From: Escherichia phage vB_EcoM_ESCO47
Length of the DNA: 64,000 nt
Sequence record: OM386662.1
Reading direction: 5' to 3' (one strand)
Shown here: one piece after another, positions 1 through 64,000 of the stretch
How the letters are laid out: each line of letters begins with the position of its first letter
Position numbering within the stretch: the stretch's first letter is position 1
Position numbers and translations under genes: made by a program
Notes under the pieces: generated by a model
Seen by the model: only the letters and a program-made list of their open reading frames with translations
Database searches by the model: none
Told to the model about the DNA's origin: nothing

Positions 1-1
1 G

Positions 2-334
2 TCAGCAGGTATAAATGTCAAAGACAAAAAGGGACACCATTCTTATGGTATGTTTCAAAATTATTTACCGACAATGAAATCAAGAACAAAGGAACTCGGA
101 TATAATATGTCCGATTCTCAAATTAAGAAAATGCTATCTAAGCGGTCTAATTCAGCAAGATGGGCTTATATCGAATTTTCTTATTGGTTAAATATACATA
201 ATGGGGATATAAGAAAAGCTATATCTTCGTATAATGCGGGATGGAACCAAAAAGCAGGCCAGAAATATGCTAGTGAAGTCCTGGAAAAGGCTAATTACCT
301 TAAATCGCATAAACTACTGGAAACACACGAATGA
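2..334 (+). CDS. 5'-truncated CDS, open to window start; possible lytic-transglycosylase-like protein (vs.1 position)
   Basis: Reading frame has no stop back to base 2; YNAGW motif resembles SLT-domain signature; lies upstream of vs/tk as in T4. Confidence 0.4.
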   Translation, partial: SAGINVKDKKGHHSYGMFQNYLPTMKSRTKELGYNMSDSQIKKMLSKRSNSARWAYIEFSYWLNIHNGDIRKAISSYNAGWNQKAGQKYASEVLEKANYLKSHKLLETHE

Positions 335-675
335 CCAAAATATTGCTTTTATTGGTTAGTATAGCTTCATTTGCAGCAAACGCAGTCACCAAATATGCGG
401 AAGTTGTGGAGTATACAAATAGAACGTCTTCTGATTATTGTGGTAAAAACAAAGCGTGCCAGGTGGATTTTGCACAAAAACTTTTATATGCATACAAAGA
501 TGGAGAAAAAGACGGAATGTCTCCCTATAAGTCAGAGACATTAATTAAACGATACAATAAAAAATGGCAAGTACTAGAATGTTCGGCAGCGGCACCAAAG
601 GATAAAGCATTATGTGATTCTATGGTAGACCGCTTAGTTGATTCATATACAAGAGGACTAACTTCTTGTGATTAA
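331..675 (+). CDS. Small secreted protein, 114 aa, in the T4 vs position
   Basis: N-terminal signal-peptide-like hydrophobic segment; size and position match T4 vs (positional only). Confidence 0.45.
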   Translation: MTKILLLLVSIASFAANAVTKYAEVVEYTNRTSSDYCGKNKACQVDFAQKLLYAYKDGEKDGMSPYKSETLIKRYNKKWQVLECSAAAPKDKALCDSMVDRLVDSYTRGLTSCD

Positions 676-1135
676 AAACTATATCAAGGGCGATATCGTC
701 GCCCTGTTTTCTGAAGGTAAAAATATTGCTCATGGGTGCAATTGTTTCCATACAATGGCTGCCGGTGTAGCAGGTCAATTGGCTAAAGCTTTTCCTAAAA
801 TATTAGAAGCTGATAAGCTTCAAACCGAATGGGGTGATGAGACTAAACTTGGTTCATTTTCTGTTTACGAAAAGTATTTTAAAACTCATAAGGCATATTG
901 CTTTAATCTTTATACACAGTTTGAGCCGGGACCTAATTTTGAGTACTCTGCTTTAATGAATTGTATGTTAGAATTAAATGACTTCGGTAAAAATAAATTA
1001 GCTAAACCGGTAATTTATATGCCACGAATTGGAGCCGGAATTGGTGGTGGAAATTGGGATGTCATCGAAGAGATTTTAGATACGTATTCCACTAAACTAG
1101 AAATTGTGATTGTTGATTGGGAACCGTTATTATGA
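668..1135 (+). CDS. Macro-domain-like protein (candidate ADP-ribose binding/hydrolase), tk.4 position
   Basis: GDI...HGCNCFHTMAAGVAGQL and C-terminal IGAGIGGGNW glycine-rich loops resemble macro domain motifs; GTG start overlapping upstream stop. Confidence 0.45.
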   Translation: MIKNYIKGDIVALFSEGKNIAHGCNCFHTMAAGVAGQLAKAFPKILEADKLQTEWGDETKLGSFSVYEKYFKTHKAYCFNLYTQFEPGPNFEYSALMNCMLELNDFGKNKLAKPVIYMPRIGAGIGGGNWDVIEEILDTYSTKLEIVIVDWEPLL

Positions 1136-1344
1136 ATATACATTATCCACATCCATATGACCCAAAGAATAAGGCAGTAATTATTCGTCAATGGGAACGC
1201 ATTTGTCGTACCAAATGTCCAATTAATAGTCCACATGATGTAGATAAAGACTACATCGGAACATTAGTTGAATATACCTTTATTGATAAGAAAGGCCGTA
1301 AACAACATGTAGAAGAATATTGCTTAAAGGTGACATGGCTATGA
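1117..1344 (+). CDS. Hypothetical protein (tk.3 position)
   Basis: 75-aa ORF, same strand, overlapping junctions typical of T4 early operons. Confidence 0.35.
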   Translation: MGTVIMNIHYPHPYDPKNKAVIIRQWERICRTKCPINSPHDVDKDYIGTLVEYTFIDKKGRKQHVEEYCLKVTWL

Positions 1345-1547
1345 GTCAAACAAAAATTCTTACAGGTGCTAAATGCGAAAAATGCGAATGGCCTGTAGTT
1401 TTTGCTTTATGCAATGACGAAATGGCTTGTGATTTTGATTATTGGTGTTACTGTTCGAACAAAGGTTGTAGCAATCATAAAGGTGAAGGTTTTTACTCAG
1501 GATTTTACCCTTACCCAGATTTCGTTAAAGAAGGTGAACCTAAATGA
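1320..1547 (+). CDS. Cys-rich small protein (putative zinc-binding)
   Basis: CEKCEW...CNDEMAC...CYCSNKGC cysteine clusters. Confidence 0.4.
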   Translation: MLKGDMAMSQTKILTGAKCEKCEWPVVFALCNDEMACDFDYWCYCSNKGCSNHKGEGFYSGFYPYPDFVKEGEPK

Positions 1548-1726
1548 AATTAACTAAAGAAGAGAAAGCTAAACTGTTCGAACTTATCCATGACCTATTG
1601 GATGAGCAAGCAGCCACCAATGCGTACGATGAATATGCTCCTTTAACAGATGAAGAATATCAAGCATTGATGGAATCATTTGACAGGAAAGAACAAGAAC
1701 TCATTGACTACGTGAATTCACTATAA
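1544..1726 (+). CDS. Hypothetical acidic small protein
   Basis: 60-aa ORF translationally coupled (ATGA overlap) to neighbours. Confidence 0.4.
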   Translation: MKLTKEEKAKLFELIHDLLDEQAATNAYDEYAPLTDEEYQALMESFDRKEQELIDYVNSL

Positions 1727-1735
1727 GGGACTCTT

Positions 1736-2317
1736 ATGGCTAGTTTAATTTTTACATATGCCGCTATGAACGCTGGTAAGTCTGCTTCATTACTTACTGC
1801 CGCACACAACTATAAAGAACGTGGCATGGGTGTATTAGTTCTTAAACCGGCTATTGATACTCGCGATTCAAAAGGTGAAATAGTCTCTCGTATTGGTATT
1901 CGTCAGGATGCCAATATAATTACAAAAGACATGGATATCTTTGAATTCTATAAATGGGCTGCAGCACAAAAGGATATTCATTGTGTATTTGTTGATGAAG
2001 CTCAGTTCTTAACTACTGAAAAGGTGTATCAACTTAGTCGTATTGTTGACGTGTACAATGTGCCGGTAATGGCATATGGACTACGAACAGATTTTAAAGG
2101 TAATCTATTTGAAGGTTCTCAAGCATTAATGGCTATTGCCGATAAGCTTGTTGAACTTAAAGGTGTCTGTCATTGTGGTAAAAAGGCCACAATGGTAGCT
2201 AGAGTCACGGAAGACGGACTTCCAATTACAGACGGCAGTCAAATTGAAATTGGTGATACCGATAGATATGTGTCATTATGCCGGAAGCATTGGAACGATT
2301 TGACAGGATTGTTATAA
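1736..2317 (+). CDS. tk: Thymidine kinase
   Basis: 193 aa; P-loop AAMNAGKS, DEAQF, C-terminal CxxC...C zinc motif; same length as T4 Tk. Confidence 0.9.
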   Translation: MASLIFTYAAMNAGKSASLLTAAHNYKERGMGVLVLKPAIDTRDSKGEIVSRIGIRQDANIITKDMDIFEFYKWAAAQKDIHCVFVDEAQFLTTEKVYQLSRIVDVYNVPVMAYGLRTDFKGNLFEGSQALMAIADKLVELKGVCHCGKKATMVARVTEDGLPITDGSQIEIGDTDRYVSLCRKHWNDLTGLL

Positions 2318-2338
2318 ATACTAATATCTAACTAAGAG

Positions 2339-2557
2339 GTGTATATGCAGCATTTAAACGAAAGACAACTTCGTAATCTTACTGTTAGCCAATTAGATGA
2401 AATTCGAAGAGAGATTGGACATTCAATTTCTCATTTAAAAGAAGATATCCGTCAAACTGGTTCTAAAGCAGATTATACCCGTATGCGTAAGCTGGAAAAA
2501 TACCTCACAGATGTTAAGGCCGTCCAAAGGCGTAAAATTAATACAGGTCAAAAATAA
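2339..2557 (+). CDS. Hypothetical protein (rI.-1 position)
   Basis: 72-aa ORF with RBS AGGAGG upstream. Confidence 0.45.
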
Positions 2558-2569
2558 CAGGAGGCCGTT

Positions 2570-2869
2570 ATGGCCTTAAGAGCAATGGCCTTATTGGCAA
2601 TGCTTGGGTTGTTTGTAGCAACTACACCTTTTGTAAGTACTGCATATGTTGACCCACATTTTGATAACTATATGGAATCAGGGATTAAAAATGTTTATTC
2701 TCTATTTGAAATCCATAATGTAGAGAATTCTGAAAAATTTTATTCTTATATGGCTAAAAGTTTTAAAGCTAATCCCTGTCAAGATGCATTTGAATGCCAT
2801 GAACAAGGAACCAGAACCGCTAGACAGTTCGCAGAGTTTATGAATATAAAATTAAACGACTCATTCTGA
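2570..2869 (+). CDS. rI: Lysis-inhibition regulator rI
   Basis: 99 aa; N-terminal signal-anchor MALRAMALLAMLGL and VDPHFDNYMESGI region match my recollection of T4 RI; adjacent to tk as in T4. Confidence 0.65.
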   Translation: MALRAMALLAMLGLFVATTPFVSTAYVDPHFDNYMESGIKNVYSLFEIHNVENSEKFYSYMAKSFKANPCQDAFECHEQGTRTARQFAEFMNIKLNDSF

Positions 2870-2892
2870 TGCATTTTAAATGCGACATAATC

Positions 2893-2920
2893 AAAGTCCC
2901 TTCCGAAAGGTTGGGACTTT
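2893..2920 (+). terminator. Rho-independent terminator
   Basis: AAAGTCCC...GGGACTTT stem followed by T-run. Confidence 0.55.
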
Positions 2921-2933
2921 TTGGCATTTAGCA

Positions 2934-2963
2934 GTTTACATCTCGGTAAAATGGTGTTATAGT
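2934..2963 (+). promoter_or_regulatory. T4-type early promoter (-35 GTTTAC, -10 TATAGT, conserved downstream box)
   Basis: GTTTACA, 18-nt spacer, TATAGT, then AGTCCTATCAA box and AGGAG RBS. Confidence 0.55.
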
Positions 2964-2991
2964 AGTCCTATCAAATAAAGAGGAGAACAAA

Positions 2992-3099
2992 ATGAAACTT
3001 TTGCTTATTGTATATGTTGTGATACAATACAACTATCCGATGTTCACATTCAATATGGTGAACAATATAATAAATCTTATTGAGAAGAGCATACAATGA
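2992..3099 (+). CDS. Small hydrophobic ORF (35 aa)
   Basis: ATG 7 nt after AGGAG; below ORF-track cutoff; ATGA overlap with next gene. Confidence 0.3.
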   Translation: MKLLLIVYVVIQYNYPMFTFNMVNNIINLIEKSIQ

Positions 3100-3305
3100 G
3101 TTTATACGATCCTAGCGGTGATTCTGAAAATGGCGTTATCCTTTTAAAAGGTGAACGAACCAAAGAAATGGATATTGATGATGTTGAAGTGTCAAGTTGG
3201 ACCTTGATACCTGGTGGGATTTGTCTTGAACAGGACGATAACTTCATTTGCCTAGACGCTGGCCAAGTAGAAGCTCTCTATAGTATTTTAAAACATAACC
3301 GTTAA
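3096..3305 (+). CDS. Hypothetical protein
   Basis: 69-aa ORF. Confidence 0.4.
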   Translation: MSLYDPSGDSENGVILLKGERTKEMDIDDVEVSSWTLIPGGICLEQDDNFICLDAGQVEALYSILKHNR

Positions 3306-3317
3306 GAGGAAATTATT

Positions 3318-3872
3318 ATGATTATTGAAACATCTGTTCTGTTTGGCGACCTGACAGCCGATGTAATTGATAATGCAATCGTGCTTAAACAAGAAGATGA
3401 TACAGTTGTTCTGACCATCCGGGATATTCAGAGTCTGTACGACTTGTCTATTATTGACACAGAGCAATATATTAGAGCGAACAGTCGACTTTTTAAAATC
3501 AATGATGAAGTCGTTGCCCGGTTACATCGTGGTGAAAACGGTTTTAATCTGGAAACCGAATGGGTTTGTTTATCCATTAATAACCGTTCAGAATTTTTAG
3601 AGAAAATTTTTAAACTGTTCCAAGAAGAGTGTGTACCTGAGCTTGAGTGGAAAGTCCCGGGTTGTGATGCAGTTATGCATTCAAGCGAAACCTTTGAAGG
3701 TGATGAAGAAGGTGATTATAATACTGAATTCAGTGTCCACCAACATCAAGGTCGCGATATGTTATCTATCATCCAAACCCACGATGGTGAAGCTGAAGTA
3801 GTATTCACTAAAGACGAATTGAAAGTTCTGGTAAAATACCTGAACACTATTATCCCAACTATGAACGCGTAA
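3318..3872 (+). CDS. Hypothetical protein
   Basis: 184-aa ORF with GAGG RBS. Confidence 0.5.
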   Translation: MIIETSVLFGDLTADVIDNAIVLKQEDDTVVLTIRDIQSLYDLSIIDTEQYIRANSRLFKINDEVVARLHRGENGFNLETEWVCLSINNRSEFLEKIFKLFQEECVPELEWKVPGCDAVMHSSETFEGDEEGDYNTEFSVHQHQGRDMLSIIQTHDGEAEVVFTKDELKVLVKYLNTIIPTMNA

Positions 3873-3881
3873 GGAATTATT

Positions 3882-4322
3882 ATGATTATTAATACAAACT
3901 CTTGGCACGCTAAATTACACGACCATTTTTATGACTGTCATTCTCGACCACACTCTTTATGTGCTTACTTCTGGAAAATTGTATGGGTCTGCTTTATTTG
4001 TTCTGTGCTTGCAGGCAGTACAGTCTTCGGTTTAACTGTTGCAGGTGCTGGTGTATTAGAGCATTTCTTTGTATTAAGTACTCCTGTTAGTTTGAGTCTT
4101 GGGTTTGTTTTAGGGCTGGCTATACTAGCGGTAGCATTTGGTTTAATGTACAGTCTAATGAATTTATGGTCCTGGTACGATTTACGTAAAGAAGAAAAAG
4201 AATTAGAACGAATTAAAGCCAAGCGTGAAGGCCGAGAAACTAAAGAAAACGTTTTCATTCAATATATCAAAGCTTGTAAATCTAAGATGTGTCCGGTAAT
4301 CCACTTCGAGGACATTAAATGA
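3882..4322 (+). CDS. Integral membrane protein
   Basis: Several hydrophobic helices (VWVCFICSVLAGSTVFGL..., LGFVLGLAILAVAFGLMY). Confidence 0.5.
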   Translation: MIINTNSWHAKLHDHFYDCHSRPHSLCAYFWKIVWVCFICSVLAGSTVFGLTVAGAGVLEHFFVLSTPVSLSLGFVLGLAILAVAFGLMYSLMNLWSWYDLRKEEKELERIKAKREGRETKENVFIQYIKACKSKMCPVIHFEDIK

Positions 4323-5305
4323 GAACTGTTATGAAGGGCTATTTTGGCTCACATCTTTATGGAACTAGTACGCCAGAATCTGACGTTGATTTTAAAGAAA
4401 TTTATGTCCCTCATGCTCGTGATATCTTGACCGGTAACGTTAAAGAACATATGAGCAAGAACACGAATAACACATCTTCTAAGAACACAAAAGACGACGT
4501 GGACCATGAGTTGTATAGTCTCAAATATTTCTTTAAACTAGCTGCGGACGGCGAAACCGTCGCATTAGATATGCTTCACACTCCACAAAGTCTAGTAGTT
4601 AAATCTGATTTGCCTGATGTATGGAAGTATATTCAAGATAACAGGTCTCGTTTCTATACAACTAACATGAAATCTTATTTAGGGTATGTCCGTAAGCAAG
4701 CTTCCAAATATGGTGTTAAGGGTTCTCGATTGGCTGTTCTTCGTCAAGCCCTTAAACGTTCTAATGAACGGGGACAATACTTTGATAATGGTGCAGTAAT
4801 TCGTTTATCACATATGAAGAATGTTCTGCCTGTAGGTGAATTTGCTTCGTGGGTTGAAACCGAAAACGAGAAAACAGGTAAGCAAACATTCTATAATCTG
4901 TTAGACCGTAAATTCCAAGACACGTTAACCAATAAAGAGTTCAATGCCATCCTGGTTAAACTGGAAGAGAACTATGGTGAACGTGCTCGTAAGGCGGAAG
5001 CCAACGAAGGTATTGACTGGAAAGCATTGAGTCATGCATGTCGTGGTGGACTTCAACTATTGGAAATTTACAAAACCGGCGACCTGGTTTACCCACTTCA
5101 GGATGCTCCATTTATTCTCGATGTTAAGCTTGGTAAACATACATTTAAAACTGTACAAGAATTCCTAGAAGATATCGTTGACCAAGTTGAACAAGCATCA
5201 GAACAAGCCGCTAAGAACGGTATGCAACAAAAAGTAGATATGAGTTTCTGGGATGATTTCCTTGAGCAAGTCTATCTCGAAAATCATAATTCTTACTATA
5301 AATAG
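4319..5305 (+). CDS. Predicted Pol-beta-fold nucleotidyltransferase-like protein
   Basis: GSHLYGTSTPESDVDF matches the hG[GS]...D.D minimal nucleotidyltransferase motif. Confidence 0.45.
   Translation: MRTVMKGYFGSHLYGTSTPESDVDFKEIYVPHARDILTGNVKEHMSKNTNNTSSKNTKDDVDHELYSLKYFFKLAADGETVALDMLHTPQSLVVKSDLPDVWKYIQDNRSRFYTTNMKSYLGYVRKQASKYGVKGSRLAVLRQALKRSNERGQYFDNGAVIRLSHMKNVLPVGEFASWVETENEKTGKQTFYNLLDRKFQDTLTNKEFNAILVKLEENYGERARKAEANEGIDWKALSHACRGGLQLLEIYKTGDLVYPLQDAPFILDVKLGKHTFKTVQEFLEDIVDQVEQASEQAAKNGMQQKVDMSFWDDFLEQVYLENHNSYYK
5297..5304 (+). promoter_or_regulatory. Late-promoter-like TATAAATA box
   Basis: Exact TATAAATA about 29 nt upstream of ATG 5333. Confidence 0.3.
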
Positions 5306-5332
5306 ATAAATAACTCTTAACTTGAGGTAAAT

Positions 5333-5614
5333 ATGAAAAAATTAGTAATTGGTTTATTTGCAGTAATGATGGCGTTCTCTGTTGGTGCTACCACGGGTGC
5401 TACCAGCGGTAGTGCAGGCGCTGGTGGTAACCAGTCTTCTGGGCCTTCCAATGGTTCGGTAAATGCGTCACATTCTCAGGGTATTGAGAACATTAAATCA
5501 AGCTATATTAATAGCACGGCCGGACAAGCAACTGAAGCATGGTCAAAGGGTCGAGTAGTTACTCGCTCCGTATTCTGTGATATGCCTAATTATGTTGCTA
5601 AGTGCGATAAGTAA
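5333..5614 (+). CDS. Secreted Gly/Ser/Asn-rich small protein
   Basis: Signal peptide MKKLVIGLFAVMMAFSVGA then low-complexity G/S/N stretch; two C-terminal Cys. Confidence 0.5.
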   Translation: MKKLVIGLFAVMMAFSVGATTGATSGSAGAGGNQSSGPSNGSVNASHSQGIENIKSSYINSTAGQATEAWSKGRVVTRSVFCDMPNYVAKCDK

Positions 5615-5619
5615 ATGTG

Positions 5620-5638
5620 GGGACCTTCGGGTCCCTTT
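5620..5638 (+). terminator. Rho-independent terminator with TTCG tetraloop
   Basis: GGGACC-TTCG-GGTCCC followed by TTT. Confidence 0.6.
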
Positions 5639-5666
5639 AGGGGGTTAAAATATTTTTAAAAAAGTA

Positions 5667-5695
5667 GTGTACATGCTTTTAGGATATGTTATTAT
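5667..5695 (+). promoter_or_regulatory. T4-type early promoter
   Basis: GTGTAC -35, 17-nt spacer, TATTAT -10, then AGACCTATC box. Confidence 0.5.
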
Positions 5696-5712
5696 AGACC
5701 TATCGAAACGAA

Positions 5713-6714
5713 ATGAGTAAATTGGAGAATAAAATGTTCAACGTTCAAATCAAAAAAGGTATCTATCGTAATAACGAAATCTCTGGTTCTTATGTCGCCA
5801 CAAAGACCTGGTTCCCGGCAAAGCTTAATCCTGAGTGTTCTCACCTCGGTGATGGTAAAGTTTTCATTATGATTGATGGTTCTGAACGTGGAGTATGGGT
5901 CTTTAAATCAGATATCGTTATGGAAGGAGTTGAGACCTCTCCAGTTACAGTTGTTGAAAGCAACGAAGACATGAAAACTCGTATCAATAAACGCTTTAAA
6001 GTAATGAATATGATGACGAATGGCATTATCAATGGCAAAATTCGTTCACTCATTATTTCAGGTGCAGCTGGTATTGGTAAAACGTATTCTCTGGATAAAG
6101 CACTTAATAACGCTAATGATAATGGTTTCATCAAATACAAAAGCATTAATGGTAAAATCTCTGGTATTGGCCTTTACGAACAACTTTGGCTCAACCGTGA
6201 TGCAGACAGCGTTCTCTTAATCGACGACGTTGATGTATTCTCAGATATGGACATCTTGAACCTTCTTAAAGCAGCATTAGATACTGGTGATAAACGCAAA
6301 GTTTGTTGGAGCACTGCGTCATCTTATCTCGATGATAAGGGTATTGATAAAGAATTTGAGTTTGAAGGTACTATCGTTTTCATTACAAACGTTGATATCG
6401 ATAAAGAGTTAGAACGCGGTTCGAAACTTGCTCCACACCTTCAGGCTTTAGTATCTCGTTCAGTGTATCTTGACCTTGGAGTACACTCTAATGAAGAGAT
6501 TATGGTTCGAGTTGAAGATGTAATATTATCTACTGACATGATGCAGAAACGTGGTCTGACTGATGCAGAAACGTATAAAGCATTATCTTGGATGAAGGCT
6601 AACGTATCTCGTCTTCGCAATGTATCATTACGTACGGCTCTTTATGTAGCAGATTTTATTTCAACTGATAAAGATGGTTGGGAGGAAATCTCTGAAGTAA
6701 CTTTACTGAAATAA
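5713..6714 (+). CDS. P-loop ATPase (AAA-like)
   Basis: Walker A GAAGIGKT and Walker-B-like LLIDDVD. Confidence 0.55.
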   Translation: MSKLENKMFNVQIKKGIYRNNEISGSYVATKTWFPAKLNPECSHLGDGKVFIMIDGSERGVWVFKSDIVMEGVETSPVTVVESNEDMKTRINKRFKVMNMMTNGIINGKIRSLIISGAAGIGKTYSLDKALNNANDNGFIKYKSINGKISGIGLYEQLWLNRDADSVLLIDDVDVFSDMDILNLLKAALDTGDKRKVCWSTASSYLDDKGIDKEFEFEGTIVFITNVDIDKELERGSKLAPHLQALVSRSVYLDLGVHSNEEIMVRVEDVILSTDMMQKRGLTDAETYKALSWMKANVSRLRNVSLRTALYVADFISTDKDGWEEISEVTLLK

Positions 6715-6852
6715 GCTTATAGGAAGTTCTGAGATAACAAAAGCCATAAAGATGAATAATCATATGGCTTACCTCAAAGAAGGACACCAGGAACCTACTG
6801 AGGGCATAGAAATATTTAAAAATAATGATGTACAAATCAAAGAGGATATGTT

Positions 6853-7140
6853 ATGGATTTTATGCAAAAAATTAAAGCCGCAGTCGAACTCTATGCTCAT
6901 CGTATGGTTAGTTCTACGATGCAATATAGCGAGGAGGTTCGCCAGGACTCTTCCTTGAAAGGAAAAACTAAAGCCTTAATTACCTTAGATCGTTTGCAAA
7001 AGAATGCCGTAGAGATGCTCCAGTACGACAAGGGTGTATATAAGAAAGAACAGGAAGAGAAACTTAAATCTGAAAAATTAAAGAAAATCCCGAAGTCGGT
7101 TTGGTTCAGTGGAAAAAATACCGAAAAAAGTTTCTTTTAG
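6853..7140 (+). CDS. Hypothetical protein
   Basis: 95-aa ORF; overlapping alternative ORF 6752..6958 is less likely. Confidence 0.35.
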   Translation: MDFMQKIKAAVELYAHRMVSSTMQYSEEVRQDSSLKGKTKALITLDRLQKNAVEMLQYDKGVYKKEQEEKLKSEKLKKIPKSVWFSGKNTEKSFF

Positions 7141-7142
7141 TT

Positions 7143-7171
7143 GTTTACAAGGTCTATGGTTATGTTATTAT
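7143..7171 (+). promoter_or_regulatory. T4-type early promoter
   Basis: GTTTAC, 17-nt spacer, TATTAT, AGACCTATCAA box, GGAGG RBS. Confidence 0.55.
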
Positions 7172-7198
7172 AGACCTATCAACTACTGGAGGTAAAAC

Positions 7199-7723
7199 AT
7201 GAACGCTAAAGATATTTTCAATCTGGTAAATTATAACGACGGTAAATTTAAATCTGAAGCACAAAGCAAGTTCTTTAATGATGTTGCTTATGGTAACGAG
7301 ATTACCGTAGACGGAGGTCAGATTTTCAAATCTCGCTGGAATTGGATTGTTATCATCGATTCAGTTGGAATTGTGGAAGTCTACAAAAACACCAACAAAA
7401 AACGTACTCTTCACTGGAGTCGTGCTACAAACGCAGAGTATCAGGCAAAACGTAAAGCACATAACATGCCTACTGAGTCTGATATCCAAAACATTAAATC
7501 AGATATCGAATACTACGACAGTCTGATTGCAGAACAACAAGCAGTTATTGACAAGTTCGACGAAATCAAAGCTTGTAAAGAAATTCCTGAATTTATGCGG
7601 GAATCAGTAAACGAACAGTACGCCCTCACTTCAGGTCGTATCGAGCAGTACAAATCACAACGAGCAGAACGCCAAGCACTTCTTCGGAAATTTGAAGAAC
7701 GTTTAAAGACGGTTCACGCATAA
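7199..7723 (+). CDS. Hypothetical protein
   Basis: 174-aa ORF after early promoter and RBS. Confidence 0.5.
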   Translation: MNAKDIFNLVNYNDGKFKSEAQSKFFNDVAYGNEITVDGGQIFKSRWNWIVIIDSVGIVEVYKNTNKKRTLHWSRATNAEYQAKRKAHNMPTESDIQNIKSDIEYYDSLIAEQQAVIDKFDEIKACKEIPEFMRESVNEQYALTSGRIEQYKSQRAERQALLRKFEERLKTVHA

Positions 7724-7785
7724 ACGCTTTACCCAAGGATGGGTTATAATGGTTTTGAGTTCCAATTCAATCTGAGGAAATAGAT

Positions 7786-8763
7786 ATGAGTATTACATCA
7801 AACGCAGTAAAACATGAAATCAATGTATTATGCTCCAAACAACTTCCGATTTGGTTTGCTACCAGCAATCGTCGCGAATCTCTTAATTATGAAGCGATCG
7901 CTGTTCAAGTTCATCAACTGTTAATTACTAAATTTGATTTCCATGTACCGTCAGAAATCTATATTAAGTTGGCTATTACGTTGCTTAAAGAGTGCAAAAA
8001 TTATGGTCGCTCTATGGCAGACGGTATTTTCAACGCGTTGAACAAGCTTAATGTTCTGTCAATGGTTAACTCAAACAATATTTTGCGTAATCTCGGACGT
8101 ACTGATCTGTTCTGTCGTGAAAAAGGTAAAATGACACTCAAACAGATCGCCCATCATCTCAACCAGAACCAGTCTAGGTTTATCGCAGTATCGGCACGGT
8201 TACAGACTGGTCTGAATCGTCAGATGAATTTTAAAACGTTTTCAAAATATCCGGGTTATAACGAATTCTTTAAATGCGAAGTCCAGAACATTGGTGGTAA
8301 AACCGTGTTGGTTGTTCGTGTAACATTTGAAGGACGTCGTCAGCATTATTTTAATATTATCGGGTCCGGCCTTCAACATTTAGGTTTTATCGACGAAGTT
8401 AAGATTTTACGTCAACCGAACGGATTCTCGATTGGGTACGAATGCACGTTAAAAGATGAGTTTTTAGAAAAAGCTCCTCCTAAATTCGTTGAAGCACCGC
8501 CGATTATGGCAACACGTGATATTGCCGAAGAAGACAAGCTTCAAGAGCTTATCGACAATCTTGAATCAGGATTTGATCAACCTGTACAGAAATTTAAATC
8601 AAAACATGCTGAACAAATCAAATATTTTGAAGAACTGATTAATGAGCTTAATGTAACTATTCAACAGACTGACGATGAAATCTCTCGATTAGCCGGTATG
8701 AATGGTAAAAATAAAACCGAACGAGCTAATCTTATTCAGGTTGTAAAACTTCTTAAGGAATGA
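7786..8763 (+). CDS. Hypothetical protein
   Basis: 325-aa ORF. Confidence 0.5.
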   Translation: MSITSNAVKHEINVLCSKQLPIWFATSNRRESLNYEAIAVQVHQLLITKFDFHVPSEIYIKLAITLLKECKNYGRSMADGIFNALNKLNVLSMVNSNNILRNLGRTDLFCREKGKMTLKQIAHHLNQNQSRFIAVSARLQTGLNRQMNFKTFSKYPGYNEFFKCEVQNIGGKTVLVVRVTFEGRRQHYFNIIGSGLQHLGFIDEVKILRQPNGFSIGYECTLKDEFLEKAPPKFVEAPPIMATRDIAEEDKLQELIDNLESGFDQPVQKFKSKHAEQIKYFEELINELNVTIQQTDDEISRLAGMNGKNKTERANLIQVVKLLKE

Positions 8764-8821
8764 TGTACAACCAAGGACGGATGGAGTATAATCATTCTAT
8801 CTTAACCAAGAGGAGAACATT

Positions 8822-9775
8822 ATGAAAACTCGTTCACATTACATTGATTACTTTGCAGGTCTTATCGCTAACGTTCATGCCCAACGTGCTTCTGGTGTAC
8901 TAGGATTTGATGTTCCACACCGAGATGTAGTAAGTGGTATTCTTCGAGATTTTGGTACATACATAGGCCAAGAAAATCATATCTGTAAAGATACTCAAAA
9001 TGCATATTCTCATTCATTAGGGACACTGCTTCAATGGTTCAAACGTTCTCGTTTATTATCTTCTACTGTAGCTCGCGATAACATTAAAAACTTTATGAAG
9101 CCGAGCTTTATTAAATCTGTGACATCTAAAACCGATTTGGTTGAATTCACTATTGTTAATGATGTTAAAAAGACTCGTTTGGCTGATTGGTTAACTACCA
9201 TTCCTGAAACTAAATTTGCTGATAAATTTGCTTGTGAATTCAATAACCAAGTGAATATGCTTTTTAAACATTCTCGTAAATTATTCACAGGCGGCGATGA
9301 TCGTACAAATACAGTTCATGCTAAAGATTGGGTTACTGCAGTGTTCAAACCAACCGGTAATGGTACCGCATCATTATCAATTGATATTCAGGTTCCTTAT
9401 TATTACTCACGTAATCTCGGCACCATGAAAGCTGAAGAAATTAAGAAGCACAATAAAACCATTCGTTCGCTGACTTATAAACTTCGCATGATGTTAAGAA
9501 TCATGGACGTGGTAGAAATGTATGATGAAACCGAAGATAACGGTTCAATGTTATTCAGTTCTCGTATTCAAATTAAGCTGAAGAACCCTAATACGTATAA
9601 ACCTAAGCCTATTAAAGAACCTAAAGTAGAAAAAGTTGATAATTTAAGAGAAGAACGCGAATATCTCAAATCTCGTCTGAAAGAAGTCGAAGCCCAGATT
9701 GCAGAACAAACTAAATCGTTAAAAGCTCTGAATGCGAAAGCGGATGGTTTACGAAATGCCATTGAGGTTTTATAA
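8822..9775 (+). CDS. Hypothetical protein with C-terminal coiled coil
   Basis: 317-aa ORF; AGGAG RBS; heptad-like charged C-terminus. Confidence 0.5.
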   Translation: MKTRSHYIDYFAGLIANVHAQRASGVLGFDVPHRDVVSGILRDFGTYIGQENHICKDTQNAYSHSLGTLLQWFKRSRLLSSTVARDNIKNFMKPSFIKSVTSKTDLVEFTIVNDVKKTRLADWLTTIPETKFADKFACEFNNQVNMLFKHSRKLFTGGDDRTNTVHAKDWVTAVFKPTGNGTASLSIDIQVPYYYSRNLGTMKAEEIKKHNKTIRSLTYKLRMMLRIMDVVEMYDETEDNGSMLFSSRIQIKLKNPNTYKPKPIKEPKVEKVDNLREEREYLKSRLKEVEAQIAEQTKSLKALNAKADGLRNAIEVL

Positions 9776-10080
9776 TGAAACTACGTCTTTTAGAGGATAT
9801 TGATATGAACACTAATCACCGCTTGGTTAAGTTTATTGACGATAGTTCAAAGATTGAATTTGTTCAGCGAGATAAAATCCACGGTGAAGAAGAGTTCGTT
9901 CCTCCGGCATGGAACGAAATAATGAAAATGGTTGAACGACGTGAAAATGCTGCCAAATCGGCAGCAAAACATCCATGCCCGGAATGTGGAACTATCCAAG
10001 TCCAACTGGTTAACTGGACCACTGATAACTTGAAATTGAAATGTCGTAAATGCTTCCACAAATTTGAGAGAACATTATAA
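9775..10080 (+). CDS. Zinc-ribbon protein
   Basis: CPECG...CRKC motif; ATGA coupling to upstream gene. Confidence 0.45.
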   Translation: MKLRLLEDIDMNTNHRLVKFIDDSSKIEFVQRDKIHGEEEFVPPAWNEIMKMVERRENAAKSAAKHPCPECGTIQVQLVNWTTDNLKLKCRKCFHKFERTL

Positions 10081-10493
10081 TGAGATATAGCCTTCGTTGT
10101 TTTATTGCAGCTTTAGTTTTTGTCATCATTCCATTCATTTGGAGCAGCCAGAATACTTACATGGAAACTAAAGTAATTCCTGTGGAGGTAGTGGAATTAA
10201 TCTCAGGCCAATCTACAGGAAAATATTCTAAATTGGAATTTATTGCAGTTTATAAAGATGAACAAGGTCGAGTTTTTGACAGGCATGTATCTCCATCATT
10301 TTATACGCTTCTGAATAAAGGTGATACGATAGCTATAGAAATTCGTGAGATGGATATCAAACAAACTACTAAAGATAACCTGATTTGGTTCTTTGGTACA
10401 GTGTTGATGTTCTCTATCGGTATCACAGGTTTTATTACATGTATTGTATTTGGTGTTGCATATTTAATCGATGAAAGGAAAAATAATGTTTAA
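10080..10493 (+). CDS. Membrane protein
   Basis: N- and C-terminal hydrophobic helices. Confidence 0.45.
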   Translation: MRYSLRCFIAALVFVIIPFIWSSQNTYMETKVIPVEVVELISGQSTGKYSKLEFIAVYKDEQGRVFDRHVSPSFYTLLNKGDTIAIEIREMDIKQTTKDNLIWFFGTVLMFSIGITGFITCIVFGVAYLIDERKNNV

Positions 10494-10749
10494 AGTGTAT
10501 GGTTATGACTCTACTATTCATAAATGCATTTATTGTGATAATGCGAAACGATTGCTGACTGTTAAGAAACAGCCATTCGAATTCATTAATGTTATGCCAG
10601 AAAAAGGTGTGTTCGACGATGAGAAAATTGCTGAGCTTCTGGTTAAGCTTGGACGTGAATCACAAGTCGGATTGACTATGCCTCAAGTGTTTGCTCCTGA
10701 CGGAAGTCACATTGGTGGATTTGACCAACTGCGAGAATATTTTAAATGA
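10486..10749 (+). CDS. nrdC: Glutaredoxin/thioredoxin NrdC
   Basis: 87 aa from MFKVYGYD; CIYC active-site motif; same length as T4 NrdC. Confidence 0.8.
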   Translation: MFKVYGYDSTIHKCIYCDNAKRLLTVKKQPFEFINVMPEKGVFDDEKIAELLVKLGRESQVGLTMPQVFAPDGSHIGGFDQLREYFK

Positions 10750-11081
10750 ACGATATTGATTTCGCCAAAGCATATAAATTTGTAGCAACTCTTCTCGGCC
10801 CTGACGCTCCTACTAAGCTTGAAGTTTTAAATTCGATTCCGACTTCATTGGTTCGAGATGCTGAAATATGGACATGGGACGACCCGGCTGTTTGTGAAGA
10901 CCTGTATATTCTGATGAATGACTTGATGGTTAAAAAGCCTGAAACAATGGTTACTATTACTGCTGAAGAATATAATCGCCTACAAGCCATAGAAGAGCTT
11001 CTGTGGAACATTGAATCAGCTTTGCCGTCTGGACTAGAATCCTGGATTGATTATGAAGAGCTCAATAAACTCCGCGGTTAA
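10746..11081 (+). CDS. Hypothetical acidic protein
   Basis: 111-aa ORF, ATGA coupled to nrdC. Confidence 0.45.
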   Translation: MNDIDFAKAYKFVATLLGPDAPTKLEVLNSIPTSLVRDAEIWTWDDPAVCEDLYILMNDLMVKKPETMVTITAEEYNRLQAIEELLWNIESALPSGLESWIDYEELNKLRG

Positions 11082-11130
11082 ACCGTGGTATTCGGCTCGA
11101 TGGGAGACTGTCGAGCCGGACGTCGAAACA

Positions 11131-11160
11131 GTTTACAACGACGAAGAAACATGTTATGAT
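11131..11160 (+). promoter_or_regulatory. T4-type early promoter
   Basis: GTTTAC, 18-nt spacer, TATGAT; preceded by an 8-bp inverted repeat at about 11092-11117. Confidence 0.45.
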
Positions 11161-11200
11161 GAACCTTCAATAAATGAATTAATTGATATGGAGTATGGTT

Positions 11201-11614
11201 ATGAATATTTCTGAAACTCGCGGTAAATGGTTCAAGATTGTTAAAGAAGATGAAGAACTACAAGCCAAGTTTCCTGAATTAAAGAAAGGAACAATCATCA
11301 AGGTAATTGGTATTTCAACAACGGCTGACCTGTCTGGTGGCATCGTTGAAGTGATGTTGTCTACTGGCGAGAAACTTTGCATCAACGACCGTGATATTGG
11401 TTTTTGGTGTTTCTGGGAATCTGATTCAATAGATGAACTCGAAGAAATTGACCAAGTAGTTCGTGACAGTGAACTACTTGGTGAATTCGAAGGGGAACGT
11501 ATTTCTTATGCTTTAGCTAAATTAGCCGCACAAGAAAATAATGACGGCTATGAAGGTAATCTGATGCAAGCCGCAGCGGAATACATTGAATATTTAGAAA
11601 GACGTTTAAGTTAA
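11201..11614 (+). CDS. Hypothetical acidic protein
   Basis: ORF-track 11183 start is TTG; ATG at 11201 has GGAG at good spacing. Confidence 0.45.
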   Translation: MNISETRGKWFKIVKEDEELQAKFPELKKGTIIKVIGISTTADLSGGIVEVMLSTGEKLCINDRDIGFWCFWESDSIDELEEIDQVVRDSELLGEFEGERISYALAKLAAQENNDGYEGNLMQAAAEYIEYLERRLS

Positions 11615-11623
11615 AGGTTTATT

Positions 11624-11803
11624 ATGAAAACTGAATTATTTTATGGCGAAAGAAAAAATGGACAAAAATCCTGGAAATTTGTTATGACTGGGGCTCCAAA
11701 CAATCCGACTATGGCTACTTCAATTATTTCAGTAACACGTCCTACTAAGAAAATGATTCGTCAATATAAACGTTTTCATCGAGACTTTTATAACGTTTAC
11801 TAA
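11624..11803 (+). CDS. Small ORF (59 aa)
   Basis: Just below ORF-track cutoff; fills gap before gene 49. Confidence 0.3.
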   Translation: MKTELFYGERKNGQKSWKFVMTGAPNNPTMATSIISVTRPTKKMIRQYKRFHRDFYNVY

Positions 11804-11805
11804 AT

Positions 11806-11837
11806 TATAAATACCCTTATCTATTTAAGGTAAGGGT
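11806..11837 (+). promoter_or_regulatory. Late-promoter-like TATAAATA box plus hairpin covering the gene 49 ribosome-binding site
   Basis: TATAAATA 11806-11813; ACCCTTA/TAAGGGT stem 11813-11837 spans the AAGG/AGGG upstream of ATG 11843. Confidence 0.45.
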
Positions 11838-11842
11838 TTATC

Positions 11843-12316
11843 ATGTTATTATCAGGCGCAAAATATAAAGAAGAAAAACAAAAATTTTATGATGCACAGA
11901 ATGGTAAGTGTCCTATTTGCCACCGTGAATTAGACCCTGATGTTCAAGGTAACCATCTTGACCACGACCACGAATTAAACGGGCCAAAAGCCGGTAGAGT
12001 TCGTGGATTACTCTGTAATCTGTGCAACGCAGCAGAAGGTCAAATGAAGCATAAGTTCAACCGTTCCGGTCTTAAAGGCTGTGATGTCGACTACCTAGAA
12101 TGGCTTGAAGCTCTTCTTGCTTATTTGAAACAAGATTATTCTGATAATAATATCCATCCTAATTTTGTTCCAGACAAAACTAAAGAGTTCTCAAGACTAT
12201 GTAAAGAGGAAATGATGGCTGAGATGCTTCAAAGAGGATTTGAATATAATGAATCTGATACTAAAACACAATTAATAGCTTCATTCAAAAAGCAGCTTAG
12301 AAAGAGTTTAAAATGA
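11843..12316 (+). CDS. 49: Endonuclease VII (Holliday-junction resolvase)
   Basis: 157 aa; CPICHREL...HLDHDHEL...CNLCN zinc/HNH-like motifs as in T4 gp49. Confidence 0.85.
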   Translation: MLLSGAKYKEEKQKFYDAQNGKCPICHRELDPDVQGNHLDHDHELNGPKAGRVRGLLCNLCNAAEGQMKHKFNRSGLKGCDVDYLEWLEALLAYLKQDYSDNNIHPNFVPDKTKEFSRLCKEEMMAEMLQRGFEYNESDTKTQLIASFKKQLRKSLK

Positions 12317-14130
12317 AAATCGAAAAAGAAATTGAAGGATTAATTCATAAAACTAATAAAGATCTTTTGAACGAGAATGCTAATAAAGATTCTCGTGTTT
12401 TTCCAACTCAACGGGACCTTATGGCTGGTATTGTGTCTAAGCACATTGCCAAAAATATGGTCCCGTCTTTTATTATGAATGCGCATGAAAGCGGAATCAT
12501 TCACATGCATGATATTGATTATTCTCCTGCTCTTCCGTTTACTAATTGCTGTTTAGTCGATTTAAAGGGGATGCTTGAGAATGGATTTAAATTAGGCAAT
12601 GCTCAAATTGAAACGCCTAAATCTATTGGCGTTGCTACTGCAATTATGGCACAAATTACTGCACAAGTTGCTTCACACCAGTATGGCGGAACTACATTTG
12701 CGAATGTTGATAAAGTTCTTTCTCCTTATGTTAAACGCACATACGCTAAACATGTTGAAGATGCAGAAAAATGGCAAATACCAGACATTCTGAATTATGC
12801 TCAATCCAAAACAGAAAAAGATGTCTATGACGCATTCCAAGCTTACGAATATGAAGTGAACACGTTATTCAGTTCAAACGGACAAACTCCTTTTGTTACT
12901 ATAACATTTGGAACAGGAACTGATTGGACTGAACGAATGATTCAGAAGGCAATTCTTAAAAACCGCATTAAAGGCCTTGGTCGTGATGGAATAACTCCTA
13001 TTTTTCCTAAACTTGTTATGTTTGTTGAAGAAGGTGTTAATCTTTATAAAGATGATCCGAACTATGATATTAAACAGCTTGCTCTAGAGTGCGCAAGCAA
13101 AAGAATGTATCCTGATATTATTTCAGCTAAGAACAATAAAGCTATCACTGGCTCATCTATTCCTGTTTCTCCAATGGGTTGCCGCAGTTTCTTGAGTGTG
13201 TGGAAAGATTCAACCTGTAATGAAATTCTTGACGGACGTAATAATCTCGGTGTTGTAACACTGAATCTTCCTCGTATCGCATTGGATTCTTATATTGGAA
13301 CACAGTTCAATGAACAGAAATTTATCGAATTATTTAATGAACGAATGGATTTATGTTTTGAAGCTTTGATGTGTAGAATTAGTTCCTTAAAAGGAGTTAA
13401 AGCGACTGTTGCTCCTATTCTTTATCAAGAAGGTGCATTCGGGGTTCGTCTTAAACCTGATGACGACATAATTGAGTTATTTAAAAACGGTAGAAGTTCA
13501 GTGTCTTTGGGATACATTGGTATTCACGAATTGAATATTCTTGTTGGACGCGATATTGGGCAAGAAATTTTAACTAAAATGAATGCTCATCTTAAACAGT
13601 GGACTGAAAGAACTGGATTTGCTTTTAGTTTATATTCTACTCCTGCTGAAAACCTTTGTTATCGCTTCTGTAAACTCGATACAGAAAAATATGGAAGTGT
13701 AAAAGATGTTACCGATAAAGGTTGGTACACTAACAGTTTCCATGTTTCAGTAGAAGAAAATATTACTCCATTTGAAAAGATTTCTCGTGAAGCGCCATAT
13801 CATTTCATTGCGACAGGTGGTCACATTTCTTATGTCGAACTTCCTGATATGAAAAATAACTTAAAAGGACTTGAGGCTGTGTGGGATTATGCTGTACAAC
13901 ATTTAGATTATTTTGGTGTTAATATGCCAGTAGATAAATGTTTTACATGTGGAAGTACCCATGAAATGACTCCTACTGAAAACGGATTTGTTTGTTCAGT
14001 TTGTGGAGAAACTGATCCTAAAAAGATGAATACCATAAGAAGAACATGTGGTTATTTGGGAAATCCGAACGAACGCGGATTTAATCTAGGTAAAAATAAA
14101 GAAATCATGCATAGGGTTAAACACCAATGA
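12313..14130 (+). CDS. nrdD: Anaerobic ribonucleoside-triphosphate reductase
   Basis: 605 aa; C-terminal glycyl-radical region and CxxC...CxxC zinc ribbon; uninterrupted. Confidence 0.9.
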   Translation: MKIEKEIEGLIHKTNKDLLNENANKDSRVFPTQRDLMAGIVSKHIAKNMVPSFIMNAHESGIIHMHDIDYSPALPFTNCCLVDLKGMLENGFKLGNAQIETPKSIGVATAIMAQITAQVASHQYGGTTFANVDKVLSPYVKRTYAKHVEDAEKWQIPDILNYAQSKTEKDVYDAFQAYEYEVNTLFSSNGQTPFVTITFGTGTDWTERMIQKAILKNRIKGLGRDGITPIFPKLVMFVEEGVNLYKDDPNYDIKQLALECASKRMYPDIISAKNNKAITGSSIPVSPMGCRSFLSVWKDSTCNEILDGRNNLGVVTLNLPRIALDSYIGTQFNEQKFIELFNERMDLCFEALMCRISSLKGVKATVAPILYQEGAFGVRLKPDDDIIELFKNGRSSVSLGYIGIHELNILVGRDIGQEILTKMNAHLKQWTERTGFAFSLYSTPAENLCYRFCKLDTEKYGSVKDVTDKGWYTNSFHVSVEENITPFEKISREAPYHFIATGGHISYVELPDMKNNLKGLEAVWDYAVQHLDYFGVNMPVDKCFTCGSTHEMTPTENGFVCSVCGETDPKKMNTIRRTCGYLGNPNERGFNLGKNKEIMHRVKHQ

Positions 14131-14597
14131 ATTATGATAGATTTTATCCTTGTGATTTTGTGAATGGCCCTGGTTGCAGGGTCGTTCTTTTCGTTACAGG
14201 TTGTTTGCATAAATGCGAAGGGTGTTATAATAAATCAACATGGAATGCTAGAAATGGTATTCCATTCACTGGTGAAACACTAGAACAATTAATTGAATGT
14301 TTGAATAATGATTATATAGAAGGATTGACTATAACCGGAGGTGACCCTCTCTATCCTGATAACAGAGATGTGATTCACTCCGTGGTTCAAACTATTAAAA
14401 ATCTTTATCCAAATAAAAGCATTTGGTTGTGGACAGGATATAAGTTTGAAGATATTAAACAACTAGAAATGCTTAAATATGTTGATGTTATTATTGATGG
14501 GAAGTATGAGAAAAATCTTCCGACCAAAAAACTGTGGCGAGGATCAGATAATCAGCGACTTTGGTCAAATACCGATGGGGTGTGGAAACATGATTAA
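14127..14597 (+). CDS. nrdG: Anaerobic RNR activating enzyme (radical SAM)
   Basis: 156 aa; CDFVNGPGCRVVLFVTGCLHKCEGC radical-SAM cysteine motif. Confidence 0.85.
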   Translation: MNYDRFYPCDFVNGPGCRVVLFVTGCLHKCEGCYNKSTWNARNGIPFTGETLEQLIECLNNDYIEGLTITGGDPLYPDNRDVIHSVVQTIKNLYPNKSIWLWTGYKFEDIKQLEMLKYVDVIIDGKYEKNLPTKKLWRGSDNQRLWSNTDGVWKHD

Positions 14598-14712
14598 ATT
14601 GAATTACATTATGGATACTATAAATGGTATGATTTTTAATTTTGGTCCAGAATTTTATTCGCAATACAGTTTAGTGCTTATCAATGCTTGGTTAATCAAT
14701 TAAGGGTAAAAT

Positions 14713-14928
14713 ATGTATAAATTTCGTAAAGGTTTAGCTGATTTTCTTACAACTGTAACGTTCTTTTTGTTTATGGCAGTTGGAGCTATTTTTCTTATTC
14801 CTTTTACTGTTGTATTTTTCATGATTAGTTTAATTTCTCCGGAAAAGGGTTTATCCTCCAGCGAATTCAATGAACGTTTGGACAAAATTACTAATAAACT
14901 GAATTCTGTTCTTGATAAAAAGGCTTAA
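14713..14928 (+). CDS. Small membrane protein
   Basis: Hydrophobic segment TVTFFLFMAVGAIFLIPFTVVFFMISLI. Confidence 0.4.
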   Translation: MYKFRKGLADFLTTVTFFLFMAVGAIFLIPFTVVFFMISLISPEKGLSSSEFNERLDKITNKLNSVLDKKA

Positions 14929-14930
14929 TT

Positions 14931-15242
14931 ATGATTAGTTTTGAGCGGTATGTGGTGGAGAGATGGAATGGGTTTGATATGTTCGGTAATGACTATTATT
15001 TCTATGAATGTAGTCTAAATCCTAGTTTCTGGGCCGGACGTGAATCTGATCTCGAAGAAATTAATGCTCGCGCCGACCTGTTAGGTGAACTCCCTACAGT
15101 ATACTTTAGCTTTGACGAGTCAGGTTTCGTTATCCAAGTTTATTTTCCTGAAGAAAATTCAGGTGATGATTCTGTTAACCCGCCTTATTGGGCTTACCAG
15201 GGGATTATTTCTCGTGGAACAAAACAAGAACCTACAGAATAA
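14931..15242 (+). CDS. Hypothetical acidic protein
   Basis: 103-aa ORF, ATTATG coupling. Confidence 0.45.
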   Translation: MISFERYVVERWNGFDMFGNDYYFYECSLNPSFWAGRESDLEEINARADLLGELPTVYFSFDESGFVIQVYFPEENSGDDSVNPPYWAYQGIISRGTKQEPTE

Positions 15243-15243
15243 A

Positions 15244-15537
15244 ATTGAAATCTACGGTATCCCTGAAGAAGTTGGTCGTTGTCCTGGATGCCATATGGTC
15301 ACAAAACTTTTAAAGGAACTCAATGCTCCTTTTACCTTTTATAAAGTCCTCACTAATAATGGTAAGATTGAATATGACCGTCCTTTAATCGTATCTCTTG
15401 CTAAACGTGCAGGATTCACTTCACTTAATATTCGTTATCCTGTCATATTTTTAAATGATAAGAAACAAAAGAATATTGCAGAGTTTAAAGAGTCTCTAAT
15501 TTCATTAGGATATGACTCTGATATAATCGAAGATTGA
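15244..15537 (+). CDS. nrdH: NrdH-like glutaredoxin (start codon uncertain)
   Basis: IEIYGIPEEVGRCPGCHMV with CPGC redox motif; no in-frame ATG/GTG/TTG between upstream stop (15240-15242) and the motif. Confidence 0.4.
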   Translation: MEIYGIPEEVGRCPGCHMVTKLLKELNAPFTFYKVLTNNGKIEYDRPLIVSLAKRAGFTSLNIRYPVIFLNDKKQKNIAEFKESLISLGYDSDIIED

Positions 15538-15645
15538 CCAGGAGCCGTCTGGTCTTCTTTAACCCACTTCCTATATAATCTATTAGATTTCTTTCCTCTT
15601 TATCACAGTGTGCCCCTCTCAAATCAAAAATATTTTCATAAAGCA

Positions 15646-15674
15646 GTTTACTTTTGCCTATGGTGTGATACAGT
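15646..15674 (+). promoter_or_regulatory. T4-type early promoter
   Basis: GTTTAC, 17-nt spacer, TACAGT. Confidence 0.4.
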
Positions 15675-15702
15675 AGTATTAACAACGTGTAAAGGAGCTC
15701 GT

Positions 15703-16113
15703 ATGAAGATACAAACTGATTCTACCCTAACCGAGCTCCATGAGCAAATAGAAGAACTCGGACTACCATGGTTTGAAGTTCCAATTTATGATTTCACAAT
15801 AGTGCCCTTGACTCCTGAAGATGAGGATGTCGCATCAGAGATATTTGAAGATGTTGAAATCGGTGATTCGTATGGTGTGACTCTTTCGTACAGTTCTGTT
15901 ATAGTTCTTACGATAAACTTGAATGAATCATGGGTGAACACCTTAGCGCATGAAATCGTTCATATCAAAAACAGTATTGCGGCGCATAAAGGGATAAAGT
16001 GGTGTGTAAACAATGACGAGGCTGAAGCCTACCTAGTCGGATGGTTATCTGAACAACTTTTTAAATTTTACACAAATCGTTTAAAAACAGTTTACACACC
16101 AAATGATAAGTGA
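15703..16113 (+). CDS. HExxH-motif protein (possible small metallopeptidase)
   Basis: ATG after AGGAG; LAHEIVHIKNS contains HExxH. Confidence 0.4.
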   Translation: MKIQTDSTLTELHEQIEELGLPWFEVPIYDFTIVPLTPEDEDVASEIFEDVEIGDSYGVTLSYSSVIVLTINLNESWVNTLAHEIVHIKNSIAAHKGIKWCVNNDEAEAYLVGWLSEQLFKFYTNRLKTVYTPNDK

Positions 16114-16119
16114 TACTAT
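16090..16119 (+). promoter_or_regulatory. T4-type early promoter overlapping end of upstream CDS
   Basis: GTTTACA ... GATACTATCGACCTATCAA box. Confidence 0.4.
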
Positions 16120-16330
16120 CGACCTATCAACTACCGATGAGAACATTATGCTTATCAAAGATAAAGAAATTAAAGTTGACTGGTATTATTCGGTAAATGG
16201 CTATCCTGTACAGGTAACCAAAGTGACTGACCAAGATGTATGGTATCGTCCTTTGAAACGGCCTGACTCACCATTAATGGTATGTAATCATTCGGTGTTT
16301 TGTTCGGTAGCAAAGGAAATTAAATCATGA
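16103..16330 (+). CDS. Hypothetical protein (start may be ATG 16148)
   Basis: 75-aa ORF; first 45 nt lie inside predicted promoter. Confidence 0.35.
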   Translation: MISDTIDLSTTDENIMLIKDKEIKVDWYYSVNGYPVQVTKVTDQDVWYRPLKRPDSPLMVCNHSVFCSVAKEIKS

Positions 16331-16575
16331 GCCTGAAAATACACGCAAAGAGAAATGTTATTACCCTGAATCTTGACGACGAACGTTTGATTTTTATTAC
16401 TATCACAGATAAAAATATTGAAATTGCTAATGGTCCTAAGGCTTATTGCTGTCCTGTTAAGAATTGGAAACACGTAACATTTCTTACTTTAGGCGACCTC
16501 CTTGAAGATATTAAATTGGATTTAGGAATTCGAGATATCCAATACATTAAAAATATTATTGATGCTAACTGCTGA
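16327..16575 (+). CDS. Hypothetical protein
   Basis: 82-aa ORF, ATGA coupling. Confidence 0.4.
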   Translation: MSLKIHAKRNVITLNLDDERLIFITITDKNIEIANGPKAYCCPVKNWKHVTFLTLGDLLEDIKLDLGIRDIQYIKNIIDANC

Positions 16576-16582
16576 GGTAACT

Positions 16583-16876
16583 ATGGGTAAAACTATCCGT
16601 CGTAAAGAATTGACTGTAAAAGATTTTTATTATTCAGGACGCCGTAAAGCACCTGACGGTGTAAGTCAGGATCAAGTTGAAGAAAATATCTTCCGTTCCG
16701 ATAAGTGGAAACGTATGCGCGGAACCAGTTCTGAAGTTAAAAAGCATCAAAGCAGCCTTTTACGAGGCGAAGTAAGAAAATTGAAAAAAGATGTTTACAG
16801 TAAAGAGGATTATGATTATAATACTTCTCATACTGAAGCCAAACGTAAAGCCAATGAATGTTTCAAATACAGTTGA
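16583..16876 (+). CDS. Basic small protein
   Basis: Start MGKTIRRKEL after GAGG; Lys/Arg-rich. Confidence 0.4.
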   Translation: MGKTIRRKELTVKDFYYSGRRKAPDGVSQDQVEENIFRSDKWKRMRGTSSEVKKHQSSLLRGEVRKLKKDVYSKEDYDYNTSHTEAKRKANECFKYS

Positions 16877-16886
16877 GGAAATTGAT

Positions 16887-17036
16887 ATGACTATTTTAAC
16901 AGAATCCGTAAAACGCACTCTCTACAAGCAAGGTCTTTATTCACTGCCACGTGCTCCTAAAGCAGATTCAAGCAAATGGACCCTGGCAAAGTGGATTAAG
17001 TTTATTGACGAAAATGGGACTTGGAACACAAAATGA
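16887..17036 (+). CDS. Small ORF (49 aa)
   Basis: ATG preceded by GAGGAAATTGAT, the same 15-mer that precedes ATG 17309. Confidence 0.3.
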   Translation: MTILTESVKRTLYKQGLYSLPRAPKADSSKWTLAKWIKFIDENGTWNTK

Positions 17037-17233
17037 ACACTGAAAATATTGTGTCATGGCAACTTCGTGAAGAACGCGCCGAATTCTTTGCCAACATGAA
17101 ACTCAACGGTGTTGAGGACGAAGACTTTTTACGCTGGTTCTGGATTTACAAATATAAAGAATGCCAACATGCCGTGCTATTGACTTGCGCAGTTATGTAC
17201 GAAGGCTGGAAAGGTGCCAAAAAGTTCGGATAA
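17033..17233 (+). CDS. Hypothetical protein
   Basis: ATGA coupling; 66 aa. Confidence 0.4.
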   Translation: MNTENIVSWQLREERAEFFANMKLNGVEDEDFLRWFWIYKYKECQHAVLLTCAVMYEGWKGAKKFG

Positions 17234-17308
17234 CGATTTACAAACTCTTGGGAGTAGAGTATAATACTCCCAATGGATAATAAAATTTTAATTACCGAGG
17301 AAATTGAT

Positions 17309-17641
17309 ATGTCTACTGAAATCAAAAATGTTGTTAACTCCTTTGCCTACGATAAAGTTGTAGATCTGATGGAAAAAGGCAATTCTGTTACTCCTCAAAT
17401 TCTTGATGCATGGGAAGCGCGCCTTTATGAAATCATGCAGAAACATGATCAAAAAATCGGACGTAATTCAATTCGTGAAATTCTGGTTCAGTACATTCTC
17501 TCTGAATTTGATGTTGCAGCATTTGGTGTTGAATCAAAAGCTTACCAGAAACATGAAATCTCTGAAACGACTATCCGTCGTATGAAGAATCAGCGTAAGA
17601 AAAAATTCGTTGACCTGAAAATTGTTAAGGCGGCAAAATGA
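17309..17641 (+). CDS. Hypothetical protein
   Basis: Start MSTEIKNV after GAGGAAATTGAT. Confidence 0.45.
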   Translation: MSTEIKNVVNSFAYDKVVDLMEKGNSVTPQILDAWEARLYEIMQKHDQKIGRNSIREILVQYILSEFDVAAFGVESKAYQKHEISETTIRRMKNQRKKKFVDLKIVKAAK

Positions 17642-17865
17642 GCTTAAACGAAACTTTGATTAATGACCTTCGTTTAGCTGGTTATGAAGTAAACACCAAT
17701 AACATTGGTTTGATTCAGATCGAAGGTCCTGGATTTATTTTAGAACATGAATTCAATCAGTGGTGGTTATATGAATCATATGACGATTCACTGCATTTTG
17801 AATACGTCGACCAGTTTGATCGTTTAGATGATGCTCTGGAAGCGGCTAAGTCGATGAGTCTATAG
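17638..17865 (+). CDS. Hypothetical acidic protein
   Basis: 75-aa ORF, ATGA coupling. Confidence 0.4.
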   Translation: MSLNETLINDLRLAGYEVNTNNIGLIQIEGPGFILEHEFNQWWLYESYDDSLHFEYVDQFDRLDDALEAAKSMSL

Positions 17866-17879
17866 TCGATAGTATCTCG

Positions 17880-17915
17880 TGCTTTAAGACGGGTCTTCAA
17901 ATATTATGATATAAT
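17880..17915 (+). promoter_or_regulatory. Putative promoter upstream of gene 55 (atypical)
   Basis: TGCTTTA box 17880-17886; TATAAT 17910-17915 followed by AGACCTATGAA box; no clear -35. Confidence 0.3.
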
Positions 17916-17944
17916 AGACCTATGAATTGAGCCAAGAGGTACTT

Positions 17945-18505
17945 ATGACTAATGTAAAGTTAACCAAAAATAACTATGTAAATAACAAAGAGCTTCTCGC
18001 TGCTATAACGGAGTGGAAAAAGGAGCTCCTAAATAATAAAGACCATAATAAAATTGTTCGACAGAATGATACAATAGGGTTGGCAATTATGCTAATTGCT
18101 GAAGGTCTCTCTAAACGTTTTAACTTTTCAGGATACACCCAGTCTTGGAAACAAGAAATGATTGCCGACGGAATTGAAGCTTCTATTAAAGGACTTCATA
18201 ATTTTGATGAGACTAAATACACTAACCCACATGCATACATAACTCAAGCTTGTTTTAATGCTTTTGTCCAACGTATCAAAAAAGAGCGTAAGGAAGTTGC
18301 AAAGAAATATAGTTACTTCGTTCATAATGTCTATGACAGCCATGACGATGATATGGTAGCGTTGGTAGATGAAACCTTTATTCAGGACATTTACGATAAA
18401 ATGACGCATTACGAAGAATCTGCTTATAAAGCTCCTGGGGCTGAAAAGAAGGAAACTGTTCGCGATTCACCAAGTTTGGATTTTTTATATGAGGACGACA
18501 ATTGA
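17945..18505 (+). CDS. 55: Late-transcription sigma factor gp55
   Basis: 186 aa from MTNVKL after GAGGT; [12 protein letters not shown]...EWKKEL region matches my recollection of T4 gp55. Confidence 0.8.
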
Positions 18506-18707
18506 CATCTCTAATTTTTTAGAAGAACCATTTGATGAAGCATTACCTTATTCCGTAAAAATGTTGGGTCGAGAAGCATTTAAAATTAATTTCGATATCG
18601 ACCCTTTAAATCCACATGACGTATCCTTTTCAATTAATGGACAAGAAGTTGAGTACACGTTTAGTATTGAAGAGGATGGACGTTTTTATTTTAATTTGAT
18701 GAGATAA
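18489..18707 (+). CDS. Hypothetical protein
   Basis: 72-aa ORF overlapping end of gene 55. Confidence 0.35.
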
Positions 18708-18708
18708 T

Positions 18709-19074
18709 ATGAATACCGAGATTATTGAAAGCGCTGAACATAAATTGGCTAAAGAATTTGAAGAAATTCGTGAAGCCGAAAACAAAGAAGCCGAAGATAA
18801 AGTAGCCAAAATGCTACAAGAAATCCAAAAGAAAAATGAAGCTGAAGCCGCTAAGAAAGCCGAAAAGATTCTTAAAAAGAATCGCGGTGAACTCAACCGT
18901 CTTTATGCTCATGCGCAAGAAGCTGCAATTCAAAATAACTTCGAAGCTTATGAATACGCTATTAAAAAATCTCGTGATATTCTGCGTCAACCTTACACCG
19001 ACGAATTGATTAAAATTCAGTGGGTTACCACTCGTCAGGCTATTGAGGATATCATTAATGGCATTAGTAAATAA
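18709..19074 (+). CDS. Coiled-coil protein
   Basis: 121 aa, charged E/K/A-rich. Confidence 0.45.
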   Translation: MNTEIIESAEHKLAKEFEEIREAENKEAEDKVAKMLQEIQKKNEAEAAKKAEKILKKNRGELNRLYAHAQEAAIQNNFEAYEYAIKKSRDILRQPYTDELIKIQWVTTRQAIEDIINGISK

Positions 19075-19258
19075 ACCATTTAAACGGCTTCTAGTAGGAG
19101 CCGCTTTTAGACTTCGCTCTTATGGTGATATTTGTATCAAGCAGTCCGAAACCGAATACAAAATGATTGGACGTACGTCTGATGGTATTTTTCAGATTGA
19201 GCCTGTAGCGAAGGTATGGGTAGATTCACATCAACTTAAAAAATGGTGGCAGCGTTGA
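19058..19258 (+). CDS. Hypothetical protein
   Basis: ORF-track 19043..19258; internal ATG 19058 more plausible. Confidence 0.3.
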   Translation: MALVNKPFKRLLVGAAFRLRSYGDICIKQSETEYKMIGRTSDGIFQIEPVAKVWVDSHQLKKWWQR

Positions 19259-19267
19259 ATAATTTAA

Positions 19268-19293
19268 AGGAAGCACTAGTGCTTCCTTTTTTT
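19268..19293 (+). terminator. Rho-independent terminator
   Basis: AGGAAGCAC-TA-GTGCTTCCT then TTTTTT. Confidence 0.6.
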
Positions 19294-19317
19294 GCTTTCT
19301 ATACGGGATGATAGAAT
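19293..19317 (+). promoter_or_regulatory. MotA-box middle promoter upstream of gene 47
   Basis: TGCTTTC then 19 nt to TAGAAT; shares GGATGATAGAAT with the gene 39 promoter. Confidence 0.45.
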
Positions 19318-19341
19318 GAATTATCTTAATGAGGAAATGAT

Positions 19342-20361
19342 ATGAAAATTTTGCAATTAGGTGACTTCCATATCGGGGTCAAACAAGACGACCCATGGGT
19401 TCAAGATATTCAGCGTGACGGCATTCGACAAGCAATTGAGTATTCTAAGAAAAACGGAATTAACACATGGATTCAATATGGTGATTGGTTTGATGTCCGT
19501 AAAGCAATAACACATCGCACAATGGAATTTAACCGTGAACTGGTCAACATGATTACTAAAGCTGGTATTCGTGTCCATGTAACTATCGGGAATCATGACA
19601 TTGCGTTCAAGAATACAATAACACCAAATACGGTTTCTGAACTACTTACCCAATTTGAAAACTTTACAATCTATGAACATCCAACTACAGTAGATTTCGA
19701 CGGTTGTCTTATTGATATTATTCCATGGATGTGTGAAGAGAATACAGGCGAAATCTTAGAACATATCAAAACGAGTTCAGCCGCGTATTGTGTTGGGCAC
19801 TGGGAACTGAATGGCTTTTATTTCTATAAAGGAATGAAGTCTCATGGGCTTGAACCTGATTTCTTAAAGACTTATAAACAAGTCTGGTCCGGCCACTTCC
19901 ACACAATCTCTGAAGCTGCTAACGTCAAATATATTGGGACACCATGGACCCTTACTGCAGGTGATGAGAATGATCCTCGCGGATTCTGGGTATTTGACAC
20001 TGATGTTGAACGTATGGAATTTATTCCTAATGAAACAACATGGCATCGACGAATCACTTATCCGTTTAAAGGCAAAATCAATTATTCTGATTATACTAAT
20101 CTAGCCGTACGTGTTATAGTATCAGAAATTGATTCAGAGTTGACTAAGTTTGAATCTGAACTTGAAAAAGTAGTTCACTCTCTTCGTATGGTTTCTAAAG
20201 TTGATAACAGTGTTGAATCTGATGACGACCAGGAAATCGAGATTAAATCACTTCAAGATATCATTAAAGAATATATTGACGCGATTCCAGATATCTCGGA
20301 CGAAGACAGAGAAGCGCTGGTCAAATATTCCAACGAACTTTATATTGAGGCAACACAATGA
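19342..20361 (+). CDS. 47: Recombination nuclease subunit gp47 (Mre11-like)
   Basis: 339 aa; MKILQLGDFH, GNHD phosphoesterase motifs. Confidence 0.85.
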   Translation: MKILQLGDFHIGVKQDDPWVQDIQRDGIRQAIEYSKKNGINTWIQYGDWFDVRKAITHRTMEFNRELVNMITKAGIRVHVTIGNHDIAFKNTITPNTVSELLTQFENFTIYEHPTTVDFDGCLIDIIPWMCEENTGEILEHIKTSSAAYCVGHWELNGFYFYKGMKSHGLEPDFLKTYKQVWSGHFHTISEAANVKYIGTPWTLTAGDENDPRGFWVFDTDVERMEFIPNETTWHRRITYPFKGKINYSDYTNLAVRVIVSEIDSELTKFESELEKVVHSLRMVSKVDNSVESDDDQEIEIKSLQDIIKEYIDAIPDISDEDREALVKYSNELYIEATQ

Positions 20362-20615
20362 CTTTAGATGAATTTAACAATGCTGGACTCAGGCTTGAAG
20401 TTGAAATGGACGTTAAAGATGATGATGGATTCGAGAACACTATCAAGTATTGGATTGAGCCATTACGCGTTGAAGGCAATGAAGTTAAAGCAGTTCATGT
20501 CTGCACCGACTGGGCTATTGAATTTAGCTTTAATATAATGGACGACGATACTCCTGGCTCTATTCTTAAAATGGCTGAAGCATGTATCAAGGATGCGTAT
20601 AATGACGAAGACTGA
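20358..20615 (+). CDS. Hypothetical acidic protein
   Basis: 85-aa ORF, ATGA coupling. Confidence 0.45.
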   Translation: MTLDEFNNAGLRLEVEMDVKDDDGFENTIKYWIEPLRVEGNEVKAVHVCTDWAIEFSFNIMDDDTPGSILKMAEACIKDAYNDED

Positions 20616-20841
20616 TTATGAAATCCATCGTCATGAATTTAGTATTGATGACGGTTATATTGGTGTCGTTGAATGGACTGAGAATTACGAGGAGACAACT
20701 CCTCGTTTCTTTGGAACAATGTATGTTACCTGTGAGTACGCACCGGGTGTTGTTATGTATGCAGAACTAGATGAATATTTTGCTGATAGAGATGACATGT
20801 TAAAATATGTAGAGGACTTCATTCGAAGAGAATACATATGA
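20593..20841 (+). CDS. Hypothetical protein
   Basis: 82-aa ORF. Confidence 0.45.
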   Translation: MRIMTKTDYEIHRHEFSIDDGYIGVVEWTENYEETTPRFFGTMYVTCEYAPGVVMYAELDEYFADRDDMLKYVEDFIRREYI

Positions 20842-22526
20842 AATCATTTAAATTAAATCGTGTTCGTTATAAAAATATAATGTCTGTTGGGCAAAATTTT
20901 ATCGATATCCAATTAGATAAAGTCCAAAAGACCTTAATCACAGGTAAAAATGGTGGTGGTAAATCTACGATGTTAGAAGCCATCACTTTTGGACTTTTCG
21001 GCAAACCATTTCGTGATGTTAAGAAAGGACAAATCATTAATAGCACGAACAAGAAAGAGCTCTTAGTTGAGCTTTGGATGGAATTCGATGATAAAAAATA
21101 CTTCATCAAACGAGGTCAAAAGCCCAATATTTTCGAAATCTCCGTTGACGGTGTTCGTCTCGATGAATCTGCCAGCAGTCGTGACTTCCAAGAAGAATTT
21201 GAACGTAGCATCGGAATGTCCTATGCGTCTTTTAAACAAATCGTCGTTCTTGGTACAGCAGGGTATACCCCTTTCATGGCTCTTAGCACCCCAGCTCGTA
21301 GAAAACTTGTCGAAGACCTTTTAGAAGTCGGCACACTCGCTGAAATGGATAAAATCAATAAGTCTCAAGTTCGCGAACTTAATTCCCGGGGGCAAGTTCT
21401 CGATGCCAAGAAAGATGGTGTTATCCAACAAATTAAGATTTATAATGAGAATATCGAACGTCAAAAGAAATTATCCGGTGATAATGTAGCTCGTCTACAG
21501 AATATGTATGATGACCTGGCTAAAGAAGCTCGGTCATTAAAAGCAGAAATCGAAGAAGCTAATGAGCGACTACTTAATATCGTTCTTGACGAAGACCCTA
21601 CTGAGGCATTCAACAAGATAGGACAAGAAGCATTATTGATTAAATCTAAAATTGACTCATATAACAAAGTTATTAAGATGTATCATGACGGCGGTACATG
21701 TCCTACTTGTGCATCACAGTTGCACCAGGGTGATCCTATTGTCTCTAAGATTACCGATAAGCTTCATGAATGTAATCACTCATTCGAGCAACTTACCTGT
21801 CACAGAGATAATCTGAGTGTCCTAGTGGACGAATATAGAGCTAATGTTAAGACTAAACAGGACCTTGCATCTGATATTCGTACCAAGAAACAAGCAATGA
21901 TTGCCACTATTGATAAAGCTAAGAAAGTTAAAGCTGCAATAGAGCAAGCCTCAGCAGAATTTATCGACCATGCCGATGAGATAGCTTTGCTTCAAAAAGA
22001 ACTTGATAAAATCATTAAAACAAAATCGGATATCGTTCTTGAAAAATACCATCGTGGTATTATCACAGATATGTTAAAAGATTCTGGTATTAAAGGTGCT
22101 ATCATTAAAAAATATGTGCCTCTGTTCAACAAGCAGATTAACCATTACCTTAAAATCATGGAAGCTGATTACGTGTTTTCTATTGATGAAGAATTCAATG
22201 AATCTATAAAATCCCGTGGTCGTGAAGATTTTAGTTATGCTTCATTTAGCCAAGGTGAAAAAGCACGTATTGATATCGCTTTATTGTTCACATGGCGAGA
22301 TATTGCTGAAAAGGTTTCTGGTGTTAGAATCAATACATTAATTATGGACGAAGTCATGGATTCCGCGACTGATTCTGAAGGTATTAAAGCTATTTCAACA
22401 ATTCTTAACTCTCTAACCGATGCAAACGTGTTTATAATTAGTCACAGAGACCATGACCCACAAGCTTATGGACAACATCTTCAAATGAGCAAAGTTGGAC
22501 GATTTACTGTAATGAAAGCCTCTTAA
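20838..22526 (+). CDS. 46: Recombination ATPase gp46 (Rad50/SbcC-like)
   Basis: 562 aa; Walker A GKNGGGKST, CPTC zinc hook, C-terminal LIMDEV Walker B. Confidence 0.9.
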   Translation: MKSFKLNRVRYKNIMSVGQNFIDIQLDKVQKTLITGKNGGGKSTMLEAITFGLFGKPFRDVKKGQIINSTNKKELLVELWMEFDDKKYFIKRGQKPNIFEISVDGVRLDESASSRDFQEEFERSIGMSYASFKQIVVLGTAGYTPFMALSTPARRKLVEDLLEVGTLAEMDKINKSQVRELNSRGQVLDAKKDGVIQQIKIYNENIERQKKLSGDNVARLQNMYDDLAKEARSLKAEIEEANERLLNIVLDEDPTEAFNKIGQEALLIKSKIDSYNKVIKMYHDGGTCPTCASQLHQGDPIVSKITDKLHECNHSFEQLTCHRDNLSVLVDEYRANVKTKQDLASDIRTKKQAMIATIDKAKKVKAAIEQASAEFIDHADEIALLQKELDKIIKTKSDIVLEKYHRGIITDMLKDSGIKGAIIKKYVPLFNKQINHYLKIMEADYVFSIDEEFNESIKSRGREDFSYASFSQGEKARIDIALLFTWRDIAEKVSGVRINTLIMDEVMDSATDSEGIKAISTILNSLTDANVFIISHRDHDPQAYGQHLQMSKVGRFTVMKAS

Positions 22527-23239
22527 TGAGGCTTATGTTTACAGTTATCAAAATGCCAACGATGCATATTAGCAGGGATCCCTATTTTATCGCAATGAGG
22601 ACATTTAATTTTCTTGTCCTCTTTTTTCTTTCTGTTAGGATTTGATTTACAGAATTTTATATGCGGCTTTAACGCCGATAACTTAGTAGTTAAGCCACAA
22701 AACGGGCAAGAATCTTCTTTCCAAATTTTCGTGGCCATGGTTTTAATTATTTTATCCTTTGTTTCTTGATCAAGTTTTACTATTTTAGGCGTAGGGCCTT
22801 GTTTACAGTTATCAAAATGCCAACGTCTCATGTTTCCTTCAGTGCCAGTTAAACCGCAGTGTGGACATGTAATCTTTGGTTTATTTTTTGCAGACTCGGA
22901 CATTTTCTTACGAGTTTCAGCAGTGAATTCTTTGTTCTTTTGAACTTCTTGATTCTTACGTCGAAGCCATCCAAATAATTTGTTTTTGCTTCTATCTGCT
23001 TTAGGAGATGAGATAGTCATCATACGAGCAGCATATATTAAAGAGGCATTATCTGGATGGATTTTTACTAGCAGTTGATGTGCCAAATAATGTTCTTCTG
23101 GTGTTAAATCTACTAAGTTTAAAGCATCATCACTTCCACCTAAACATTGTGGTATAATGTAATGACGTTCTGTATAACCATCTAAACTTCTTGATTTAGC
23201 ATTGGTGATAAGCTTTTCGTATATTGAGTTATAATTCAT
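22523..23239 (-). CDS. Free-standing HNH homing endonuclease with three C-terminal zinc-finger-like repeats
   Basis: HYIIPQCLGGSDDALNLVDLTPEEHYLAHQL HNH motif; three CP(H/F)CG...H(F/I)...CK repeats; only sizeable minus-strand gene in the block. Confidence 0.65.
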   Translation of the reverse strand: MNYNSIYEKLITNAKSRSLDGYTERHYIIPQCLGGSDDALNLVDLTPEEHYLAHQLLVKIHPDNASLIYAARMMTISSPKADRSKNKLFGWLRRKNQEVQKNKEFTAETRKKMSESAKNKPKITCPHCGLTGTEGNMRRWHFDNCKQGPTPKIVKLDQETKDKIIKTMATKIWKEDSCPFCGLTTKLSALKPHIKFCKSNPNRKKKEDKKIKCPHCDKIGIPANMHRWHFDNCKHKPH

Positions 23240-23293
23240 TTACTAAATCCTTATTTGATACAGCAACAGATAAATTGATAAACCTATTTATAT

Positions 23294-23318
23294 TGCTTTA
23301 AACACGGAGATTTATAAT
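23294..23318 (+). promoter_or_regulatory. MotA-box middle promoter upstream of rpbA/45
   Basis: TGCTTTA then 19 nt to TATAAT (23313-23318). Confidence 0.4.
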
Positions 23319-23508
23319 GGCTGAATTTTCAACCGGACAACAACTTCTAGCTGTTCCAGAAATTAAAAAATATGTTCTGACTAATACCTTTTCAGGTGAA
23401 GAACATATTGTTACTGAAGAAATGCTCAAAAATGCTTTTAAAAATGAGTATTATAAAATAATGTCTAATCGTTCAAATGCTTTTATTGTTAGCGACTACT
23501 ATGACTAA
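23317..23508 (+). CDS. Hypothetical protein (45.2 position)
   Basis: 63-aa ORF with GGAGA RBS; its ATG overlaps the predicted -10. Confidence 0.35.
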   Translation: MAEFSTGQQLLAVPEIKKYVLTNTFSGEEHIVTEEMLKNAFKNEYYKIMSNRSNAFIVSDYYD

Positions 23509-23521
23509 AGAGAGAAATAAT

Positions 23522-23938
23522 ATGTTTACTACTGCTAAAGGTTTTACTGCTGCTGATCTGAAAGTTACTTCTATTCGTACTGACGCTAACCCACATAACC
23601 GGAATCGTGTTCGTAAAGCATGGGTCCTGCATTGTGATGATGTAAGCGCTAAGAAACTTCAGTCTCTGCCACAAGAAATTAAATTCATGCTGTATGGTTT
23701 CATTGATAATGATGTTTCCGATAAGTGGATCGAACTAATGCGCAAACATCGTGAAAATGCTATCGCAGCTGGTGGTAAAATGATTCTAGATAAAGATGGT
23801 TCAGAACGATTGGAAGACTTCTATTGTGTAGACTCAAATGACCAACTTATTGCAGCCGGTGAAATTGTAGCTGCTAAGATTCCAGAATATATTGAAACAC
23901 TGCCTGAAGCTATTAAAAAGCAAATGGTTGCTGCATAA
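23522..23938 (+). CDS. rpbA: RNA polymerase-binding protein RpbA
   Basis: Position between 46 and 45 and size as in T4; start chosen at MFTTAKGF. Confidence 0.55.
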   Translation: MFTTAKGFTAADLKVTSIRTDANPHNRNRVRKAWVLHCDDVSAKKLQSLPQEIKFMLYGFIDNDVSDKWIELMRKHRENAIAAGGKMILDKDGSERLEDFYCVDSNDQLIAAGEIVAAKIPEYIETLPEAIKKQMVAA

Positions 23939-23987
23939 TATTTTTGATATAAAATAAACTTCTTGATTTGAATTGAAAGGAAATAAA

Positions 23988-24674
23988 ATGAAACTGACTA
24001 AAGACACCATCGCTATTCTTAAAAACTTTGCTTCCATTAACTCTGGTGTCATGCTTACTCCAGGTAAGTTTATTATGACTCGGGCTATTAACGGAACCAC
24101 ATATGCTGAAGCAACTATTACTGACGAAATTGATTTTGAAGTTGCTCTTTATGACCTTAACAGTTTTTTAAGTATTCTGAGTCTTGTTTCTGATGATGCA
24201 GAAATTTCTATGAATGAAGACGGTAATATTAAAATCGCCGACACTCGTTCTACTGTTTACTGGCCAGCCGCAGACAAGAGTACAATCGTATTCCCTAACA
24301 AACCAATTCAGTTCCCGGTAGCATCGGTTATCACTGAAATTAAAGCTGAAGACCTTCAGCAATTGCTTCGAGTTTCACGTGGACTCCAGATCGATACAAT
24401 TGCTATCACTAATAAAGATGGTAAAATCGTTGTAAATGGTTATAACAAAGTTGAAGACTCTGGTCTTACTCGTCCTAAGTATTCTTTGACTCTGACTGAT
24501 TATGATGGTTCTAATAACTTCAACTTTGTAATCAATATGGCTAACATGAAAATTCAACCAGGCAATTACAAAGTTATGCTCTGGGGAGCTGGTGATAAAG
24601 TTGCAGCCAAGTTCGAAAGCTCTCAAGTTAGTTATGTTATTGCAATGGAAGCTGATTCCACTCACGATTTCTAA
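23988..24674 (+). CDS. 45: Sliding clamp gp45
   Basis: 228 aa from MKLTKDT; same length as T4 gp45. Confidence 0.85.
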   Translation: MKLTKDTIAILKNFASINSGVMLTPGKFIMTRAINGTTYAEATITDEIDFEVALYDLNSFLSILSLVSDDAEISMNEDGNIKIADTRSTVYWPAADKSTIVFPNKPIQFPVASVITEIKAEDLQQLLRVSRGLQIDTIAITNKDGKIVVNGYNKVEDSGLTRPKYSLTLTDYDGSNNFNFVINMANMKIQPGNYKVMLWGAGDKVAAKFESSQVSYVIAMEADSTHDF

Positions 24675-24741
24675 GCTTTACGTTTAATATGTTATGATTT
24701 GGAGGAGAAATCCTCCACTTTTTGATAATGAGGAAAATTAT

Positions 24742-25704
24742 ATGATTACCATCAATTCCAAAGAACACATTCTAGAACAGAAATATCGTCCTTCTTCCAT
24801 TGACGAATGTATTCTGCCTGCGTATGACCATGAAACATTCAAGTCTTTAGTATCTAAAGGAAAACTTCCTCATATTATTTTGCACTCTCCTTCTCCTGGC
24901 ACAGGTAAAACAACCGTAGCAAAAGCATTATGTAATGATATCAATGCAGAAATGATGTTCGTCAACGGTTCTGATTGTAAGATTGATTTTGTGCGTGGCC
25001 CGTTAACTGCATTCGCTCGTTCAGTCTCAATGGAAGGCAAGCCTAAAGTTATTGTTATTGATGAATTTGACCGTAGTGGCCTCGCCGAATCACAACGTCA
25101 CCTTCGTACGTTTATGGAAGAATTCTCTAGTAACTGCTCTATTGTTATTACTGCTAACAACATCGATGGAATTATTGAACCATTACGTAGTCGTTGTCGA
25201 GTTATCGAATTCGGACGTCCAACCGAAGAAGATAAAATCTCAATGATGAAGAAAATGATTCATCGTATGGTTGAAATCTGTAAGAATGAAAATATCGAAA
25301 TCGCTGATATGAAAGTTGTTGCAGCTCTGGTTAAAAAGAACTTCCCGGACTTTCGTCGTACAATCGGTCAATTAGACCAGTACTCGTCTAAAGGTGTTCT
25401 TGATGCTGGTATTTTGTCTATCGTAACTAATGACCGTGGCACGGTCTCTGATGTTATCGAAGCAATGAAGAACAAAGATATCAAACAGCTTCGTGCATTA
25501 GCTCCAAAATACGCTGCAGATTATTCATGGTTCATCGATAAATTAGTTTCAGAATGTTATGACCAAGTTGCACCTGGTAAAAGTATTATTTCGCTTTATG
25601 AAATCGCAGGCGAAAATAATAAGTTTCATGGATTAGCAAGTAATATTGAATTACATGTTATGTATATGCTTCTTCAACTGACCTGTGAACTGACTTGGAA
25701 ATAA
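24742..25704 (+). CDS. 44: Clamp-loader large subunit gp44
   Basis: 320 aa from MITINSKE; Walker [18 protein letters not shown] motif. Confidence 0.85.
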
Positions 25705-25705
25705 T

Positions 25706-26269
25706 ATGAACTTATTCGATGATGACGTCCGGCTTAACGAGCACCAAATTGCATGGAAGTCTAATGACGCTGATGCGATTCAAAAATGTGCTGATATGTT
25801 TAAAGAAAAACCTGAGAATGAATTCTTTAAAATCATTAATGCTATTAATGAAAAGAAATCTATGTCAATTGCTCAGGTCGACTACTCAAAATTTATGGTT
25901 GAGAACTCATTATCCCAGTTCCCAGAATGTATGCCAGCTGTTTACATGATGAACTTAGTCGGTTCTGAATTAAGTGATGAAGCGCACTTCAACTATATGA
26001 TGGCGGCAATTCCGCGCGGTCGTCGATTCTCTAAATGGGCTAAACTAGTCGAAGACACTTCAGAGTTACTAGTTATCAAACTGTTGATGAAACATTACAC
26101 AATCAACATGAATGATGCTACAGAGTATAAGCGGCTCCTTGAAAAAAATAACAAGTTGCCAATAGTCCTTAAAGAACTGAAGGCCATGGTCACTGATGAA
26201 TTTCTCAAAGAAGTTACCAAAAACGTGAAAGAACAAAAACAATTTAAAAAAATAGCATTGGAATGGTAA
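25706..26269 (+). CDS. 62: Clamp-loader small subunit gp62
   Basis: 187 aa, same as T4 gp62; immediately downstream of 44. Confidence 0.8.
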
Positions 26270-26271
26270 AA

Positions 26272-26640
26272 ATGATTGAAATTAAATTGAAGAACCCTGA
26301 AGATTTTCTGAAAGTCAAAGAGACTTTGACCCGTATGGGCATCGCTAATAACAAGGATAAAGTCCTTTACCAGTCTTGTCATATCCTCCAAAAGCAAGGT
26401 AAGTATTATATCGTCCACTTTAAAGAAATGTTGCGTATGGATGGACGTCAGGTTGATATTGACGGTGAAGACTATCAGCGACGTGATTCGATTGCCCAGT
26501 TGCTTGAAGACTGGGGATTGATTGTTATTGAAGACTCTGCTCGTGAAGATCTATTTAGCCTGACTAATAACTTCCGAGTTATCTCTTTTAAACAGAAAGA
26601 TGACTGGACTTTGAAAGCAAAATATACAATTGGTAATTAA
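26272..26640 (+). CDS. regA: Translational repressor RegA
   Basis: 122 aa from MIEIKLKNPEDFLKVKETLTRMGIANNKD, closely matching T4 RegA as I recall it. Confidence 0.85.
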   Translation: MIEIKLKNPEDFLKVKETLTRMGIANNKDKVLYQSCHILQKQGKYYIVHFKEMLRMDGRQVDIDGEDYQRRDSIAQLLEDWGLIVIEDSAREDLFSLTNNFRVISFKQKDDWTLKAKYTIGN

Positions 26641-26645
26641 AGCAA

Positions 26646-26664
26646 TGGGACTTCGGTCCCATTT
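26646..26664 (+). terminator. Rho-independent terminator with TTCG tetraloop
   Basis: TGGGAC-TTCG-GTCCCA then TTT. Confidence 0.55.
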
Positions 26665-26722
26665 GGAGTATAATGTCTATAACAACAAACAAAGACAATA
26701 ACTCGTCTATAAAGGAAAAATA

Positions 26723-29434
26723 ATGCAAGAATTTTATTTGACAGTAGAACAGATTGGTGACTCAATTTTCGAACGTTATATCGATTCTAACGGTCGTGAA
26801 CGTGTTCGTGAAGTAGAGTATAAGCCATCATTGTTTGCACATTGTCCCGAAAGTCAGGCTACAAAATATTTTGATATCTATGGTAAACCATGTACTCGTA
26901 AGTTATTCGCTAATATGCGTGACGCATCTCAGTGGATTAAACGCATGGAAGATATCGGTCTTGAAGCATTAGGTATGGACGATTTTAAATTGTCTTATAT
27001 CAGTGATACGTATCCGGTTGATATCAAATACGACCATACTAAAATTCGTGTAGCGAACTTTGACATCGAAGTAACATCTCCTGACGGGTTCCCTGAGCCG
27101 TCACAAGCAAAACATCCTATTGATGCTATCACTCATTATGACTCAATTGATGACAGGTTTTATGTATTTGACCTTTTGAATTCTCCATATGGTAATGTAG
27201 AAGAATGGTCTATCGAAATTGCGGCTAAGCTTCAAGAACAAGGCGGTGATGAAGTTCCATCCGAAATTATCGACAAAATTGTTTATATGCCGTTTGATAA
27301 TGAAAAAGAATTATTGATGGAATATCTCAATTTCTGGCAACAGAAAACTCCTGTCATTTTAACCGGATGGAACGTTGAGACATTTGATATTCCATATGTG
27401 TATAACAGAATCAAGAATATTTTTGGTGAATCCACAGCAAAACGGTTGTCACCACATCGCAAGACTCGTGTTAAAGTTATTGAAAACATGTATGGTTCAC
27501 GAGAAATCATTACATTGTTTGGTATCTCTGTTCTTGATTATATCGACCTTTACAAAAAGTTCTCTTTCACGAACCAACCGTCATATTCTCTGGACTATGT
27601 TTCAGAATTTGAATTGAATGTTGGTAAACTGAAATACGACGGTCCTATTTCTAAACTTCGCGAAAGTAATCATCAACGATATATAAGCTATAACATCATC
27701 GACGTATATCGTGTATTGCAAATTGATGCTAAACGCCAGTTCATTAACTTGAGCTTGGACATGGGTTATTATGCTAAAATTCAGATTCAATCTGTGTTCA
27801 GTCCAATTAAAACTTGGGACGCTATTATTTTTAATAGCCTTAAAGAACAAAACAAGGTGATTCCACAAGGTCGTTCGCATCCAGTTCAACCTTACCCGGG
27901 TGCTTTTGTTAAGGAACCTATTCCAAATCGATACAAATATGTGATGAGCTTCGACCTCACATCTCTGTATCCAAGCATCATTCGCCAAGTGAATATTAGC
28001 CCAGAAACAATAGCAGGAACGTTTAAAGTAGCTCCATTACATGATTATATTAACGCTGTTGCTGAACGTCCTTCTGATGTGTACAGTTGTTCTCCTAACG
28101 GCATGATGTATTATAAAGACCGTGACGGTGTTGTTCCAACTGAAATCACTAAAGTCTTTAATCAACGTAAAGAACATAAAGGTTATATGCTTGCGGCTCA
28201 ACGTAATGGTGAAATAATTAAAGAGGCCTTACATAATCCTAATCTTTCTGTTGATGAACCATTAGATGTTGATTATCGTTTTGACTTCACTGACGAGATT
28301 AAAGAAAAGATTAAAAAGTTGTCTGCTAAATCTCTTAATGAAATGTTGTTTAGAGCTCAACGTACTGAAGTTGCAGGTATGACTGCACAAATTAACCGTA
28401 AATTGCTCATCAACTCGCTTTATGGTGCACTTGGAAACGTTTGGTTCCGTTATTACGATTTGCGTAATGCAACTGCAATCACAACATTCGGTCAAATGGC
28501 TTTACAATGGATTGAACGTAAAGTTAATGAATATCTTAACGAAGTTTGTGGTACACAAGGCGAAGCTTTCGTTCTATATGGTGATACAGACTCCATTTAC
28601 GTATCTGTAGATAAAATTATTGATAAGGTTGGTGAATCTAAATTCCGCGATACTAACCATTGGGTAGACTTCTTAGATAAGTTCGCTCGTGAACGTATGG
28701 AACCTGCTATTGATAGAGGTTTCCGTGAAATGTGCGAATACATGAATAATAAGCAACATTTGATGTTCATGGACCGAGAAGCTATCGCTGGGCCTCCGCT
28801 TGGTTCTAAAGGTATTGGTGGATTCTGGACTGGTAAGAAACGTTATGCATTAAACGTGTGGGATATGGAAGGAACCAGATACGCTGAACCTAAGCTTAAA
28901 ATCATGGGTCTCGAAACACAGAAATCTTCGACTCCTAAAGCAGTACAGAAAGCTCTTAAGGAATGTATTCGTCGTATGCTTCAGGAAGGCGAAGAATCAT
29001 TACAAGAATATTTTAAAGAGTTTGAAAAAGAGTTCCGTCAGCTGGATTATATTAGCATCTCATCAGTGTCATCGGCAAATAACATTGCTAAATATGATGT
29101 CGGTGGATTCCCAGGTCCTAAATGTCCATTCCATATTCGTGGAATTCTGACATATAACCGAGCTATCAAAGGTAATATTGATGCTCCACAAGTTGTAGAA
29201 GGTGAAAAGGTATACGTTCTGCCTTTACGTGATGGAAACCCGTTCGGTGATAAATGTATCGCATGGCCATCTGGTACAGAAATCACTGATTTGATTAAAG
29301 ACGACGTGCTTCGTTGGATGGACTACACTGTTCTCCTTGAGAAGACATTTATTAACCCACTTGAAGGATTCACGTCAGCAGCGAAACTCGATTATGAGAA
29401 GAAAGCATCTCTGTTCGATATGTTCGATTTTTGA
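26723..29434 (+). CDS. 43: DNA polymerase gp43 (family B)
   Basis: 903 aa; exonuclease FDIE and polymerase YGDTDS motifs; near-identical to my recollection of RB69 gp43. Confidence 0.95.
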   Translation: MQEFYLTVEQIGDSIFERYIDSNGRERVREVEYKPSLFAHCPESQATKYFDIYGKPCTRKLFANMRDASQWIKRMEDIGLEALGMDDFKLSYISDTYPVDIKYDHTKIRVANFDIEVTSPDGFPEPSQAKHPIDAITHYDSIDDRFYVFDLLNSPYGNVEEWSIEIAAKLQEQGGDEVPSEIIDKIVYMPFDNEKELLMEYLNFWQQKTPVILTGWNVETFDIPYVYNRIKNIFGESTAKRLSPHRKTRVKVIENMYGSREIITLFGISVLDYIDLYKKFSFTNQPSYSLDYVSEFELNVGKLKYDGPISKLRESNHQRYISYNIIDVYRVLQIDAKRQFINLSLDMGYYAKIQIQSVFSPIKTWDAIIFNSLKEQNKVIPQGRSHPVQPYPGAFVKEPIPNRYKYVMSFDLTSLYPSIIRQVNISPETIAGTFKVAPLHDYINAVAERPSDVYSCSPNGMMYYKDRDGVVPTEITKVFNQRKEHKGYMLAAQRNGEIIKEALHNPNLSVDEPLDVDYRFDFTDEIKEKIKKLSAKSLNEMLFRAQRTEVAGMTAQINRKLLINSLYGALGNVWFRYYDLRNATAITTFGQMALQWIERKVNEYLNEVCGTQGEAFVLYGDTDSIYVSVDKIIDKVGESKFRDTNHWVDFLDKFARERMEPAIDRGFREMCEYMNNKQHLMFMDREAIAGPPLGSKGIGGFWTGKKRYALNVWDMEGTRYAEPKLKIMGLETQKSSTPKAVQKALKECIRRMLQEGEESLQEYFKEFEKEFRQLDYISISSVSSANNIAKYDVGGFPGPKCPFHIRGILTYNRAIKGNIDAPQVVEGEKVYVLPLRDGNPFGDKCIAWPSGTEITDLIKDDVLRWMDYTVLLEKTFINPLEGFTSAAKLDYEKKASLFDMFDF

Positions 29435-29475
29435 TATAATGCCATGGACGGCAAACTAACCTAAATGAGAGAAAT

Positions 29476-30108
29476 ATGAAAACCACTCCTATTACTATCG
29501 CAATTGACGCAATCGTAAAGCAAGCTTCATCTCTGGCTACTATGGCTAAAGTAATTAGTCAAAATTCAGCTCGATACAATGCCATTCTTGAAACCTTGCG
29601 ACGTCCTGGTCTGAGTAATTATGAAAGTCGTGTAATTATTACCGGTGTCGGTAAAAATGCTAATATCGCAACTAAAGCTTCTGAAACATTTGCTTCACTC
29701 GGTATCCCGAGTATGTACTTGAACACTGGGCATTATTCTCACGGTGATGCAGGATTCATTGCGCCTAATGATGTGTTGATTCATATTAGTCGTTCTGGTA
29801 AAACTGAAGAAATGATTGGCGTGGCTAAGCATCTTAAAATGATTCGTCCGAACGTCAAACAGATTCTGTTGCATTGTAACCCGGACATTCCACAAGAAAA
29901 TGAAGCCCTTTTTGATTACTCTTTCTGTACAGGCATCGCAGTAGAGGTTGATGAGAATTCTCTGGCTCCGACTATGTCAACTACATTGTTGTTAGCGCTT
30001 ATCGATACGTTTGCTATCAACCTTTCATCTGAACGTGGATTTACCTCTAATGACTTCCTTAAGTTCCACCCTGGTGGTGCACTAGGTGCCATGTTACGAG
30101 GCGAATAA
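29476..30108 (+). CDS. SIS-domain sugar-phosphate isomerase, KdsD/GutQ-like (putative arabinose-5-phosphate isomerase)
   Basis: VIITGVGKNANIATKASETFASLG...HGDAGFI...ISRSGKTEE...LAPT.STT...HPGGALG parallels the KdsD SIS domain; no CBS domains. Confidence 0.65.
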   Translation: MKTTPITIAIDAIVKQASSLATMAKVISQNSARYNAILETLRRPGLSNYESRVIITGVGKNANIATKASETFASLGIPSMYLNTGHYSHGDAGFIAPNDVLIHISRSGKTEEMIGVAKHLKMIRPNVKQILLHCNPDIPQENEALFDYSFCTGIAVEVDENSLAPTMSTTLLLALIDTFAINLSSERGFTSNDFLKFHPGGALGAMLRGE

Positions 30109-30251
30109 TGAAAGCAATAGCAATAGGACTTTTACTATTGATGCTTGTTATGACTATCTACTGGAGCTTAACTGCTCCAGTAATGGTTCCGACTCTTATA
30201 ATCGGATGGATTATGATTGGACTACAAGCAAAGTATGAATGCTTTAACTAG
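30108..30251 (+). CDS. Small membrane ORF (47 aa)
   Basis: TAATG coupling to SIS gene; two hydrophobic segments; below ORF-track cutoff. Confidence 0.3.
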   Translation: MKAIAIGLLLLMLVMTIYWSLTAPVMVPTLIIGWIMIGLQAKYECFN

Positions 30252-30292
30252 AATAGTGTACAATACTCCTACTTACCAATGAGGACCACAAC

Positions 30293-31978
30293 ATGAAAAA
30301 AGCTGTTATTCTTGGTGCTGGACTGGCAACTCGTTTGTATCCAATAACGCATCATATTCCTAAGGTGCTTGTTAACTATAAACAAGACACTATTCTGAGC
30401 AATTTGTATACAATTTATTCTGATCTTGGCGCAGACGAAATTATTGTAGTAGTTCATTCAAAATTTGCTGAAACTGTTCGAGCTTATTGTGAGCAAGAAG
30501 GGTTCAATGTGACTATTCGTACAGTTGATGAAGCGTATGGATCTGCTTATGCTCTTGCTAAATTACACAAAGATTTAGACGGCCATAATGTAATTGTTAA
30601 CTGGTGTGATATTATTCCTGATTTTGGTTCATGGTCATGGAATGTTAACGCAATCTATGTTAAGGGCGACGAATGTCGATATAATTTCGACGGTGAAAAT
30701 ATCACTAACGTAGGTTCAACAGGTGGTAATGTTGTAGGAATTTATCAGTTCAAAGACTGGGAATTCTATATGGGTTCTACCGATGAGGAAATTCATGAAT
30801 ACTGCAAAGGACGTGATTTCGTAGAATTCCTTTACGGCAGCGCATTCAATAAATCAGAGCTTATGAATCTAATTGATTTAGGTGATATGCCTAAACTTGA
30901 AAAAGCTCATGAAGTTCGTGAACTTAATCGTAGTTTTAATGCAGTTGAAATTGGTGAAGAAACTGTAACTAAATTCGCATTAACCGAACAGGGTCGAGCT
31001 CTTCAGAAAGATGAGATTTCATGGTATCTTAAAGTGAAATCAGATTCAGTTCCTCAGTTAGTTTCTGTTAATGAAAATAACTTTGAAATGGAACGCATTA
31101 AAGGTAGGCCGGCATTTGAATATATTAAATCCAAATCAAGTCTTGCTCGTCCACAAATTGTTGATGCAATTTTAGATGCACTGAAATTCAGCACAGACAC
31201 TTATTTTGTAAGTCCTGAAACTGTTCGTCGTGATTTCACTAAAGAATTCTATACTAAAGTTATTGATCGTTGTGAAAGCATTCAACCATTGATTGATTCA
31301 TTTGGTAAAATCACACATGTGAACTACACCAAGATTGGACGTCTGAAGCCAATGCTGAAACAAGCTTTAGAACACCTTATTCGTTATCATAACCGTTCTC
31401 AGGGACAGTACTCTGTTATTCATGGTGACCCGAACTTCAGTAATACTATGATTACTGATAACGGCGAAGTCAAGTTTATCGACCCTCGTGGATATTTTGG
31501 CGAAACCAAGATTTACGGCCCGAAATTGTATGATGAAGCTAAAGTGCTTTATGCTGTTTCAGGTTATGATGAATTCAATGCTAATCCGACCTGGGGGCAG
31601 TTTACTATTGATGAAACAACTTGTAATGTGTCTATTAACATCAATCCATTAGTTTACAAATATGGAAAGATGAGTTCGTTTAACGAGTATCATCATTTGG
31701 CAGTGGCAATTATCTGGATTGCATTAGGTGGTTATTTCAAGAATAATCCACTTAAAGCGGTAGCCGCATATTATAAAGGTATGGAACTTCTGACTAAGCA
31801 ATTACGTAACATGGGCCGTGTACTTCAGGACGGCTCTATTAGTTATGACGTAGCAGAACCTGTAACGGCTACACTGATTACAAAAAATCCTGGTAAATGG
31901 GTACTAACTGATAAAGAAACTGGTGTTTCCTATCGTCCAATCGGTGGCGATATCACTCATCAATGGGAACGAATCTAA
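30293..31978 (+). CDS. Bifunctional sugar-1-phosphate nucleotidyltransferase (N-terminal) / kinase-like (C-terminal) protein
   Basis: N-terminal AVILGAGLATRLYPIT...PKVLV nucleotidyltransferase signature; C-terminal HGDPNFSNTMI...FIDPRGYF resembles the APH/choline-kinase catalytic loop. Confidence 0.6.
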   Translation: MKKAVILGAGLATRLYPITHHIPKVLVNYKQDTILSNLYTIYSDLGADEIIVVVHSKFAETVRAYCEQEGFNVTIRTVDEAYGSAYALAKLHKDLDGHNVIVNWCDIIPDFGSWSWNVNAIYVKGDECRYNFDGENITNVGSTGGNVVGIYQFKDWEFYMGSTDEEIHEYCKGRDFVEFLYGSAFNKSELMNLIDLGDMPKLEKAHEVRELNRSFNAVEIGEETVTKFALTEQGRALQKDEISWYLKVKSDSVPQLVSVNENNFEMERIKGRPAFEYIKSKSSLARPQIVDAILDALKFSTDTYFVSPETVRRDFTKEFYTKVIDRCESIQPLIDSFGKITHVNYTKIGRLKPMLKQALEHLIRYHNRSQGQYSVIHGDPNFSNTMITDNGEVKFIDPRGYFGETKIYGPKLYDEAKVLYAVSGYDEFNANPTWGQFTIDETTCNVSININPLVYKYGKMSSFNEYHHLAVAIIWIALGGYFKNNPLKAVAAYYKGMELLTKQLRNMGRVLQDGSISYDVAEPVTATLITKNPGKWVLTDKETGVSYRPIGGDITHQWERI

Positions 31979-32364
31979 TGCACCGTGTAGAAAACATGCT
32001 TAATCTTTGTTTTGATGTCGATGATTGCATCACGGAATGGAATAACACTCGTGATTACGTGAACTTCAAGCCAGACAGCGAAATGGTGTCTGCTATTAAT
32101 GCCTTGTATGATGCAGGGCATACCATAACGCTTTACACTGCTCGCGGTATGAAGTCGGTAGGTCCTGGTCGTATAGCAATTGACATTCTCCCAAGTCTGA
32201 TTCAGAACTTGGAAAACATTGGTTTGAAGTACCATAATTTGCTAACACATAAACCAGTATATGATTGGATTATCGACGACAAAGCTATGCGTCCTGACGA
32301 ATTCAAAGCTCTTATGAATAAAGGCGAATTCGAAACATTTAAATCATATAAACCTAATCTATAA
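31978..32364 (+). CDS. Small HAD-like phosphatase (putative)
   Basis: LCFDVDDCIT (motif I-like), HTITLYTARG (motif II), YDWIIDDKA (motif IV-like); TAATG coupling. Confidence 0.45.
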   Translation: MHRVENMLNLCFDVDDCITEWNNTRDYVNFKPDSEMVSAINALYDAGHTITLYTARGMKSVGPGRIAIDILPSLIQNLENIGLKYHNLLTHKPVYDWIIDDKAMRPDEFKALMNKGEFETFKSYKPNL

Positions 32365-32421
32365 TAATTTAAGTAAGACCTGCAAAAACCATCGCGTCAA
32401 TTAACGTGAGATGCAAAAAAA

Positions 32422-33582
32422 ATGAATACTTTTAAAATCGGAACGAATTTTGATTTAGCTCTTCTTGATAAAATCGTAGAGCTCAATAAAACTTATCCTA
32501 ATAGCTTAATAAACGAAGTATACGGCTCTACAAGAGAAATGGCTTTTGTAGCAGCCAGACCTGATTTTAGGCTTCCTGACGTTGACAAAAAGATGTTAGA
32601 AGATTACGTTAAACGTTGTAACGAATTAGGTATTTGCTTTAACTATACACTCAACACGATAAATCCTGGTTCAAAAAGAGAACTAGTTGAGTGGAAGAAG
32701 AAAGCTATTCAGGATTATGTTCAGTATCTTTGGTCAATAGGCGTATGGCGTATTACTATCGCTAACCCTGTTGTTATGGAAATTGTTCGTGAAGTCAATA
32801 AAGACATTGAGATTGAAGTTTCAACAATTCTACATGTCGATGCTGTAACTCAAATCAAATACTTGCATGACCAATATAATATTAAAAAGGTCTGTTGCGG
32901 AATTCATAAGAACCGTTCAGTTTCTTTCCTGAAGCGTGCAGCAGAGTTTTGCAATAAGAACAATATAATATTTGAAGTTCTTGTAAATGAGTTCTGTTCT
33001 AATGCTGGTAAAGGGTATACAACACATTGTAGTTATCGTGACTCTTGCTATATTTTCCATAGTACTGATGTTACAGTTGATGATGCTAAATCCTTAAACG
33101 GATATCCAATGCAACACTGCATTAAAGCTCGTGATACAGACCCATTTAACTGGTTGAGAACTCGTTTTGTTCGTCCTCAAGATTTGAAACTTTATAATGA
33201 TATTGGTATCACTCAATTCAAAGTTTCAGGACGTACAGGTAGCACAGACTACATTTTGAAAGTTCTTGAAGCATACGCTTCTGAAAAGTTTGAAGGTAAT
33301 TTGTTAGAACTGTGGAAGCCTTTAGAGACTATTTTCACTCTTGAAAATGAAACTGAGTTTTCACATACAGTAAATATTGAAACCTCTTTGTTAGATGGCT
33401 TTTTAGAAAAAAGGTGGTTCAGACATCCAGATTTCGATTGTGCTAATGAAATCTGCGGGACGACGTGTACATATTGTGAAAGATATTATAAACGTCAATT
33501 ATCTAAAAACGGGTTATCAGAAAATTCTATATCTATTATTGATATAACTAACTCTGATGACGCTTTGAGGTACCCGGAATGA
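32422..33582 (+). CDS. Peptidase-U32-family protein (PrtC/RlhA/TrhP/UbiU-like putative Fe-S enzyme)
   Basis: Architecture and blocks ITIANPVVMEIVRE, IEIEVST, IFEVLVNEFCSNAGKGYTTHCSYRDSC parallel the U32 core as I recall it. Confidence 0.5.
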   Translation: MNTFKIGTNFDLALLDKIVELNKTYPNSLINEVYGSTREMAFVAARPDFRLPDVDKKMLEDYVKRCNELGICFNYTLNTINPGSKRELVEWKKKAIQDYVQYLWSIGVWRITIANPVVMEIVREVNKDIEIEVSTILHVDAVTQIKYLHDQYNIKKVCCGIHKNRSVSFLKRAAEFCNKNNIIFEVLVNEFCSNAGKGYTTHCSYRDSCYIFHSTDVTVDDAKSLNGYPMQHCIKARDTDPFNWLRTRFVRPQDLKLYNDIGITQFKVSGRTGSTDYILKVLEAYASEKFEGNLLELWKPLETIFTLENETEFSHTVNIETSLLDGFLEKRWFRHPDFDCANEICGTTCTYCERYYKRQLSKNGLSENSISIIDITNSDDALRYPE

Positions 33583-33818
33583 TTTCTAGAAAAACTTTTA
33601 ACCACCAACTTAATGAAGAGATTTTGACTATGAAAATTAACAGCATCGAACAAATTCTTAAAAAGGCCCTTATGGGCCTGTTTGAAACTAAAGCGGCTAA
33701 AGTGATTAAAGAACCTGTTCAACTAGAATATTACGCTGATGCATTTCTTCATAGTGTTCTTGGAAGTATCGATGCTGAAGCTTTACGTTATATCAACATC
33801 GCTAAGAAATTCAAATAA
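33579..33818 (+). CDS. Hypothetical protein
   Basis: 79-aa ORF (alternative start ATG 33630). Confidence 0.35.
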   Translation: MISRKTFNHQLNEEILTMKINSIEQILKKALMGLFETKAAKVIKEPVQLEYYADAFLHSVLGSIDAEALRYINIAKKFK

Positions 33819-33860
33819 GCTTTATGAATTGAGTATATAATAAATTGTATTGAGGTAAAC

Positions 33861-34577
33861 ATGGGAAAACATAACACAATGAAATATATCAAAGCCGCAG
33901 ATTTTCAAGCCGCATTTAAAGCAGTCAATCGTGAAATTTTAGAAAACCCGGAATTCGTAACTGATTCTCGTATTGGTCGTTGTAATGAAATTGGGTCTAT
34001 GACAGTAGTTGTTGACACTCCATCATCATTCAAAATGACCGACCCACGTATTAACCGCATCTCTTATGAATATGCCGAAGACTTCTGGAAATTTATGATT
34101 TCTGGTGGTACTGATGCAGAAGAAGCATTTAAGGCATATCCTAACGTTGCTAAATTTATTTCTAAACCAAAATCAGATGCTTTGCCTGCGAACTTCAACA
34201 CTTTCTATGGTCCTCGCATTGCGGCCCAATTACCAACTCTTCTAAAAGAACTTAAAGAGAAGCCTAACTCTCGAAGAGTTGTGTTCCAAATTCTAGAAAG
34301 TTCTGATCAGGCTTTGCTTGATTCGGACGAAACACTTGAATATCCATGTACTGACTCGGTGACTTATTATATTCGCGATGGTAAGCTTTATACCCACTGT
34401 CATATGCGTTCTCAGAACTGTGCTGTTGTTATGCAGTTGGATTTTTATCTCCAAGGAAAATTACTTCATTATATCGCTAACGAATGTGGTGTAGAAGTTG
34501 GTGATTATACTCATACCATGGTAAGTGCCCATGTGTTTGAACGTGATTTTGATTATGTTAAAGGATTCCTTGACTAA
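33861..34577 (+). CDS. 42: dCMP hydroxymethylase gp42 (thymidylate-synthase family)
   Basis: 238 aa; EYPCTDSVTYYIRDGKLY...HMRSQN thymidylate-synthase-like catalytic Cys region; position as in T4. Confidence 0.8.
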   Translation: MGKHNTMKYIKAADFQAAFKAVNREILENPEFVTDSRIGRCNEIGSMTVVVDTPSSFKMTDPRINRISYEYAEDFWKFMISGGTDAEEAFKAYPNVAKFISKPKSDALPANFNTFYGPRIAAQLPTLLKELKEKPNSRRVVFQILESSDQALLDSDETLEYPCTDSVTYYIRDGKLYTHCHMRSQNCAVVMQLDFYLQGKLLHYIANECGVEVGDYTHTMVSAHVFERDFDYVKGFLD

Positions 34578-35476
34578 TGGCTATTTTCCGCGTACCTATC
34601 TTGAGTATGCGGTCTTATGAAACCGGACAGTATGCTATCCTTAAGGATGGCAACTTCCAACTTCATTTGCACCGTGCTAATCCAGGTGATGTGATTACAT
34701 ATCCACGTAATGCATCTGATATTAAAGAATGTGAACGTCTTTTCCCAGAATTTAAGTTTGTTCCATTATGGTATAAAGATAACGCGTATAACACTCGTAA
34801 ATATTTCTGGTCTGAAAATGAATTTGTGGTTGATTCATTAATTGCTTATTATGATTGTGATTTTCTAATCACAGATATCACTGGATATGATGGTGTTTTT
34901 GATGTAGAATTCAATTTCAATATCACTGCAGACCCTAATAAACCACGTTTTTATATTGACGAATTCTTAAAAACCGATATGTTGTCGGTTAATCGTTCAC
35001 TTCAAACTACTGTGTTGAATGAACGTCAAAAAGAAGTGCTGGTTAACGCAGGTGCAGATGGTAATAAGATTATCGTAACGCAGAAAGTTATACGTCCTTC
35101 CATCATGCAGCGTCTTGTAGGTGATTTGGCTCCTATTCATCTAGATGGTATTTTTCATCCATTTCGAATTAGTGACCCGTGCTATCGTTTTGAACAAGTG
35201 GTTGAATGTGCAATTCAATTAGGCCAACCACTTTATATAACCGATCCAAATAATAGCTTCGACAGAAATAAGTATCCTGAAGAAGCGCTGATTCGAATTT
35301 TTAAACCAACTAAAACTGAGTACTATCAAATTCTTAAAGGACGTCCGAAGATTCAATATTTCGAAAATCCTGAAGAAGTATTCCATCCAGGTCTTGGTGA
35401 GTTCATCTACTTTAACGCTTTAATTTCTTCGCCGTATAATATACCTAAATATGAAGATGTCGTAATCGAGGAATAA
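34577..35476 (+). CDS. Unknown 299-aa protein in the T4 beta-glucosyltransferase position (candidate DNA glycosyltransferase)
   Basis: ATGGC overlap with gene 42 stop; no resemblance to T4 beta-gt as I recall it; function inferred from position only. Confidence 0.3.
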   Translation: MAIFRVPILSMRSYETGQYAILKDGNFQLHLHRANPGDVITYPRNASDIKECERLFPEFKFVPLWYKDNAYNTRKYFWSENEFVVDSLIAYYDCDFLITDITGYDGVFDVEFNFNITADPNKPRFYIDEFLKTDMLSVNRSLQTTVLNERQKEVLVNAGADGNKIIVTQKVIRPSIMQRLVGDLAPIHLDGIFHPFRISDPCYRFEQVVECAIQLGQPLYITDPNNSFDRNKYPEEALIRIFKPTKTEYYQILKGRPKIQYFENPEEVFHPGLGEFIYFNALISSPYNIPKYEDVVIEE

Positions 35477-35477
35477 A

Positions 35478-36026
35478 ATGGCTAAAATTATTTTAGTAGA
35501 TGGCCCAGATAATGCTGGTAAAACAACTTTCATTAATGACATAATGGAAATTAGTGAAAGATATGTAAAGATTGATTTCCCTAAACGAACTGTAGATGGA
35601 CGCTTTGATGTTAAGTCTCGAAATGAAGTAGGCTGTTTCGAAACAATGCTAAATTATTTAGACCCTACTAAGATTTATCTGTTAGACCGTGGATATATTA
35701 GTAACTGGGTTTACGGACGTATTCGACAAGATGCGGACTCGGTTCTTGACGTTTATGAACAGGATTATGTTCGTCTTTGCCAAAACCATGATGTGTTCAC
35801 AATTATTTTAACACGTAACGAAATGACTGAAAGTTTTGAAGACGACCTTATCACGTTGTCTGCTCATGGCTTTAATTTTGTTATCTCACTTTTTGAAGAG
35901 TTTGCTGCTCATAATGGAATACAATCTTATCAGTTATTAAACCATGATGGTGCTAACAAAGTTATAGGATTTAATGTAAGTGAACGCAATGCATTGATTG
36001 CAGAAATTATCAAATGGGCTCGTTAA
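35478..36026 (+). CDS. P-loop nucleotide kinase, thymidylate-kinase-like
   Basis: Walker A ILVDGPDNAGKTT and LDRGYISNWVYG resembling the TMK DRY motif. Confidence 0.5.
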   Translation: MAKIILVDGPDNAGKTTFINDIMEISERYVKIDFPKRTVDGRFDVKSRNEVGCFETMLNYLDPTKIYLLDRGYISNWVYGRIRQDADSVLDVYEQDYVRLCQNHDVFTIILTRNEMTESFEDDLITLSAHGFNFVISLFEEFAAHNGIQSYQLLNHDGANKVIGFNVSERNALIAEIIKWAR

Positions 36027-36047
36027 GAGCCTATTTAAAGTTTAAAA

Positions 36048-36072
36048 TGCTGTATAACCTGTAGTATATAAT
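36048..36072 (+). promoter_or_regulatory. MotA-box middle promoter upstream of uvsX
   Basis: TGCTGTA then 19 nt to TATAAT. Confidence 0.45.
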
Positions 36073-36126
36073 CATCCTATCTTTTAAACGTGAGTAAAAT
36101 ATAATGACGCCTATGGAAAAAATACA

Positions 36127-37299
36127 ATGTCTGATTTAAAATCTCGTCTGATTAAAGCTTCTACTTCCAAAATGACCGCTGACTTGACTAAGTCTAAGCT
36201 CTTTAATAATCGTGATGAAGTCCCTACTCGTATTCCTATGTTGAATATTGCATTAGGTGGTGCATTGAATGCTGGTTTGCAGTCTGGTTTGACTATTTTT
36301 GCTGCCCCGTCTAAACACTTTAAAACATTGTTTGGGTTGACAATGGTTGCCGCATATATGAAGAAATACCCAGATGCGATCTGTTTGTTCTATGATTCAG
36401 AATTTGGTGCTTCAGAATCTTATTTCCGTTCAATGGGTGTTGATTTGGACCGCGTAGTTCACACTCCAATCCAATCAGTAGAACAACTTAAAGTTGATAT
36501 GACTAATCAGCTTGATGCAATCGAACGCGGTGAAAAGGTTATCATCTTTATTGACTCAATCGGTAACACAGCGTCTAAGAAAGAAACTGAAGATGCATTG
36601 AACGAAAAAGTTGTTGGTGATATGTCTCGTGCTAAGGCACTTAAATCTCTGTTCCGCATTGTGACCCCGTATCTGACTATTAAAGATATTCCGTGTGTTG
36701 CAATTAACCATACAGCAATGGAAATCGGCGGATTGTATCCTAAAGAGATTATGGGCGGCGGTACAGGTATTCTTTATTCTGCCAACACGGTATTTTTTAT
36801 CTCTAAACGTCAGGTTAAAGAAGGTACAGAATTGGCCGGTTATGACTTCACGTTGAAAGCAGAAAAATCTCGCACAGTTAAAGAGAAATCTACATTCCCG
36901 ATCACTGTTAATTTTGATGGTGGTATCGACCCATTCAGTGGCTTGTTAGAAATGGCAACTGAAATTGGTTTTGTAGTTAAGCCTAAAGCAGGTTGGTATG
37001 CTCGTGAATTCCTTGACGAAGAAACCGGTGAAATGGTTCGTGAAGAAAAATCCTGGCGAGCTAAAGCCACAGATTGCGTAGAATTCTGGGGACCTTTGTT
37101 TAAACACAAACCTTTCCGAGATGCAATTGAAACTAAATATAAACTAGGTGCTATCTCTTCTATTAAAGAAGTTGACGACGCAGTTAACGAATTAATCAAT
37201 GCTAAAACGTCTTCGAAAATTCCGGTAAAAGCTTCTGGTGCTCCATCTGCAGCTGATATCGAAAATGATTTAGACGATATGGAAGATTTTGATGAATAA
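36127..37299 (+). CDS. uvsX: RecA-like recombinase UvsX
   Basis: 390 aa; RecA-fold Walker A region; acidic C-terminus. Confidence 0.9.
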   Translation: MSDLKSRLIKASTSKMTADLTKSKLFNNRDEVPTRIPMLNIALGGALNAGLQSGLTIFAAPSKHFKTLFGLTMVAAYMKKYPDAICLFYDSEFGASESYFRSMGVDLDRVVHTPIQSVEQLKVDMTNQLDAIERGEKVIIFIDSIGNTASKKETEDALNEKVVGDMSRAKALKSLFRIVTPYLTIKDIPCVAINHTAMEIGGLYPKEIMGGGTGILYSANTVFFISKRQVKEGTELAGYDFTLKAEKSRTVKEKSTFPITVNFDGGIDPFSGLLEMATEIGFVVKPKAGWYAREFLDEETGEMVREEKSWRAKATDCVEFWGPLFKHKPFRDAIETKYKLGAISSIKEVDDAVNELINAKTSSKIPVKASGAPSAADIENDLDDMEDFDE

Positions 37300-37633
37300 T
37301 CTTGATGATTTGAATCTAGAAATCGTTGATGAATCCCCTTCTTCGGAAGGGGAGGACATTCGCAAAGAACGTGTGTTTAATGAATCTCTTAAAGTTATCC
37401 AATCGGCAATGGAGAACGTCATTCAAGAGATTCTTATTACACTTGAAGATGGTTCTCATCATATAGTCTATATTACAAAATTAGACTGGGTTGATGGAAA
37501 AATCGTAATGGACTTTGCAGTTCTTGATCAGGACAGAAAAGCAGAACTTGTGCCGCATGTTGAAAAGTGTGTTACAATGCAAGTACAACAAGCTTTTAAT
37601 GAACGAACCAAGAAAAAATTTAAATTCTTTTAA
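37289..37633 (+). CDS. 40: gp40-position protein (head-vertex assembly chaperone in T4)
   Basis: 114 aa between uvsX and 41 as in T4; positional. Confidence 0.5.
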   Translation: MMNNLDDLNLEIVDESPSSEGEDIRKERVFNESLKVIQSAMENVIQEILITLEDGSHHIVYITKLDWVDGKIVMDFAVLDQDRKAELVPHVEKCVTMQVQQAFNERTKKKFKFF

Positions 37634-37642
37634 GGAGTTATC

Positions 37643-39085
37643 GTGGTAGAAATTATTTTGTCTCATCTTGTATATGACCAGACTTATTTTTCTAAAGTCT
37701 GGCCGTATATGGATTCTGAGTATTTTGAGCGTGGACCGGCAAAAAATGTCTTTAAAATTATAAAGAACCACGTTAACGAATACAGTGCTATGCCATCTAT
37801 TAACGCATTAAAGGTGGCTTTAGATAATAGTTCTTTAACCGAAAACGAGTATAAAGGAACTTCCGATTTAATCGATAAATTGGTCGATTCTCCTGAAGAC
37901 CCTGATTGGTTGGTTAAAGAAACCGAGAAATATGTCCAGCAAAAAGCAATGTATAATGCTACGTCTAAAATCATTGAGATTCAGACTAATGCTGAACTTC
38001 CACCTGAACAACGTAATAAGAAAATGCCTGACGTAGGAGCTATTCCAGACATTATGCGTCAAGCACTTTCAATCTCATTTGATAGTTATGTCGGTCATGA
38101 CTGGATGGATGACTATGAAGCTCGTTGGTTATCTTATCAGAATAAAGCACGTAAGGTCCCGTTCAAATTAAACATTTTGAATAAAATCACTAAAGGTGGT
38201 GCTGAAACCGGTACACTGAATGTTTTAATGGCTGGTGTTAACGTCGGTAAATCTTTAGGCCTTTGTTCACTTGCTGCAGATTATCTTCAAACAGGTCATA
38301 ATGTTCTTTATATTTCCATGGAAATGGCTGAAGAAGTTTGTGCTAAGCGTATAGATGCAAACATGCTTGACGTATCACTTGATGATATCGATGATGGTAA
38401 TGTATCTTATGCTGAATATAAAGCCAAGATGGAAAAATGGCGTTCAAAATCCACATTAGGACGTTTAGTAGTTAAACAGTATCCTACCGGCGGAGCTAAT
38501 GCTAATACATTCCGTGCATTACTTAACGAATTAAAACTCAAGAAGAACTTCGTTCCTTCTGTAATCATGATTGACTACTTGGGTATTTGTGGGTCTTGTC
38601 GTATCAGAGTTTACACTGAAAATAGCTACACATTAGTTAAAGCTATCGCAGAAGAACTTCGTGCTTTAGCGGTAGAATCTGAAACTGTTCTATGGACTGC
38701 AGCTCAGGTTGGTCGAGCAGCATGGGACGCTTCTGATATGAACATGAGTGATATCGCAGAATCAGCAGGTTTACCGGCGACAGCAGACTTCATGTTAGCA
38801 GTAATTGAGACCGAAGAACTTGCTCAAGCAGAACAGCAGCTCATTAAACAAATCAAATCACGGTATGGTGATAAGAACAAATGGAATAAATTCCTGATGG
38901 GTGTACGTAAAGGCAATCAGAAGTGGGTTGAAATTGAACAAGAAGGTATGAACACCACAAACACGGTAAATGAAAACGCAGGTGCTCAGATGCGTCACGC
39001 GGAAGCGAATCGTACGGAACGCGTAGGAAAAGCTAAAGCGACTAGAGCAGATTTAGACAATCTAGCCAATGAATTAAAATTTTAA
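37643..39085 (+). CDS. 41: Replicative helicase gp41 (DnaB-like)
   Basis: 480 aa; GTG start after AGGAG; Walker A GVNVGKS. Confidence 0.9.
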   Translation: MVEIILSHLVYDQTYFSKVWPYMDSEYFERGPAKNVFKIIKNHVNEYSAMPSINALKVALDNSSLTENEYKGTSDLIDKLVDSPEDPDWLVKETEKYVQQKAMYNATSKIIEIQTNAELPPEQRNKKMPDVGAIPDIMRQALSISFDSYVGHDWMDDYEARWLSYQNKARKVPFKLNILNKITKGGAETGTLNVLMAGVNVGKSLGLCSLAADYLQTGHNVLYISMEMAEEVCAKRIDANMLDVSLDDIDDGNVSYAEYKAKMEKWRSKSTLGRLVVKQYPTGGANANTFRALLNELKLKKNFVPSVIMIDYLGICGSCRIRVYTENSYTLVKAIAEELRALAVESETVLWTAAQVGRAAWDASDMNMSDIAESAGLPATADFMLAVIETEELAQAEQQLIKQIKSRYGDKNKWNKFLMGVRKGNQKWVEIEQEGMNTTNTVNENAGAQMRHAEANRTERVGKAKATRADLDNLANELKF

Positions 39086-39090
39086 TAAAA

Positions 39091-39108
39091 AGGAGACTTC
39101 GGTCTCCT
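39091..39108 (+). terminator. Putative terminator hairpin with TTCG tetraloop
   Basis: AGGAGAC-TTCG-GTCTCCT then TTTCGGGG (weak T-run). Confidence 0.45.
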
Positions 39109-39114
39109 TTCGGG

Positions 39115-39144
39115 GTTTACACCGCTCTTAAATCATGTTACTAT
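39115..39144 (+). promoter_or_regulatory. T4-type early promoter
   Basis: GTTTAC, 18-nt spacer, TACTAT, AGACCTATCAA box, GGAG RBS. Confidence 0.55.
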
Positions 39145-39170
39145 AGACCTATCAACTACTGGAGAACAAA

Positions 39171-39488
39171 ATGAAAACTATCGATTGCAAAGCAGAGTTT
39201 AAAGTTTTTTACCATGGCTCAAGCAGTGCAGCAAACATCGAAAACATGCTTTGTCCTCCTGAAGAAACAGGTGTACTGTCTGAAACCGGACGTAAGAAAA
39301 ACCTAAATCGAGTATTCTTTACTGAAGACATTGGTTTAGCAAAGATTTATGCAGGACGAGCAGCACGATCCTATGGAGGTGAACCACGTCTTTATCGAGT
39401 AATCACTCCGGTAGACGTAGTTCAAATGAATGATACTAAAGGTGCTACGGTATATCACGCCGAATGGGCCTTCTGTGAGGAAATATGA
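39171..39488 (+). CDS. Hypothetical protein
   Basis: 105-aa ORF. Confidence 0.45.
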   Translation: MKTIDCKAEFKVFYHGSSSAANIENMLCPPEETGVLSETGRKKNLNRVFFTEDIGLAKIYAGRAARSYGGEPRLYRVITPVDVVQMNDTKGATVYHAEWAFCEEI

Positions 39489-39673
39489 GCAAATTAACTA
39501 AAGTTACTTTTATCGGTTGGTTTAAAAGCGGTGAGATGTTCACTAAAGATATCATGTTATCAGGTGATCGCGAAGAAATCGAGTGGGTTACGGTACAACT
39601 TGCTGAAGTGAACAACGCATTAGTTAAAGCATTTGTTAATGACGAGAAAGTTTTCGAAGCAGATTTTCGATAA
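39485..39673 (+). CDS. Hypothetical protein
   Basis: 62-aa ORF, ATGA coupling. Confidence 0.4.
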   Translation: MSKLTKVTFIGWFKSGEMFTKDIMLSGDREEIEWVTVQLAEVNNALVKAFVNDEKVFEADFR

Positions 39674-39686
39674 TTTTAAAATAACT

Positions 39687-39716
39687 GTTTACAGGCCCCA
39701 CATACTGTGTTACTAT
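39687..39716 (+). promoter_or_regulatory. T4-type early promoter
   Basis: GTTTAC, 18-nt spacer, TACTAT, TCTATCAACTACAGAGG box. Confidence 0.5.
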
Positions 39717-39744
39717 CTTTCTATCAACTACAGAGGAAATTGAA

Positions 39745-40113
39745 ATGAAAAAATTAATCGCTTTAGCAATGGTATTTGGATTAACCGGATGTGGTGCCCA
39801 TGGCTTTATCCCTAATAACGTCGGCCAATTGATTTACAATCCGAATGTTAAACAGTATGACCAACCTAAAGTTGAAGTGGAAGACCCAGTTACTGTAGGT
39901 AATCGAATGATTCAAGCTGATGCTCATGCTCAACGTTATCGTGATTCTGATACTGTAGCTGTGTCAAAAGAACAGCGCGTTAAAGAACATTGCTTACAGG
40001 CTACTGAAATCGCATTCATTCGCTATGTTGAAACAACTGGTAAAGAGCCTTCCCAGAAACAAATCGCGAATAACTACGTCCAGTGTATTGAACGTTTAAA
40101 CAAATTTAATTAA
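39745..40113 (+). CDS. Putative lipoprotein
   Basis: MKKLIALAMVFGLTGCG lipobox-like signal. Confidence 0.5.
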   Translation: MKKLIALAMVFGLTGCGAHGFIPNNVGQLIYNPNVKQYDQPKVEVEDPVTVGNRMIQADAHAQRYRDSDTVAVSKEQRVKEHCLQATEIAFIRYVETTGKEPSQKQIANNYVQCIERLNKFN

Positions 40114-40174
40114 TTGGTTTACGCCAAAGTTAAAACAAGATACTATAAACATAACAAATCAAGAGGAAATTAAC

Positions 40175-40423
40175 ATGGAATTATTCGTAGCTAGTTCAGT
40201 AGCAGTTTTAATCGCAGGTATTGGTTCAATCATCATTTACATGTTGCCTTGGGTAATCGCACTTATTCGTGGCACAAAAAGCACAACAGCAATCTTCTTT
40301 GTATCTTTACTCTTTAACTGGACGATGGTTGGTTGGATTGGAACTTTAATTTGGTCTATCGTTGCCAAAAAGAAATCGGCTCAGCAGCCTCAACAAGTAA
40401 TTATTATTCGAGAAAAAGAATAA
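40175..40423 (+). CDS. Small membrane protein
   Basis: Two hydrophobic helices. Confidence 0.45.
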   Translation: MELFVASSVAVLIAGIGSIIIYMLPWVIALIRGTKSTTAIFFVSLLFNWTMVGWIGTLIWSIVAKKKSAQQPQQVIIIREKE

Positions 40424-40427
40424 ACTT

Positions 40428-40458
40428 GTTTACATTATAGATGGACTATAGTATAGTA
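40428..40458 (+). promoter_or_regulatory. T4-type early promoter
   Basis: GTTTAC ... TATAGTAGTCCTATCAA box. Confidence 0.5.
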
Positions 40459-40486
40459 GTCCTATCAAATCAACTAAGGAGATAAA

Positions 40487-40780
40487 ATGAAAAAGTTATC
40501 ATTGGCAGCAATCTTACTTGCAGTATCATGCGCACCGGCTCCAGTTACGGCAGGTTATGATAAAGACCTCTGTGAGTGGTCAATGACTGCAAATCAAGAA
40601 GATGTTGAACAACAAATCTTCTCTGATATCATGAACATCACTAAACGAGACCGTCCTAATATGGTTAATAAAGTTGTTGAACAACTTAAGTCTGGCGGTA
40701 TCATGCAGTACAATTATGTTTTGTATTGTGACCCTAATTTTGATAACAAAGATATCGTAACCGAAATCACAGGTGAATAA
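40487..40780 (+). CDS. sp: Spackle-like periplasmic protein
   Basis: 97 aa with signal peptide; GYDKDLCEWSM segment matches my recollection of T4 Sp; 61.x position. Confidence 0.55.
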   Translation: MKKLSLAAILLAVSCAPAPVTAGYDKDLCEWSMTANQEDVEQQIFSDIMNITKRDRPNMVNKVVEQLKSGGIMQYNYVLYCDPNFDNKDIVTEITGE

Positions 40781-40781
40781 T

Positions 40782-41432
40782 ATGATTTATTATATGCACA
40801 AAAATGCGCCATTTAAATATGGTAAATTTCCTAATGCACAATGTTATAATATAACGCCGAATGAAAATAATAACGGATATCATCTCGGTGTAATTTTTGT
40901 AATTGTTAAAGATAACGAAATCGTCGCCTGGGCGGATTTTAAAGGTACAACATATGATGTTAATCCTGTGCCTTTCACATATTACAATATAACGGATTTG
41001 GCATATGATTATAATTGGTTTAATCATGACACGTTGGCTCATATTGAAGGTGTAGGATTTGACATCTCTTATTCTAGCTATTCATTATGTCCTATGAGCC
41101 GAGCTCACGGTAAAGATGCATCATATCTTTCAATTCGTAAACGTGTAAACTTCAAACGTAGTACAGATTATGTTGGTGGTCTCTTTGTTAAAGATAATAA
41201 AATAACCCGTATTAGTTATCCTTTAAGTGTAGGTCAAAAAGATGTTGATGTTGATTTAGACTTAACTGAAAATAACATTAATCGTATTGCTTCTGTATAT
41301 TTTGATATCGATGAAAAAATTGTAGTGTGTGGATACGAATTACCACCTGAAGAAAAGGCTGAAGCAATTGAAGTCGAATTAGAAATTTCTGTTGATGACC
41401 AAATATTTAATGCATTTATGAATCGAGGTTAA
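40782..41432 (+). CDS. Hypothetical protein
   Basis: ORF-track start 40773 is GTG; ATG 40782 follows upstream stop. Confidence 0.45.
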   Translation: MIYYMHKNAPFKYGKFPNAQCYNITPNENNNGYHLGVIFVIVKDNEIVAWADFKGTTYDVNPVPFTYYNITDLAYDYNWFNHDTLAHIEGVGFDISYSSYSLCPMSRAHGKDASYLSIRKRVNFKRSTDYVGGLFVKDNKITRISYPLSVGQKDVDVDLDLTENNINRIASVYFDIDEKIVVCGYELPPEEKAEAIEVELEISVDDQIFNAFMNRG

Positions 41433-41433
41433 A

Positions 41434-41631
41434 ATGGCTACTGCAATTTGCACTGGTTCTAAAATTAGTGTTTTTACAAGTTTTGAAGATTATGAAGTTG
41501 TTTCAAAACACCAATGCCATATTAGCGTAAAAGCTAATGACGGTGTAATTTGGAATATTCCACAGTATGAAGGCACTACATATGAAGTCACAGATATAAA
41601 TGGTGACAAAGCAATCTTTGTAATTGATTAA
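41434..41631 (+). CDS. Hypothetical small protein
   Basis: 65-aa ORF. Confidence 0.4.
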   Translation: MATAICTGSKISVFTSFEDYEVVSKHQCHISVKANDGVIWNIPQYEGTTYEVTDINGDKAIFVID

Positions 41632-41650
41632 ATATACTCAGGAGGTACCT

Positions 41651-42118
41651 ATGGGTATTATTAACACCGCAATAGATTCTGTTTACGCATATAAGTTTAT
41701 TCGACTAATGCAAAAACCTTTTACCGAATGGAAAGCATACGAAGCCAAAATTATCGATGAACGTGGAAGTGTTCTTAAACGTCCTTCTACTCCCGAAGAA
41801 AAAGCGGCGTATACACCTTTTCATGCTTCAGTTCGTTCAATGAAGCGAATGATGAGCACTGTTCCGGGTCTTAATGGAATGGCCTCAATGATGTCTGCCT
41901 GGAGTGCTGTAGCTTCACGCTATAACATTACGGAAGAACAACAGAAAGAAATATTTAAAGAACTCCCTTTATTTGAGGATATGGTTGCTGGTGATTCAGG
42001 CGGCAGTCCTCAAGCTATTGCATCAGGAACAACTACAGGTGCAGTCGTAAATAAAGGTCCAGACCAAATTCCTTCCAAGAAAAGAAAGCGAATTAAAGTA
42101 AATATTAATAAGTTGTGA
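41651..42118 (+). CDS. Hypothetical protein
   Basis: ATG after AGGAGGT. Confidence 0.45.
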   Translation: MGIINTAIDSVYAYKFIRLMQKPFTEWKAYEAKIIDERGSVLKRPSTPEEKAAYTPFHASVRSMKRMMSTVPGLNGMASMMSAWSAVASRYNITEEQQKEIFKELPLFEDMVAGDSGGSPQAIASGTTTGAVVNKGPDQIPSKKRKRIKVNINKL

Positions 42119-42157
42119 TAAGATGGCCTTATTAATTTAAGGCCTCTGGAGAATACT

Positions 42158-43180
42158 ATGGCTGAATGGATAGATAATGAATTTGCTTATCGTGCGTTTT
42201 CTCACCTACCTCGTTTTAGACAAATCAATAATTCAAGCACATTTAAATTAACATTTCGTTGTCCAGTTTGTGGCGACTCCCAGACAGATGCAATGAAAGC
42301 CCGCGGTTGGTATTATGGCGGTACTCCTGGCAATGTACATTGTTATAACTGTCAATATCATAATACAATTTCTGGATACTTAAAAGAGTATGATGAAGAG
42401 CTTTATCGCGAATATCTAATGGAAGTTCGTAAAGAAAAAGCTAGAATGGAACCAAAGATTGAAAAGTTTCCTGAAGCTAAGCCGGAACCAGAGAAAAAGA
42501 CTATAAATTCTTTGCCGTCTTGTTCTCGTCTGGACAAGTTGCCTGAAGAGCATCCTATTGTGAAATATGTTAAGTCTCGATGCATTCCTAAAGAATCATG
42601 GAATAGACTATGGTTCACATTAGAATGGCCTAAATTGGTCAACAAGATTCAACCAGGGACATACAAGAAAGAGATTCCTGAACCACGTTTAGTGATTCCT
42701 ATTTTTAATAAAGATGGGAAGGCCGAGTCATTCCAAGGACGTGCACTTCGTAAAGATGCTCCTCAGAAATATATCACTATTAAAGCGTTTGAGACGGCAA
42801 CGAAAATATACGGTGTTGAACGTGTTAAGGAAGGAGATGTCTGGGTAATGGAAGGTCCTATTGATAGTTTATTCATACCCAATTCAATAGCTATTACAGG
42901 CGGCTCGATAGATTTAGATATGGTACCATTTAAAGAACGTCGGGTATGGGTAATGGATAATGAACCTAGGCATCCGGATACTATAGCTCGTATGAAACGT
43001 TTGGTAGATGCAGGCGAACGTGTCATGTTCTGGGATAAAGCTCCATGGAGATCAAAGGATGTGAATGATATGGTAATGAAAGAAAATGCAACACCAAATG
43101 AAATCCTTGAATATATGAAACAGAATATTTCAAGTGGGTTGCATGCTAAAATGAGATTATCTAAATATTCTAAAATTTAG
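42158..43180 (+). CDS. 61: DNA primase gp61
   Basis: 340 aa; N-terminal zinc ribbon CPVCGDS...CYNC; TOPRIM-like core. Confidence 0.85.
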   Translation: MAEWIDNEFAYRAFSHLPRFRQINNSSTFKLTFRCPVCGDSQTDAMKARGWYYGGTPGNVHCYNCQYHNTISGYLKEYDEELYREYLMEVRKEKARMEPKIEKFPEAKPEPEKKTINSLPSCSRLDKLPEEHPIVKYVKSRCIPKESWNRLWFTLEWPKLVNKIQPGTYKKEIPEPRLVIPIFNKDGKAESFQGRALRKDAPQKYITIKAFETATKIYGVERVKEGDVWVMEGPIDSLFIPNSIAITGGSIDLDMVPFKERRVWVMDNEPRHPDTIARMKRLVDAGERVMFWDKAPWRSKDVNDMVMKENATPNEILEYMKQNISSGLHAKMRLSKYSKI

Positions 43181-43374
43181 ACCAATCCTACTAGTGCAAA
43201 AGCAATATCAACTACTGTGTCAAGAGGCACAGAAGGAACGATAATACCGTTAGCAACTAGCAATGGAGCAATACCGAAATTCCAAGAAATGATTCCACCA
43301 ATAACAACAGCGGCTAAAATCGTTTTCTTTTTATGTCCTTTGATAGCGGCGATTAACAACGGTAACTTAAGCAT
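43177..43374 (-). CDS. Small hydrophobic membrane protein (paralog of 43367..43570)
   Basis: Minus-strand ORF with GGAG upstream; sits between 61 and 56 where T4 has dam. Confidence 0.4.
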   Translation of the reverse strand: MLKLPLLIAAIKGHKKKTILAAVVIGGIISWNFGIAPLLVANGIIVPSVPLDTVVDIAFALVGLV

Positions 43375-43570
43375 GCAAATTAACTCCGATTGCTTTGATT
43401 ATTGAAAGTATATGCTGTAACTCCACTTGTGGTAATATAATAGCTTGAGTTGCGGCCAATGGAACTATTACTAGATTCCATACTAAAACGTCCACAGCAA
43501 GAAAAAAGAATATCAACTTACGTGATTCTTTATTTGTTAACTTCCAGATTTGATAGAACACAGTTCCCAT
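43367..43570 (-). CDS. Small hydrophobic membrane protein (paralog of 43177..43374)
   Basis: Strong AGGAGG 5 nt upstream of ATG on minus strand; shares W-N-x-x-I-x-P-L...I-I-x-P-x-V pattern with its neighbour. Confidence 0.45.
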   Translation of the reverse strand: MGTVFYQIWKLTNKESRKLIFFFLAVDVLVWNLVIVPLAATQAIILPQVELQHILSIIKAIGVNLHA

Positions 43571-43658
43571 AAATCCTCCTACGTTATAGGTTTATTTATG
43601 CTTTTTATCAGGTTTGGTATAATTAACATCTCTTAAACATGAATTGAAAGGAAATAAA

Positions 43659-44180
43659 ATGGCGCACTTTAACGAATGTTCACAACTGATTGCTGGTGTT
43701 GATAAAGCTGAAGAAGCTTATTTTAATGCTCTTATTCACGAAGATAAAGACCCGTTGCAGGTAATGCTTGATATGCAGAAATCTTTACAGGTTCGTCTGG
43801 CAAATGACAAGCCTGAACATAACAAACATCCTGATGAATTGGCCACTGCTGGTGAAGTCGTTGATTGGCTACGCAATCAGAAAGATTATATTGACGATGA
43901 ATTCCGTGAACTTCTGACTTCTCTTGGTGGTATGAGCAATGGTGAAAAAGCCGCCAGCAGTGTATGGAAGCCGTGGAAGGCGCAACATGCTGAATATCGA
44001 AATCGTCGTATCGATGAACTGTCTCCTGAAGACCAGCTTGAAATCAAATTTGAAATGATTGATATTCTCCATTTCGTTCTGAATATGTTCCAAGGTCTTG
44101 GTCTTACTGCTGAAGAAATCTTTAAATTGTACTACCTGAAGAACAAACATAATTTTGAACGCCAGGATAATGGATATTAA
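43659..44180 (+). CDS. 56: dCTPase/dUTPase gp56 (MazG-like)
   Basis: 173 aa from MAHFNEC; position between 61 and soc as in T4. Confidence 0.75.
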   Translation: MAHFNECSQLIAGVDKAEEAYFNALIHEDKDPLQVMLDMQKSLQVRLANDKPEHNKHPDELATAGEVVDWLRNQKDYIDDEFRELLTSLGGMSNGEKAASSVWKPWKAQHAEYRNRRIDELSPEDQLEIKFEMIDILHFVLNMFQGLGLTAEEIFKLYYLKNKHNFERQDNGY

Positions 44181-44182
44181 GA

Positions 44183-44190
44183 TATAAATA
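44183..44190 (+). promoter_or_regulatory. Late-promoter TATAAATA box upstream of soc
   Basis: Exact TATAAATA about 29 nt upstream of soc ATG. Confidence 0.4.
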
Positions 44191-44218
44191 CACCTGTAAT
44201 TAACTAAAGGAGTAAATT

Positions 44219-44470
44219 ATGGGTGGATATGTAAATATCAAAACGTTCGACCATGAAGTAGCAGGTGGTACAGTAGAAGGTACCGAGGTTTCTGTTGCAT
44301 TTGAAGTTTATTCTAATGCTCATCGAATCTCAGGTGCGCACTATCAGACTTTCCCGTCTGAAGAACCAGCCTATGATACTGTGGTTGACACCGCAGATGA
44401 TTGGGCAACAGCAAATGAAGCTATGTTTACCCCAGAACCTGCACCGGTTCCTCCAGGACCCGGTGCATAA
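44219..44470 (+). CDS. soc: Small outer capsid protein Soc
   Basis: 83 aa; GYVNIKTF...ISGAHYQTFPSE matches my recollection of T4 Soc. Confidence 0.8.
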   Translation: MGGYVNIKTFDHEVAGGTVEGTEVSVAFEVYSNAHRISGAHYQTFPSEEPAYDTVVDTADDWATANEAMFTPEPAPVPPGPGA

Positions 44471-44480
44471 GTTAATTATA

Positions 44481-44505
44481 AGGAATCCTTCGGGATTCCT
44501 TTTTT
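44481..44505 (+). terminator. Rho-independent terminator with TTCG tetraloop
   Basis: AGGAATCC-TTCG-GGATTCCT then TTTTT. Confidence 0.6.
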
Positions 44506-44515
44506 CGTTTCTACA

Positions 44516-44545
44516 GTTTACATCCTTGTAAAACAGTGTTATAGT
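44516..44545 (+). promoter_or_regulatory. T4-type early promoter
   Basis: GTTTAC, 18-nt spacer, TATAGT, AGTCCTATCAA box, GAGGAG RBS. Confidence 0.55.
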
Positions 44546-44573
44546 AGTCCTATCAAAACAAGAGGAGAACACT

Positions 44574-44789
44574 ATGTTAAATCGTTGGATTAAACCTAAT
44601 CAAACCTTAGATGAAGTTATTGCTCGTCAGGTTATACAGAAATATGATCTTCAACTATGGTATGCTGAAGTTGTTGTGCATTCATTCATGATGCATGCTG
44701 ATGGCTCAGTCGAATTTAATGCAGAAATCCGTAATGATTTTGAAGATGAAGGCCTGCCTAAAGTTGCATTTGTAAGAGGGTTCTTATAA
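44574..44789 (+). CDS. Hypothetical protein
   Basis: 71-aa ORF. Confidence 0.4.
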   Translation: MLNRWIKPNQTLDEVIARQVIQKYDLQLWYAEVVVHSFMMHADGSVEFNAEIRNDFEDEGLPKVAFVRGFL

Positions 44790-45130
44790 TGTTTAAGTGG
44801 TTTAAAGAATTGTTTGCTTCCACCCCAGGACAAGGAATGGTTCCTATTGATACCCATGCACCTAAAAAAGAGTATATCTACGCGGGTGATGGTATGATGG
44901 AAGAAGTGGTTTGTCCGGCTGAAAAAGCAGATAATGTTGGACAGGTGGCATCTAGTTTAAACGCGTCAGAGTTAAAGTCTCAATTAGAAAAATTAAAAGA
45001 AGAACGTTCTCAAAGGCAAACATACATAGACGCTGCGGCAATAACGACAGTAGCTTCTGTAAGCTCATGGTCTGGGGATTCCTGTTCAAGTTCTTCTGAT
45101 TGTAGTTCAAGCTCTGGGAGCTGCGACTAA
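44789..45130 (+). CDS. Hypothetical protein with Ser/Cys-rich low-complexity C-terminus
   Basis: C-terminal SVSSWSGDSCSSSSDCSSSSGSCD. Confidence 0.4.
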   Translation: MFKWFKELFASTPGQGMVPIDTHAPKKEYIYAGDGMMEEVVCPAEKADNVGQVASSLNASELKSQLEKLKEERSQRQTYIDAAAITTVASVSSWSGDSCSSSSDCSSSSGSCD

Positions 45131-45309
45131 TGAATAAAATTGTCAAGTGGTTTAAAAGTTGGAACGATGGTATTGAGCATAAAGACTGGCTTGATGTTCT
45201 TGATGAGAATTTATCTAAAGAGATTCAAGAACACGAAAAGAAGCAAGTTGAAGCCGAAGGTATCCGTCTTGTGAAACTTTATATGGGCGAACCTAGGAGA
45301 ACATTATGA
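45130..45309 (+). CDS. Small ORF (59 aa)
   Basis: TAATG coupling; N-terminus [11 protein letters not shown] resembles MFKWFKELF of upstream ORF. Confidence 0.3.
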
Positions 45310-45455
45310 CGTGTACCAAAGAAGCTGAAGCCAGAGCAAAGGAAGCTTTAGATTTGCTTCTCAAAATCGGTAGTAAAATGATGGAAGAGAACGAAAAATA
45401 CATCCAAGAAAATAAAACTCCGGATGGTCCATTAGTTGGTAAGAGGAAATCATAA
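45306..45455 (+). CDS. Small ORF (49 aa)
   Basis: ATGA coupling on both sides. Confidence 0.3.
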
Positions 45456-45853
45456 TGAAAGCTAATTTATACCACATACATATCGACGGTCAAAAATTCC
45501 CTATTGAAGTATTGATCCCTAGTGAGTGGTCAGCGTATAACACTGAAATGTACCGGCGCATTGAAGAACAGTTTTTAACGAGTATTTCTCCTAAAGGTTA
45601 CGAAGTAGAAATCCGACTGGCCGGTGAATTCCACTATGACCCATCTTCGCCATTTGACGTAAGTGAAATCATCATTAATAAAGGATTCGTTAGTCCTGGC
45701 AATAGTTCGTCTCTTTATGGTTACATAAACGATATCATTATCTGCGGAAATAAATTCAGTATATTCCATGAAGAAGACTTGAGAGAGTTCAAAAAGTTGG
45801 TATGGAACTACTTCGGTGAAACCGGGTTTAATTTTATTAAGGCGCCTAAATGA
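45455..45853 (+). CDS. Hypothetical protein
   Basis: 132-aa ORF. Confidence 0.4.
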   Translation: MKANLYHIHIDGQKFPIEVLIPSEWSAYNTEMYRRIEEQFLTSISPKGYEVEIRLAGEFHYDPSSPFDVSEIIINKGFVSPGNSSSLYGYINDIIICGNKFSIFHEEDLREFKKLVWNYFGETGFNFIKAPK

Positions 45854-46332
45854 TGGCTAAAATACTCGAATTAGAATTTTATATTCGTGATAACCGTGGC
45901 CAAACTCGTCCTTATGATGACACAGTTTGCGTTATCTTAGTACCATCTGACACTAGTAACAGTTCATCTGAAAGCCTCGAAAAGGCTATTAATAGTATGG
46001 CTCTTCCTGAAAACGTTATGCTTAAAATAAAGCATAATAAAAATGTTGAGATGCAACCAGGTAGCCCATTTACAGTAGTAGAAGCATTGCTGATTAAAGG
46101 TTATAGTTATCCTAACAACAGATCAGAAGGCGAGAACTCTAAAGAAATTTTCTTTACAACTCCTGATAAAGACTGTCTCGAAGGACGAAGCTATCTTGTA
46201 GGAAGCACTTCTGACGTACTCGAAATCCAACGTCAGATCTGGACGCATTTTGATATCGGACTTCGCTTTACGTTAACAGAGTCAGCCCTTCTAGAACAAT
46301 CTCTTCGTCGACGCATGTACGGTGGTTTCTAA
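45850..46332 (+). CDS. Hypothetical protein
   Basis: 160-aa ORF. Confidence 0.4.
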   Translation: MMAKILELEFYIRDNRGQTRPYDDTVCVILVPSDTSNSSSESLEKAINSMALPENVMLKIKHNKNVEMQPGSPFTVVEALLIKGYSYPNNRSEGENSKEIFFTTPDKDCLEGRSYLVGSTSDVLEIQRQIWTHFDIGLRFTLTESALLEQSLRRRMYGGF

Positions 46333-46511
46333 TGGATTTAATGAGCATGTTTGATGAGCCTGAAGTTGAGGCTCCTAAAGCACAACGTGGAGAACTCGTT
46401 GACGAACTGGACATTATTATACAGCGTCACGGGTTTAATCTTCCTATAGAAGTCCTGAAAGACCTAGCGTCTTACTACGATGATCCACCTCCTTGGGCCC
46501 CTTGGTCATAA
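46332..46511 (+). CDS. Small acidic ORF (59 aa)
   Basis: TAATG coupling; below ORF-track cutoff. Confidence 0.3.
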   Translation: MDLMSMFDEPEVEAPKAQRGELVDELDIIIQRHGFNLPIEVLKDLASYYDDPPPWAPWS

Positions 46512-46596
46512 CAGTTATCCCTCCTTAACGACGTGGTATCCAACTATCACGTCGCCTCTTAGAGTATACATCACTCACAATTTAGCCGAATTTTTA

Positions 46597-46626
46597 GTGT
46601 ACATCCTTAAAGAACAGTGTTACTAT
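46597..46626 (+). promoter_or_regulatory. T4-type early promoter
   Basis: GTGTAC, 18-nt spacer, TACTAT, TCTCCTATCAA box. Confidence 0.5.
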
Positions 46627-46654
46627 TCTCCTATCAACTTCAGGAGAAATCAAA

Positions 46655-47266
46655 ATGTTTTTACCTTATAATGAATGTGAAATTGAAGAAATGGTTCGCC
46701 GAGCACAAGACCCTGTGTTCCAAGAAGACCTGCAATACAAAATTGATGAAGTGTTCAGTGATTCTGAGCAGAGCACTCTTTGGCAGTGCATGGAAAATAA
46801 ACCGGATTGCATTCAACAAGAGTTGGATTCAATCATTCGTAAAAATTGGTCATCTTCTGTGCCAACGGTCCTTTATCGTGGAATTTCTAAGAAAACTCTA
46901 AAAATGTTAGATTCTGTAGGATGTGTAGGAGCTACTATCAAGTTTGACCGAGTAATGAGCTTTAGTTCAGTATTTGGTGTAGCACGTAATTTTGCTTCAC
47001 ACAATTTTTATGGAACTAAACAAATATTCTGTGTTAAGAATGCTCCATTCGCTTTTAACTTCAGAGAAACAATGCTTGACATGATTTTGGCTGCGCCATC
47101 TTGCGAGTTCAGCGGAGCTTTCCCTGAAGCGACTAGACGGTCTAATGTTCGTTTAGTATCTGATGAGTGTGAATTTATGTTCCCGATCGGGACTACACTA
47201 CGTGTAGATTCTGTTACTGAAGAAGGAACTTATCGGATATGGAATCTGTCTATTATCGGTTACTGA
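46655..47266 (+). CDS. ADP-ribosyltransferase, ModA/ModB-like
   Basis: 203 aa; LYRG (Arg motif), FSS, and ECEFMF (ExE) in the order expected for R-S-E ADP-ribosyltransferases; mod position. Confidence 0.55.
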   Translation: MFLPYNECEIEEMVRRAQDPVFQEDLQYKIDEVFSDSEQSTLWQCMENKPDCIQQELDSIIRKNWSSSVPTVLYRGISKKTLKMLDSVGCVGATIKFDRVMSFSSVFGVARNFASHNFYGTKQIFCVKNAPFAFNFRETMLDMILAAPSCEFSGAFPEATRRSNVRLVSDECEFMFPIGTTLRVDSVTEEGTYRIWNLSIIGY

Positions 47267-47339
47267 CCGGATTGGAATAACCGGAAGGAACTCAGAACCA
47301 TTATAATACATAAATTTTTAAAGCATTTTACGAAAAAGA

Positions 47340-47368
47340 GTGTACAATACCTGAGAACATGATACTAC
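47340..47368 (+). promoter_or_regulatory. T4-type early promoter
   Basis: GTGTAC, 17-nt spacer, TACTAC, AGACTTATCAG box. Confidence 0.4.
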
Positions 47369-47417
47369 AGACTTATCAGCTAAATGCCCCAACGTCCGTA
47401 AGACGGAAGAAAATATT

Positions 47418-48170
47418 ATGAAATTATCAAACATCCAAATCAAGAAAATCGAACGTCGTTTAGATCACACCAGAGCTTCTGCAAAGAGGCGCTCTAAGGA
47501 TTTTAACTTAGACTTTAATTACCTTAAAAACATTCTTGATCAAAAGGTCTGCGCTTACTCAGGTGAAACCTTTGATAACAAGGTTGAAGGTGAGAAATTA
47601 TCCTTAGAACGTTTTAATAACGATATCGGTTACATTAAAGGTAACGTTATTCCTGTCAAGAAAAAATATAACGCAGCACGTTCAGATTTTACTTTAGCCG
47701 AACTCATCGAGAAACGTGAAATAATCGCTGGACGTATCGCTACTCCTAGCGCAAAGAAAGTTGAAAAGCTTAATCTCGATGAAAAGAAATGGGCTGAAAT
47801 CAAACACACTTATACACAAATTAAAAATATCCAAAACAAACGTAAGAGCCGTATCGATCATATTGAAAAAATGACTAAAGGTAAAAGCACCTTATCTAAA
47901 GAAGACCAATTAAAAGTTGTCGGATTAAAAGCCCGCATCGATGGTTCCAGAGTTGCCGAAGGACGTGAAGTAACAAAGTTAAATGTTCTTCTTAAAGGTT
48001 CTGATTGGAAAACTAAAACCAAGTTATCCGACGCAGAAACGCTTTTTGATACATATGATAAAGTTATCCAAGGATTACAACGTTTCGAAAAGATTGGTTT
48101 CATCGGTAAATTAAAATTGAAACGTGGTTTACCACTTAACACTTCTATCTTTAAATTGATTAAAGGTTGA
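47418..48170 (+). CDS. Basic 250-aa protein in the T4 srd position
   Basis: Positional only; Lys/Arg-rich. Confidence 0.35.
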   Translation: MKLSNIQIKKIERRLDHTRASAKRRSKDFNLDFNYLKNILDQKVCAYSGETFDNKVEGEKLSLERFNNDIGYIKGNVIPVKKKYNAARSDFTLAELIEKREIIAGRIATPSAKKVEKLNLDEKKWAEIKHTYTQIKNIQNKRKSRIDHIEKMTKGKSTLSKEDQLKVVGLKARIDGSRVAEGREVTKLNVLLKGSDWKTKTKLSDAETLFDTYDKVIQGLQRFEKIGFIGKLKLKRGLPLNTSIFKLIKG

Positions 48171-48171
48171 T

Positions 48172-48483
48172 ATGATGTATTATGCTTATTCAATAGCTTA
48201 TCGGGATTTCGAAGGATTCGTCCAACCGGTTCAGCTAGACTCTGAAAAACCGGCAATATTTTTTAAAAAGGAAGTTGCTGACAAAGTTTTCGATTATATT
48301 AAAAAGGAATACAAACAGGCTTTACGCATGGGAAGAATGAAAATGGTGGTTACACCTCGTAAGTTTTGGTTTGATAAAGTCGAAATGAAACATATAAAAT
48401 TAGATGAGGAGACTGAAAAATTATACCGACGAATTCTTGAAACAGGACGAGTCATTCGTGTACAGGTGGCAGGATTATTATGA
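48172..48483 (+). CDS. Hypothetical protein (dda.1 position)
   Basis: 103-aa ORF, ATGA coupling to dda. Confidence 0.4.
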   Translation: MMYYAYSIAYRDFEGFVQPVQLDSEKPAIFFKKEVADKVFDYIKKEYKQALRMGRMKMVVTPRKFWFDKVEMKHIKLDEETEKLYRRILETGRVIRVQVAGLL

Positions 48484-49793
48484 AATTTGATGATTTGACG
48501 GACGGCCAGAAAAACGCCTTTAATGTTGTTATGAAGGCAATCAAAGAAAAGAAACACCATGTAACTATTAATGGTCCGGCTGGTACAGGTAAAACAACAC
48601 TCACACGGTTTATTGTTGAAGCTCTTATTTCAGCAGGTGAATCAGGTGTTATCTTAGCAGCCCCGACTCACGCCGCCAAAAAGGTTCTAAGTAAATTGGC
48701 CGGACAAGAAGCATCTACTATCCATAGTATTCTTAAAATCAACCCAACAACATACGAAGAAAACGTGTTATTTGAACAGAAACAGGCTCCTGATCTGGCA
48801 CTATGTCGAGTATTAGTGTTTGATGAAGCATCGATGTGTGATCGAAAACTTTTCCAGATTATGTTGGCAAGTATTCCAAAATGGTGTACAGTAATTGGCG
48901 TAGGTGACAGATGTCAGATTCGTCCTGTTGACCCAGGTGAAACAACAGCATATTTGAGCCCATTCTTTACGCATAAAGATTTTGTCCAATGTGACCTTAC
49001 AGAAGTCAAACGTAGTAATGCACCAATTATTGATGTTGCTACCGATATTCGTAATGGTAAATGGATTTATGATAAAATTGTTGACGGACATGGCGTTCAT
49101 GGCTACACTGATTTAAAATCATATATGATGAACTATTTTAATATCGTCAAAACGCCGGAAGACCTTTTCGAAAATCGAATGATGGCCTTCACAAATAAAT
49201 CTGTGGATAAATTAAATTCTGTTATTCGACGTAAGCTTTATCAAACAGAAGCTCCATTTATTAAAGATGAAGTTATTGTCCTTCAAGAACCTGTCACCAA
49301 GTCGTATAAACTCGATGGCAAAAATATGACTGAAATGCTTTTCAATAATGGCCAATTCGTTCGTATTAGAGACGCAGTTGAAACGTCCACATTTGTTAAA
49401 GCAAAGGGTGTTCCAGGCGAATATATGATACGATACTGGAATCTTAGTATTGAAACCTACGGTGATGATGAAGAATATAACAGAGAAGATATAAAGGTTA
49501 TTTCTTCGGATGAAGAGCTTTACAAATTTAATCTATTTTTAGCAAAAACAGCTGAAACGTATAAGTTCTGGAATAAAGGCGGTAAAGCTCCTTGGAATGA
49601 TTTCTGGGATGCTAAGCGAATGTTCACAAAGGTTAAAGCCCTTCCGGTATCAACCTTCCATAAAGCACAAGGTATGTCTGTTGATACGGCCTTTGTTTAT
49701 ACACCGTGTATCCATTACGCTGATTCTGAATTAGCAAAACAACTTCTGTACGTCGGTGCCACTCGTGGACGATTTGACGTCCATTATATTTGA
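48480..49793 (+). CDS. dda: DNA helicase Dda (SF1)
   Basis: 437 aa; MKFDDLTDGQKNAFNVVMKAIKEKKHHVTINGPAGTGKTT matches my recollection of T4 Dda. Confidence 0.9.
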   Translation: MKFDDLTDGQKNAFNVVMKAIKEKKHHVTINGPAGTGKTTLTRFIVEALISAGESGVILAAPTHAAKKVLSKLAGQEASTIHSILKINPTTYEENVLFEQKQAPDLALCRVLVFDEASMCDRKLFQIMLASIPKWCTVIGVGDRCQIRPVDPGETTAYLSPFFTHKDFVQCDLTEVKRSNAPIIDVATDIRNGKWIYDKIVDGHGVHGYTDLKSYMMNYFNIVKTPEDLFENRMMAFTNKSVDKLNSVIRRKLYQTEAPFIKDEVIVLQEPVTKSYKLDGKNMTEMLFNNGQFVRIRDAVETSTFVKAKGVPGEYMIRYWNLSIETYGDDEEYNREDIKVISSDEELYKFNLFLAKTAETYKFWNKGGKAPWNDFWDAKRMFTKVKALPVSTFHKAQGMSVDTAFVYTPCIHYADSELAKQLLYVGATRGRFDVHYI

Positions 49794-49804
49794 TTGAGGA
49801 AATT

Positions 49805-50482
49805 ATGAATAATGATGTTATTATAGACTTTGAAACATTCGGTAATACGTCTAAAGCTGCGGTTATTGACCTTGCAGTTATTGCGTATAATTCCAACCCT
49901 GAAGTCGTAGAGACGTTTGAAGAACTCGTTCAACGTGGTAAACGAATTAAATTTAATCTTGCTTCACAGAAAGGAAAACGTGTTTTTGCTAAGACTACTA
50001 TGAAATGGTGGAAAGAGCAGTCAGATGAAGCTCGCAAAAACTTGGCACCAACTGAAGACGATGTTACCACTTTAGAGGGTATTAAAATCTTTTTGGACTA
50101 TTGCCGAGATAATAAAGTGGACCAATGGAAATCACAGATGTGGTGTCGTGGTATGAGCTTTGACTTTCCGATTCTGGTTGATTTAATTCGAGATCTTTAT
50201 CGTGACGAAGGTGTCCCAGAAGCAGAAATCGATACTGATAAACTTGAACCGGTTAAATTCTGGGCTCAACGTGACATCCGTACTGCAATTGAAGCTTACT
50301 CGTTGACGCGTGGATTAAGTATGTGTCCATTGCCAATGGGTACATTAAAAGGATTCGTTGCCCACGACAGTATTCATGATTGTGCTAAAGATATTTTGAT
50401 GTTAAAATATGCTCAACGTTATGCACTTGGACTTGAAGATGTGCCCGAGAATCCAGACCCATTAAGTGTAAAACAACGATAA
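49805..50482 (+). CDS. dexA: Exonuclease A (DEDD 3'-5' exonuclease)
   Basis: VIIDFETFGN exo I motif, HDSIHDCAKD exo III-like; position after dda. Confidence 0.7.
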   Translation: MNNDVIIDFETFGNTSKAAVIDLAVIAYNSNPEVVETFEELVQRGKRIKFNLASQKGKRVFAKTTMKWWKEQSDEARKNLAPTEDDVTTLEGIKIFLDYCRDNKVDQWKSQMWCRGMSFDFPILVDLIRDLYRDEGVPEAEIDTDKLEPVKFWAQRDIRTAIEAYSLTRGLSMCPLPMGTLKGFVAHDSIHDCAKDILMLKYAQRYALGLEDVPENPDPLSVKQR

Positions 50483-50486
50483 AACA

Positions 50487-50515
50487 GTTTACATCCTCTG
50501 TAGATATGTTATAAT
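50487..50515 (+). promoter_or_regulatory. T4-type early promoter
   Basis: GTTTAC, 17-nt spacer, TATAAT, TCTATCAACTACAGAGG box. Confidence 0.55.
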
Positions 50516-50556
50516 TCGTTCTATCAACTACAGAGGTAAGTAATACGATTACTGAT

Positions 50557-51048
50557 ATGGATCTAGCAAGTATGTACGGCACTCTTATTAAACCATTAAA
50601 AATTAAGGAACCAAAAATGGCTATCAAAATCGGCAAAACCTACAAACTGGTTGAACCTGAAATTAAAACTCCTGTACTGGTCGCTTCATATCATACTTTA
50701 AGCCTCCTTTTAGGTGATGAAGATTTCGAAATCGTATCTTTTAAAAGACATGTTTGGTTTGAAGGTTATGAAATAACGACTCGTCATCGTTCTTCAGGCC
50801 GAGTGGAAAATATTACTGTTTATACACACGAACTCGAGTTGTTTGAAGAATTGGTTCAAAAAGTTGTTGAAGACCCCACCGATCTTCTGTGTAAAGCAGT
50901 AAGCATTCGTCGTCCATTTGATAATCGTCGGATTTGTGGATGGGTAACTGATCAGTGGATTGAAGATGGTGTTGAGCTCTTGAACGTGGTCCATGATGGT
51001 GATTTTACTGTATGTCCACGTAGTGCAGTGGTTAATGTATTGAATTAA
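50557..51048 (+). CDS. Hypothetical protein in motB position (start may be ATG 50617)
   Basis: 163-aa ORF; positional. Confidence 0.4.
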   Translation: MDLASMYGTLIKPLKIKEPKMAIKIGKTYKLVEPEIKTPVLVASYHTLSLLLGDEDFEIVSFKRHVWFEGYEITTRHRSSGRVENITVYTHELELFEELVQKVVEDPTDLLCKAVSIRRPFDNRRICGWVTDQWIEDGVELLNVVHDGDFTVCPRSAVVNVLN

Positions 51049-51051
51049 TAG

Positions 51052-51080
51052 TTTTACTTCTCCTCTAGACATGATACTAT
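51052..51080 (+). promoter_or_regulatory. T4-type early promoter
   Basis: TTTTAC, 17-nt spacer, TACTAT, AACTTATCAACTAGAGGAG box. Confidence 0.45.
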
Positions 51081-51106
51081 AAACTTATCAACTAGAGGAG
51101 AATAAT

Positions 51107-51634
51107 ATGTTAGTTTATCGAGTAGAACGTAGTTTTTGTACCCAAAGAGAATATTTGCCTTCAGTCGGATACGAAAACGGTGAAATGGTTCGTACCTGGG
51201 AGATATCCTGGAATAAAGAACCACGCTCACCTTACGGATGGTCTGGCACCGACAACTCTGAAGAAACCTGGGAATTCCTTGATAAACACGGGATATTGTC
51301 AGGCAACTTCTATCATAACGACGGCAATATAAACGCCCCTAATCGTCCTACAATCAAAAATGATCACCTCTTATCAAAAAATATTTTAAAACAAAATAAC
51401 CTTGATTTCATAGACCAAATAGCTGATTGGTTAGAGACAGGTGAATTTTACTTTGCGTTTGATACGGTCGACACGGTGTACCGATGGTTTGATAACTCCG
51501 ATGACATAGAACTCTTGAAGGCTAAAGGTTACTACATCGCGGTCTATGATGCTCCTGACGTCATTTTAGGCGACTCTCAACTTTTGTTCAAACGTTCTTC
51601 GGCAGAACAAGTTGATTTTATTTTAATAAAATGA
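51107..51634 (+). CDS. Hypothetical protein
   Basis: 175-aa ORF. Confidence 0.45.
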   Translation: MLVYRVERSFCTQREYLPSVGYENGEMVRTWEISWNKEPRSPYGWSGTDNSEETWEFLDKHGILSGNFYHNDGNINAPNRPTIKNDHLLSKNILKQNNLDFIDQIADWLETGEFYFAFDTVDTVYRWFDNSDDIELLKAKGYYIAVYDAPDVILGDSQLLFKRSSAEQVDFILIK

Positions 51635-51663
51635 TGTACAAACTGATAGTATTTTGTTACTAT
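51635..51663 (+). promoter_or_regulatory. T4-type early promoter
   Basis: TGTACA, 17-nt spacer, TACTAT, AGACCTATCAA box, GAGGAG RBS. Confidence 0.5.
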
Positions 51664-51691
51664 AGACCTATCAAAACAAGAGGAGAACATT

Positions 51692-51886
51692 ATGAAAACT
51701 TTATTAACTCAAGATCAATTTGAAGATATCCTTTTCGACCCAGAATTAGTTGTTGTTCAAAAAGAAATTACTAGTGGTCTTGAACACCATTCTTACGTAT
51801 ACGTTTATGAAAATGACAAACCAGTTATGGTTGCAGTACGTCACATCACAGGCGAAGGCACAACTTACTGGAAGGAAGCAATCTAA
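51692..51886 (+). CDS. Hypothetical protein
   Basis: 64-aa ORF. Confidence 0.4.
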
Positions 51887-52308
51887 TGGCTATTAAATTT
51901 GAAGTTAACAAATGGTACCAATTTAAAGATAAACGTGCCCAAGAAGAGTTTATTAAAGACCACACTGATAATGGGATTTATGCACGACGTCTTGGCATGG
52001 AACCATTTAAAGTATTAGATGTTGACCATCTTGGTCGTCCTACTAAAATTGTGACATCTACTGGCATGGTTGGATACGCAACAGGCGGTGATATCCTTGA
52101 TGAAAACTTTATCTGGCTCTCCACGAATGAAGCAGAGTTCTTTGTCGAAGTTGGAAATCCATACCAGGCAGCTGAAGAACAAGAACATGAAGAGCAAGAA
52201 CCAATGCCAGAATTGACTGAGTTCCCTTTACTGAAAGTTACTATTGAAAATAATGAACAAGCATGGTCTTTGTATCAAATGTTGAAAGCTCACTTTAAGG
52301 AACAATAA
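51886..52308 (+). CDS. Hypothetical acidic protein
   Basis: 140-aa ORF, TAATG coupling. Confidence 0.45.
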
Positions 52309-52487
52309 TGCCGTTATACGACTATAAATGCCAATCTGAAGATTGTGGTCATGAATATGAAAAAATTAAAAGAATTTCTGAACGAGAAAACGATGTTTGC
52401 CCTGAATGTCATCGTCTGTCTACTCGTCGGGTTTCTGCTCCTAAACATGTGAACGGTGGTTTTTACGACTTACTTAAGAAGGATTGA
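52308..52487 (+). CDS. FmdB-like zinc-ribbon small protein (59 aa)
   Basis: [18 protein letters not shown]...CPECH; below ORF-track cutoff. Confidence 0.4.
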   Translation: MPLYDYKCQSEDCGHEYEKIKRISERENDVCPECHRLSTRRVSAPKHVNGGFYDLLKKD

Positions 52488-52489
52488 TT

Positions 52490-52915
52490 ATGGCTTTTAA
52501 AGGTTTTGAAGTTGGTAAGAAATATCGTATTATCAAAGGACAGGAAGATAATTTCTTGAGAATTCTTAATACGACTGGTAAACGTCTTAATACTAATCTG
52601 CATACTACTTTATTGTCCAAAGATTTTATTGTGGAAGAGATGATTGGTTATGGTGTTTCGATTATTGCTGTAGAAGCTGTAGGCGATTACGGCCGAACTA
52701 TTCATAGTATGCAAGGTGATATTCTGCTTTATGGTGCAGAATTTAAATTCTTTGAAGAAGTTCCGGAACCAGATACAGCTGTCGATTTCAAAAAAGGCTC
52801 TATAGAATTTGTTGATGGTTCGGTGATCGTATCAGGCGATGTGGTCATTACAGTTAAAAGTGAACAAGGGCGTTTGGCTGCAATTGATGCACTTCAGAAA
52901 ATTAAATTTAAATAA
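52490..52915 (+). CDS. Hypothetical protein
   Basis: ORF-track start 52484 is TTG; ATG 52490 more plausible. Confidence 0.45.
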   Translation: MAFKGFEVGKKYRIIKGQEDNFLRILNTTGKRLNTNLHTTLLSKDFIVEEMIGYGVSIIAVEAVGDYGRTIHSMQGDILLYGAEFKFFEEVPEPDTAVDFKKGSIEFVDGSVIVSGDVVITVKSEQGRLAAIDALQKIKFK

Positions 52916-52932
52916 GGGCTTCGGCCCTTTTT
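52915..52932 (+). terminator. Rho-independent terminator with TTCG tetraloop
   Basis: AGGGC-TTCG-GCCCT then TTTTT. Confidence 0.55.
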
Positions 52933-52956
52933 GCTTTAGATTTCGGATGATAGAAT
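52932..52956 (+). promoter_or_regulatory. MotA-box middle promoter upstream of gene 39
   Basis: TGCTTTA then 19 nt to TAGAAT; GGATGATAGAAT shared with the gene 47 promoter. Confidence 0.45.
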
Positions 52957-52978
52957 ACCTTCATAACGAGGAGACAAC

Positions 52979-54796
52979 ATGATTAAAAATGAAATTAAAG
53001 TATTATCAGACGTAGAACATATTAAGAAACGTAGTGGTATGTATATTGGTTCTTCGGCTAAAGAAGCACATGAGCGTTTTTTGTTTGGTAAATATCAACA
53101 AGTTGAATATGTTCCTGGTCTGGTTAAATTAATCGATGAGATTATTGACAACTCGGTTGATGAAGCTATTCGTACATCATTTAAGTTCGCAAATAAAATT
53201 GATGTGCAAATTAAAAATAATCAAGTTTCGGTGGAAGATAACGGACGTGGTATTCCTCAAGGTTTAGTTACCGACCAAACAGGTGAACAAATTCCTGGGC
53301 CTGTAGCAGCCTGGACTATTCCAAAGGCCGGCGGTAACTTTGGCGATGACTCTGAACGCAAGACCGGTGGTATGAACGGCGTCGGGAGTAGTTTAACTAA
53401 TATCTTCTCTACGTTGTTTACAGGCATCACGTCAGATGGCGAAAATGAAATCACTGTTAATTGTTCAAACGGAATGGAAAACAAATCATGGTCTTCTAAG
53501 AAATCTAAAGGTAAAGGAACTAAAGTAATCTTCACTCCTGATTTCTCTTCATTTGAAGAGCATAATTTATCTCAAATTTATTTAGATATTACTTTAGACC
53601 GACTTCAAACATTGGCAGTCGTTTATCCTGATATCAAGTTCACATTTAATGGTAAAAAGGTTGATGGTAATTTTAAACGATTTGCTAAACAATTTGGCGA
53701 AGATAACATCATTCAAGAAAACGATAAAGTGTCAATCGCATTCACAACATCGCCTGACGGTTTTCGACATTTGACGTATGTGAACAACATTCATACTAAA
53801 AATGGTGGACATCATGTTGAATGTGTAATGGATGATATCTGCGAACATCTTTTGCCCGGTATTAAAAAGAAATATAAGGGTATTGAGGTAACTAAAGCTC
53901 GTGTTAAAGAATGTCTCACGATGCTGATGTTTATTCGTGATATGAGCAACATGCGTTTTGATTCTCAGACTAAAGAACGTTTAACGTCAACGTATGGTGA
54001 TATTCGTAATCATATCCAATTAGATGCTAAGAAAATTGCTCAGTCACTTCTTAAAAATGAAGCTCTGATTATGCCTATTGTTGAAGCAGCATTAGCTCGT
54101 AAATTAGCAGCAGAAAAGGCCGCCGAAACTAAAGCAGCTAAAAAGGCCACTAAAGCAAAAGTTCATAAGCATATTAAAGCTAATCAATGTGGTAAAGATG
54201 CAGATACGACATTGTTCTTAACAGAAGGTGATTCGGCAATTGGTTATCTCATTGATGTTCGTGACCGTGAACTACACGGCGGATTCCCATTACGTGGTAA
54301 GGTGATGAATAGCTGGGGTATGTCATATGCTGATATGATGAAGAACAAAGAGCTCTTTGATATCTGTGCTATCACAGGTCTTATTCTCGGTGAAAAGGCA
54401 GAGAACACGAACTATCGTAATATCGCAATTATGACCGATGCCGATCATGACGGTCTTGGAAGTATCTATCCGGCTTTGCTTGCTTTCTTTAGTAATTGGC
54501 CTGAATTGTTTGAACAAGGACGTATTCGCTTTGTTAAAACTCCGGTAATTATTGCACAAATTGGCAAAACACAAAAATGGTTTTATACTGTAGCTGAGTA
54601 TGAAGAAGCTAAAGAATCATTACCAAAACACGGTATTCGATATATTAAAGGACTTGGTTCACTTGAAAAATCCGAATACCGTGAAATGATTCAGAATCCA
54701 GTTTATGACGTAGTTAAATTGCCTGAAAACTGGAAAGAGTTGTTTGAAATGTTGATGGGTAATGACCCGGATCTTCGTAAAGAATGGATGTCCTAA
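52979..54796 (+). CDS. 39: Topoisomerase II large subunit gp39 (GyrB-like), single uninterrupted ORF covering the gene 60 region
   Basis: 605 aa; GHKL ATPase motifs (ELIDNSVDE, GRGIP) and TOPRIM-like C-terminus in one frame. Confidence 0.9.
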   Translation: MIKNEIKVLSDVEHIKKRSGMYIGSSAKEAHERFLFGKYQQVEYVPGLVKLIDEIIDNSVDEAIRTSFKFANKIDVQIKNNQVSVEDNGRGIPQGLVTDQTGEQIPGPVAAWTIPKAGGNFGDDSERKTGGMNGVGSSLTNIFSTLFTGITSDGENEITVNCSNGMENKSWSSKKSKGKGTKVIFTPDFSSFEEHNLSQIYLDITLDRLQTLAVVYPDIKFTFNGKKVDGNFKRFAKQFGEDNIIQENDKVSIAFTTSPDGFRHLTYVNNIHTKNGGHHVECVMDDICEHLLPGIKKKYKGIEVTKARVKECLTMLMFIRDMSNMRFDSQTKERLTSTYGDIRNHIQLDAKKIAQSLLKNEALIMPIVEAALARKLAAEKAAETKAAKKATKAKVHKHIKANQCGKDADTTLFLTEGDSAIGYLIDVRDRELHGGFPLRGKVMNSWGMSYADMMKNKELFDICAITGLILGEKAENTNYRNIAIMTDADHDGLGSIYPALLAFFSNWPELFEQGRIRFVKTPVIIAQIGKTQKWFYTVAEYEEAKESLPKHGIRYIKGLGSLEKSEYREMIQNPVYDVVKLPENWKELFEMLMGNDPDLRKEWMS

Positions 54797-54818
54797 GCTC
54801 CTTCGGGAGCTTTATTTT
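54796..54818 (+). terminator. Putative terminator with TTCG tetraloop
   Basis: AGCTCC-TTCG-GGAGCT then TTATTTT. Confidence 0.5.
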
Positions 54819-54838
54819 AATTTTAATAAGGCTTAATT

Positions 54839-55939
54839 ATGAAAGTTATGTTTATCCCATCTCGTGCAGTCCCATTTAATCCTGACCGTGTACAAGGTGG
54901 TCTTGAAGCGGTACATTTAAATGTGTTGAAATATTTAGTTTCTATCGGTGCCGATATTGATTATATCGGTTTTGATAACGACACATTTGGTGATTGGAAA
55001 GTTACACACCATCCTGTTGGCCATCTTACTAAATTCAGTCTAGGTATGAGTTATACTATGGCTCGTAAGATTGTTGAACTGGCCGGCATCCATGAATACG
55101 ATTTTGTTGTTACTATGGAACCGACTAAACTAACCGTTCAGGCAATTAAAGACGCAGGTCTCTCTAAAGTTCATAAGAATTTTATGGCAACACCATTTGA
55201 ACCTGTATCTCGTGGCATTGTTCAAATTTGGGACCAGACTATTCAAATTCATAAGAACGGTGGTAAGAGTTATGCTCCTACTAAAGCCTTCCGTGAATTT
55301 GAACGCAAATATTGTCATATGACTTCAGGTCTGACAGACAAAATTGATTATGATTATTGGCGAGCAAATCCGTTGTTTGAAGCCGAAGATTATCCGGTTA
55401 TTTGTTTGAATGAGAAACCTGAAGTTCTTCCAGCAACTGATCTGATTATTAGTGCACAACGTTATGACACTAAAATGCGTCGTACTGATGTTGCTCTTGA
55501 AGCGATTAAAGCGCTCGGCGAAAATGGTGCAGGATACTGTCCTAGTAAATGGGCACCACCGGCTAAGTATCCAGTAACTATTGATGCTCCACATAGTGAA
55601 ATCATGGAACGCCTTAAAACAGCTAAAGCACTTATCAATACGTGTCCTGACACCGGCACGGTAGAGAATAGTTCTATTGAAGCTATTTCTAAAGGTGTAC
55701 CTGTGATTCAGCTAGTCTTTAAAGATTATCCACATGCTACGTTTGAATATGACCCTGACACGGTACGTGTAGAGATTGATGCTTCCACCCCTAAGAAAGA
55801 AGTAGTTATGCTTTACACAAAAGCTGTATTAGAATTCACTGACACATACGAATCACGAGTCAAACGTGCAGAATATGTATGGCAAAAGTATAATCGGGAT
55901 GCAGTTGTAGCGATGTGGGATAAAATCTTCACAGCGTAA
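54839..55939 (+). CDS. GT-B (GT4-like) glycosyltransferase, candidate DNA hmC glycosyl/arabinosyl-transferase
   Basis: N-terminal MKVMFIPSR...GGLEAVHLNVLKYL and C-terminal ENSSIEAISKGVPVI resemble GT4 motifs; lies between 39 and rIIA. Confidence 0.55.
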   Translation: MKVMFIPSRAVPFNPDRVQGGLEAVHLNVLKYLVSIGADIDYIGFDNDTFGDWKVTHHPVGHLTKFSLGMSYTMARKIVELAGIHEYDFVVTMEPTKLTVQAIKDAGLSKVHKNFMATPFEPVSRGIVQIWDQTIQIHKNGGKSYAPTKAFREFERKYCHMTSGLTDKIDYDYWRANPLFEAEDYPVICLNEKPEVLPATDLIISAQRYDTKMRRTDVALEAIKALGENGAGYCPSKWAPPAKYPVTIDAPHSEIMERLKTAKALINTCPDTGTVENSSIEAISKGVPVIQLVFKDYPHATFEYDPDTVRVEIDASTPKKEVVMLYTKAVLEFTDTYESRVKRAEYVWQKYNRDAVVAMWDKIFTA

Positions 55940-56031
55940 ATCCTGAATAGCCTGAGGCACTATTACACATAAGATGATAAATTATATGGTCTTTGGTAAT
56001 AGTGTCATAGGAATCTACTGAAGAGAATATT

Positions 56032-56232
56032 ATGAGAACATATAACGTGGACTTGGAACTTTTTGATAAAGCGGTGCTCCGGGAATTCCGGCTTATCCAA
56101 AGATTTTTTGATATCGAGTCAGCAGAGTCCTTTAAAGAACGCTTTAAAGAAATTCGATATAAAATACAAACCGATACAGCTACTAAAGAAGAACTTCTTG
56201 AAGTAGCAGAAATTTTTAAACGTAACTTGTGA
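56032..56232 (+). CDS. Hypothetical protein (rIIA.1 position)
   Basis: 66-aa ORF. Confidence 0.4.
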   Translation: MRTYNVDLELFDKAVLREFRLIQRFFDIESAESFKERFKEIRYKIQTDTATKEELLEVAEIFKRNL

Positions 56233-56244
56233 CGAGAGAAAAAT

Positions 56245-58458
56245 ATGATTATTGAAACGGCTAAAGAAACGATTATTGGTTCAGGCGGTAAGAGCACAGC
56301 ATTCACTATTCAAGCAAACAGTAAAGTGTATAAGATTCTTTCTAACGATCTTTACACAAACAAAGAACGAGCTTGTGTACGTGAATTAATCACAAACTGT
56401 ATTGATGGGCAAATTCTTAATGGCTGCACTGATAAGTTTATTGTTCAGGCACCAGGTCGTTTAGACCCACGTTTTGTAGTTCGAGACTTTGGTCCTGGTA
56501 TGAGTGATTTCACCATTCGAGGTAATGACGAAGAGCCAGGAATTTATAACTCATATTTTGCTTCAACTAAAACATCGAGTAACGATTTCATTGGTGGATT
56601 CGGACTCGGTTCTAAAGCTCCATTAGCATATACTGATACGTTTAACATTACTTCTTATCATAATGGTGAAGTTCGTGGTTATGTAATTTATCAAGATGAC
56701 AGTGGTCCACAGATTAAGCCAACCTTCGTAGATAAGATGGGTCCTGATGACCGGACCGGTGTTGAAGTAGTTGTGCCTGTTAACCCAGAAGATTTTGAAA
56801 AGTTCGCATCCGAAATTGCTTATGTTATGCGTCCTCTCGGCGATATTGCAGAAGTTCGTGGTGTTAAAGATATCAAATACTTCCCTGATTTCGACGACGT
56901 TTATCTGGCCAAGGATGCTCCATGGGGTGAACGTGGTAACATCATGGCTGTTTATGGTGGTATTGTATATCCTATCAGTGACGCTATTAAAGAACAAACA
57001 TGGATGATGACGCGATGCACTACAGCTTATATTAAATTCCCCATGGGTGAACTAGATGTAGCCCCGTCTCGTGAAGCATTGTCATTTGATAAACGTACAG
57101 TAGCAAATATCCATAAACGTGTTGCAGAAATTGATGCAAAATTATTTGCTGAAGATTCTAAGAAATGGATTGATTGTGAATATCCACGTCATGTATTCCG
57201 TGAAATCGATTCTCTTGGTTACTCTGCTCGTAAATACATGGAAAAAGCTGGTTCTAATATTGAATCACTGAAATATTCTAAAGAACAGCTAACTTATTCT
57301 GAGTTGTACAAACGTTTTAAAATGGGTCCTGAATGGTGCAACCTTGGTGTTGTATACGATATCGTTTCAGACCCACGTCTTCGTCGTATTCGTGAAAGCG
57401 GAAGCTCGTCTGCAACTATTTCAATTAATAGCCTGCTAGGTATTAGCCGTAAGCATATTGATATTGTTATTGACGATGTGAAAGGCCGCGTACCAATGAT
57501 GCGTGCTCTGAACGATGCTTTGACTTCCACTGATGCATCAACACTCGTTGATAAGGTTCCTTCCGGATGGGGTAGTAGCGTATTATTCATTAACCCGGAA
57601 GATGAAGTTGCAATGAAACTTCTAGAACGATTAAAGGTTATTTTCGCTGGGGATAGCCTTAAATTTTATAAGACATCTGAAATTCTTGCATTAGTTAAAC
57701 CGTGGATTGAAGTTAAAGAACGTTCATCGCAGCCTCGTCCTAAATCCCCAAGTGCTCATCGGTTCTTTAAGAATGAAAACGATGTTTGGGTATCAGAAGA
57801 TCTCTTTATTCCAGCGAGTGAAGCTGATGAAATCCAAGGTTATGCTATAGTTCGTAATCGTTCTAATGCTGAATGTCTTGACGCAGATAAAGGTTGGTTG
57901 AACTATGACTCCAATTTCTTGACCCGTATTGCTGATTTGTCAGGTATTAAAGAGTTCACTGTAGTCCGTCCACAGATTGCTAAGAAAGTTCGTAAACTTG
58001 GTGAAGTAGAATGCTTGTTCGAAAAATCAATTAATGACTATATTACGCTAATTGATAAAGTGGATTATGATGAGTATGTATCACCAAGTCGTAGAGCACA
58101 GCCTTATTTGAATCATATTACTCGTAATGAAGAGCTTAACTTCCTTAGTAAGTATTTTAGCTCTAAGAACAAAGAAATCAGTAAAGATTTTGCAAAACTT
58201 TCAACAGTAAATAATCGTTGGGGATGGAATCGATTCTCAGGTGTTACTAACAGAGAACTGAATAAGAAGTTGGAATTGTGTGCTAAAATTTTCGATAAGC
58301 TTAAAGATAATGCTTACGATAATGATGATAAAATGGTTATTGAATTCGAAACCAATTATCATATTGTGTCAGACTACATGGGACGACGTGGTACTCTTTC
58401 CAAAGAACAGGTCGCTCAAATCGTTAAATTCATGAAGGCCGTGGAAGCGGCCAAATAA
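56245..58458 (+). CDS. rIIA: rIIA protein
   Basis: 737 aa; N-terminal VRELITNCIDG...DFGPGMSD...GGFGLGSK GHKL-type ATPase fold. Confidence 0.9.
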   Translation: MIIETAKETIIGSGGKSTAFTIQANSKVYKILSNDLYTNKERACVRELITNCIDGQILNGCTDKFIVQAPGRLDPRFVVRDFGPGMSDFTIRGNDEEPGIYNSYFASTKTSSNDFIGGFGLGSKAPLAYTDTFNITSYHNGEVRGYVIYQDDSGPQIKPTFVDKMGPDDRTGVEVVVPVNPEDFEKFASEIAYVMRPLGDIAEVRGVKDIKYFPDFDDVYLAKDAPWGERGNIMAVYGGIVYPISDAIKEQTWMMTRCTTAYIKFPMGELDVAPSREALSFDKRTVANIHKRVAEIDAKLFAEDSKKWIDCEYPRHVFREIDSLGYSARKYMEKAGSNIESLKYSKEQLTYSELYKRFKMGPEWCNLGVVYDIVSDPRLRRIRESGSSSATISINSLLGISRKHIDIVIDDVKGRVPMMRALNDALTSTDASTLVDKVPSGWGSSVLFINPEDEVAMKLLERLKVIFAGDSLKFYKTSEILALVKPWIEVKERSSQPRPKSPSAHRFFKNENDVWVSEDLFIPASEADEIQGYAIVRNRSNAECLDADKGWLNYDSNFLTRIADLSGIKEFTVVRPQIAKKVRKLGEVECLFEKSINDYITLIDKVDYDEYVSPSRRAQPYLNHITRNEELNFLSKYFSSKNKEISKDFAKLSTVNNRWGWNRFSGVTNRELNKKLELCAKIFDKLKDNAYDNDDKMVIEFETNYHIVSDYMGRRGTLSKEQVAQIVKFMKAVEAAK

Positions 58459-58467
58459 GGAAACATT

Positions 58468-59403
58468 ATGTACAATATCAAATGCTTGTCCCAAGAAGAA
58501 CAGTTAGAAGCTTACGGCCTGGTTGAATCAGGCAAATGGACCCGTAAAGAAATTGCCGATTACTTTGACATTTCAACAGATACTCTTCGTAAGATTGTTA
58601 AGAATTTTAAAGCTGAAGAGAAAGCCTCTGAATTTGAAGACGAAGAACAGGTCCCAGAAAATAATGAACCTATTATTACAGGTCATCGTCCAGAAATCGT
58701 ATGGAACGCGTCGTCTAAATTTATTTCAATTATTGAAGGACGCGATTCATATAATGCGACACCAACAAGCCATGCGAATTTTGAAGAAATTAAAGCTAAT
58801 TTGGTCGCAGGAAACTTTGCTAAAGCTATCGAACTTATTAACCTCAAGAAAGCTATTACTAAGTATGTTGATGGTAATATTATTATTGAAGGTGGTCGCC
58901 TATTTTATCAAGGAATAGAAATTCGTTCAGGACTTGTCGATCGTATTATCGACTCTATGGAAAAAGGCGAAGACTTTAAATTTTATCTGCCATTCCTTGA
59001 AAACTTGTTAGAAAACCCAAGTGAAAAAGCAGTTCAACGCTTATTCGACTTCTTGGTTGCAAACGATATTGAAATCACTGAAGACGGTCATTTCTACGCA
59101 TGGAAAGTAGTTCGTAAAGACTATTTAGATTGCTATAGTGGCACATTTGATAACTCGCCTGGTAAAGTTGTTTCAATGCCTCGTACTCGTGTTAACGATG
59201 ATGATACTCAAACTTGTTCCAGTGGTCTACATGTTTGTGCTAAATCATATATTCGTTACTTTGGTTCTAGCTCAGATAAAGTTGTTAAGGTTAAAGTTCA
59301 TCCACGTGATGTTGTATCCATCCCAGTTGACTACGGTGATGCTAAGATGCGTACTTGTCGTTATGAAGTAATTTCAGACGTTACTGAATTATTTGCAGAA
59401 TAA
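58468..59403 (+). CDS. rIIB: rIIB protein
   Basis: 311 aa; MYNIKCL start and FLENLLENPS...DFLVANDIEITEDG region match my recollection of T4 rIIB. Confidence 0.9.
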   Translation: MYNIKCLSQEEQLEAYGLVESGKWTRKEIADYFDISTDTLRKIVKNFKAEEKASEFEDEEQVPENNEPIITGHRPEIVWNASSKFISIIEGRDSYNATPTSHANFEEIKANLVAGNFAKAIELINLKKAITKYVDGNIIIEGGRLFYQGIEIRSGLVDRIIDSMEKGEDFKFYLPFLENLLENPSEKAVQRLFDFLVANDIEITEDGHFYAWKVVRKDYLDCYSGTFDNSPGKVVSMPRTRVNDDDTQTCSSGLHVCAKSYIRYFGSSSDKVVKVKVHPRDVVSIPVDYGDAKMRTCRYEVISDVTELFAE

Positions 59404-59408
59404 TAATT

Positions 59409-59430
59409 GGGGACTTCGGTCCCCTTTTTT
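59409..59430 (+). terminator. Rho-independent terminator with TTCG tetraloop
   Basis: GGGGAC-TTCG-GTCCCC then TTTTTT. Confidence 0.65.
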
Positions 59431-59444
59431 CTTTAGGGGTAATT

Positions 59445-59732
59445 ATGATTCATCCATTTGACGTATCAGAATCCAAAATTGCTAATCTTCGCGGTCATCA
59501 TAAGTGTAAATCAGTTTATTGTGCTAAATTGGTAAAACATCCTGGCGATGCACACTACGGCTGGTTAGAATGTGACGAAGTTGTTATTGAAATCCCTCCT
59601 GTGGATGCAGAATACCTTGAAGAAGGTGATCGCATTTATTTAGGTGAACTACATATTAGAGGTATCTATGGTAAAGACGAACTTGGGACTACTGAGACTG
59701 AAGAGTCTTCCGACATTTATCCTGTCGAATGA
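59445..59732 (+). CDS. Hypothetical protein
   Basis: 95-aa ORF. Confidence 0.4.
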   Translation: MIHPFDVSESKIANLRGHHKCKSVYCAKLVKHPGDAHYGWLECDEVVIEIPPVDAEYLEEGDRIYLGELHIRGIYGKDELGTTETEESSDIYPVE

Positions 59733-59748
59733 GTTTCTGACTAGCGAA

Positions 59749-60225
59749 ATGAAGGTAAAGATCGCGGATACAGCCAAGTATTCTCTTAGTCAAGACCCTG
59801 ATCAAATCAAAGAAGACGTAGTTCGTCGTTGTAAGGTTGCAGTCTTTGCCGAGTATGTAGTCGCTAATTGGTTAGATGGATATGTTAATAAAGGCATTGA
59901 AGATGTTGAAGACCCTTACACGTATGCATGGGATGTTCTAGCTCATCCTAAATACTGTGGATTGCGTGTAGAAGTCAAGACTCATCAGATGGACTCACGT
60001 TGGATTTCAGTCACTACAGGATATAGTGGCGATTATCCGGGTGGTAATGGAATCAATATAGGGCCCTTCTTGAATCATCGAGTCGCAGATTGCATTATTA
60101 TATTAAATGCCAAAGAAACCTCACCTGACGTCTTCTCTTATTCTATAAAGTTCGCGGGAGACCATGAAGACCTAAAGAAAATCGTCCGCAAGAGCAACTA
60201 CAACGGGTGGTATCTTCATCTTTAA
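59749..60225 (+). CDS. Hypothetical protein in the T4 denB position
   Basis: ATG 59749 follows upstream stop; ORF-track 59644 start overlaps previous gene; positional only. Confidence 0.35.
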   Translation: MKVKIADTAKYSLSQDPDQIKEDVVRRCKVAVFAEYVVANWLDGYVNKGIEDVEDPYTYAWDVLAHPKYCGLRVEVKTHQMDSRWISVTTGYSGDYPGGNGINIGPFLNHRVADCIIILNAKETSPDVFSYSIKFAGDHEDLKKIVRKSNYNGWYLHL

Positions 60226-60237
60226 TTTCATAAAAGT

Positions 60238-60268
60238 GTTTACAGCTAAGTAGGACTATGATATAGTA
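60238..60268 (+). promoter_or_regulatory. T4-type early promoter
   Basis: GTTTAC ... TATAGTAGTCCTATC box, GGAGG RBS. Confidence 0.5.
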
Positions 60269-60293
60269 GTCCTATCTAAAGGAGGATAACATC

Positions 60294-60557
60294 ATGAAAT
60301 TTAAATTTTTCTACGCAAAACATAAAGTGACCGGTGAGTTTGTTTCAATGTACAACACCGCAGATGACGAAGGGATGATTTATACCCATTTGGGTCTATC
60401 TCATTGGGATTCAGACGTGCCTTATATGTCATCTGAAGCCGAAATAACTCGTCTGGTTAATGGACATATGAACGACCATTTTGGTGTTATTCTTTCTAAA
60501 GACCTTAAAGAGGTTATCAACAAAGGATATATGGAACTCGCGGAAGTTGAGATATGA
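60294..60557 (+). CDS. Hypothetical protein
   Basis: 87-aa ORF. Confidence 0.4.
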   Translation: MKFKFFYAKHKVTGEFVSMYNTADDEGMIYTHLGLSHWDSDVPYMSSEAEITRLVNGHMNDHFGVILSKDLKEVINKGYMELAEVEI

Positions 60558-60749
60558 GCTCTAAAATGTGGATAGGAATATGGTTGCTTAGTATCCCAAT
60601 GATTTGTATAATATTTTCAATTGCATTGAGGTACTTATGAAAAATGCACTTCTTATTGTACTAAGAACAATTTGTGATACGGGTTTTTACATTGCATGTT
60701 CGTTCACTGGAACATGGTTGGCTTTAACATATTTTAATGTAATTTAATT

Positions 60750-60780
60750 GTTTACATCAAGGTAGGATTATGGTATAGTA
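60750..60780 (+). promoter_or_regulatory. T4-type early promoter
   Basis: GTTTAC ... TATAGTAGTCCTATCAA box. Confidence 0.5.
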
Positions 60781-60807
60781 GTCCTATCAAAATATGAGGA
60801 ACACAAA

Positions 60808-61008
60808 ATGACTAAGCTTTTTAAAGATGTTGAAATTGGTGAAAAATTTGTCCTGAATAATGGTCAGCAGCTTATTCGTGTAGCTTCTATAGCCGGACAA
60901 ACTCATAACTGCATCGCCCCGACGTATTGGACCCGATTCTTTATTGAGGATGACACCGAATGTTTAACTGTTGAAGAGCTTTTTGAACGTTCTGATATAA
61001 CCGAATAA
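60808..61008 (+). CDS. Hypothetical protein
   Basis: 66-aa ORF. Confidence 0.4.
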   Translation: MTKLFKDVEIGEKFVLNNGQQLIRVASIAGQTHNCIAPTYWTRFFIEDDTECLTVEELFERSDITE

Positions 61009-61084
61009 AATTGTACAAACTCCTGAGAGCAGAGTATAATGCTCTCATGGATTACAAAACATCAACTTACTTGAGGAAATTTAT

Positions 61085-61534
61085 ATGAACAATTACATGA
61101 CTCGTCGCGATATCCTGGCAGCTGGTGGTACTACGGTTGCTTACGTTCAGAATGGTAAATACCAGTCAGGTGAACCATCTAAAGCGGTTGCAGCACAACC
61201 TGGATTCTACTTCTTTGTTAAAGGTTTTAGTAACTCTCGTGTAGTAGCTGCCCGGTTTTATGTAGGTAATCAACGTTCTAAACAGGGACTTGATGGTATT
61301 GTAGCTAATATCCGTAAACAACGTTCTCAAGCTGCTCGCACCATGGCCACCAACAACGTAATTTACGAAGTGTTATACGTCCCAGCATCTAAGATGAAAC
61401 CTCTGACAACCGGCATTGGTAAAAGACAGTTAGTGATGGCTTTCACTCGCAATCACAGTTCAGATCTACAGACACTGGAAGAAATGAACCGAATTCTGGC
61501 CGACAACTTTAAATTCATCTTACAGAGTTACTAA
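61085..61534 (+). CDS. ndd: Ndd-position protein (nucleoid disruption in T4)
   Basis: 149 aa, position between rIIB and 52 as in T4; sequence identity not verifiable from memory. Confidence 0.45.
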
Positions 61535-61576
61535 TCCGGTAATAAAACGGCGTCTTAGGACGCCACTGGGGAAATT

Positions 61577-61741
61577 ATGCAACCGATTTTAACTTTTATC
61601 TGGTTAGTGACTGTTATTGTGTTGGTAACCCTTTTTGCAGCAGGTGTATGGGTTCCAGGTCCTTTTGTTGTTGGATTTATTTGTGTGTGGTTCATACTAG
61701 ACGCAATCGTTAAATTTTTAGTAACGGTATTTAACCGATGA
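61577..61741 (+). CDS. Small membrane ORF (54 aa) in the T4 ac position
   Basis: Hydrophobic; + strand alternative to the antisense ORF 61555..61749. Confidence 0.3.
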   Translation: MQPILTFIWLVTVIVLVTLFAAGVWVPGPFVVGFICVWFILDAIVKFLVTVFNR

Positions 61742-61882
61742 TTAAACAAATCTTTGGCTACTCGATAGCCCTTGCTGCTTTATTAGTGGCATTATATTAT
61801 GGTGTTATGTTCGGGCTAATCCAAGTCGTGCTTTTCATTTCTGATGTTATTATGGCACTACATTCACTAGTATGGTAAATTT

Positions 61883-63208
61883 ATGCAACTGAATAATCGT
61901 GATTTAAAAAGTATTATTGATAATGAAGCACTAGCGTATGCAATGTATACGGTTGAAAACCGTGCAATCCCAAACATGATTGATGGGTTTAAACCGGTTC
62001 AACGATTTGTTATTCATCGTGCATTGGACTTGGCTCGTGGAAACAAAGAAAAATTCCATAAACTGGCTTCAATCGCTGGTGGTGTAGCTGATCTCGGTTA
62101 TCACCACGGTGAATCTTCAGCACAAGATGCCGGTGCTCTGATGGCTAACACATGGAATAACAACTATCCATTATTAGATGGACAAGGCAACTTTGGTTCA
62201 CGAACGGTTCAAAAGGCTGCAGCATCTCGTTATATTTTTGCTCGTATCAGTAAAAATTTCTATAACGTCTATAAAGATTCTGAGTATGCTCCAGAACATG
62301 AAGATAAAGAACACGTTCCACCAAAATTCTATCTTCCAATTATCCCGACGGTTCTATTGAACGGTGTTTCTGGTATCGCAACCGGGTATGCAACAAGCAT
62401 TCTGCCTCATAGTTTTAAATCTGTTAAGAAGGCTGTATTACAAGCTCTTCAAGGTAAAAATATCACTAAGCCTAAAGTTGAATTCCCAGAGTTTCGCGGC
62501 GAAGTGCATGAAGTTGAAGACCGATATGAAATTCACGGCACATATAAATTCACATCTCGGACTCAAATGCAAATCACCGAGATTCCATATAAATTTGATC
62601 GTGAAACGTATGTGAGTAAAGTTCTCGACCCGTTAGAAGATAAAGGGTTGATTACATGGGAAGATGACTGCGGTGAACATGGTTTCGGATTTAAGGTGAA
62701 GTTCCGTAAAGAGTATTCGCTTCCGGACGATGAAGCTCTTCGTCATGAGAAAATCATGAAAGACTTTAGTCTTATTGAACGTCGTTCCCAGAACATTACT
62801 GTTATCAATGAAAAAGGCAAGTTGGCTGTATATGATAACGTTGTTGATTTGATTAAAGATTTTGTTGAAGTCCGTAAGACTTACGTTCAAAAACGTATTG
62901 ACAACAAAATCGTTGAATCAGAAAAAGCTTTTAAACTAGCTTTTGCCAAGGCGCATTTTATCAAGAAAGTTATTGCCGGTGAAATCGTGATTCAAGGCAA
63001 GACTCGTAAAGCTTTGACCGAAGAGTTATCACAAGTGGAAATGTATAAAGAACATGTAGACAAGTTAGTAGGTCTTAACATCTTCCATATCACATCAGAT
63101 GAAGCACGTAAACTAGCAGAAGAAGCTAAAGCTAAGAAAGAAGAAAATGAGTACTGGAAATCTACAGATGTCGTAGCAGAGTACACTAAAGACCTGGAGT
63201 CTCTATGA
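61883..63208 (+). CDS. 52: Topoisomerase II medium subunit gp52 (GyrA-like)
   Basis: 441 aa; N-terminus MQLNNRDLKSIIDNEALAYAMYTVENRAIPNMIDGFKPVQR matches my recollection of T4 gp52. Confidence 0.85.
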   Translation: MQLNNRDLKSIIDNEALAYAMYTVENRAIPNMIDGFKPVQRFVIHRALDLARGNKEKFHKLASIAGGVADLGYHHGESSAQDAGALMANTWNNNYPLLDGQGNFGSRTVQKAAASRYIFARISKNFYNVYKDSEYAPEHEDKEHVPPKFYLPIIPTVLLNGVSGIATGYATSILPHSFKSVKKAVLQALQGKNITKPKVEFPEFRGEVHEVEDRYEIHGTYKFTSRTQMQITEIPYKFDRETYVSKVLDPLEDKGLITWEDDCGEHGFGFKVKFRKEYSLPDDEALRHEKIMKDFSLIERRSQNITVINEKGKLAVYDNVVDLIKDFVEVRKTYVQKRIDNKIVESEKAFKLAFAKAHFIKKVIAGEIVIQGKTRKALTEELSQVEMYKEHVDKLVGLNIFHITSDEARKLAEEAKAKKEENEYWKSTDVVAEYTKDLESL

Positions 63209-63288
63209 GCTTCACAGGCCTAGCCCTCGGGTTCTTGGTCACAGTCACATTGTTAGTCATCTTACTTCTATGGTTAGACCGTGAATGA

Positions 63289-63309
63289 GGAGCCTTCGGG
63301 CTCCTTTTT
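63289..63309 (+). terminator. Rho-independent terminator with TTCG tetraloop
   Basis: GGAGCC-TTCG-GGCTCC then TTTTT. Confidence 0.6.
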
Positions 63310-63329
63310 GTGCATTTTTACACAAAACA

Positions 63330-63358
63330 GTTTACATGCGCGTCAAGCATGATATTAT
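63330..63358 (+). promoter_or_regulatory. T4-type early promoter
   Basis: GTTTAC, 17-nt spacer, TATTAT, AGACCTATCAA box. Confidence 0.55.
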
Positions 63359-63397
63359 AGACCTATCAAAACAAAACAACCATTTGGAGAAATAAAA

Positions 63398-64000
63398 TGT
63401 CTAAAGTTACTTACATCATCAAAGCTTCTGAAAACGTCCTGAATGAAAAAACCGCTGCGATAATGGTTTATATCATTAAGAACAACTTCTGCACCGCTGC
63501 TGATGTCCGTGAAGCCCTGGAAGCAGAATACAATGCATCAATTGTTAACTCTAACATTGGTGTACTGATTAAGAAAGGTTTAATCGAAAAATCAGGTGAT
63601 GGACTTGTAGCAACTGGTGAAGCAATGGATATAGTCCAGAAAGCAGCTGATCTGTTTGCTCAAGAAAATGCACCGGAACTTCTGCGGAAACGTAACACTC
63701 GTAAAGCTCGCGGAGTTACTCCTGAGATGCAAGTTCTTGCAGATTTTGTTTTCGAAAATATTAAAGACAAAGTTGAAGTTAAAGAAATTGGTGAAAACCG
63801 TAGTAACTTAGAAGTTCGATTCGCAAAACGAGTTTTAGGTATTCGTCAAATTGAAATTCGTCGAGATGGATGTCTTCGTATCTTTGCATACAACATGACA
63901 GAAACCGAGTCAAAACTGTTTACTTCTCTTGAAAACGGTGTTAAGATAAAAGTCGGTGGTAAATATACCTACATTGATTTCCCTAATGTAACAAAAGAAA
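63398..64000 (+). CDS. motA: Middle-transcription activator MotA (3'-truncated at window end)
   Basis: MSKVTYIIKASENVLNEKTA...NSNIGVLIKKGLIEKSGDGL matches my recollection of the T4 MotA N-terminal domain. Confidence 0.6.

Follow-up and report, generated by a model that had tools for sequence, protein, structure and literature searches.

In the T-even phage genome segment analysed here, a GC-rich RNA hairpin with a UUCG loop stands inside a protein-coding gene, a short distance past the end of the preceding gene, and the question that it raises is whether it acts on the gene that contains it, on the gene before it, or not at all. The segment, hereafter the window, is a stretch of 64,000 nucleotides from Escherichia phage vB_EcoM_ESCO47 (OM386662.1), a Mosigvirus-like T-even phage with about 93-94% identity to AV117, JK42 and similar phages. 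The hairpin parts the recombinase gene uvsX from gene 40 and the essential helicase gene 41 (Table 1), whose products are presumably needed in different amounts, and every gene identified in the window with PHROG profiles (uvsX, 40, 41, nrdD, nrdG and others) is on the + strand. The first-pass annotation of this DNA had offered two functions, attenuation of gene 40 translation and RNA processing or stability.

Structure and position of the hairpin

The sequence at 37335-37352 (+) is exactly as first annotated, CCCCTTC (37335-37341), TTCG (37342-37345) and GAAGGGG (37346-37352), and it is stable on folding. RNA folding assigns -11.6 kcal/mol to the 18-mer, with 94% of the ensemble in the hairpin structure, and -13.5 kcal/mol to the 20-mer 37334-37353, in which the flanking T37334 and A37353 form an eighth pair; within 161 nt of context, both the MFE and the centroid folds keep the hairpin. 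The GC content of the 20-mer is 60%, compared to 37% for the window. Its location just 3' of the uvsX/40 overlap was likewise borne out, as the gene 40 ATG (37292) and the uvsX stop overlap in ATGAATAA and the hairpin starts 35 nt past that stop, the stem beginning at +43 counted from the A of the ATG. The statement that it falls in the first 20 codons of gene 40 was correct to within one base, since it occupies codons 15-21 (S-P-S-S-E-G-E). A weak A/U-rich hairpin (-5.9 kcal/mol) is also present at 37302-37329 (+), at +11 to +38 directly 3' of the start codon of gene 40. It is built from repeated D-L-N-L-E-I codons, with a similar fold in T4. The initiating ribosome reaches this far, though not as far as the UUCG hairpin, and initiation on gene 40 could thus be influenced by it.

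With its closing pair C37341-G37346 around UUCG and a stem of 7-8 Watson-Crick pairs, the uvsX/40 hairpin belongs to the extra-stable C(UUCG)G class, which Tuerk et al. are said to have described from T4 mRNA in 1988 and with which it has the loop and the closing pair in common. It was in T4 mRNA that UUCG tetraloops first drew attention (PMC4371310). All nine stable C(UUCG)G hairpins of the window are on the + (transcribed) strand, and T-rich, terminator-like tails follow five of them, the other four, among them the uvsX/40 hairpin and that at 39089-39110, being without. The uvsX/40 hairpin alone stands within a long ORF; the other eight lie outside long ORFs, the overlap of the hairpin at 44480 being confined to a short, unverified ORF. 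Perfect Watson-Crick stems of at least 6, 7 and 8 bp around TTCG were observed 9, 6 and 4 times in the window, compared to expectations of 0.16, 0.06 and 0.025 from 200 first-order Markov simulations. The uvsX/40 hairpin thus exceeds chance expectation.

Table 1. Genes and hairpins of the uvsX-40-41 region of the window, with the corresponding hairpins of other T4-like phages (positions refer to the window; stems and loops are written 5' arm-loop-3' arm)
Feature	Position	Strand	Hairpin	Details
uvsX (RecA-like recombinase) CDS	36127..37299	+		ORF; phrog_97, E=5e-103; annotated neighbours; stop TAA 37297-37299
Gene 40 (head vertex assembly chaperone) CDS, 113 aa	37292..37633	+		phrog_999, E=3e-42
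Gene 41 (replicative helicase) CDS, GTG start	37643..39085	+		phrog_19, E=3e-129
uvsX/40 RNA hairpin	37334..37353	+	UCCCCUUC-UUCG-GAAGGGGA	8 bp, cUUCGg tetraloop; 7-bp core 37335-37352
Second cUUCGg hairpin	39089..39110	+	AAAGGAGAC-UUCG-GUCUCCUUU	-12.1 kcal/mol; tail CGGGGTTTAC, without U-tract
Gelderlandvirus, Moon-like, Erwinia COW86c			CCCCCUC-UCAG-GAGGGGG	peptide PSQEG
Klebsiella phi1_146055			AAGCUCCCCUU-GAAG-AAGGGGAGUUU	
Jiaodavirus			UCUCCCUC-GGAA-GAGGGAGA	
Winklervirus			GGAAUCCUC-UGAU-GAGGAUUCC	
Gaprivervirus DK-13			UGCGGAGGGAGC-UAAG-GCUCCUUCUGUA	peptide EGAKAPS
Dhakavirus			GAGGGUC-CUAGU-GACCCUC	peptide EEGPSDP
L046			UUCCUCCCC-UUCG-GGGGAGGAG	
Lw1 spacer hairpin			GGGGGC-UUUU-GCCCCC	
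RB43-like loci, spacer hairpins			GGGGGC-GAAA-GCCCCC and AGGGGGC-AUAA-GCCCCCU	
Earwig spacer hairpin			UAUGGGGC-UUCG-GCCCCAUA	
Krischvirus spacer hairpin			AAAGGGGC-UACGU-GCCCCUUU	

Searches for terminators, promoters and processing sites

The hairpin had been likened to the intergenic terminators of the window, a comparison that holds for the UUCG loop type and fails for termination itself. Like intrinsic terminators, it is a GC-rich stem-loop shortly past a gene end; in contrast to them, it lacks a U-tract (its tail, GGACATTCGC, has 2 T in 10), lies in a coding region and must permit read-through to an essential gene. A scan of 35900-39400 returned no terminator-like site on either strand, and a canonical intrinsic terminator was therefore rejected. 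In nearly all the lineages compared below the tails are not U-rich, for hairpins within gene 40 as well as for intergenic ones, the exceptions being Krischvirus and the lineage L045. In the record of phage NR1, annotation software placed a 'terminator' at the spot of the hairpin, on the minus strand. RegB endoribonuclease cuts at a conserved, single-stranded GGAG, as a rule in a Shine-Dalgarno sequence. Such a site was also considered and set aside, because part of the GGAG at 37351-37354 is paired in the stem and AV117, a close relative, does not have it (GGGGAAGAC). Rfam gave no match at gathering score in the whole window, with chance-level matches only in 37200-37500.

Between the hairpin and the gene 41 start at 37643, we found no promoter-like site on the + strand: the late promoter (TATAAATA), the MotA-box pattern and a sigma-70-like site were all absent, and a promoter of gene 41's own within gene 40 was rejected on this basis. 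For the uvsX-40-41 region of T4, the only transcription sources named are PmuvsX and the extension of transcripts begun at early promoters farther upstream. As no promoter for gene 41 follows the hairpin, polymerase must read through it, and gene 41 is thus a downstream gene that depends on this read-through. On the 5' side of uvsX, a middle-promoter-like pattern lies at 36048-36072 (+), with a MotA-box-like TGCTGTA (36048-36054), 12 bp and TATAAT (36067-36072); it resembles T4 PuvsX as a pattern match only.

The T4 counterpart

T4 and NR1 carry CCCCCTC-TTCG-GAGGGGG at the identical gene 40 codons, and other Mosigviruses share the CCCCTTC-TTCG-GAAGGGG of the window. From T4 to the window, CCC becomes CCT (Pro) and GAG becomes GAA (Glu), both synonymous changes, so that a C-G pair is replaced by U-A. 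T4 and the window have about 75% identity over the uvsX-40-41 region, and in our alignment the hairpins of the window, AV117, T4 and NR1 match column for column. Judged from this alignment, the window hairpin is the orthologue of the T4 gene 40 stem-loop, its base pairing maintained in evolution. The two agree in flanking genes, codons (E-S-P-S-S-E-G-E), cUUCGg loop, 8-bp stem and lack of a U-tract. They differ by the one compensated pair, which makes the hairpin here about 2.4 kcal/mol weaker, and by genus; the mapped 3' end is that of T4, whereas the window is known from its sequence. In HX01 and one metagenomic contig, only the loop differs (UUCG to UUUG), and the encoded Ser is thereby replaced by Leu. 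An IMG/VR pattern scan for stem variants (GAATCCCCNTCNNNNGANGGGGA) returned T-even contigs that had already been found and unrelated hairpins, with no new variation within the clade.

This counterpart is of interest because of earlier transcript work on T4. For their reporter leader, Kim et al. (2025, PMC12152347) took the 358 nt 5' of gene 41 of T4, and they report, citing Hinton (1989), that an RNA 3' end lies in vivo immediately 3' of a stem-loop that precedes gene 41. Among the perfect hairpins in these 358 nt of T4, only the UUCG hairpin reaches -3 kcal/mol or lower, from which we infer that it is the stem-loop meant by Kim et al. According to the same paper, infection of a rho mutant leads to more RNA ends at this site and to lower gene 41 mRNA and protein, and GoF(D25Y) restores RNA that extends into gene 41 (Hinton 1989, via PMC12152347). 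In T4 the site is thus one at which RNA ends build up in hosts with mutant Rho, where expression of the helicase fails, and both termination and processing have been considered as the origin of the 3' end. GoF was originally proposed to be an antiterminator. GoF(D25Y) is now described as acting post-transcriptionally by raising RNA half-life, its effect on reporter RNA being greatest with the full 358-nt region that contains the stem-loop; the paper further states that wild-type GoF had no strong post-transcriptional effect and that Rop, which is not an antiterminator, also suppresses the rho phenotype (PMC12152347). Our literature search found no genome-wide map of T4 RNA 3' ends.

Conservation across T4-like genera

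A hairpin of -11 to -19 kcal/mol is present 30-60 nt past the uvsX stop in Mosigvirus, Tequatrovirus, Gelderlandvirus, Moon-like phages, Winklervirus, Jiaodavirus, Gaprivervirus, Dhakavirus and others (Table 1). Stems, loops and encoded peptides all differ: 13 different tetraloops occur among 19 lineages, and the hairpins of JS10 and Krischvirus have 5-nt loops. MAFFT matched the arms of the 19 lineages by sequence and not by structure, and an ungapped, loop-centred layout was therefore used for the table of pairs. In this structure-anchored and hence descriptive layout, the inner six stem positions are paired in 19/19 lineages, with 3-5 pair types each, and the table contains six G.U pairs and zero A.C pairs, which favours a structure in the sense RNA. 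The order of the peptide mirrors the order of the arms, P-S..E-G where the C-rich arm comes first and E-G..P-S where the G-rich arm comes first, the pattern that selection on the RNA, with the peptide carried along as a passenger, would produce. Within Dhakavirus, the variant L058 keeps the stem, and a loop change turns its peptide from PS to HY. Across T4-like genera, it is thus the structure and not the sequence that is conserved, and, with loops other than UUCG in related genera, the type of tetraloop is not the conserved feature. One modest new point is that the hairpin has been kept across Straboviridae through both compensatory and wholesale changes of the stem; such retention argues for function and against an accident of T4.

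In one Moon-like contig (L013/L042, IMGVR_UViG_2974573174_000001, about L042:700-715), the C-run is one C shorter (CCCCUC-UCAG-GAGGGG), and the missing C shifts the frame of the gene 40 N-terminus. Either the homopolymer was misread in sequencing, or the contig is a natural variant that keeps the hairpin and loses the N-terminal extension.

The N-terminal residues of gp40, about 35 in our alignment of the protein, are variable and acidic, and several genera do without them. In the latter genera uvsX and gene 40 have no overlap, and a spacer hairpin is found 1-13 nt past the uvsX stop, 5' of the gene 40 ribosome-binding site (Table 1). Because the hairpin is intergenic when the two genes do not overlap, it belongs to the 3' side of uvsX and not to gene 40. 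By this comparison, the conserved feature is a stable hairpin shortly after uvsX, over which the gene 40 frame of Tevenvirinae runs. We suggest, tentatively, that gp40 of Tevenvirinae gained its N-terminal extension as frame 40 was extended back over what had been the untranslated spacer 3' of uvsX, together with its hairpin, and that this hairpin fixes the uvsX:41 expression ratio in cis. If so, an RNA structure would dictate the N-terminal sequence of gp40 (P-S-x-E-G or E-G-x-P-S, by arm order), and host rho alleles and GoF mutants would affect T4-type replication through the hairpin. Another modest new point is that the hairpin imprints the N-terminal peptide of gp40, and this locus is a clear example of RNA structure constraining a protein-coding sequence.

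Synonymous randomisation

The unbiased test of coding constraint was synonymous randomisation, in which the peptide was fixed, synonymous codons were redrawn, and an equally stable hairpin was sought anywhere from the ATG to the conserved AMxxVxQE motif. For the window, such a hairpin arose in 4/2000 versions with the codon usage of the window and in 33/2000 with uniform usage. The test was significant in most lineages. T4, STML-198, Kc304 and phi1_146055 gave 0/2000 each, and with L046 included the range was 0-3/2000; DK-13 and JS10 gave 17/2000. The result was weaker in Jiaodavirus, where 100/2000 synonymous versions fold equally well. In Acinetobacter T4-like phages the hairpins are only weak and the randomisation was not significant; in Kimel, whose annotation was the only one consulted among the Acinetobacter phages, a gene other than uvsX lies upstream. 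Codons that this phage seldom uses also occur in the stem (TCC and TCG, 6.9% and 5.2% of Ser; GGG, 6.3% of Gly). The hairpin is no by-product of the gp40 peptide.

Proposed function and alternatives

We hold, with a probability of roughly 0.6, that the hairpin permits read-through and that it both sets and shields the 3' end of RNA containing uvsX, thereby uncoupling uvsX RNA from the levels of 40-41. RNA polymerase would read through the hairpin into 40-41, as the lack of a U-tract and of a promoter of gene 41's own implies. The distal 40-41 RNA would be lost by decay or by Rho-linked loss, and this loss would stop at the base of the stem-loop, with the hairpin blocking 3'-5' exonucleases. 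The uvsX messages would thus keep a protected 3' end, and uvsX RNA would outlast or outnumber 40-41 RNA. Structure, position, conservation and the lack of terminator features come from the present analysis, while the in vivo 3' end and the effects of rho and GoF(D25Y) come from the T4 literature; from both we infer the exonuclease barrier and the effect on the expression ratio.

Intercistronic stabiliser hairpins, such as REP in malE-malF and the hairpins of the puf operon, are barriers to 3'-5' exonucleases. The uvsX/40 locus resembles them in having a stable stem-loop between cistrons, with no terminator tail and no promoter-like site before gene 41, and in that the stem-loop is proposed to protect the RNA of the upstream cistron while the distal part decays, giving unequal expression from one transcript. 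It differs from them in where the hairpin lies, within translated sequence near the 5' end of the following gene, and in that the exonuclease block by this hairpin is putative. Of the two functions first suggested, RNA processing or stability gains support, from a T4 orthologue near an in vivo 3' end (if the two stem-loops are the same), from synonymous compensatory changes and from the presence of a hairpin after uvsX in most T4-like genera, in gene 40 or outside it. Several points count against a 3'-end element. Ribosomes on gene 40 would have to melt the hairpin, which would weaken the barrier on translated messages, and transcripts ending there would carry a gene 40 fragment with no stop codon. 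The T4 stem-loop of Kim et al. is identified only through its being the sole perfect hairpin of -3 kcal/mol or lower in that region, and the Acinetobacter T4-like phages, where, in Kimel at least, the upstream gene is not uvsX, have weak hairpins.

A leaky terminator or pause site, perhaps aided by Rho or NusG, could set the ratio of uvsX to 40-41 at the level of transcription, and we regard this as rather unlikely. A GC-rich hairpin just past a gene end, the U-rich tails of Krischvirus and L045, the software call in NR1 and, within the T4 literature, the additional RNA ends in rho mutants and the former antiterminator proposal for GoF all agree with it. Opposed to it are the missing U-tract in the window, T4 and most lineages, and the position of an essential gene 3' of the hairpin with no promoter-like site in between, when the T4 transcription sources are PmuvsX and the upstream early promoters. 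The T4 literature also speaks against it through Rop, a suppressor of the rho phenotype that is no antiterminator, and through the action of GoF(D25Y) on RNA half-life.

It is improbable that the hairpin is a site for an RNA-binding protein (e.g., of the LSm-like GoF family) or a structure protecting the 5' end of a processed 40-41 mRNA. That the reporter effect of GoF(D25Y) is largest with the full T4 region would fit a protein site, but stem and loop sequences that vary across genera, with their 13 tetraloops, argue against sequence-specific recognition, and wild-type GoF had no strong effect. As to 5' protection, the mapping in T4 placed an RNA 3' end on the downstream side of the stem and not a 5' end on its upstream side.

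We give very little credence to the attenuation of translation raised in the first-pass annotation, by which the hairpin would slow or block ribosomes early in gene 40 and keep gp40 low. A stable hairpin does occupy early codons of a gene for an assembly chaperone, which is assumed to be needed less than UvsX. The 30S initiation complex does not cover +43, however, so that the stem lies outside the initiation footprint, and elongating ribosomes unwind such stems. In the genera with a short gp40, moreover, the equivalent hairpin is 5' of gene 40 and leaves the Shine-Dalgarno sequence uncovered, its position following the uvsX stop and not the gene 40 frame. Least credible of all is the reading of the hairpin as an accidental palindrome, as a mere consequence of the S-P-S-S-E-G-E peptide or as an element of the DNA or antisense strand, since, even though P-S-x-E-G predisposes to self-complementary codons, Jiaodavirus folds equally well in 100/2000 synonymous versions and the NR1 terminator was annotated on the minus strand, the randomisation of the window (4/2000) and T4 (0/2000), a compensatory change synonymous on both sides, the hairpins encoded by different peptides whose order flips with arm polarity, G.U pairs possible in the sense orientation only, UUCG hairpins all on the + strand and the failure to find a terminator-like site on either strand all speak against it. 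For the 3'-end protection that we favour, natural variants are at hand with which hairpin control of differential mRNA stability can be tested.

Further hairpins in the window

The second cUUCGg hairpin of the region (Table 1) starts four bases past the gene 41 stop and probably serves as 3' hairpin to the segment that comes next in the uvsX-40-41 transcription unit. The hairpins at 5619-5636 and 26644-26663 likewise lack a U-tract and are non-terminator 3' hairpins as well. A strong hairpin of -17.5 kcal/mol, GAAUGGCCCUG-GUUG-CAGGGUCGUUC with TTTTCGTT after it, lies at 14162-14187 (+), 32 nt past the nrdD stop (14130), within the first codons of the overlapping nrdG ORF (14127-14597). Its architecture is that of the uvsX/40 hairpin, but with a T-rich tail.

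Two similar hairpins, UUGGGAGUA-GAGUAUAA-UACUCCCAA and UGAGAGCA-GAGUAUAA-UGCUCUCA, are present at 17248-17273 and 61024-61047 (+), each with a TATAAT-like sequence running from the loop into the 3' arm, and GUAGGACUAU-GAUAUA-GUAGUCCUAU occurs twice, about 500 nt apart (60250-60275 and 60761-60788, +). Both pairs look like a repeated intergenic element. At the start of a clamp-loader (gene 44-like) ORF, the hairpin UGGAGGA-GAAA-UCCUCCA (24700-24717, +; -10.7 kcal/mol) is followed by CTTTTTGA. Since the clamp-loader profile matches from residue 17, the real start may be downstream of the mechanically called one, and the hairpin may then lie in the leader and sequester GGAGGA. The two most stable perfect hairpins of the window, at 11091-11120 (-20.8 kcal/mol) and 11451-11482 (-17.3 kcal/mol), are on the + strand and have 13-bp stems, the latter lying inside the ORF at 11183-11614.

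Follow-up and report, generated by a model that had tools for sequence, protein, structure and literature searches.

The early and middle gene region of the RB69-like phage studied here carries, on its sense strand, a set of unusually stable C(UUCG)G hairpins, most of which stand directly behind a stop codon. Very probably these hairpins act as T4-type partial terminators where a U-tract follows the stem and otherwise define or protect RNA 3' ends, and their frequent nearness to a promoter, in the arrangement known as PeSL or PmSL, would arise from the scarcity of intergenic spacers. The hairpins are real, strongly non-random and already known, being a textbook property of T4-like phages that had been predicted at these very sites in RB69.

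The analysed stretch consists of 64,000 nt of Escherichia phage vB_EcoM_ESCO47 (OM386662.1; hereafter the window, with positions counted from its first nucleotide). It covers the early/middle genes of a T4-type, RB69-like phage of the genus Mosigvirus, has a G+C content of ~37% and holds nearly all of its long ORFs on the + strand. Positions 37000-42000 are ~95% identical to Escherichia phages AV109 and NRG-P0074 (Mosigvirus, RB69 group, T4-like). Gene names were assigned from the NRG-P0074 annotation and T4 gene order; by these, the prereplicative genes on the + strand are 47, 46, 45, 44, 62, regA, 43, uvsX, 40, 41, dmd, sp, 61, soc, 39, rIIA, rIIB, 52 and motA. In the ORF from 63397, Pfam finds MotA_activ (E = 1.6e-39) and MotCF, and the phage thus encodes MotA. 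Since it is also T4-like, the "early or middle promoters" of the original prediction are T4-type promoters.

In order to define the hairpins, both strands of the window were searched for perfect stems of at least 5 bp with a TTCG loop. Nine were found on the + strand (5620, 26644, 37334, 39089, 44480, 52914, 54795, 59409 and 63288), whereas 300 dinucleotide shuffles averaged 0.34 and never gave more than 3; the - strand contains no perfect G+C-rich hairpin of this kind. The closing pair is C-G in all nine, and eight lie 0-6 nt from a stop codon, the exception being the 37334 hairpin, which falls within the coding part of gene 40. The window has 29 G+C-rich perfect hairpins with a tetraloop, and every loop sequence apart from TTCG is represented by at most one of them. 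CTTCGG stands within a hairpin at 9 of its 16 sense occurrences and at none of 13 antisense ones (Fisher p = 0.0012). An Rfam scan of the whole window at gathering thresholds returned no matches.

Relatives were represented by loci around the gp41, gp39, gp52, rIIB, gp47 and regA homologues, taken from IMG/VR. These 285 loci (1.06 Mb) contain 53 distinct UUCG hairpins in sense orientation and one in antisense; 51 of the 53 are C-G closed, and the runner-up loop is GAAA (15 sense, 0 antisense). Downstream of gene 41, seven distinct stems all carry an invariant cUUCGg, and the stems GGAGAC, GGAGC, GAGCC, GGGC, GGACC and GGAGGC are followed by GTTTACA in lineages with 65-97% gp41 identity. In the alignment of this site 100% of the cells are paired, five of seven pairs have changed on both sides, and the covariation score was reached by 0 of 500 shuffles. 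A fixed loop with covarying stems is also found upstream of gene 39, T4-type phages included, and downstream of rIIB, 52 and regA; orthologous sites show occasional loop variants (UACG, UCCG, UUAG, GAAA, CUAGU). The orientation of the loop and the compensatory changes in the stems imply that selection acts on the transcript. On this comparative evidence the UUCG hairpins are a selected RNA structure, and they illustrate a structure-preserving evolution in which the loop is fixed and the stem is free.

Table 1. Hairpins and predicted promoters of the window discussed in the text.
Feature	Position	Strand	Remark
Interrupted hairpin AAAGUCCC..CC-GAAA-GG..GGGACUUU, then UUUUU	2893..2924	+	not UUCG; terminator score +5
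Early promoter GTTTACA-17-TATAGT	2934..2963	+	
cUUCGg hairpin GGGACC-UUCG-GGUCCC, tail UUUAGGGGG	5620..5635	+	U-tract borderline
Early promoter GTGTACA-16-TATTAT	5667..5695	+	
10-bp hairpin, CUAG loop, then U7	19266..19289	+	terminator-like, not UUCG
Middle promoter 5' of gene 47: MotA box TTTTGCTTTC, 12 nt, TAGAAT	19290..19317	+	
cUUCGg hairpin, no U-tract	26644..26663	+	begins 4 nt past regA stop codon
cUUCGg hairpin in 5' coding region of gene 40	37334..37353	+	35 nt past uvsX stop; no U-tract, no promoter
Focal cUUCGg hairpin AAAGGAGAC-UUCG-GUCUCCUUU	39089..39110	+	starts 4 nt past gene 41 stop codon
T4-type early promoter GTTTACA-17-TACTAT, then AGACCTATCAA leader	39115..39144	+	upstream of ORF 39171-39488
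cUUCGg hairpin, then U6, after soc-like gene	44480..44501	+	canonical terminator shape; RB69 'mrh.2<--soc'
Early promoter GTTTACA-17-TATAGT	44516..44545	+	
cUUCGg hairpin AAGGGC-UUCG-GCCCUU, then U5, 5' of gene 39	52914..52929	+	
Middle promoter of gene 39: MotA box TTTTGCTTTA, 12 nt, TAGAAT	52929..52956	+	overlaps terminator T-run
cUUCGg hairpin overlapping gene 39 stop codon, tail UAUUUUAAUUUU	54795..54812	+	next ATG 27 nt on
cUUCGg hairpin, then U6, after rIIB	59409..59424	+	next ATG 20 nt on
cUUCGg hairpin, then U5, after small ORF behind gene 52	63288..63305	+	RB69 'motA<--52'
Early promoter GTTTACA-16-TATTAT, upstream of motA (63397 onward)	63330..63358	+	
Early promoters with inverted repeats around -10	7150-7177, 17248-17273, 60250-60275, 60761-60788, 61024-61047		

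The focal junction downstream of gene 41 (39091-39144) has the layout TAA-TAAA-AAGGAGAC-TTCG-GTCTCCTT-TCGGG-GTTTACA-(17 nt)-TACTAT-AGACCTATCAA...GGAG...ATG. Its G+C core at 39091, AGGAGAC-TTCG-GTCTCCT, is extended by A-U pairs to 39089-39110; RNAfold predicts a 9-bp hairpin, with -16 kcal/mol (z = -3.5) as the MFE of the 46-nt segment. After the core come TTTCGGGG, GTTTACA (39115-39121), 17 nt and TACTAT (39139-39144), an early promoter that is predicted to drive ORF 39171-39488. The RNA tail that follows the core has UUU, then CGGGG, and nothing longer in U, so that it (UUUCGGGG) stays short of the roughly five or more U in 8 nt expected of a U-tract; the terminator score of -17 stems from there being only UUU before CGGGG. 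It is at this site that the earlier interpretation is weakest.

Comparison with other lineages separates the two parts of this junction. Some of them carry, downstream of gene 41, a hairpin with a textbook tail (GCUCC-UUUUUUGUUUU); in the lineage of the window the tail is shortened and the promoter thereby brought to within 4 nt of the hairpin. In T4-type and several other lineages the promoter directly follows the gene 41 stop codon (TAGTTTACA) and the hairpin is absent. The early promoter 3' of gene 41 is kept in nearly all relatives, and, being present even in lineages that have no hairpin, it is the more conserved partner. In RB69 and NRG-P0074 the RB69ORF041c module (375 nt) sits between two early promoters; the window lacks this module (39086-39170 compared with loci L002, 22087-22604, and L141 of the relatives), and similarity to RB69 and NRG-P0074 switches inside the promoter, just past the common hairpin and GTTTACA, to the promoter of the next gene. 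This single case points to an indel bounded by a PeSL-type element, and the position of the junction after the hairpin and GTTTACA is consistent with modular shuffling. Read on the - strand (39088-39111), the focal hairpin runs into UUUUUAUU, which makes a better U-tract than the sense side has, and the hairpin could also stop antisense (late-strand) transcription.

The focal site is one of seven junctions, near 2893, 5620, 19268, 39091, 44481, 52915 and 63289, at which a G+C stem with a TTCG loop and a T-run was said to be immediately followed by an early or middle promoter. A hairpin with a promoter-like site behind it does occur at all seven, each with stem-loop, promoter, Shine-Dalgarno sequence and ATG in one spacer, as in the PeSL/PmSL layout. 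The loop is UUCG at five of them. At 2893 the stem is interrupted and GAAA-capped, and at 19268 the loop is CUAG; a second Mosigvirus shows, at the 19266 place, a UUCG hairpin whose stem is different. The T-run is canonical at 2893, 19268, 44481, 52915 and 63289, weak at 39091 and borderline at 5620. Promoters were predicted as early by a -35 element GTTTAC(A/T), a spacer of 17 +/- 1 and a -10 element TAnnnT, in sense orientation upstream of a Shine-Dalgarno sequence and ATG, and as middle by a MotA box (a/t)(a/t)(a/t)TGCTT(t/c)A lying 11-13 nt upstream of TAnnnT. Early promoters of T4 type were thus predicted at 2934, 5667, 39115, 44516 and 63330, together with ~17 others that have no upstream hairpin, and MotA-box middle promoters at 19290 (TTTTGCTTTC-12-TAGAAT) and 52929 (TTTTGCTTTA-12-TAGAAT). 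In both middle-promoter cases the T-run of the terminator is at the same time the 5' A/T-rich part of the MotA box (TTTTTGCTTTA). Upstream of gene 39, several genera share this overlap and relatives keep the MotA-type middle promoter.

Terminator shape was scored by an approximation of the 1990 d'Aubenton-Carafa discriminant (hairpin energy per length plus T-tail) with modern folding energies. Scores are positive at 2893, 19268, 44481, 52915, 54795, 59409 and 63289, the same seven sites that have an adequate U-tract. They are negative at 39091, 26644 and 37334, where the U-tract is inadequate, and at 5620 (-6), where both score and U-tract are borderline. Only 18 of the 53 UUCG hairpins of relatives are followed by 5 or more T within 8 nt of the stem; many orthologues lack a U-tract and run directly into a Shine-Dalgarno sequence. 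To judge by their tails, then, the UUCG hairpins are not uniformly terminators, and the generalised terminator reading does not hold for the focal hairpin, which has no proper U-tract, or for two others that have none at all, one of them in the gene 40 coding sequence. For annotation this means that T4-type cUUCGg hairpins and PeSL/PmSL junctions should be labelled as such, with "intrinsic terminator" kept for hairpins that have a U-tract. The strongest terminator candidate of the scan, a GUUG-loop hairpin with a T-run at 14162-14187, was rejected, as it lies in frame in a coding sequence (MNYDRFYPCDFVNGPGCRVVLFVTGCLHKCEGC) which we take to be the N-terminus of an NrdG-type radical-SAM activase; it spans the codons for GPGCRVVLFV and exemplifies a false positive of pattern-based terminator scans. 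RNase III sites were also dismissed: the stems measure 5-10 bp, and RNase III needs longer ones. A literature search for 3'-end maps of T4-like phages, by Term-seq or otherwise, found none; what it yielded on termination were the data on the T4 gene 40 stem-loop and the PeSL reporter assays in RB49/phi1.

Four of the nine UUCG hairpins, at 26644, 37334, 54795 and 59409, had been missed by the original prediction. In the spacer between regA and gene 43, the 26644 hairpin is followed by a conserved GGAG-TATAAT (-10-like, 26669-26674) and then by an RB69-type hairpin of the gp43 translational operator (AGAC-AAUAACUC-GUCU, 26693-26708), an operator described in PMC3014915. T4-type loci share this spacer layout, and the hairpin with its -10-like TATAAT adds an eighth stem-loop and promoter layout to the seven listed. 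Mimicry of the MotA-box core GCTT(C/T)A by the loop DNA GCTTCG was considered at this place and rejected, given a spacing to TATAAT of ~15 nt instead of 11-13 nt and the fact that the window reads ACTTCG there. The spacer (26664-26725) also holds a 16-codon ORF, which begins at 26673 and whose terminal TAATG overlaps the start codon of gene 43.

Gene 40 opens with an ATG at 37292 that overlaps the stop codon of uvsX; the 37334 hairpin, at codons 15-21 of this gene, encodes ESPSSEGE. Its position is kept in most T4-like lineages (loci L003-L048), with differing stems, encoded peptides and loops (UUCG, UCAG, GGAA, GAAG, GAAA, UAAG, CUAGU). Over ten lineages, 79 of 80 stem cells are paired in a direct tally, a MAFFT alignment having misplaced two rows, and the hairpin is retained where gp40 identity to the query falls to ~40%. 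For the orthologous stem-loop of T4 gene 40, an in vivo RNA 3' end was mapped immediately downstream (Hinton 1989, as shown in PMC12152347). At 54795 and 59409, the next start codon is only 20-27 nt away and leaves no room for a promoter. As hairpins of terminator shape with no promoter behind them would silence the next gene, these two must be leaky or serve RNA stability.

How far the combination of hairpin and promoter can be generalised is limited by several counts. Three of the nine UUCG hairpins (37334, 54795, 59409) lie too close to the next start codon for a promoter to fit in between, and a hairpin lies upstream in only ~8 of 25 spacers that contain a promoter-like site, which speaks against the cassette as a rule. 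About two-thirds of the promoter-like sites have no hairpin before them: a strong hairpin lies within 30 nt upstream of only five of ~22 early-promoter-like sites on the + strand, and 19290 and 52929 are the only plausible middle promoters that have one. Under a crude gene model, hairpins were not enriched in spacers with a promoter (7 of 25) over those without one (6 of 31; Fisher p = 0.53); the count of 8 of 25 includes the 52914 hairpin, which fell below the energy cut-off and was added by hand, while the p value refers to 7 of 25. Since co-occurrence does not exceed what the sharing of scarce intergenic spacers would give, "cassette" denotes in this window a layout and not a demonstrated unit, and the gene 41 promoter, which T4-type and other lineages retain in the complete absence of a hairpin, likewise argues against a fixed hairpin-promoter unit. 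The proposal that each downstream unit is insulated and re-initiated fits the published PeSL/PmSL model; for the window it is too broad and applies to a subset of the junctions. Full insulation is moreover unlikely, because prereplicative transcription in T4 relies on early transcripts that extend into downstream genes.

Inverted repeats of 8-11 bp bracket the -10 hexamer in several early promoters (Table 1), for example GTAGGACTAT-GATATA-GTAGTCCTAT and TGAGAGCA-GAGTATAA-TGCTCTCA, and such repeats around -10 also occur in relatives, downstream of gene 41. The strongest hairpin of the window, at 11091-11120, is intergenic, with a 13-bp stem, a GAGA loop, ~-21 kcal/mol and no T-run; an early-promoter-like GTTTACA at 11131 follows 10 nt behind it, ahead of ORF 11183-11614. 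Between genes 45 and 44 (24671-24717) the order is reversed and the elements overlap, in that a MotA-box-like CTAAGCTTTA, 12 nt and TATGAT lead directly into a GAAA-capped hairpin (24700-24717, then CUUUUU), which would form only in read-through transcripts from gene 45; the RB69 list contains a '44<--45' terminator (Nolan 2006, PMC1524935).

In the mechanism that we favour, the hairpins with a U-tract (44480, 52914, 54795, 59409 and 63288, and the non-UUCG hairpins at 2893 and 19266) would be partial intrinsic terminators for E. coli RNA polymerase, whereas those whose U-tract is short or absent (39089, 5620, 26644, 37334) would serve chiefly to set or shield the 3' ends of RNA, by making polymerase pause or stop with the aid of a factor and by blocking 3'-to-5' exonucleases. 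The part played as an exonuclease barrier is proposed by analogy with what is generally known of E. coli mRNA decay and with the single T4 example at gene 40. Because intergenic spacers are few and short, a hairpin often comes to lie 4-30 nt upstream of the next sigma-70 early or MotA-dependent middle promoter, and this proximity within a short spacer yields the composite PeSL/PmSL junctions.

It is possible, though we hold it to be doubtful, that the hairpins are primarily stabilisers of mRNA 3' ends or decay barriers and that termination is incidental, the ends being made by endonuclease cleavage farther downstream, with RegB or RNase E at the adjacent GGAG/Shine-Dalgarno sequence as candidate cutters, and then trimmed back to the hairpin by an exonuclease. 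Such a role would suit the hairpins with no U-tract (26644, 37334) or a weak one (39089, 5620), the small share of the relatives' UUCG hairpins that have at least 5 T, and sites such as GGAGGC-UUCG-GCCUCC-UAAGAGGAAAUUAUG downstream of rIIB or AAAGGGC-UUCG-GCCCUUU-GGAGG downstream of 39, which run straight into a Shine-Dalgarno sequence and ATG. It would also suit the literature: early intergenic GGAG motifs are cleaved by RegB, against which secondary structure gives protection; an in vivo 3' end is displayed in PMC12152347 for the stem-loop of T4 gene 40, which lacks a U-tract; and in T4 how stable delayed-early RNA is has been acknowledged as an issue. Textbook U-tracts at five window UUCG hairpins and at many orthologues, and the termination by PeSL stem-loops in reporter assays, nevertheless count against incidental termination, and the two roles are not mutually exclusive. 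Rather unlikely in our judgement is the related idea that UUCG-type hairpins with no U-tract are not terminators but a conserved class of their own, regulating 3' ends or attenuation, of which the clearest example, within the first 60 nt of gene 40, would set the uvsX : 40/41 expression ratio; if so, the ratio-setting step would be factor-dependent and would involve Rho, GoF-like LSm proteins or exonucleases.

The RB69ORF041c indel and the similarity switch at its border, the replacement of the hairpin at the gene 47 site where the promoter was kept, and the recombination and mini-circles documented in the PeSL papers could alternatively suggest that hairpin and promoter sequences are kept mainly as DNA recombination linkers, for PeSL shuffling, and that transcription is secondary. 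We consider this improbable, as the sense bias among relatives and the compensatory changes around a fixed cUUCGg point to the transcript and not to duplex DNA; in addition, stems differ between sites and offer little homology, so that the conserved promoter is the more plausible substrate for crossover. An origin of the hairpins by chance, as fortuitous palindromes or as a result of base composition, has a negligible probability. Some segments folded alone are not exceptional (z = -0.8 at 5620, -1.0 at 59409 and -1.6 at 52915), but the excess over shuffles, the strict strand bias and C-G closure, and covariation at five orthologous sites refute this idea.

Among the closest known systems is T4 itself. 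CUUCGG hairpins of T4 intercistronic regions were reported by Tuerk 1988 (PNAS 85:1364) and are portrayed, in the accounts of PMC8948821 and PMC7165471, as abundant in intergenic regions and specific to the sense strand. As far as these accounts go, the window shares with T4 the loop, the C-G closing pair and the intergenic, sense-only distribution, and the location of more than half of all sense CTTCGG in hairpins (9/16) agrees with the T4 report. The window differs in its RB69-like genome, in individual stems and in some sites, T4-type phages having no gene 41 hairpin, and in nothing essential. Reviews of T4 transcription describe early transcripts that extend into downstream genes and treat delayed-early RNA stability as an open issue.

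For RB69, Rho-independent terminators were predicted with TransTerm (Nolan et al. 2006, PMC1524935, Additional file 6). That list covers the same junctions (41, both sides of 60plus39, soc, 45/44, 47 and 52/motA), and its entry 'RB69ORF041c<--41' (20965-20980) is the identical 16-mer, GGAGACTTCGGTCTCC, found in the focal hairpin. Its entries are predictions only, and the hairpins at regA/43, gene 40 and rIIB are not among them. Measured against the canonical E. coli terminator, a G+C hairpin with a U-tract after a stop codon, the sites at 44480, 52914, 54795, 59409, 63288, 2893 and 19266 are alike, whereas 39089, 5620, 26644 and 37334 have an inadequate U-tract and the last of these lies inside a coding sequence.

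The arrangement of a stem-loop with an early promoter is known as PeSL, and its middle-promoter version as PmSL (Arbiol 2010, PMC2839356; Comeau 2014, PMC4122927). In RB49/phi1, a PeSL showed effective termination as well as promoter activity in lacZ fusions, recombination and mini-circles between PeSL elements were documented, and insulation with re-initiation was proposed together with modular shuffling (PMC2839356, PMC4122927). The window has the same order of elements, a stem-loop followed by a sigma-70-like TTTACW-N17-TAYWAT or Mot-box promoter, a Shine-Dalgarno sequence and ATG; the proposed roles as terminator/attenuator and in re-initiation are the same, and an apparent indel in the window borders on an element of this kind. 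In the PeSL papers the emphasis is on recombination and on stems of the type G(n)-loop-C(n) or AGNA-loop-TCNT, and a search of their text found no mention of a UUCG loop. Several of the window's hairpin and promoter layouts adjoin core genes (41, 39, 47 and motA) and are not confined to hyperplastic regions.

Follow-up and report, generated by a model that had tools for sequence, protein, structure and literature searches.

Two minus-strand genes of the phrog_2024 family, encoding predicted single-pass membrane proteins, between genes 61 and 56 of Escherichia phage vB_EcoM_ESCO47

Most of the characterised late small inner-membrane proteins of phages are lysis components. In T-even phages lysis goes through the holin T (218 aa), and t mutants of T4 neither lyse nor lose the membrane potential on schedule. 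The holin T and the lysis-inhibition proteins RI and RIII are accessory, fast-evolving, T-even-specific envelope and lysis-timing proteins with their action at the inner membrane and in the periplasm; RI combines a signal-anchor-release (SAR) domain with a globular periplasmic domain, and RIII is cytoplasmic. Imm and Spackle, the superinfection-exclusion proteins of T4, are small T-even envelope proteins encoded, like the pair described here, in the 61.x region. Their genes are early; for Spackle this is stated in PMC7677548. ORF52 of the Chi-like Salmonella phage BSPM4 is a membrane-located protein of 64 aa with a single transmembrane (TM) helix, which binds the holin and delays lysis (PMC11657625). 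Here we describe two members of an uncharacterised family, phrog_2024, in Escherichia phage vB_EcoM_ESCO47; the finding is solid but ordinary. A literature search returned no transcript, protein or phenotype data and no characterisation for any phrog_2024 member, and the database names of members are 'hypothetical protein' plus scattered mislabels ('dCTP pyrophosphatase', 'DNA packaging ATPase', 'holin', 'head morphogenesis protein').

The window analysed is the whole stretch of 64,000 nucleotides of ESCO47 DNA (record OM386662.1). The first-pass annotation had reported two minus-strand ORFs of 65 and 67 aa between genes 61 and 56, each with its own Shine-Dalgarno (SD) sequence and both opposed to the surrounding genes. 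The ORF listing and the sequence bear this out (Table 1): orfA and orfB run antisense to 61 and 56, have 61.1, 61, 56 and soc as neighbours, and are preceded by AGGAGG and GGAG at spacings of 4 and 9 nt from their respective ATG codons. The start of orfB and the stop of orfA overlap by 8 nt. At its other end orfB is convergent with gene 61, and the two coding regions share 4 nt at their stop codons, an end-to-end overlap also present in T4, PhAPEC2, VR26, F48 and VR5. Gene 56 most likely starts at the ATG at 43659, while its ORF frame runs back to a TTG at 43644. T4 middle promoters have as consensus a -10 box combined with a MotA box at -30, (a/t)(a/t)(a/t)TGCTT(t/c)A. The candidate for gene 56, with TGCTT at 43599-43603 and TATAAT at 43618-43623, departs from this consensus by one mismatch, and TGCTT, the upstream element, partly coincides with the late motif of the minus strand.

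Table 1. Features of the interval between genes 61 and 56 (window positions)
Feature	Position	Strand	Basis or remark
orfA = ESCO47_00131, 67 aa	43367..43570	-	ORF listing, 100% match to record; type-A phrog_2024
orfB = ESCO47_00130, 65 aa	43177..43374	-	ORF listing, 100% match to record; type-B phrog_2024
Shine-Dalgarno of orfA, AGGAGG	43575..43580	-	sequence
Ribosome-binding site of orfB, GGAG, within orfA 3' end	43384..43387	-	sequence
Gene 61, DNA primase	42158..43180	+	phrog_47, E 3e-101
Gene 56, dCTPase/dUTPase, divergent from orfA	43659..44180	+	profile matches and sequence
Late-promoter-like motif CATAAATA	43593..43600	-	22 nt upstream of orfA ATG
Possible MotA-type middle promoter of gene 56	43599..43623	+	sequence only
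orfA transmembrane segment, about residues 19-41	43448..43516	-	hydropathy, model, alignments
orfB transmembrane helix, residues 17-41	43252..43326	-	hydropathy, AlphaFold2 model

Both proteins are members of phrog_2024, the RB69ORF029w family. The profile was matched by orfA with E 8e-20 (residues 1-61 of 67) and by orfB with E 2e-24 (residues 1-65 of 65), and a purpose-built family HMM gave 7e-29 and 8e-27, respectively. The second PHROG match, to phrog_27313 (function unassigned), was marginal at E 0.026. Searches with orfA and orfB of Pfam and NCBIfam (E <= 0.1-1 for both) and of PADLOC and PDB sequences gave no match, and Foldseek against BFVD returned family members and noise and nothing else. 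The breadth of the family was taken from tblastn of a phage collection and from an exhaustive HMM search. The tblastn searches, which cross-match, returned 692 records for the type-B query and 268 for the type-A query (looser threshold), so that orthologs of the two genes are found in several hundred phage records. Among 1.8 billion representative proteins the HMM search found 11 clusters in all; ten hold proteins of 57-70 aa, and the exception is one weak, repetitive match of 585 aa. Scanning IMG/VR with the family alignment yielded 2 loci, and a word-indexed search of proteins gave few matches.

No similarity to RI, RIII or T is detectable (no Pfam match, with phrog_2024 the sole significant PHROG), and Imm and Spackle belong to other families, being encoded in ESCO47 by the separate early-strand genes at 40175-40423 (phrog_1039) and 40487-40780 (phrog_1586). 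The nearest known system is the RB69ORF029w family, which includes a T4 ORF between dam and 61; orfB is 81% identical to RB69ORF029w and 49% to the T4 ORF, and is the positional ortholog of both. The pair has in common with them the sequence family, the location and orientation between 56 and 61, the overlap with the 61 stop, one TM helix per protein, the core W-N..P..G..LP.V, and NATAAATA with a strong SD ahead of the gene. The two ESCO47 proteins were also correctly called related: they are 35% identical across the W-N..P..P.V core (BLASTP E 6e-06), far above chance, and match the same PHROG. Their description as a paralog pair stands as to relatedness and fails as to simple local paralogy, since they are old subtypes with 23% identity in a full-length alignment, each of them single-copy in most phages. 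The N-terminus of orfA reads MGTVFYQIWKL.

orfA and orfB are real genes. In family comparisons with unsaturated synonymous sites dN/dS is 0.09-0.13 (0.09-0.10 for orfB against its Mosigvirus orthologs), orfA compared with the 94%-identical copy on L026 gives a pN/pS of 0.14, and between genera the synonymous sites are saturated. Because dN/dS is about 0.1, both ORFs are taken to be kept under purifying selection, and spurious ORFs were rejected on this value. Reading frame, length, SD and protein motif are kept across eight genera and in a prophage. Were the frames due to chance, the real feature might be a late antisense RNA against the early transcripts of 61 and 56. A late transcript would indeed enter gene 61 antisense, since the coding regions overlap at their stops, and the minus strand within gene 61 showed nothing resembling a terminator. 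As to a cis-antisense regulator like that of type I toxin-antitoxin pairs, any transcript reading through from gene 61 at the early or middle stage would be antisense to the orfA/orfB interval, and a promoter or terminator of a dedicated small RNA was looked for and not found. A late antisense RNA as the only product is scarcely credible given the dN/dS, the saturation and the conservation listed above, and the substitution pattern effectively refutes a non-coding feature as the sole explanation. An antisense effect could coexist with coding.

The first-pass annotation had called the proteins mostly hydrophobic and had proposed TM-helix prediction as a check. GRAVY values of 0.95 and 1.44 and Kyte-Doolittle 19-residue peaks of 1.9 to 2.4 agree with the former, and hydropathy and AlphaFold2 predict one TM helix per protein. 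The AlphaFold2 models have the order helix, TM helix, loop, helix in both, with helices at 3-11, 14-41 (transmembrane) and 51-60 in orfA (pLDDT 71) and at 4-12, 17-41 (transmembrane) and 51-62 in orfB (pLDDT 78). For RB69ORF029w a TM segment is independently predicted at residues 21-41 (PMC1524935 Additional file 2). Both proteins have the family format of 57-74 aa with a basic N-region and a single TM helix, and alignments show that both keep its core, W-N-x4-P...[AST]-x-[GA]-x2-[LV]-P-x-[VI]; the part of the family that is best conserved is the periplasmic end of the TM helix together with the juxtamembrane loop. The TM segment of orfA holds a membrane-embedded Asp27 and the W31-N32...P37 core. 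In orfB the TM helix has a basic KGHKKK cluster ahead of it and a turn and acidic tail, NG-IIVPSVPLD-TVVD, behind it. The last 24 residues of the proteins are hydrophobic or acidic; in orfB they include two Asp but neither Lys nor Arg, and five positive charges (K/R) in its N-terminal 17 residues fit the positive-inside rule. We therefore predict from these models that both are single-pass inner-membrane proteins with the N-terminus in and the C-terminus out. In each, a short amphipathic helix and a basic cluster would lie in the cytoplasm, followed by the TM helix with its conserved W-N and Pro, the [A/S/T]-x-[G/A] turn, and, on the periplasmic side, a tail of some 24 residues with a second short amphipathic helix and the motif L/V-P-x-V/I-x-L/M-D/E.

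The turn could alternatively be a cleavage site, the TM helix acting as a long signal sequence that is cut after [A/S/T]-x-[G/A] to free a hydrophobic peptide of 22-26 residues into the periplasm. In every aligned member the residues at -3 and -1 are small, the one at -2 is bulky and polar, and there is a Pro 7 residues upstream; the best-conserved motif, LP.V.L[DE], comes directly after the turn. The hydrophobic stretch of 22-24 residues is, however, longer than the h-regions of cleaved signal peptides, AlphaFold2 shows one continuous helix of 25 residues, and SignalP is negative for RB69ORF029w (PMC1524935 Additional file 2). Secretion of a peptide is very improbable.

Expression of the pair is probably late, judging from the sequence upstream of orfA, where CATAAATA stands against the T4 late consensus TATAAATA. 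The T at -13 is poorly conserved among T4-like late promoters (PMC1524935). In the window ATAAATA is 4-fold depleted (7 copies against 27.9 +/- 5.0 expected), and all copies lie 20-45 nt upstream of an ORF with SD and ATG, those of soc and gene 49 included; the soc gene, with TATAAATA 28 nt ahead of the ATG, serves as a control from within the window. Of 14 loci sampled, 13 have the late motif no more than 45 nt ahead of the family gene, 0.013 being expected per locus, and the first gene of the pair shows the family arrangement of NATAAATA and a strong SD. An early sigma-70 promoter for the pair was rejected, none of this type having been found upstream. The HMM of Nolan et al. (2006) called no late promoter upstream of RB69ORF029w; a T4 dRNA-seq preprint gives 150 phage start sites. 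Because the region upstream of orfB holds no separate late motif (NATAAATA), we infer that the two genes form one operon. One late promoter of the gp55 type (gp55 being the phage late sigma factor) at CATAAATA, with the strong ribosome-binding site, would drive orfA, and orfB would be translationally coupled to it through the overlap.

Nearly all T-even phages have a phrog_2024 gene between 56 and 61. With the family HMM such a gene was found there, on the opposite strand, in eight T-even-like genera (Tequatro-, Mosig-, Gapriver-, Dhaka-, Jiaoda-, Gelderland-, Kanagawa- and Marfavirus), running convergent with gene 61 in all of them, and none is present in Teguna-, Slopek-, Krisch-, Braga-, Tulane- or Lazarusvirus. 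In T4 the ortholog of orfB lies in the dam-61 gap (NC_000866 17739-17939) and is unannotated in the RefSeq record. The first-pass annotation had placed the ORFs where T4 has dam. As the T4 record confirms, dam does sit between 56 and 61, and the statement that ESCO47 has no Dam-like ORF holds for the whole 64-kb window, in which tblastn with T4 Dam reached a best E of 2.9 and no ORF of more than 150 codons has a (D/N/S)PP(Y/F/W) motif. The equation of the two positions does not hold, because T4 has its own family member in addition to dam. Replacement of dam was accordingly rejected, as T4 carries dam and the orfB ortholog side by side; T4 differs from ESCO47 in having dam inserted between the family gene and 56, and the Mosigvirus relatives, too, lack dam at this slot. 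Beyond the T-even phages a homolog, WP_047667744.1, was found in an E. coli prophage inserted in yegD (phrog_2024 E 6e-11, hhalign probability 96%). This prophage is temperate, lambda-type-tailed and unrelated to the T-even phages; the gene lies at its extreme end, after the tail-fibre genes, and is oriented like the late tail genes.

Most phages with phrog_2024 have one copy, whereas ESCO47 has A and then B in one operon. Type-A and type-B genes in tandem behind one late-type motif in this same slot are also found in Gaprivervirus VR26, in NC-G and in the metagenomic contigs L026 and L027. The order A-B is intact in L026 and L027, and the A/B junction is identical in ESCO47, NC-G, L026 and L027; the A copy of NC-G has lost 1 nt from a T-run and is frameshifted. 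VR26 has the reverse order, B before A (gp031/gp032), with an 8-nt spacer and one late-type motif, and this is an independent arrangement; VR7 and VR25 have matches at the VR26 coordinates (match positions only). orfA and orfB are deeply diverged subtypes, and the pair is of mosaic origin. Within gene 61 the sequence is 92-98% identical to Mosigvirus PhAPEC2, and at the stop of this gene the identity falls to about 78%. Mosigvirus has no orfA; that of NC-G is about 90% identical, and the 5' end of gene 56 is 100% identical to NC-G. Mosaic breakpoints lie at both ends and at the A/B junction. Type A occurs in Dhakavirus, Gaprivervirus, Marfavirus, Kanagawavirus and Gelderlandvirus. A recent tandem duplication was rejected on the low full-length identity, the single-copy occurrence of the types in other genera and the breakpoints. 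orfB is the resident allele, of Mosigvirus/T4 type, and orfA the type of those five genera; recombination in a slot prone to homing endonucleases presumably joined both types in one operon. Between ESCO47 and L026 pS is 0.75 for orfB and 0.26 for orfA, and alleles have accordingly been exchanged since the pair formed.

The first-pass annotation had suggested superinfection exclusion or toxin or holin-like peptides. Close to the first of these is a role in late superinfection exclusion, immunity or another conflict, in which the membrane proteins would keep secondary phages from entering or doing damage, or act late in infection against a host defence associated with the membrane. The family does evolve like an accessory conflict gene, with three or more subtypes, a local recombination hot spot, variable copy number and six genera that lack it. 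The ends of prophages after the tail-fibre genes often house exclusion morons such as cor, and the yegD prophage has a true family member at such an end. Exclusion proteins of T4 are early, however, and the late-type promoter argues against exclusion of the T4 style; the prophage copy, from its orientation, may be late-transcribed as well. The early strand of ESCO47 already carries an Imm-like and a Spackle gene, 3 kb from the pair (40175-40780), and neither orfA nor orfB resembles any PADLOC or Pfam family. We consider a role in exclusion or conflict unlikely. The evolutionary pattern by itself, with the subtypes, the copy-number change, the NC-G frameshift, the absence from sister genera and the homolog at the prophage end, nevertheless fits a conflict or host-interaction gene as well as it fits the envelope or lysis role proposed below.

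A membrane factor of virion morphogenesis, for instance in portal or prohead initiation with gp20 and gp40, would likewise be late and at the inner membrane, where T4 prohead assembly begins, and the T6 copy is labelled 'putative head morphogenesis protein', although this is a label only. That role is improbable: the gene is missing in sister genera with the same T4 head pathway, is frameshifted in NC-G, diverges much faster than structural genes and has a homolog in an unrelated temperate prophage with a lambda-type tail.

Size, the single TM helix and the apparently late timing would also suit toxic membrane peptides, or hole formers of the holin or pinholin kind, whose late action would be to depolarise the inner membrane. 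In size and in having one TM helix the proteins fit small holins and type I toxins, type A has an Asp inside its TM helix, and the top BFVD match, A0A482MZV5 of phage OE5505 (54% identity), is deposited as 'Holin', again a label only. Yet no Pfam holin or PHROG lysis family was matched, the charge cluster is N-terminal and the C-terminus hydrophobic or acidic, the reverse of the usual holin layout, in which the protein ends in a hydrophilic, highly charged and mostly basic cytoplasmic tail, and the ORF listing has no endolysin or spanin gene within several kb. T-even phages, moreover, already lyse via T, and what is conserved is a specific juxtamembrane motif and not a generic hydrophobic helix. 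We judge hole formation or toxicity quite unlikely. That the periplasmic TM end and the juxtamembrane loop are the most conserved parts points to a specific partner, not to general damage of the membrane.

What we tentatively propose, as a possibility, is a late, accessory role: at the periplasmic face of the inner membrane the proteins would modulate the envelope and lysis programme. They might tune the timing of holin, antiholin or spanin, perhaps as homo- or hetero-oligomers, and subtype-specific cytoplasmic N-helices may confer different partner specificity. By analogy, restraint of a holin as by BSPM4 ORF52 is the type of mechanism that we consider most likely for orfA and orfB. ORF52, too, is small, has one TM helix and is encoded outside the lysis cassette (PMC11657625), a likeness of description; it differs in having its TM helix at the extreme N-terminus, and toxicity and holin binding were measured for ORF52 only. 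To our knowledge, classical r-mutant genetics of T4 never mapped a lysis-timing locus at the 56-61 slot; together with the failure of t mutants to lyse, this means that any lysis role of the family must be accessory. The genes have no link to lysis genes in T-even genomes, their neighbours being replication genes. A stronger reading, that the family is an unrecognised T-even component of lysis timing or lysis inhibition beside T, RI and RIII, with the two subtypes forming a hetero-oligomeric late inner-membrane device, is speculative and unlikely. The common periplasmic motif would then engage one partner while the cytoplasmic helices would broaden or retune control; in a bolder variant, cleavage at [AST]-x-[GA] would free a periplasmic signal peptide of about 24 residues. 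For the locus as a whole, we hold with slightly more belief than doubt that it is a late two-gene operon of single-pass family proteins, made of recombined subtypes, with, more tentatively, an accessory envelope or lysis role.

A practical gain is the clean annotation of ESCO47_00130 and ESCO47_00131 and the correction of the database mislabels. T4, among the best-studied of viruses, still has a conserved, apparently late membrane-protein gene unannotated between dam and 61, and this ORF is a simple, testable target. Should the family prove to have a tuning role in lysis, in lysis inhibition or in late exclusion, a classic system would gain a component, and such a role would also account for the slot being a recombination hot spot.

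The two ORFs, here called orfA (type-A member) and orfB (type-B member), correspond with 100% identity to ESCO47_00131 and ESCO47_00130 of the T-even-type myovirus Escherichia phage vB_EcoM_ESCO47, the source of the window. The orfA ATG is preceded at 4 nt by AGGAGG and the orfB start by GGAG; orfA and orfB share 8 nt at the orfA stop and the orfB ATG, and 4 nt at the end of gene 61 (primase) also belong to the orfB coding region. ORF listing, alignment and hydropathy analysis reproduced the coordinates, lengths, shared motif and hydrophobicity reported in the first-pass annotation. At a distance of 3 kb upstream of the pair, the early strand carries adjacent genes for an Imm-like "immunity to superinfection" protein and Spackle.

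Coordinates of the features discussed (window positions unless another sequence is named)
Feature	Position	Strand	Details
Imm-like gene	40175-40423	+	phrog_1039, E 2e-30
Spackle gene	40487-40780	+	phrog_1586, E 3e-42
gene 61	42158-43180	+	primase
mosaic region	43150-43660		
orfB	43177-43374	-	65 aa; between 61 and 56
orfA	43367-43570	-	67 aa; between 61 and 56
orfA residue 27 (Asp)	43490-43492	-	
gene 56	43659-44180	+	downstream of gene 61
soc	44219-44470	+	downstream of gene 56
ATAAATA	2314	+	70-aa ORF 2345-2557 (phrog_1826)
ATAAATA, two tandem	5298, 5306	+	93-aa signal-peptide protein 5333-5614 (phrog_2243)
ATAAATA	11807	+	gene 49 (endonuclease VII-like)
ATAAATA	23285-23291	-	238-aa minus-strand ORF (MNYNSIYEKL...)
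ATAAATA	43593-43599	-	orfA
ATAAATA	44184	+	soc
TGCTT and TATAAT	43599-43603, 43618-43623	+	span 43599-43623
NC-G type-A copy (MK310184)	L002 2816-2950	-	
T4 orfB ortholog	NC_000866.4 17739-17939		
same, T4 locus	L004 4739-4939	+	
WP_047667744.1 gene	L022 5001-5213	+	prophage locus
WP_047667744.1 gene	L025 4402-4614		prophage locus

Both proteins matched phrog_2024 (orfA, E 8e-20; orfB, E 2e-24), a family of "unknown function", and both have a predicted TM helix. The earlier description was right in that the ORFs run on the opposite strand and encode small membrane proteins related to each other. Searches of Pfam, NCBIfam, PADLOC and PDB with the two proteins gave no match. About 690 phage records have a single-copy orfB ortholog at this position; orfB is 81% identical to RB69ORF029w and 49-51% identical to its T2, T4 and T6 counterparts. 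In all comparisons with unsaturated synonymous sites dN/dS was 0.09-0.13 (orfA against a 94%-identical metagenomic-phage copy: pS 0.26, pN 0.035), and between genera synonymous sites are saturated while the proteins nonetheless remain alignable. Judged from these substitution patterns, the family is under purifying selection, and orfA and orfB are real genes; their family is catalogued but has not been characterised. A purely antisense function is hardly credible.

At least three subtypes were distinguished, all encoded between genes 56 and 61 on the opposite strand: B (N-terminus M[LF]KL..LI.AIKG.KK[KR]) in Tequatrovirus and Mosigvirus; A (MG[TS][VIL]FYQIWKL) in Dhakavirus, Gaprivervirus, Marfavirus, Kanagawavirus and Gelderlandvirus; and C (MSEVK...) in Jiaodavirus and relatives. 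In Tegunavirus, Slopekvirus, Krischvirus, Bragavirus, Tulanevirus and Lazarusvirus the family HMM found no member in the roughly 1.5 kb flanking gene 61 on each side. When 1.8 billion representative proteins were searched exhaustively by HMM, just 11 clusters matched, of 57-70 aa except for one weak, repetitive 585-aa match. One cluster, P0019 (WP_047667744.1; phrog_2024 E 6e-11, hhalign probability 96%), is by these matches a true though distant member. Its gene lies past the tail-fibre genes at the far end of an E. coli prophage interrupting yegD, about 1.5 kb from genes for a lysozyme of 135 aa that resembles T4 gp5/E and for a SegE-like GIY-YIG nuclease, and the 3.2-kb prophage-end segment is present in 25 complete E. 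coli genomes. This homolog and the accessory-gene-like evolution of the family speak for a role in late exclusion or conflict, which we consider unlikely. Database names are "hypothetical protein" with occasional mislabels: the members in CGG4-1 (YP_009286392.1), Klebsiella phages VAC36, EI and MY02, OE5505 (A0A482MZV5) and T6 (AP018814) carry the unrelated product names "dCTP pyrophosphatase", "DNA packaging ATPase", "Holin" and "putative head morphogenesis protein", most likely by annotation transfer from neighbouring genes or automatic guesses.

AlphaFold2 predicted the same layout for both proteins: an N-terminal helix (orfB residues 4-12; orfA 3-11), a long helix (17-41; 14-41) under hydropathy peaks of 1.9-2.4, a loop (42-50 in both) and a C-terminal helix (51-62; 51-60), with pLDDT 78 for orfB and 71 for orfA. 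The basic cluster KGHKKK before the orfB helix and Asp52 and Asp56 in its tail suggest an N-in/C-out orientation by the positive-inside rule. For RB69ORF029w, an independent prediction placed a TM segment over residues 21-41, without a signal peptide (Nolan et al. 2006, PMC1524935); a cleaved secreted peptide is very improbable. In alignments across subtypes, conservation is highest at the outer helix end and the following loop, with the motif W-N-[FYL]-x-[IV]-x-P-[LIV]-A-x-[AST]-x-[GA]-x-x-[LV]-P-x-[VI]-x-[LM]-[DE], whereas the predicted cytoplasmic N-helix shows conservation inside each subtype and differs from one subtype to another. Midway along the predicted TM helix, type-A proteins share a conserved Asp (A[LIV]D[VI][FIL][LV]WN); the residue there is Gly, Ala or Val in types B and C.

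The first-pass annotation took the ORFs for a paralogous pair. Their identity is 23% over the full-length alignment (35% in the core), so a recent duplication does not account for them, and a simple local duplication was rejected. Gene 61 is 92-98% identical to that of the Mosigvirus PhAPEC2, and from its stop through orfB identity to this phage is about 78%. Mosigvirus lacks orfA, which is about 90% identical to that of the Dhakavirus Phage NC-G, and gene 56 matches NC-G at 100% identity over at least its first 150 nt. Compared with these two phages, the region is a mosaic with sharp boundaries. The A-B order and an identical junction recur in NC-G and in two metagenomic contigs. The unannotated NC-G type-A copy is cut to 44 aa by a frameshift, a 1-nt deletion in a T-run (TTCTTTTTC vs TTCTTTTTTC); either the copy became a pseudogene recently or the deletion is a sequencing error in the homopolymer. 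In the two metagenomic phages, which are near-identical to NC-G, the copy is intact. Between ESCO47 and the contigs orfA is close (pS 0.26) but orfB distant (pS 0.75), which indicates that alleles were exchanged after the pair arose. Gaprivervirus VR26 has B then A with a different junction, and hence the both-types state arose at least twice; it persists under selection. Homing-endonuclease genes occupy the slot between genes 56 and 61 in relatives (segF in T4 and VR26, mobE in VR5). SegF drives localised marker exclusion around gene 56, which would explain a recombination hot spot.

The sequence CATAAATA lies 22 nt upstream of the orfA ATG; in the T4 late-promoter consensus TATAAATA, the first T is poorly conserved among T4 relatives (PMC1524935). 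ATAAATA occurs 7 times on both strands of the window against 27.9 +/- 5.0 expected from 100 shuffles, all of which held at least 7 copies, a four-fold depletion. All seven copies lie 20-45 nt upstream of an ORF with Shine-Dalgarno and ATG, including the known late genes soc and 49, which suggests that the motif has been purged save at promoter positions, orfA among them; the copies would amount to a map of late transcription units in a mostly early region. Among sampled related loci, 13 of 14 have the motif on the correct strand, no more than 45 nt ahead of the first family gene (0.013 expected per locus by chance), in flanking sequence that differs between lineages; in Marfavirus and Kanagawavirus the match to TATAAATA is perfect. 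The second gene of a pair has no late motif before it, and a sigma-70-type promoter was not found, strongly suggesting that the two are read as one late operon. Nolan et al. called no late promoter at the RB69 site (PMC1524935). Opposite the late motif, TGCTT and TATAAT look like a MotA-type middle promoter of gene 56. The putative MotA box overlaps the reverse complement of CATAAATA, and this may be the reason for C as the first late-motif base in ESCO47, NC-G and VR26; the VR26 strand opposite the motif reads TATGCTTCA.

Given the late-type promoter, the strong ribosome-binding site, the predicted single-pass N-in/C-out topology and the specific conserved periplasmic-face motif, the products would act late in infection by engaging a partner in the inner membrane or the periplasm. 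A role in early exclusion is improbable. Among characterised phage proteins that are small, late and located in the inner membrane, most belong to the lysis programme. One recent precedent is BSPM4 ORF52, a single-TM protein of 64 aa whose gene lies apart from the lysis cassette and which binds the holin and restrains it (PMC11657625). On this trend and precedent we tentatively rank first, as a possible role, an accessory modulator of lysis or envelope timing. That the proteins are themselves holins or toxins is unlikely, slightly more so than late exclusion; their reversed charge layout, the missing linkage to lysis genes and the absence of holin-family matches speak against it. Virion morphogenesis is improbable.

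T4 has dam between genes 56 and 61, as the first-pass annotation said. The search for a Dam homolog that it proposed was run across the 64-kb window and found none; Mosigvirus relatives likewise lack dam in the slot. The idea that the pair stands in place of dam did not hold, because T4 keeps an orfB ortholog beside it: a 66-aa ORF (MVQKLMALVNAIKGNKKR...) in the dam-61 gap, on the opposite strand. It has an AGGAGG ribosome-binding site, and GATAAATA lies 23 nt upstream of it. Since T4 has both, the small family gene is the constant of the slot and dam an extra insertion in some lineages. The RefSeq T4 record leaves the 310-bp gap without an annotated feature; in newer records of T4 and of T-even phages the ortholog appears as a hypothetical protein. 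New members of a known, functionally blank T-even family, orfA and orfB together form a probable operon of two subtypes, an uncommon arrangement, and the most useful lead is that T4 itself has a conserved family gene, unannotated, with a late-promoter motif upstream.

Follow-up and report, generated by a model that had tools for sequence, protein, structure and literature searches.

The short open reading frames (ORFs) studied here most probably belong to the small early genes of a T-even phage, and one of them, at 52308-52487, would be coupled to goF and encode a product that modulates GroEL as in T4; we give this reading as a whole a probability of about 85%. The DNA analysed, called the window, is a 64,000-nt stretch of Escherichia phage vB_EcoM_ESCO47 (OM386662.1), and positions refer to it unless another record is named. 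Judged by its sequence, the 52308 ORF is the orthologue of T4 gene 39.2 (Gp39.2/NwgI). The ORFs listed for the window would be genuine small early genes of an RB69-like T-even phage, arranged closely one after another along the strand that is transcribed early, and it would be because of this packing that many of their starts overlap the previous stop codon.

The window can be assigned to the early-gene region of an RB69-like (Mosigvirus) T-even phage. A 6-kb stretch around the 52308 ORF had matches in 772 phage records, and the best full-length matches were RB69-type Escherichia/Shigella phages (Mosigvirus) at about 91% DNA identity, with the same picture over the other 50 kb. The gene order on the plus strand is tk ... 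49, nrdD, 55, 47/46, 45, 44, 62, regA, 43 and the sugar cassette, followed by uvsX, 41, 61, soc, mrh, mod, srd, dda, dexA, motB and cef, and finally by goF, 39.2, 39, rIIA, rIIB, ndd and 52; the segment dexA-motB-cef-goF-39.2-ORF005c-39 is ordered identically in the window and in RB69/Mosigvirus genomes. Coding is almost wholly on the plus strand, and overlaps of 1 or 4 bases occur at many gene junctions. On the minus strand the window contains just two ORFs that reach 100 aa. One, at 5841-6146, sits inside a long plus-strand ORF; the other, of 238 aa at 22523-23239, lies where gene 46 and the 45.2/rpbA genes are 950 nt apart, and its product gave no Pfam family above threshold and a weak zinc-ribbon match only.

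The first-pass annotation had listed eight ORFs, all of which are intact at the coordinates given in Table 1, on the plus strand, running from ATG to stop and encoding 35-59 aa. It had also described them as overlapping their neighbours by ATGA or TAATG, which a check of the coordinates bore out for six of them. ORFs 30108, 45130, 46332 and 52308 start by TAATG on the upstream stop codon, the 45306 ORF has ATGA at its start and TAATG at its end with the next gene, and the end of the 2992 ORF overlaps the next gene by ATGA. The description does not apply to the 11624 ORF, which is separated from its neighbours by 9- and 39-nt spacers, nor to the 61577 ORF, which has a 42-nt spacer upstream and is ATGA-coupled only to the unlisted 61738 ORF. 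Similarly, that these ORFs were missed by a 60-aa cutoff is true of the ORF list from which that annotation worked and not of the state of knowledge; most of them already carry annotation in RB69 or ST0.

Table 1. Features of the window discussed in the text.
Feature	Position	Strand	Length (aa)	Remarks
mobD.2 homologue	2992..3099	+	35	68% identical to T4 mobD.2
DUF7279 protein	11624..11803	+	59	basic; directly upstream of gene 49; corresponds to RB69ORF087c
Hydrophobic protein	30108..30251	+	47	TAATG-coupled to SIS-domain (arabinose-5-P isomerase-like) gene
Acidic/basic helical-type protein	45130..45309	+	59	coupled at both ends; corresponds to RB69ORF024c
modA.4 homologue	45306..45455	+	49	coupled at both ends; 87% identical to T4 modA.4
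modA.2 homologue	46332..46511	+	59	TAATG-coupled upstream; invariant C-terminal DPPPWAPW
Sigma-70-type promoter-like site	50488..50515	+		11/12 matches, extended -10 TG; after dexA; consensus scan
goF homologue	51886..52308	+		RB69 goF in syntenic place
SD-like TAAGGA	52296..52301	+		6 nt before 39.2 ATG, within last goF codons
39.2 orthologue	52308..52487	+	59	FmdB-type zinc ribbon (Cx4C...Cx2C) and conserved tail APKHVNGGFYDLLK
Terminator-like hairpin	52914..52939	+		AAGGGCTTCGGCCCTT, then T-run; consensus scan
Very hydrophobic protein	61577..61741	+	54	between ndd and gene 52, T4 stp/ac position
Ninth coupled ORF, T4 gp52.1 homologue	61738..61878	+	46	hydrophobic membrane protein

A bare open frame is weak evidence in this AT-rich DNA, and the presence of such frames is near chance expectation. 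Markov-random sequence gave about 1.6 ATG-ORFs of at least 35 aa per kb of plus strand (about 0.29 per kb at 59 aa or more), so that the 17 gap-filling ORFs found in 7.4 kb of gaps are just mildly above expectation, and 57 ORFs reaching 35 aa lie in alternative frames within the window's long genes. On these figures some or all of the listed ORFs could be taken for untranslated chance frames in AT-rich intergenic DNA, the more so as two of the eight overlap no neighbour and the 61577 ORF occurs in few relatives and has a weak Shine-Dalgarno (SD) sequence. The start regions argue against this explanation. Among 97 gene ends, five stop codons are overlapped by the ATG of an ORF of 47 aa or more, where 0.67 would be expected. 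All eight listed ORFs have an SD-like stretch of 4 nt or longer in the 20 nt before the start, compared with 18% of the ATGs in the window; the spacing of this stretch is 6-9 nt in seven of the eight and 16 nt for 61577.

Conservation across relatives, which the first-pass annotation had proposed as a check, argues in the same direction. IMG/VR loci were sampled via the conserved neighbours gp39, gene 49, gp52 and gp43, since selecting for the small ORFs themselves was to be avoided, and each of the eight ORFs proved to have intact homologues of similar length. All eight match PHROG families at E <= 7e-19. Pooled pN/pS ranged from 0.21 to 0.55 over the eight ORFs, with synonymous sites near saturation (2992, 0.21; 11624, 0.43; 30108, 0.39; 45130, 0.22; 45306, 0.24; 46332, 0.52; 61577, 0.55), and third-position changes were in excess for every one of them. 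The usable homologues were all open in the annotated frame, which is partly by construction of the extraction, while the other frames mostly close. Frame-disrupting changes, by which the proposal was to be refuted, are frequent in none of the ORFs; for 39.2 they amount to the T4 reference and two single-record frameshift variants. The chance-frame explanation thus appears largely refuted already, and we regard it as hardly credible. That the short ORFs are likely real micro-proteins, as had been proposed, therefore holds up, with conservation and not coupling as the decisive evidence; the weakest cases for gene status are 61577 and 2992, with 4 distinct sequences each.

The 52308 ORF sits between goF and topoisomerase gene 39, with RB69 gp39.2 in the syntenic place. 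Its product had been described as a zinc ribbon with an FmdB-like start, MPLYDYKC. The start was confirmed, and the product scored above the curated cut-offs of both FmdB profile models, with 49.3 bits for Pfam PF09723 Zn_ribbon_8 (cut-off 34.4, E 5e-13) and 48 bits for the FmdB family zinc ribbon TIGR02605 (cut-off 31.3, E 9e-13). The four cysteines are likewise present, but their spacing in the translation is C8-x4-C13 ... C31-x2-C34 and not the reported CxxC...CxxC. The ribbon comprises residues 1-44, and a short conserved tail follows it. By tblastn, T4 39.2 is 73% identical over residues 1-44 (E 1e-20), and the tail of the T4 reference, which lies in the adjacent frame, is 85% identical to that of the 52308 product; for the frame-corrected T4 protein the identity, counted by eye, is about 74%.

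Homologues of 39.2 were found by tblastn in 848 phage records. In 34 of 36 gp39-anchored loci the gene is intact, is located no more than about 2.8 kb upstream of gp39 and encodes 57-65 aa with 37-100% protein identity. The MP-x-Y-x-Y-x-C start, the SERD motif and the four cysteines are kept in the homologues; the cysteines were counted in 35 distinct sequences, in which the knuckle spacing varies. Comparison with T4-type copies gave pS of 0.70-0.78 and pN of 0.08-0.11. The annotated frame has a pN/pS of 0.20 and is the sole frame open in 19 of 19 close gap-free relatives, four of the five other frames have values of 1.4-1.9, and the remaining one, rc1, has a value of 0.38 but is interrupted by stop codons in all sequences. 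These results indicate that 39.2 is under strong purifying selection.

Two records depart from the common frame. In Shigella phage vB_SsoM_113 and Salmonella phage Manna, 39.2 switches to the +1 frame after residue 32 (…CPNVIVCLLVGLLLLSM), and we take these variants to be presumed sequencing frameshifts. The T4 RefSeq record (NC_000866.4; about 3600-3842 in L005 numbering, minus strand) has a 39.2 of 45 aa with the tail PKH..GFYDLLKG in the next frame. This short version results from a one-base frame difference compared with all relatives. As 58 aa is the length given in the literature, an error in the reference sequence or its annotation is likely.

In the AlphaFold model of 39.2, four beta strands follow the order of a ribbon and the tail is disordered; the mean pLDDT is 63, and values in the tail are below 50. 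The word-indexed protein search had returned 8 clusters only, which accounts for the shallow alignment and the mediocre model. Foldseek searches of the model against the PDB returned nothing at E <= 0.001, the best matches being zinc-ribbon domains at E >= 0.24, and a search of the PDB with the 39.2 sequence gave only insignificant bL31 matches. With a modest model and no significant structure match, the zinc-ribbon fold rests on the HMMs and the cysteine pattern, and the zinc ribbon with metal binding is to be regarded as predicted.

The surroundings of 39.2 suggest how the gene might be expressed. The goF TAA shares one base with the 39.2 ATG (TAATG, 52306-52310), and the pair has the geometry of translational coupling, in that the start overlaps the upstream stop and the SD lies inside the upstream gene; an AAGGA-type motif recurs 5′ of most homologous 39.2 starts. 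The promoter-like site at 50488..50515 is a candidate for the start of a motB...cef-goF-39.2-ORF005c transcription unit. The terminator-like hairpin at 52914 stands directly after the ORF that follows 39.2 and ahead of gene 39, and the consensus scan found no other plus-strand terminator-like site between the 50488 site and this hairpin, the goF to 39.2 junction included. The co-directional block, the SD within goF and the shared base make co-transcription of 39.2 and an at least facilitated re-initiation after goF plausible. The gene would be transcribed together with motB-cef-goF from an early promoter, and it would be translated from its own SD TAAGGA, probably aided by ribosomes terminating on goF.

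T4 Gp39.2 is described as a 58-aa peptide and a subtle modulator by which GroEL is moved toward its open conformation, in which GroES and phage co-chaperonins can be bound (Ang & Georgopoulos, Genetics 2012, as related in PMC5153855 and PMC4396842). Genetic and biochemical support for this effect is mentioned there (PMC5153855), and T4 deleted for 39.2 is stated to be blocked on specific groEL mutant hosts and viable on ordinary K-12 (PMC5153855, PMC4396842); the gene is thus dispensable in T4 on ordinary hosts (PMC4396842), and the effect accordingly subtle. The 39.2 protein of the present phage quite likely has the same role, since it has about 74% identity to Gp39.2, the same slot and the same motifs. 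It would bind host GroEL and promote the open state, to which GroES or the phage co-chaperonin gp31 can attach, so that GroEL-dependent folding of phage proteins would be favoured. The major capsid protein is the classic GroEL-dependent phage protein in T4.

Records in RefSeq and phrog_1076 carry regulator labels, from which 39.2 would be an FmdB-like transcriptional regulator, that is a zinc ribbon binding DNA or RNA polymerase/sigma and altering early transcription. Such a role would fit the neighbours motB and goF, which are transcription modifiers, and it would also fit RbpA, a sigma-binding zinc-ribbon protein, and a YdjO-SigA model, both of which are among the best, though non-significant, fold matches. 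However, these fold matches all have E > 0.2 and come from a low-confidence model, no DNA-binding domain was detected in the Pfam search, and the label derives from the name of the family: in the literature we found labels only for an FmdB 'regulatory' function, with no test or experimental support behind them. The sole phenotype reported for the T4 orthologue, moreover, is GroEL-specific (PMC5153855, PMC4396842). We therefore consider a regulator quite improbable.

The wider family bears on a further explanation. A phmmer scan of 1.84 billion representatives returned 255 clusters at E <= 1e-3, mostly of 55-125 aa, and in the 24 clusters that were inspected the phage tail NGGFYD aligns with the bacterial KG-x-GWY-x-x-DY. 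Bacterial members without a known GroEL link thus have the same ribbon and G-G-[FW]-Y tail, and in T4 the gene is dispensable on ordinary hosts (PMC4396842). The 39.2 ribbon might accordingly be a general host-protein adaptor, with GroEL as one of several targets, or Gp39.2 might be a client or competitor of GroEL. We found no other Gp39.2 target in the literature, and the specific shift of the GroEL open/closed equilibrium has the genetic and biochemical support described in PMC5153855, which makes an adaptor or client unlikely compared with a dedicated GroEL modulator.

Because Gp39.2 shares its ribbon and its G-G-[F/W]-Y-x-D tail with bacterial FmdB proteins, it may also be asked whether the FmdB family as a whole consists of GroEL modulators or clients and not of transcription factors, in which case the phage would have captured a modulator of host type; this is a speculative extension to which we give little credence. 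The GGFYDLL tail was considered as a mimic of the GroES mobile loop (GGIVL) and set aside. The same motif occurs in bacterial FmdB proteins, so that the tail is not a phage-specific loop mimic, and it is shortened in one phage clade. The main text of a T4 proteome/transcriptome paper makes no mention of 39.2 or the other small genes.

The 2992 ORF matches phrog_3515 (E 7e-19) and has an AGGAG SD at 6 nt. In RB69 (AY303349.1; 47617-47718 in L144 numbering, minus strand) a mobD.2 homologue 76% identical to it lies between tk.1 and ORF107c, where no CDS is annotated. The product of the 11624 ORF matches Pfam PF23945 (E 1.5e-15), is 98% identical to RB69ORF087c and is present in 355 phage records.

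The 30108 ORF, which matches phrog_3610 (E 1e-26), occurs in 573 phage records. It had been called a small membrane protein inside the sugar cassette, and its hydropathy (GRAVY 1.41) and its place between the SIS-domain isomerase and a nucleotidyltransferase agree with this. ST0 labels the genes flanking its counterpart as arabinose-5-phosphate isomerase and hypothetical protein. The T4 homologue is intact, with 49 aa and 54% identity, and lies in the 42-imm intercistronic region; RB69ORF054c, which corresponds to the 30108 ORF, accordingly carries the note 'similar to T4 42-imm intercistronic region'. A necessary tie of this gene to the arabinose genes was rejected, as in T4 the homologue stands between imm, which it follows, and gene 42. 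Annotation of this family is incomplete: the 49-aa T4 homologue (NC_000866.4; 16227-16376 in L042 numbering, minus strand) is ATGA-coupled to imm and has no RefSeq CDS, RB69 ORF054c (19927-20067 in L144 numbering) is annotated with 36 aa from an internal Met while a 47-aa frame is open, and in many T4-type records no feature lies under the match.

The 45130 ORF was found in 153 records, exclusively from Mosigvirus-type phages, with 63-75% identity. Alignment of profiles with Srh by hhalign gave a probability of 71% (E 4e-5, 47 columns), and the two share the slot upstream of modA.4; tblastn against T4 Srh gave 23% identity (E 0.002 in a small database). The 45130 product is probably a divergent Srh. 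Srh is a postulated sigma-32 decoy in T4. The segment 45130-45455 shows local mosaicism: its modA.4 homologue is close to that of T4 and lacks a clear counterpart in RB69 and ST0, and the 45130 ORF is at most 75% identical in any of the 153 records compared with about 91% for the flanking DNA, and the ORF looks like a fast-evolving Srh-like gene. The adjoining 45306 ORF matches phrog_2681 (E 4e-32), its pN/pS having been obtained from 15 distinct sequences.

The 46332 product is 37% identical to T4 modA.2 and 86% identical to RB69 modA.2, and was found in 31 loci; pS is saturated in the comparison that gave its pN/pS. A 63-aa ATG-ORF at 46480-46671 on the plus strand overlaps its end by 32 nt; its translation is unlike a protein and it is probably spurious, so we did not count it as a coupled neighbour of the 46332 ORF, and 46512-46654 would then be intergenic, upstream of the mod gene.

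The 61577 ORF matches phrog_9347 (E 4e-22) and is present in 4 of 38 gp52-anchored loci at 39-74% identity; most of its DNA occurs in 24 phage records, and it is rarer than the other listed ORFs. A tblastn search of T4 with the protein gave no match. A tblastn of phage records with the protein was likewise empty, presumably because of the low-complexity filter, and the 24 records come from a DNA search. A perfect 6-bp hairpin (GGCGTC-TTAG-GACGCC, 61548-61563) stands between ndd and this ORF and ends 13 nt before the ATG; it might act as a terminator, in RNA processing or in translational control. The 61738 ORF, which overlaps the 61577 stop by ATGA and was absent from the original list, encodes a product near-identical to T4 52.1 that matches Pfam DUF7396 (E 1.6e-22), and its DNA is widespread in T4-type phages.

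Further gap ORFs in the window start at 22526, 22830, 43289, 43459, 60637, 63285 and 63668. Short hydrophobic gap ORFs were noted on the plus strand within 60554-60747 (60554, 28 aa; 60637, 36 aa) and within 63205-63395 (63205, 27 aa, overlapping the end of gene 52), and ORFs 60554, 60637 and 63205 may be further small membrane genes of the ndd.x/motA.1 type.

Taken together, the short-ORF finding is correct but ordinary, and nothing in it is new in kind. Sequence comparison identifies the flagged gene with a T4 gene that already has a name and a published function, and the rest are known T-even ORFs or catalogued families. The value of the finding is mainly one of annotation and curation: ORF-length cut-offs hide a sizeable and real class of T-even early genes, and the public records are inconsistent. 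Gene 39.2 is a documented phage micro-protein tuning a host machine, and the orthologue described here enlarges the family by one without introducing a new principle.

With respect to RB69 and ST0, syntenic homologues exist for seven of the eight listed ORFs, the small genes concerned being gp39.2, ORF087c, ORF054c, ORF024c and modA.2 in RB69 and gp013, gp031, gp065, gp092, gp094 and gp107 in ST0. Identity to both phages is 86-100% for 30108, 46332 and 52308, 76-79% for 2992 and 64-69% for 45130, while the 11624 ORF is 98% identical in RB69 and only 39% in ST0. The modA.4 homologue (45306) is shared with T4, but neither RB69 nor ST0 has a clear counterpart, and the 61577 ORF has no ST0 counterpart up to position 70000. 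In T4, mobD.2, modA.2, modA.4, srh, 52.1 and the imm-42 ORF occupy the same relative positions with 37-87% identity, srh being a weaker, profile-level match; the 30108 ORF follows the sugar isomerase gene here, whereas its T4 homologue follows imm.

The 39.2 protein resembles the FmdB family in its MP-x-Y-x-Y-x-C start, its two cysteine pairs and its NGGFYD tail, which is similar to KG-x-GWY-x-x-DY. It differs from it (TIGR02605, CxxC_CxxC_SSSS) in that the first knuckle is Cx4C and not CxxC, in being phage-encoded without a serine- or low-complexity-rich C-terminal extension, and in that the role of its orthologue, according to PMC5153855 and PMC4396842, is chaperonin-related and not the nominal 'regulatory' one. 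Compared with T4 Gp39.2, it has nearly the same length (59 against 58 aa), the same slot in the order goF -> 39.2 -> ... -> gene 39, and the same MPLYDYKC start, four cysteines and GFYDLLK tail. The two proteins differ in about a quarter of their residues, and the gene downstream is a 141-aa RB69ORF005c-type gene here and 39.1 in T4.
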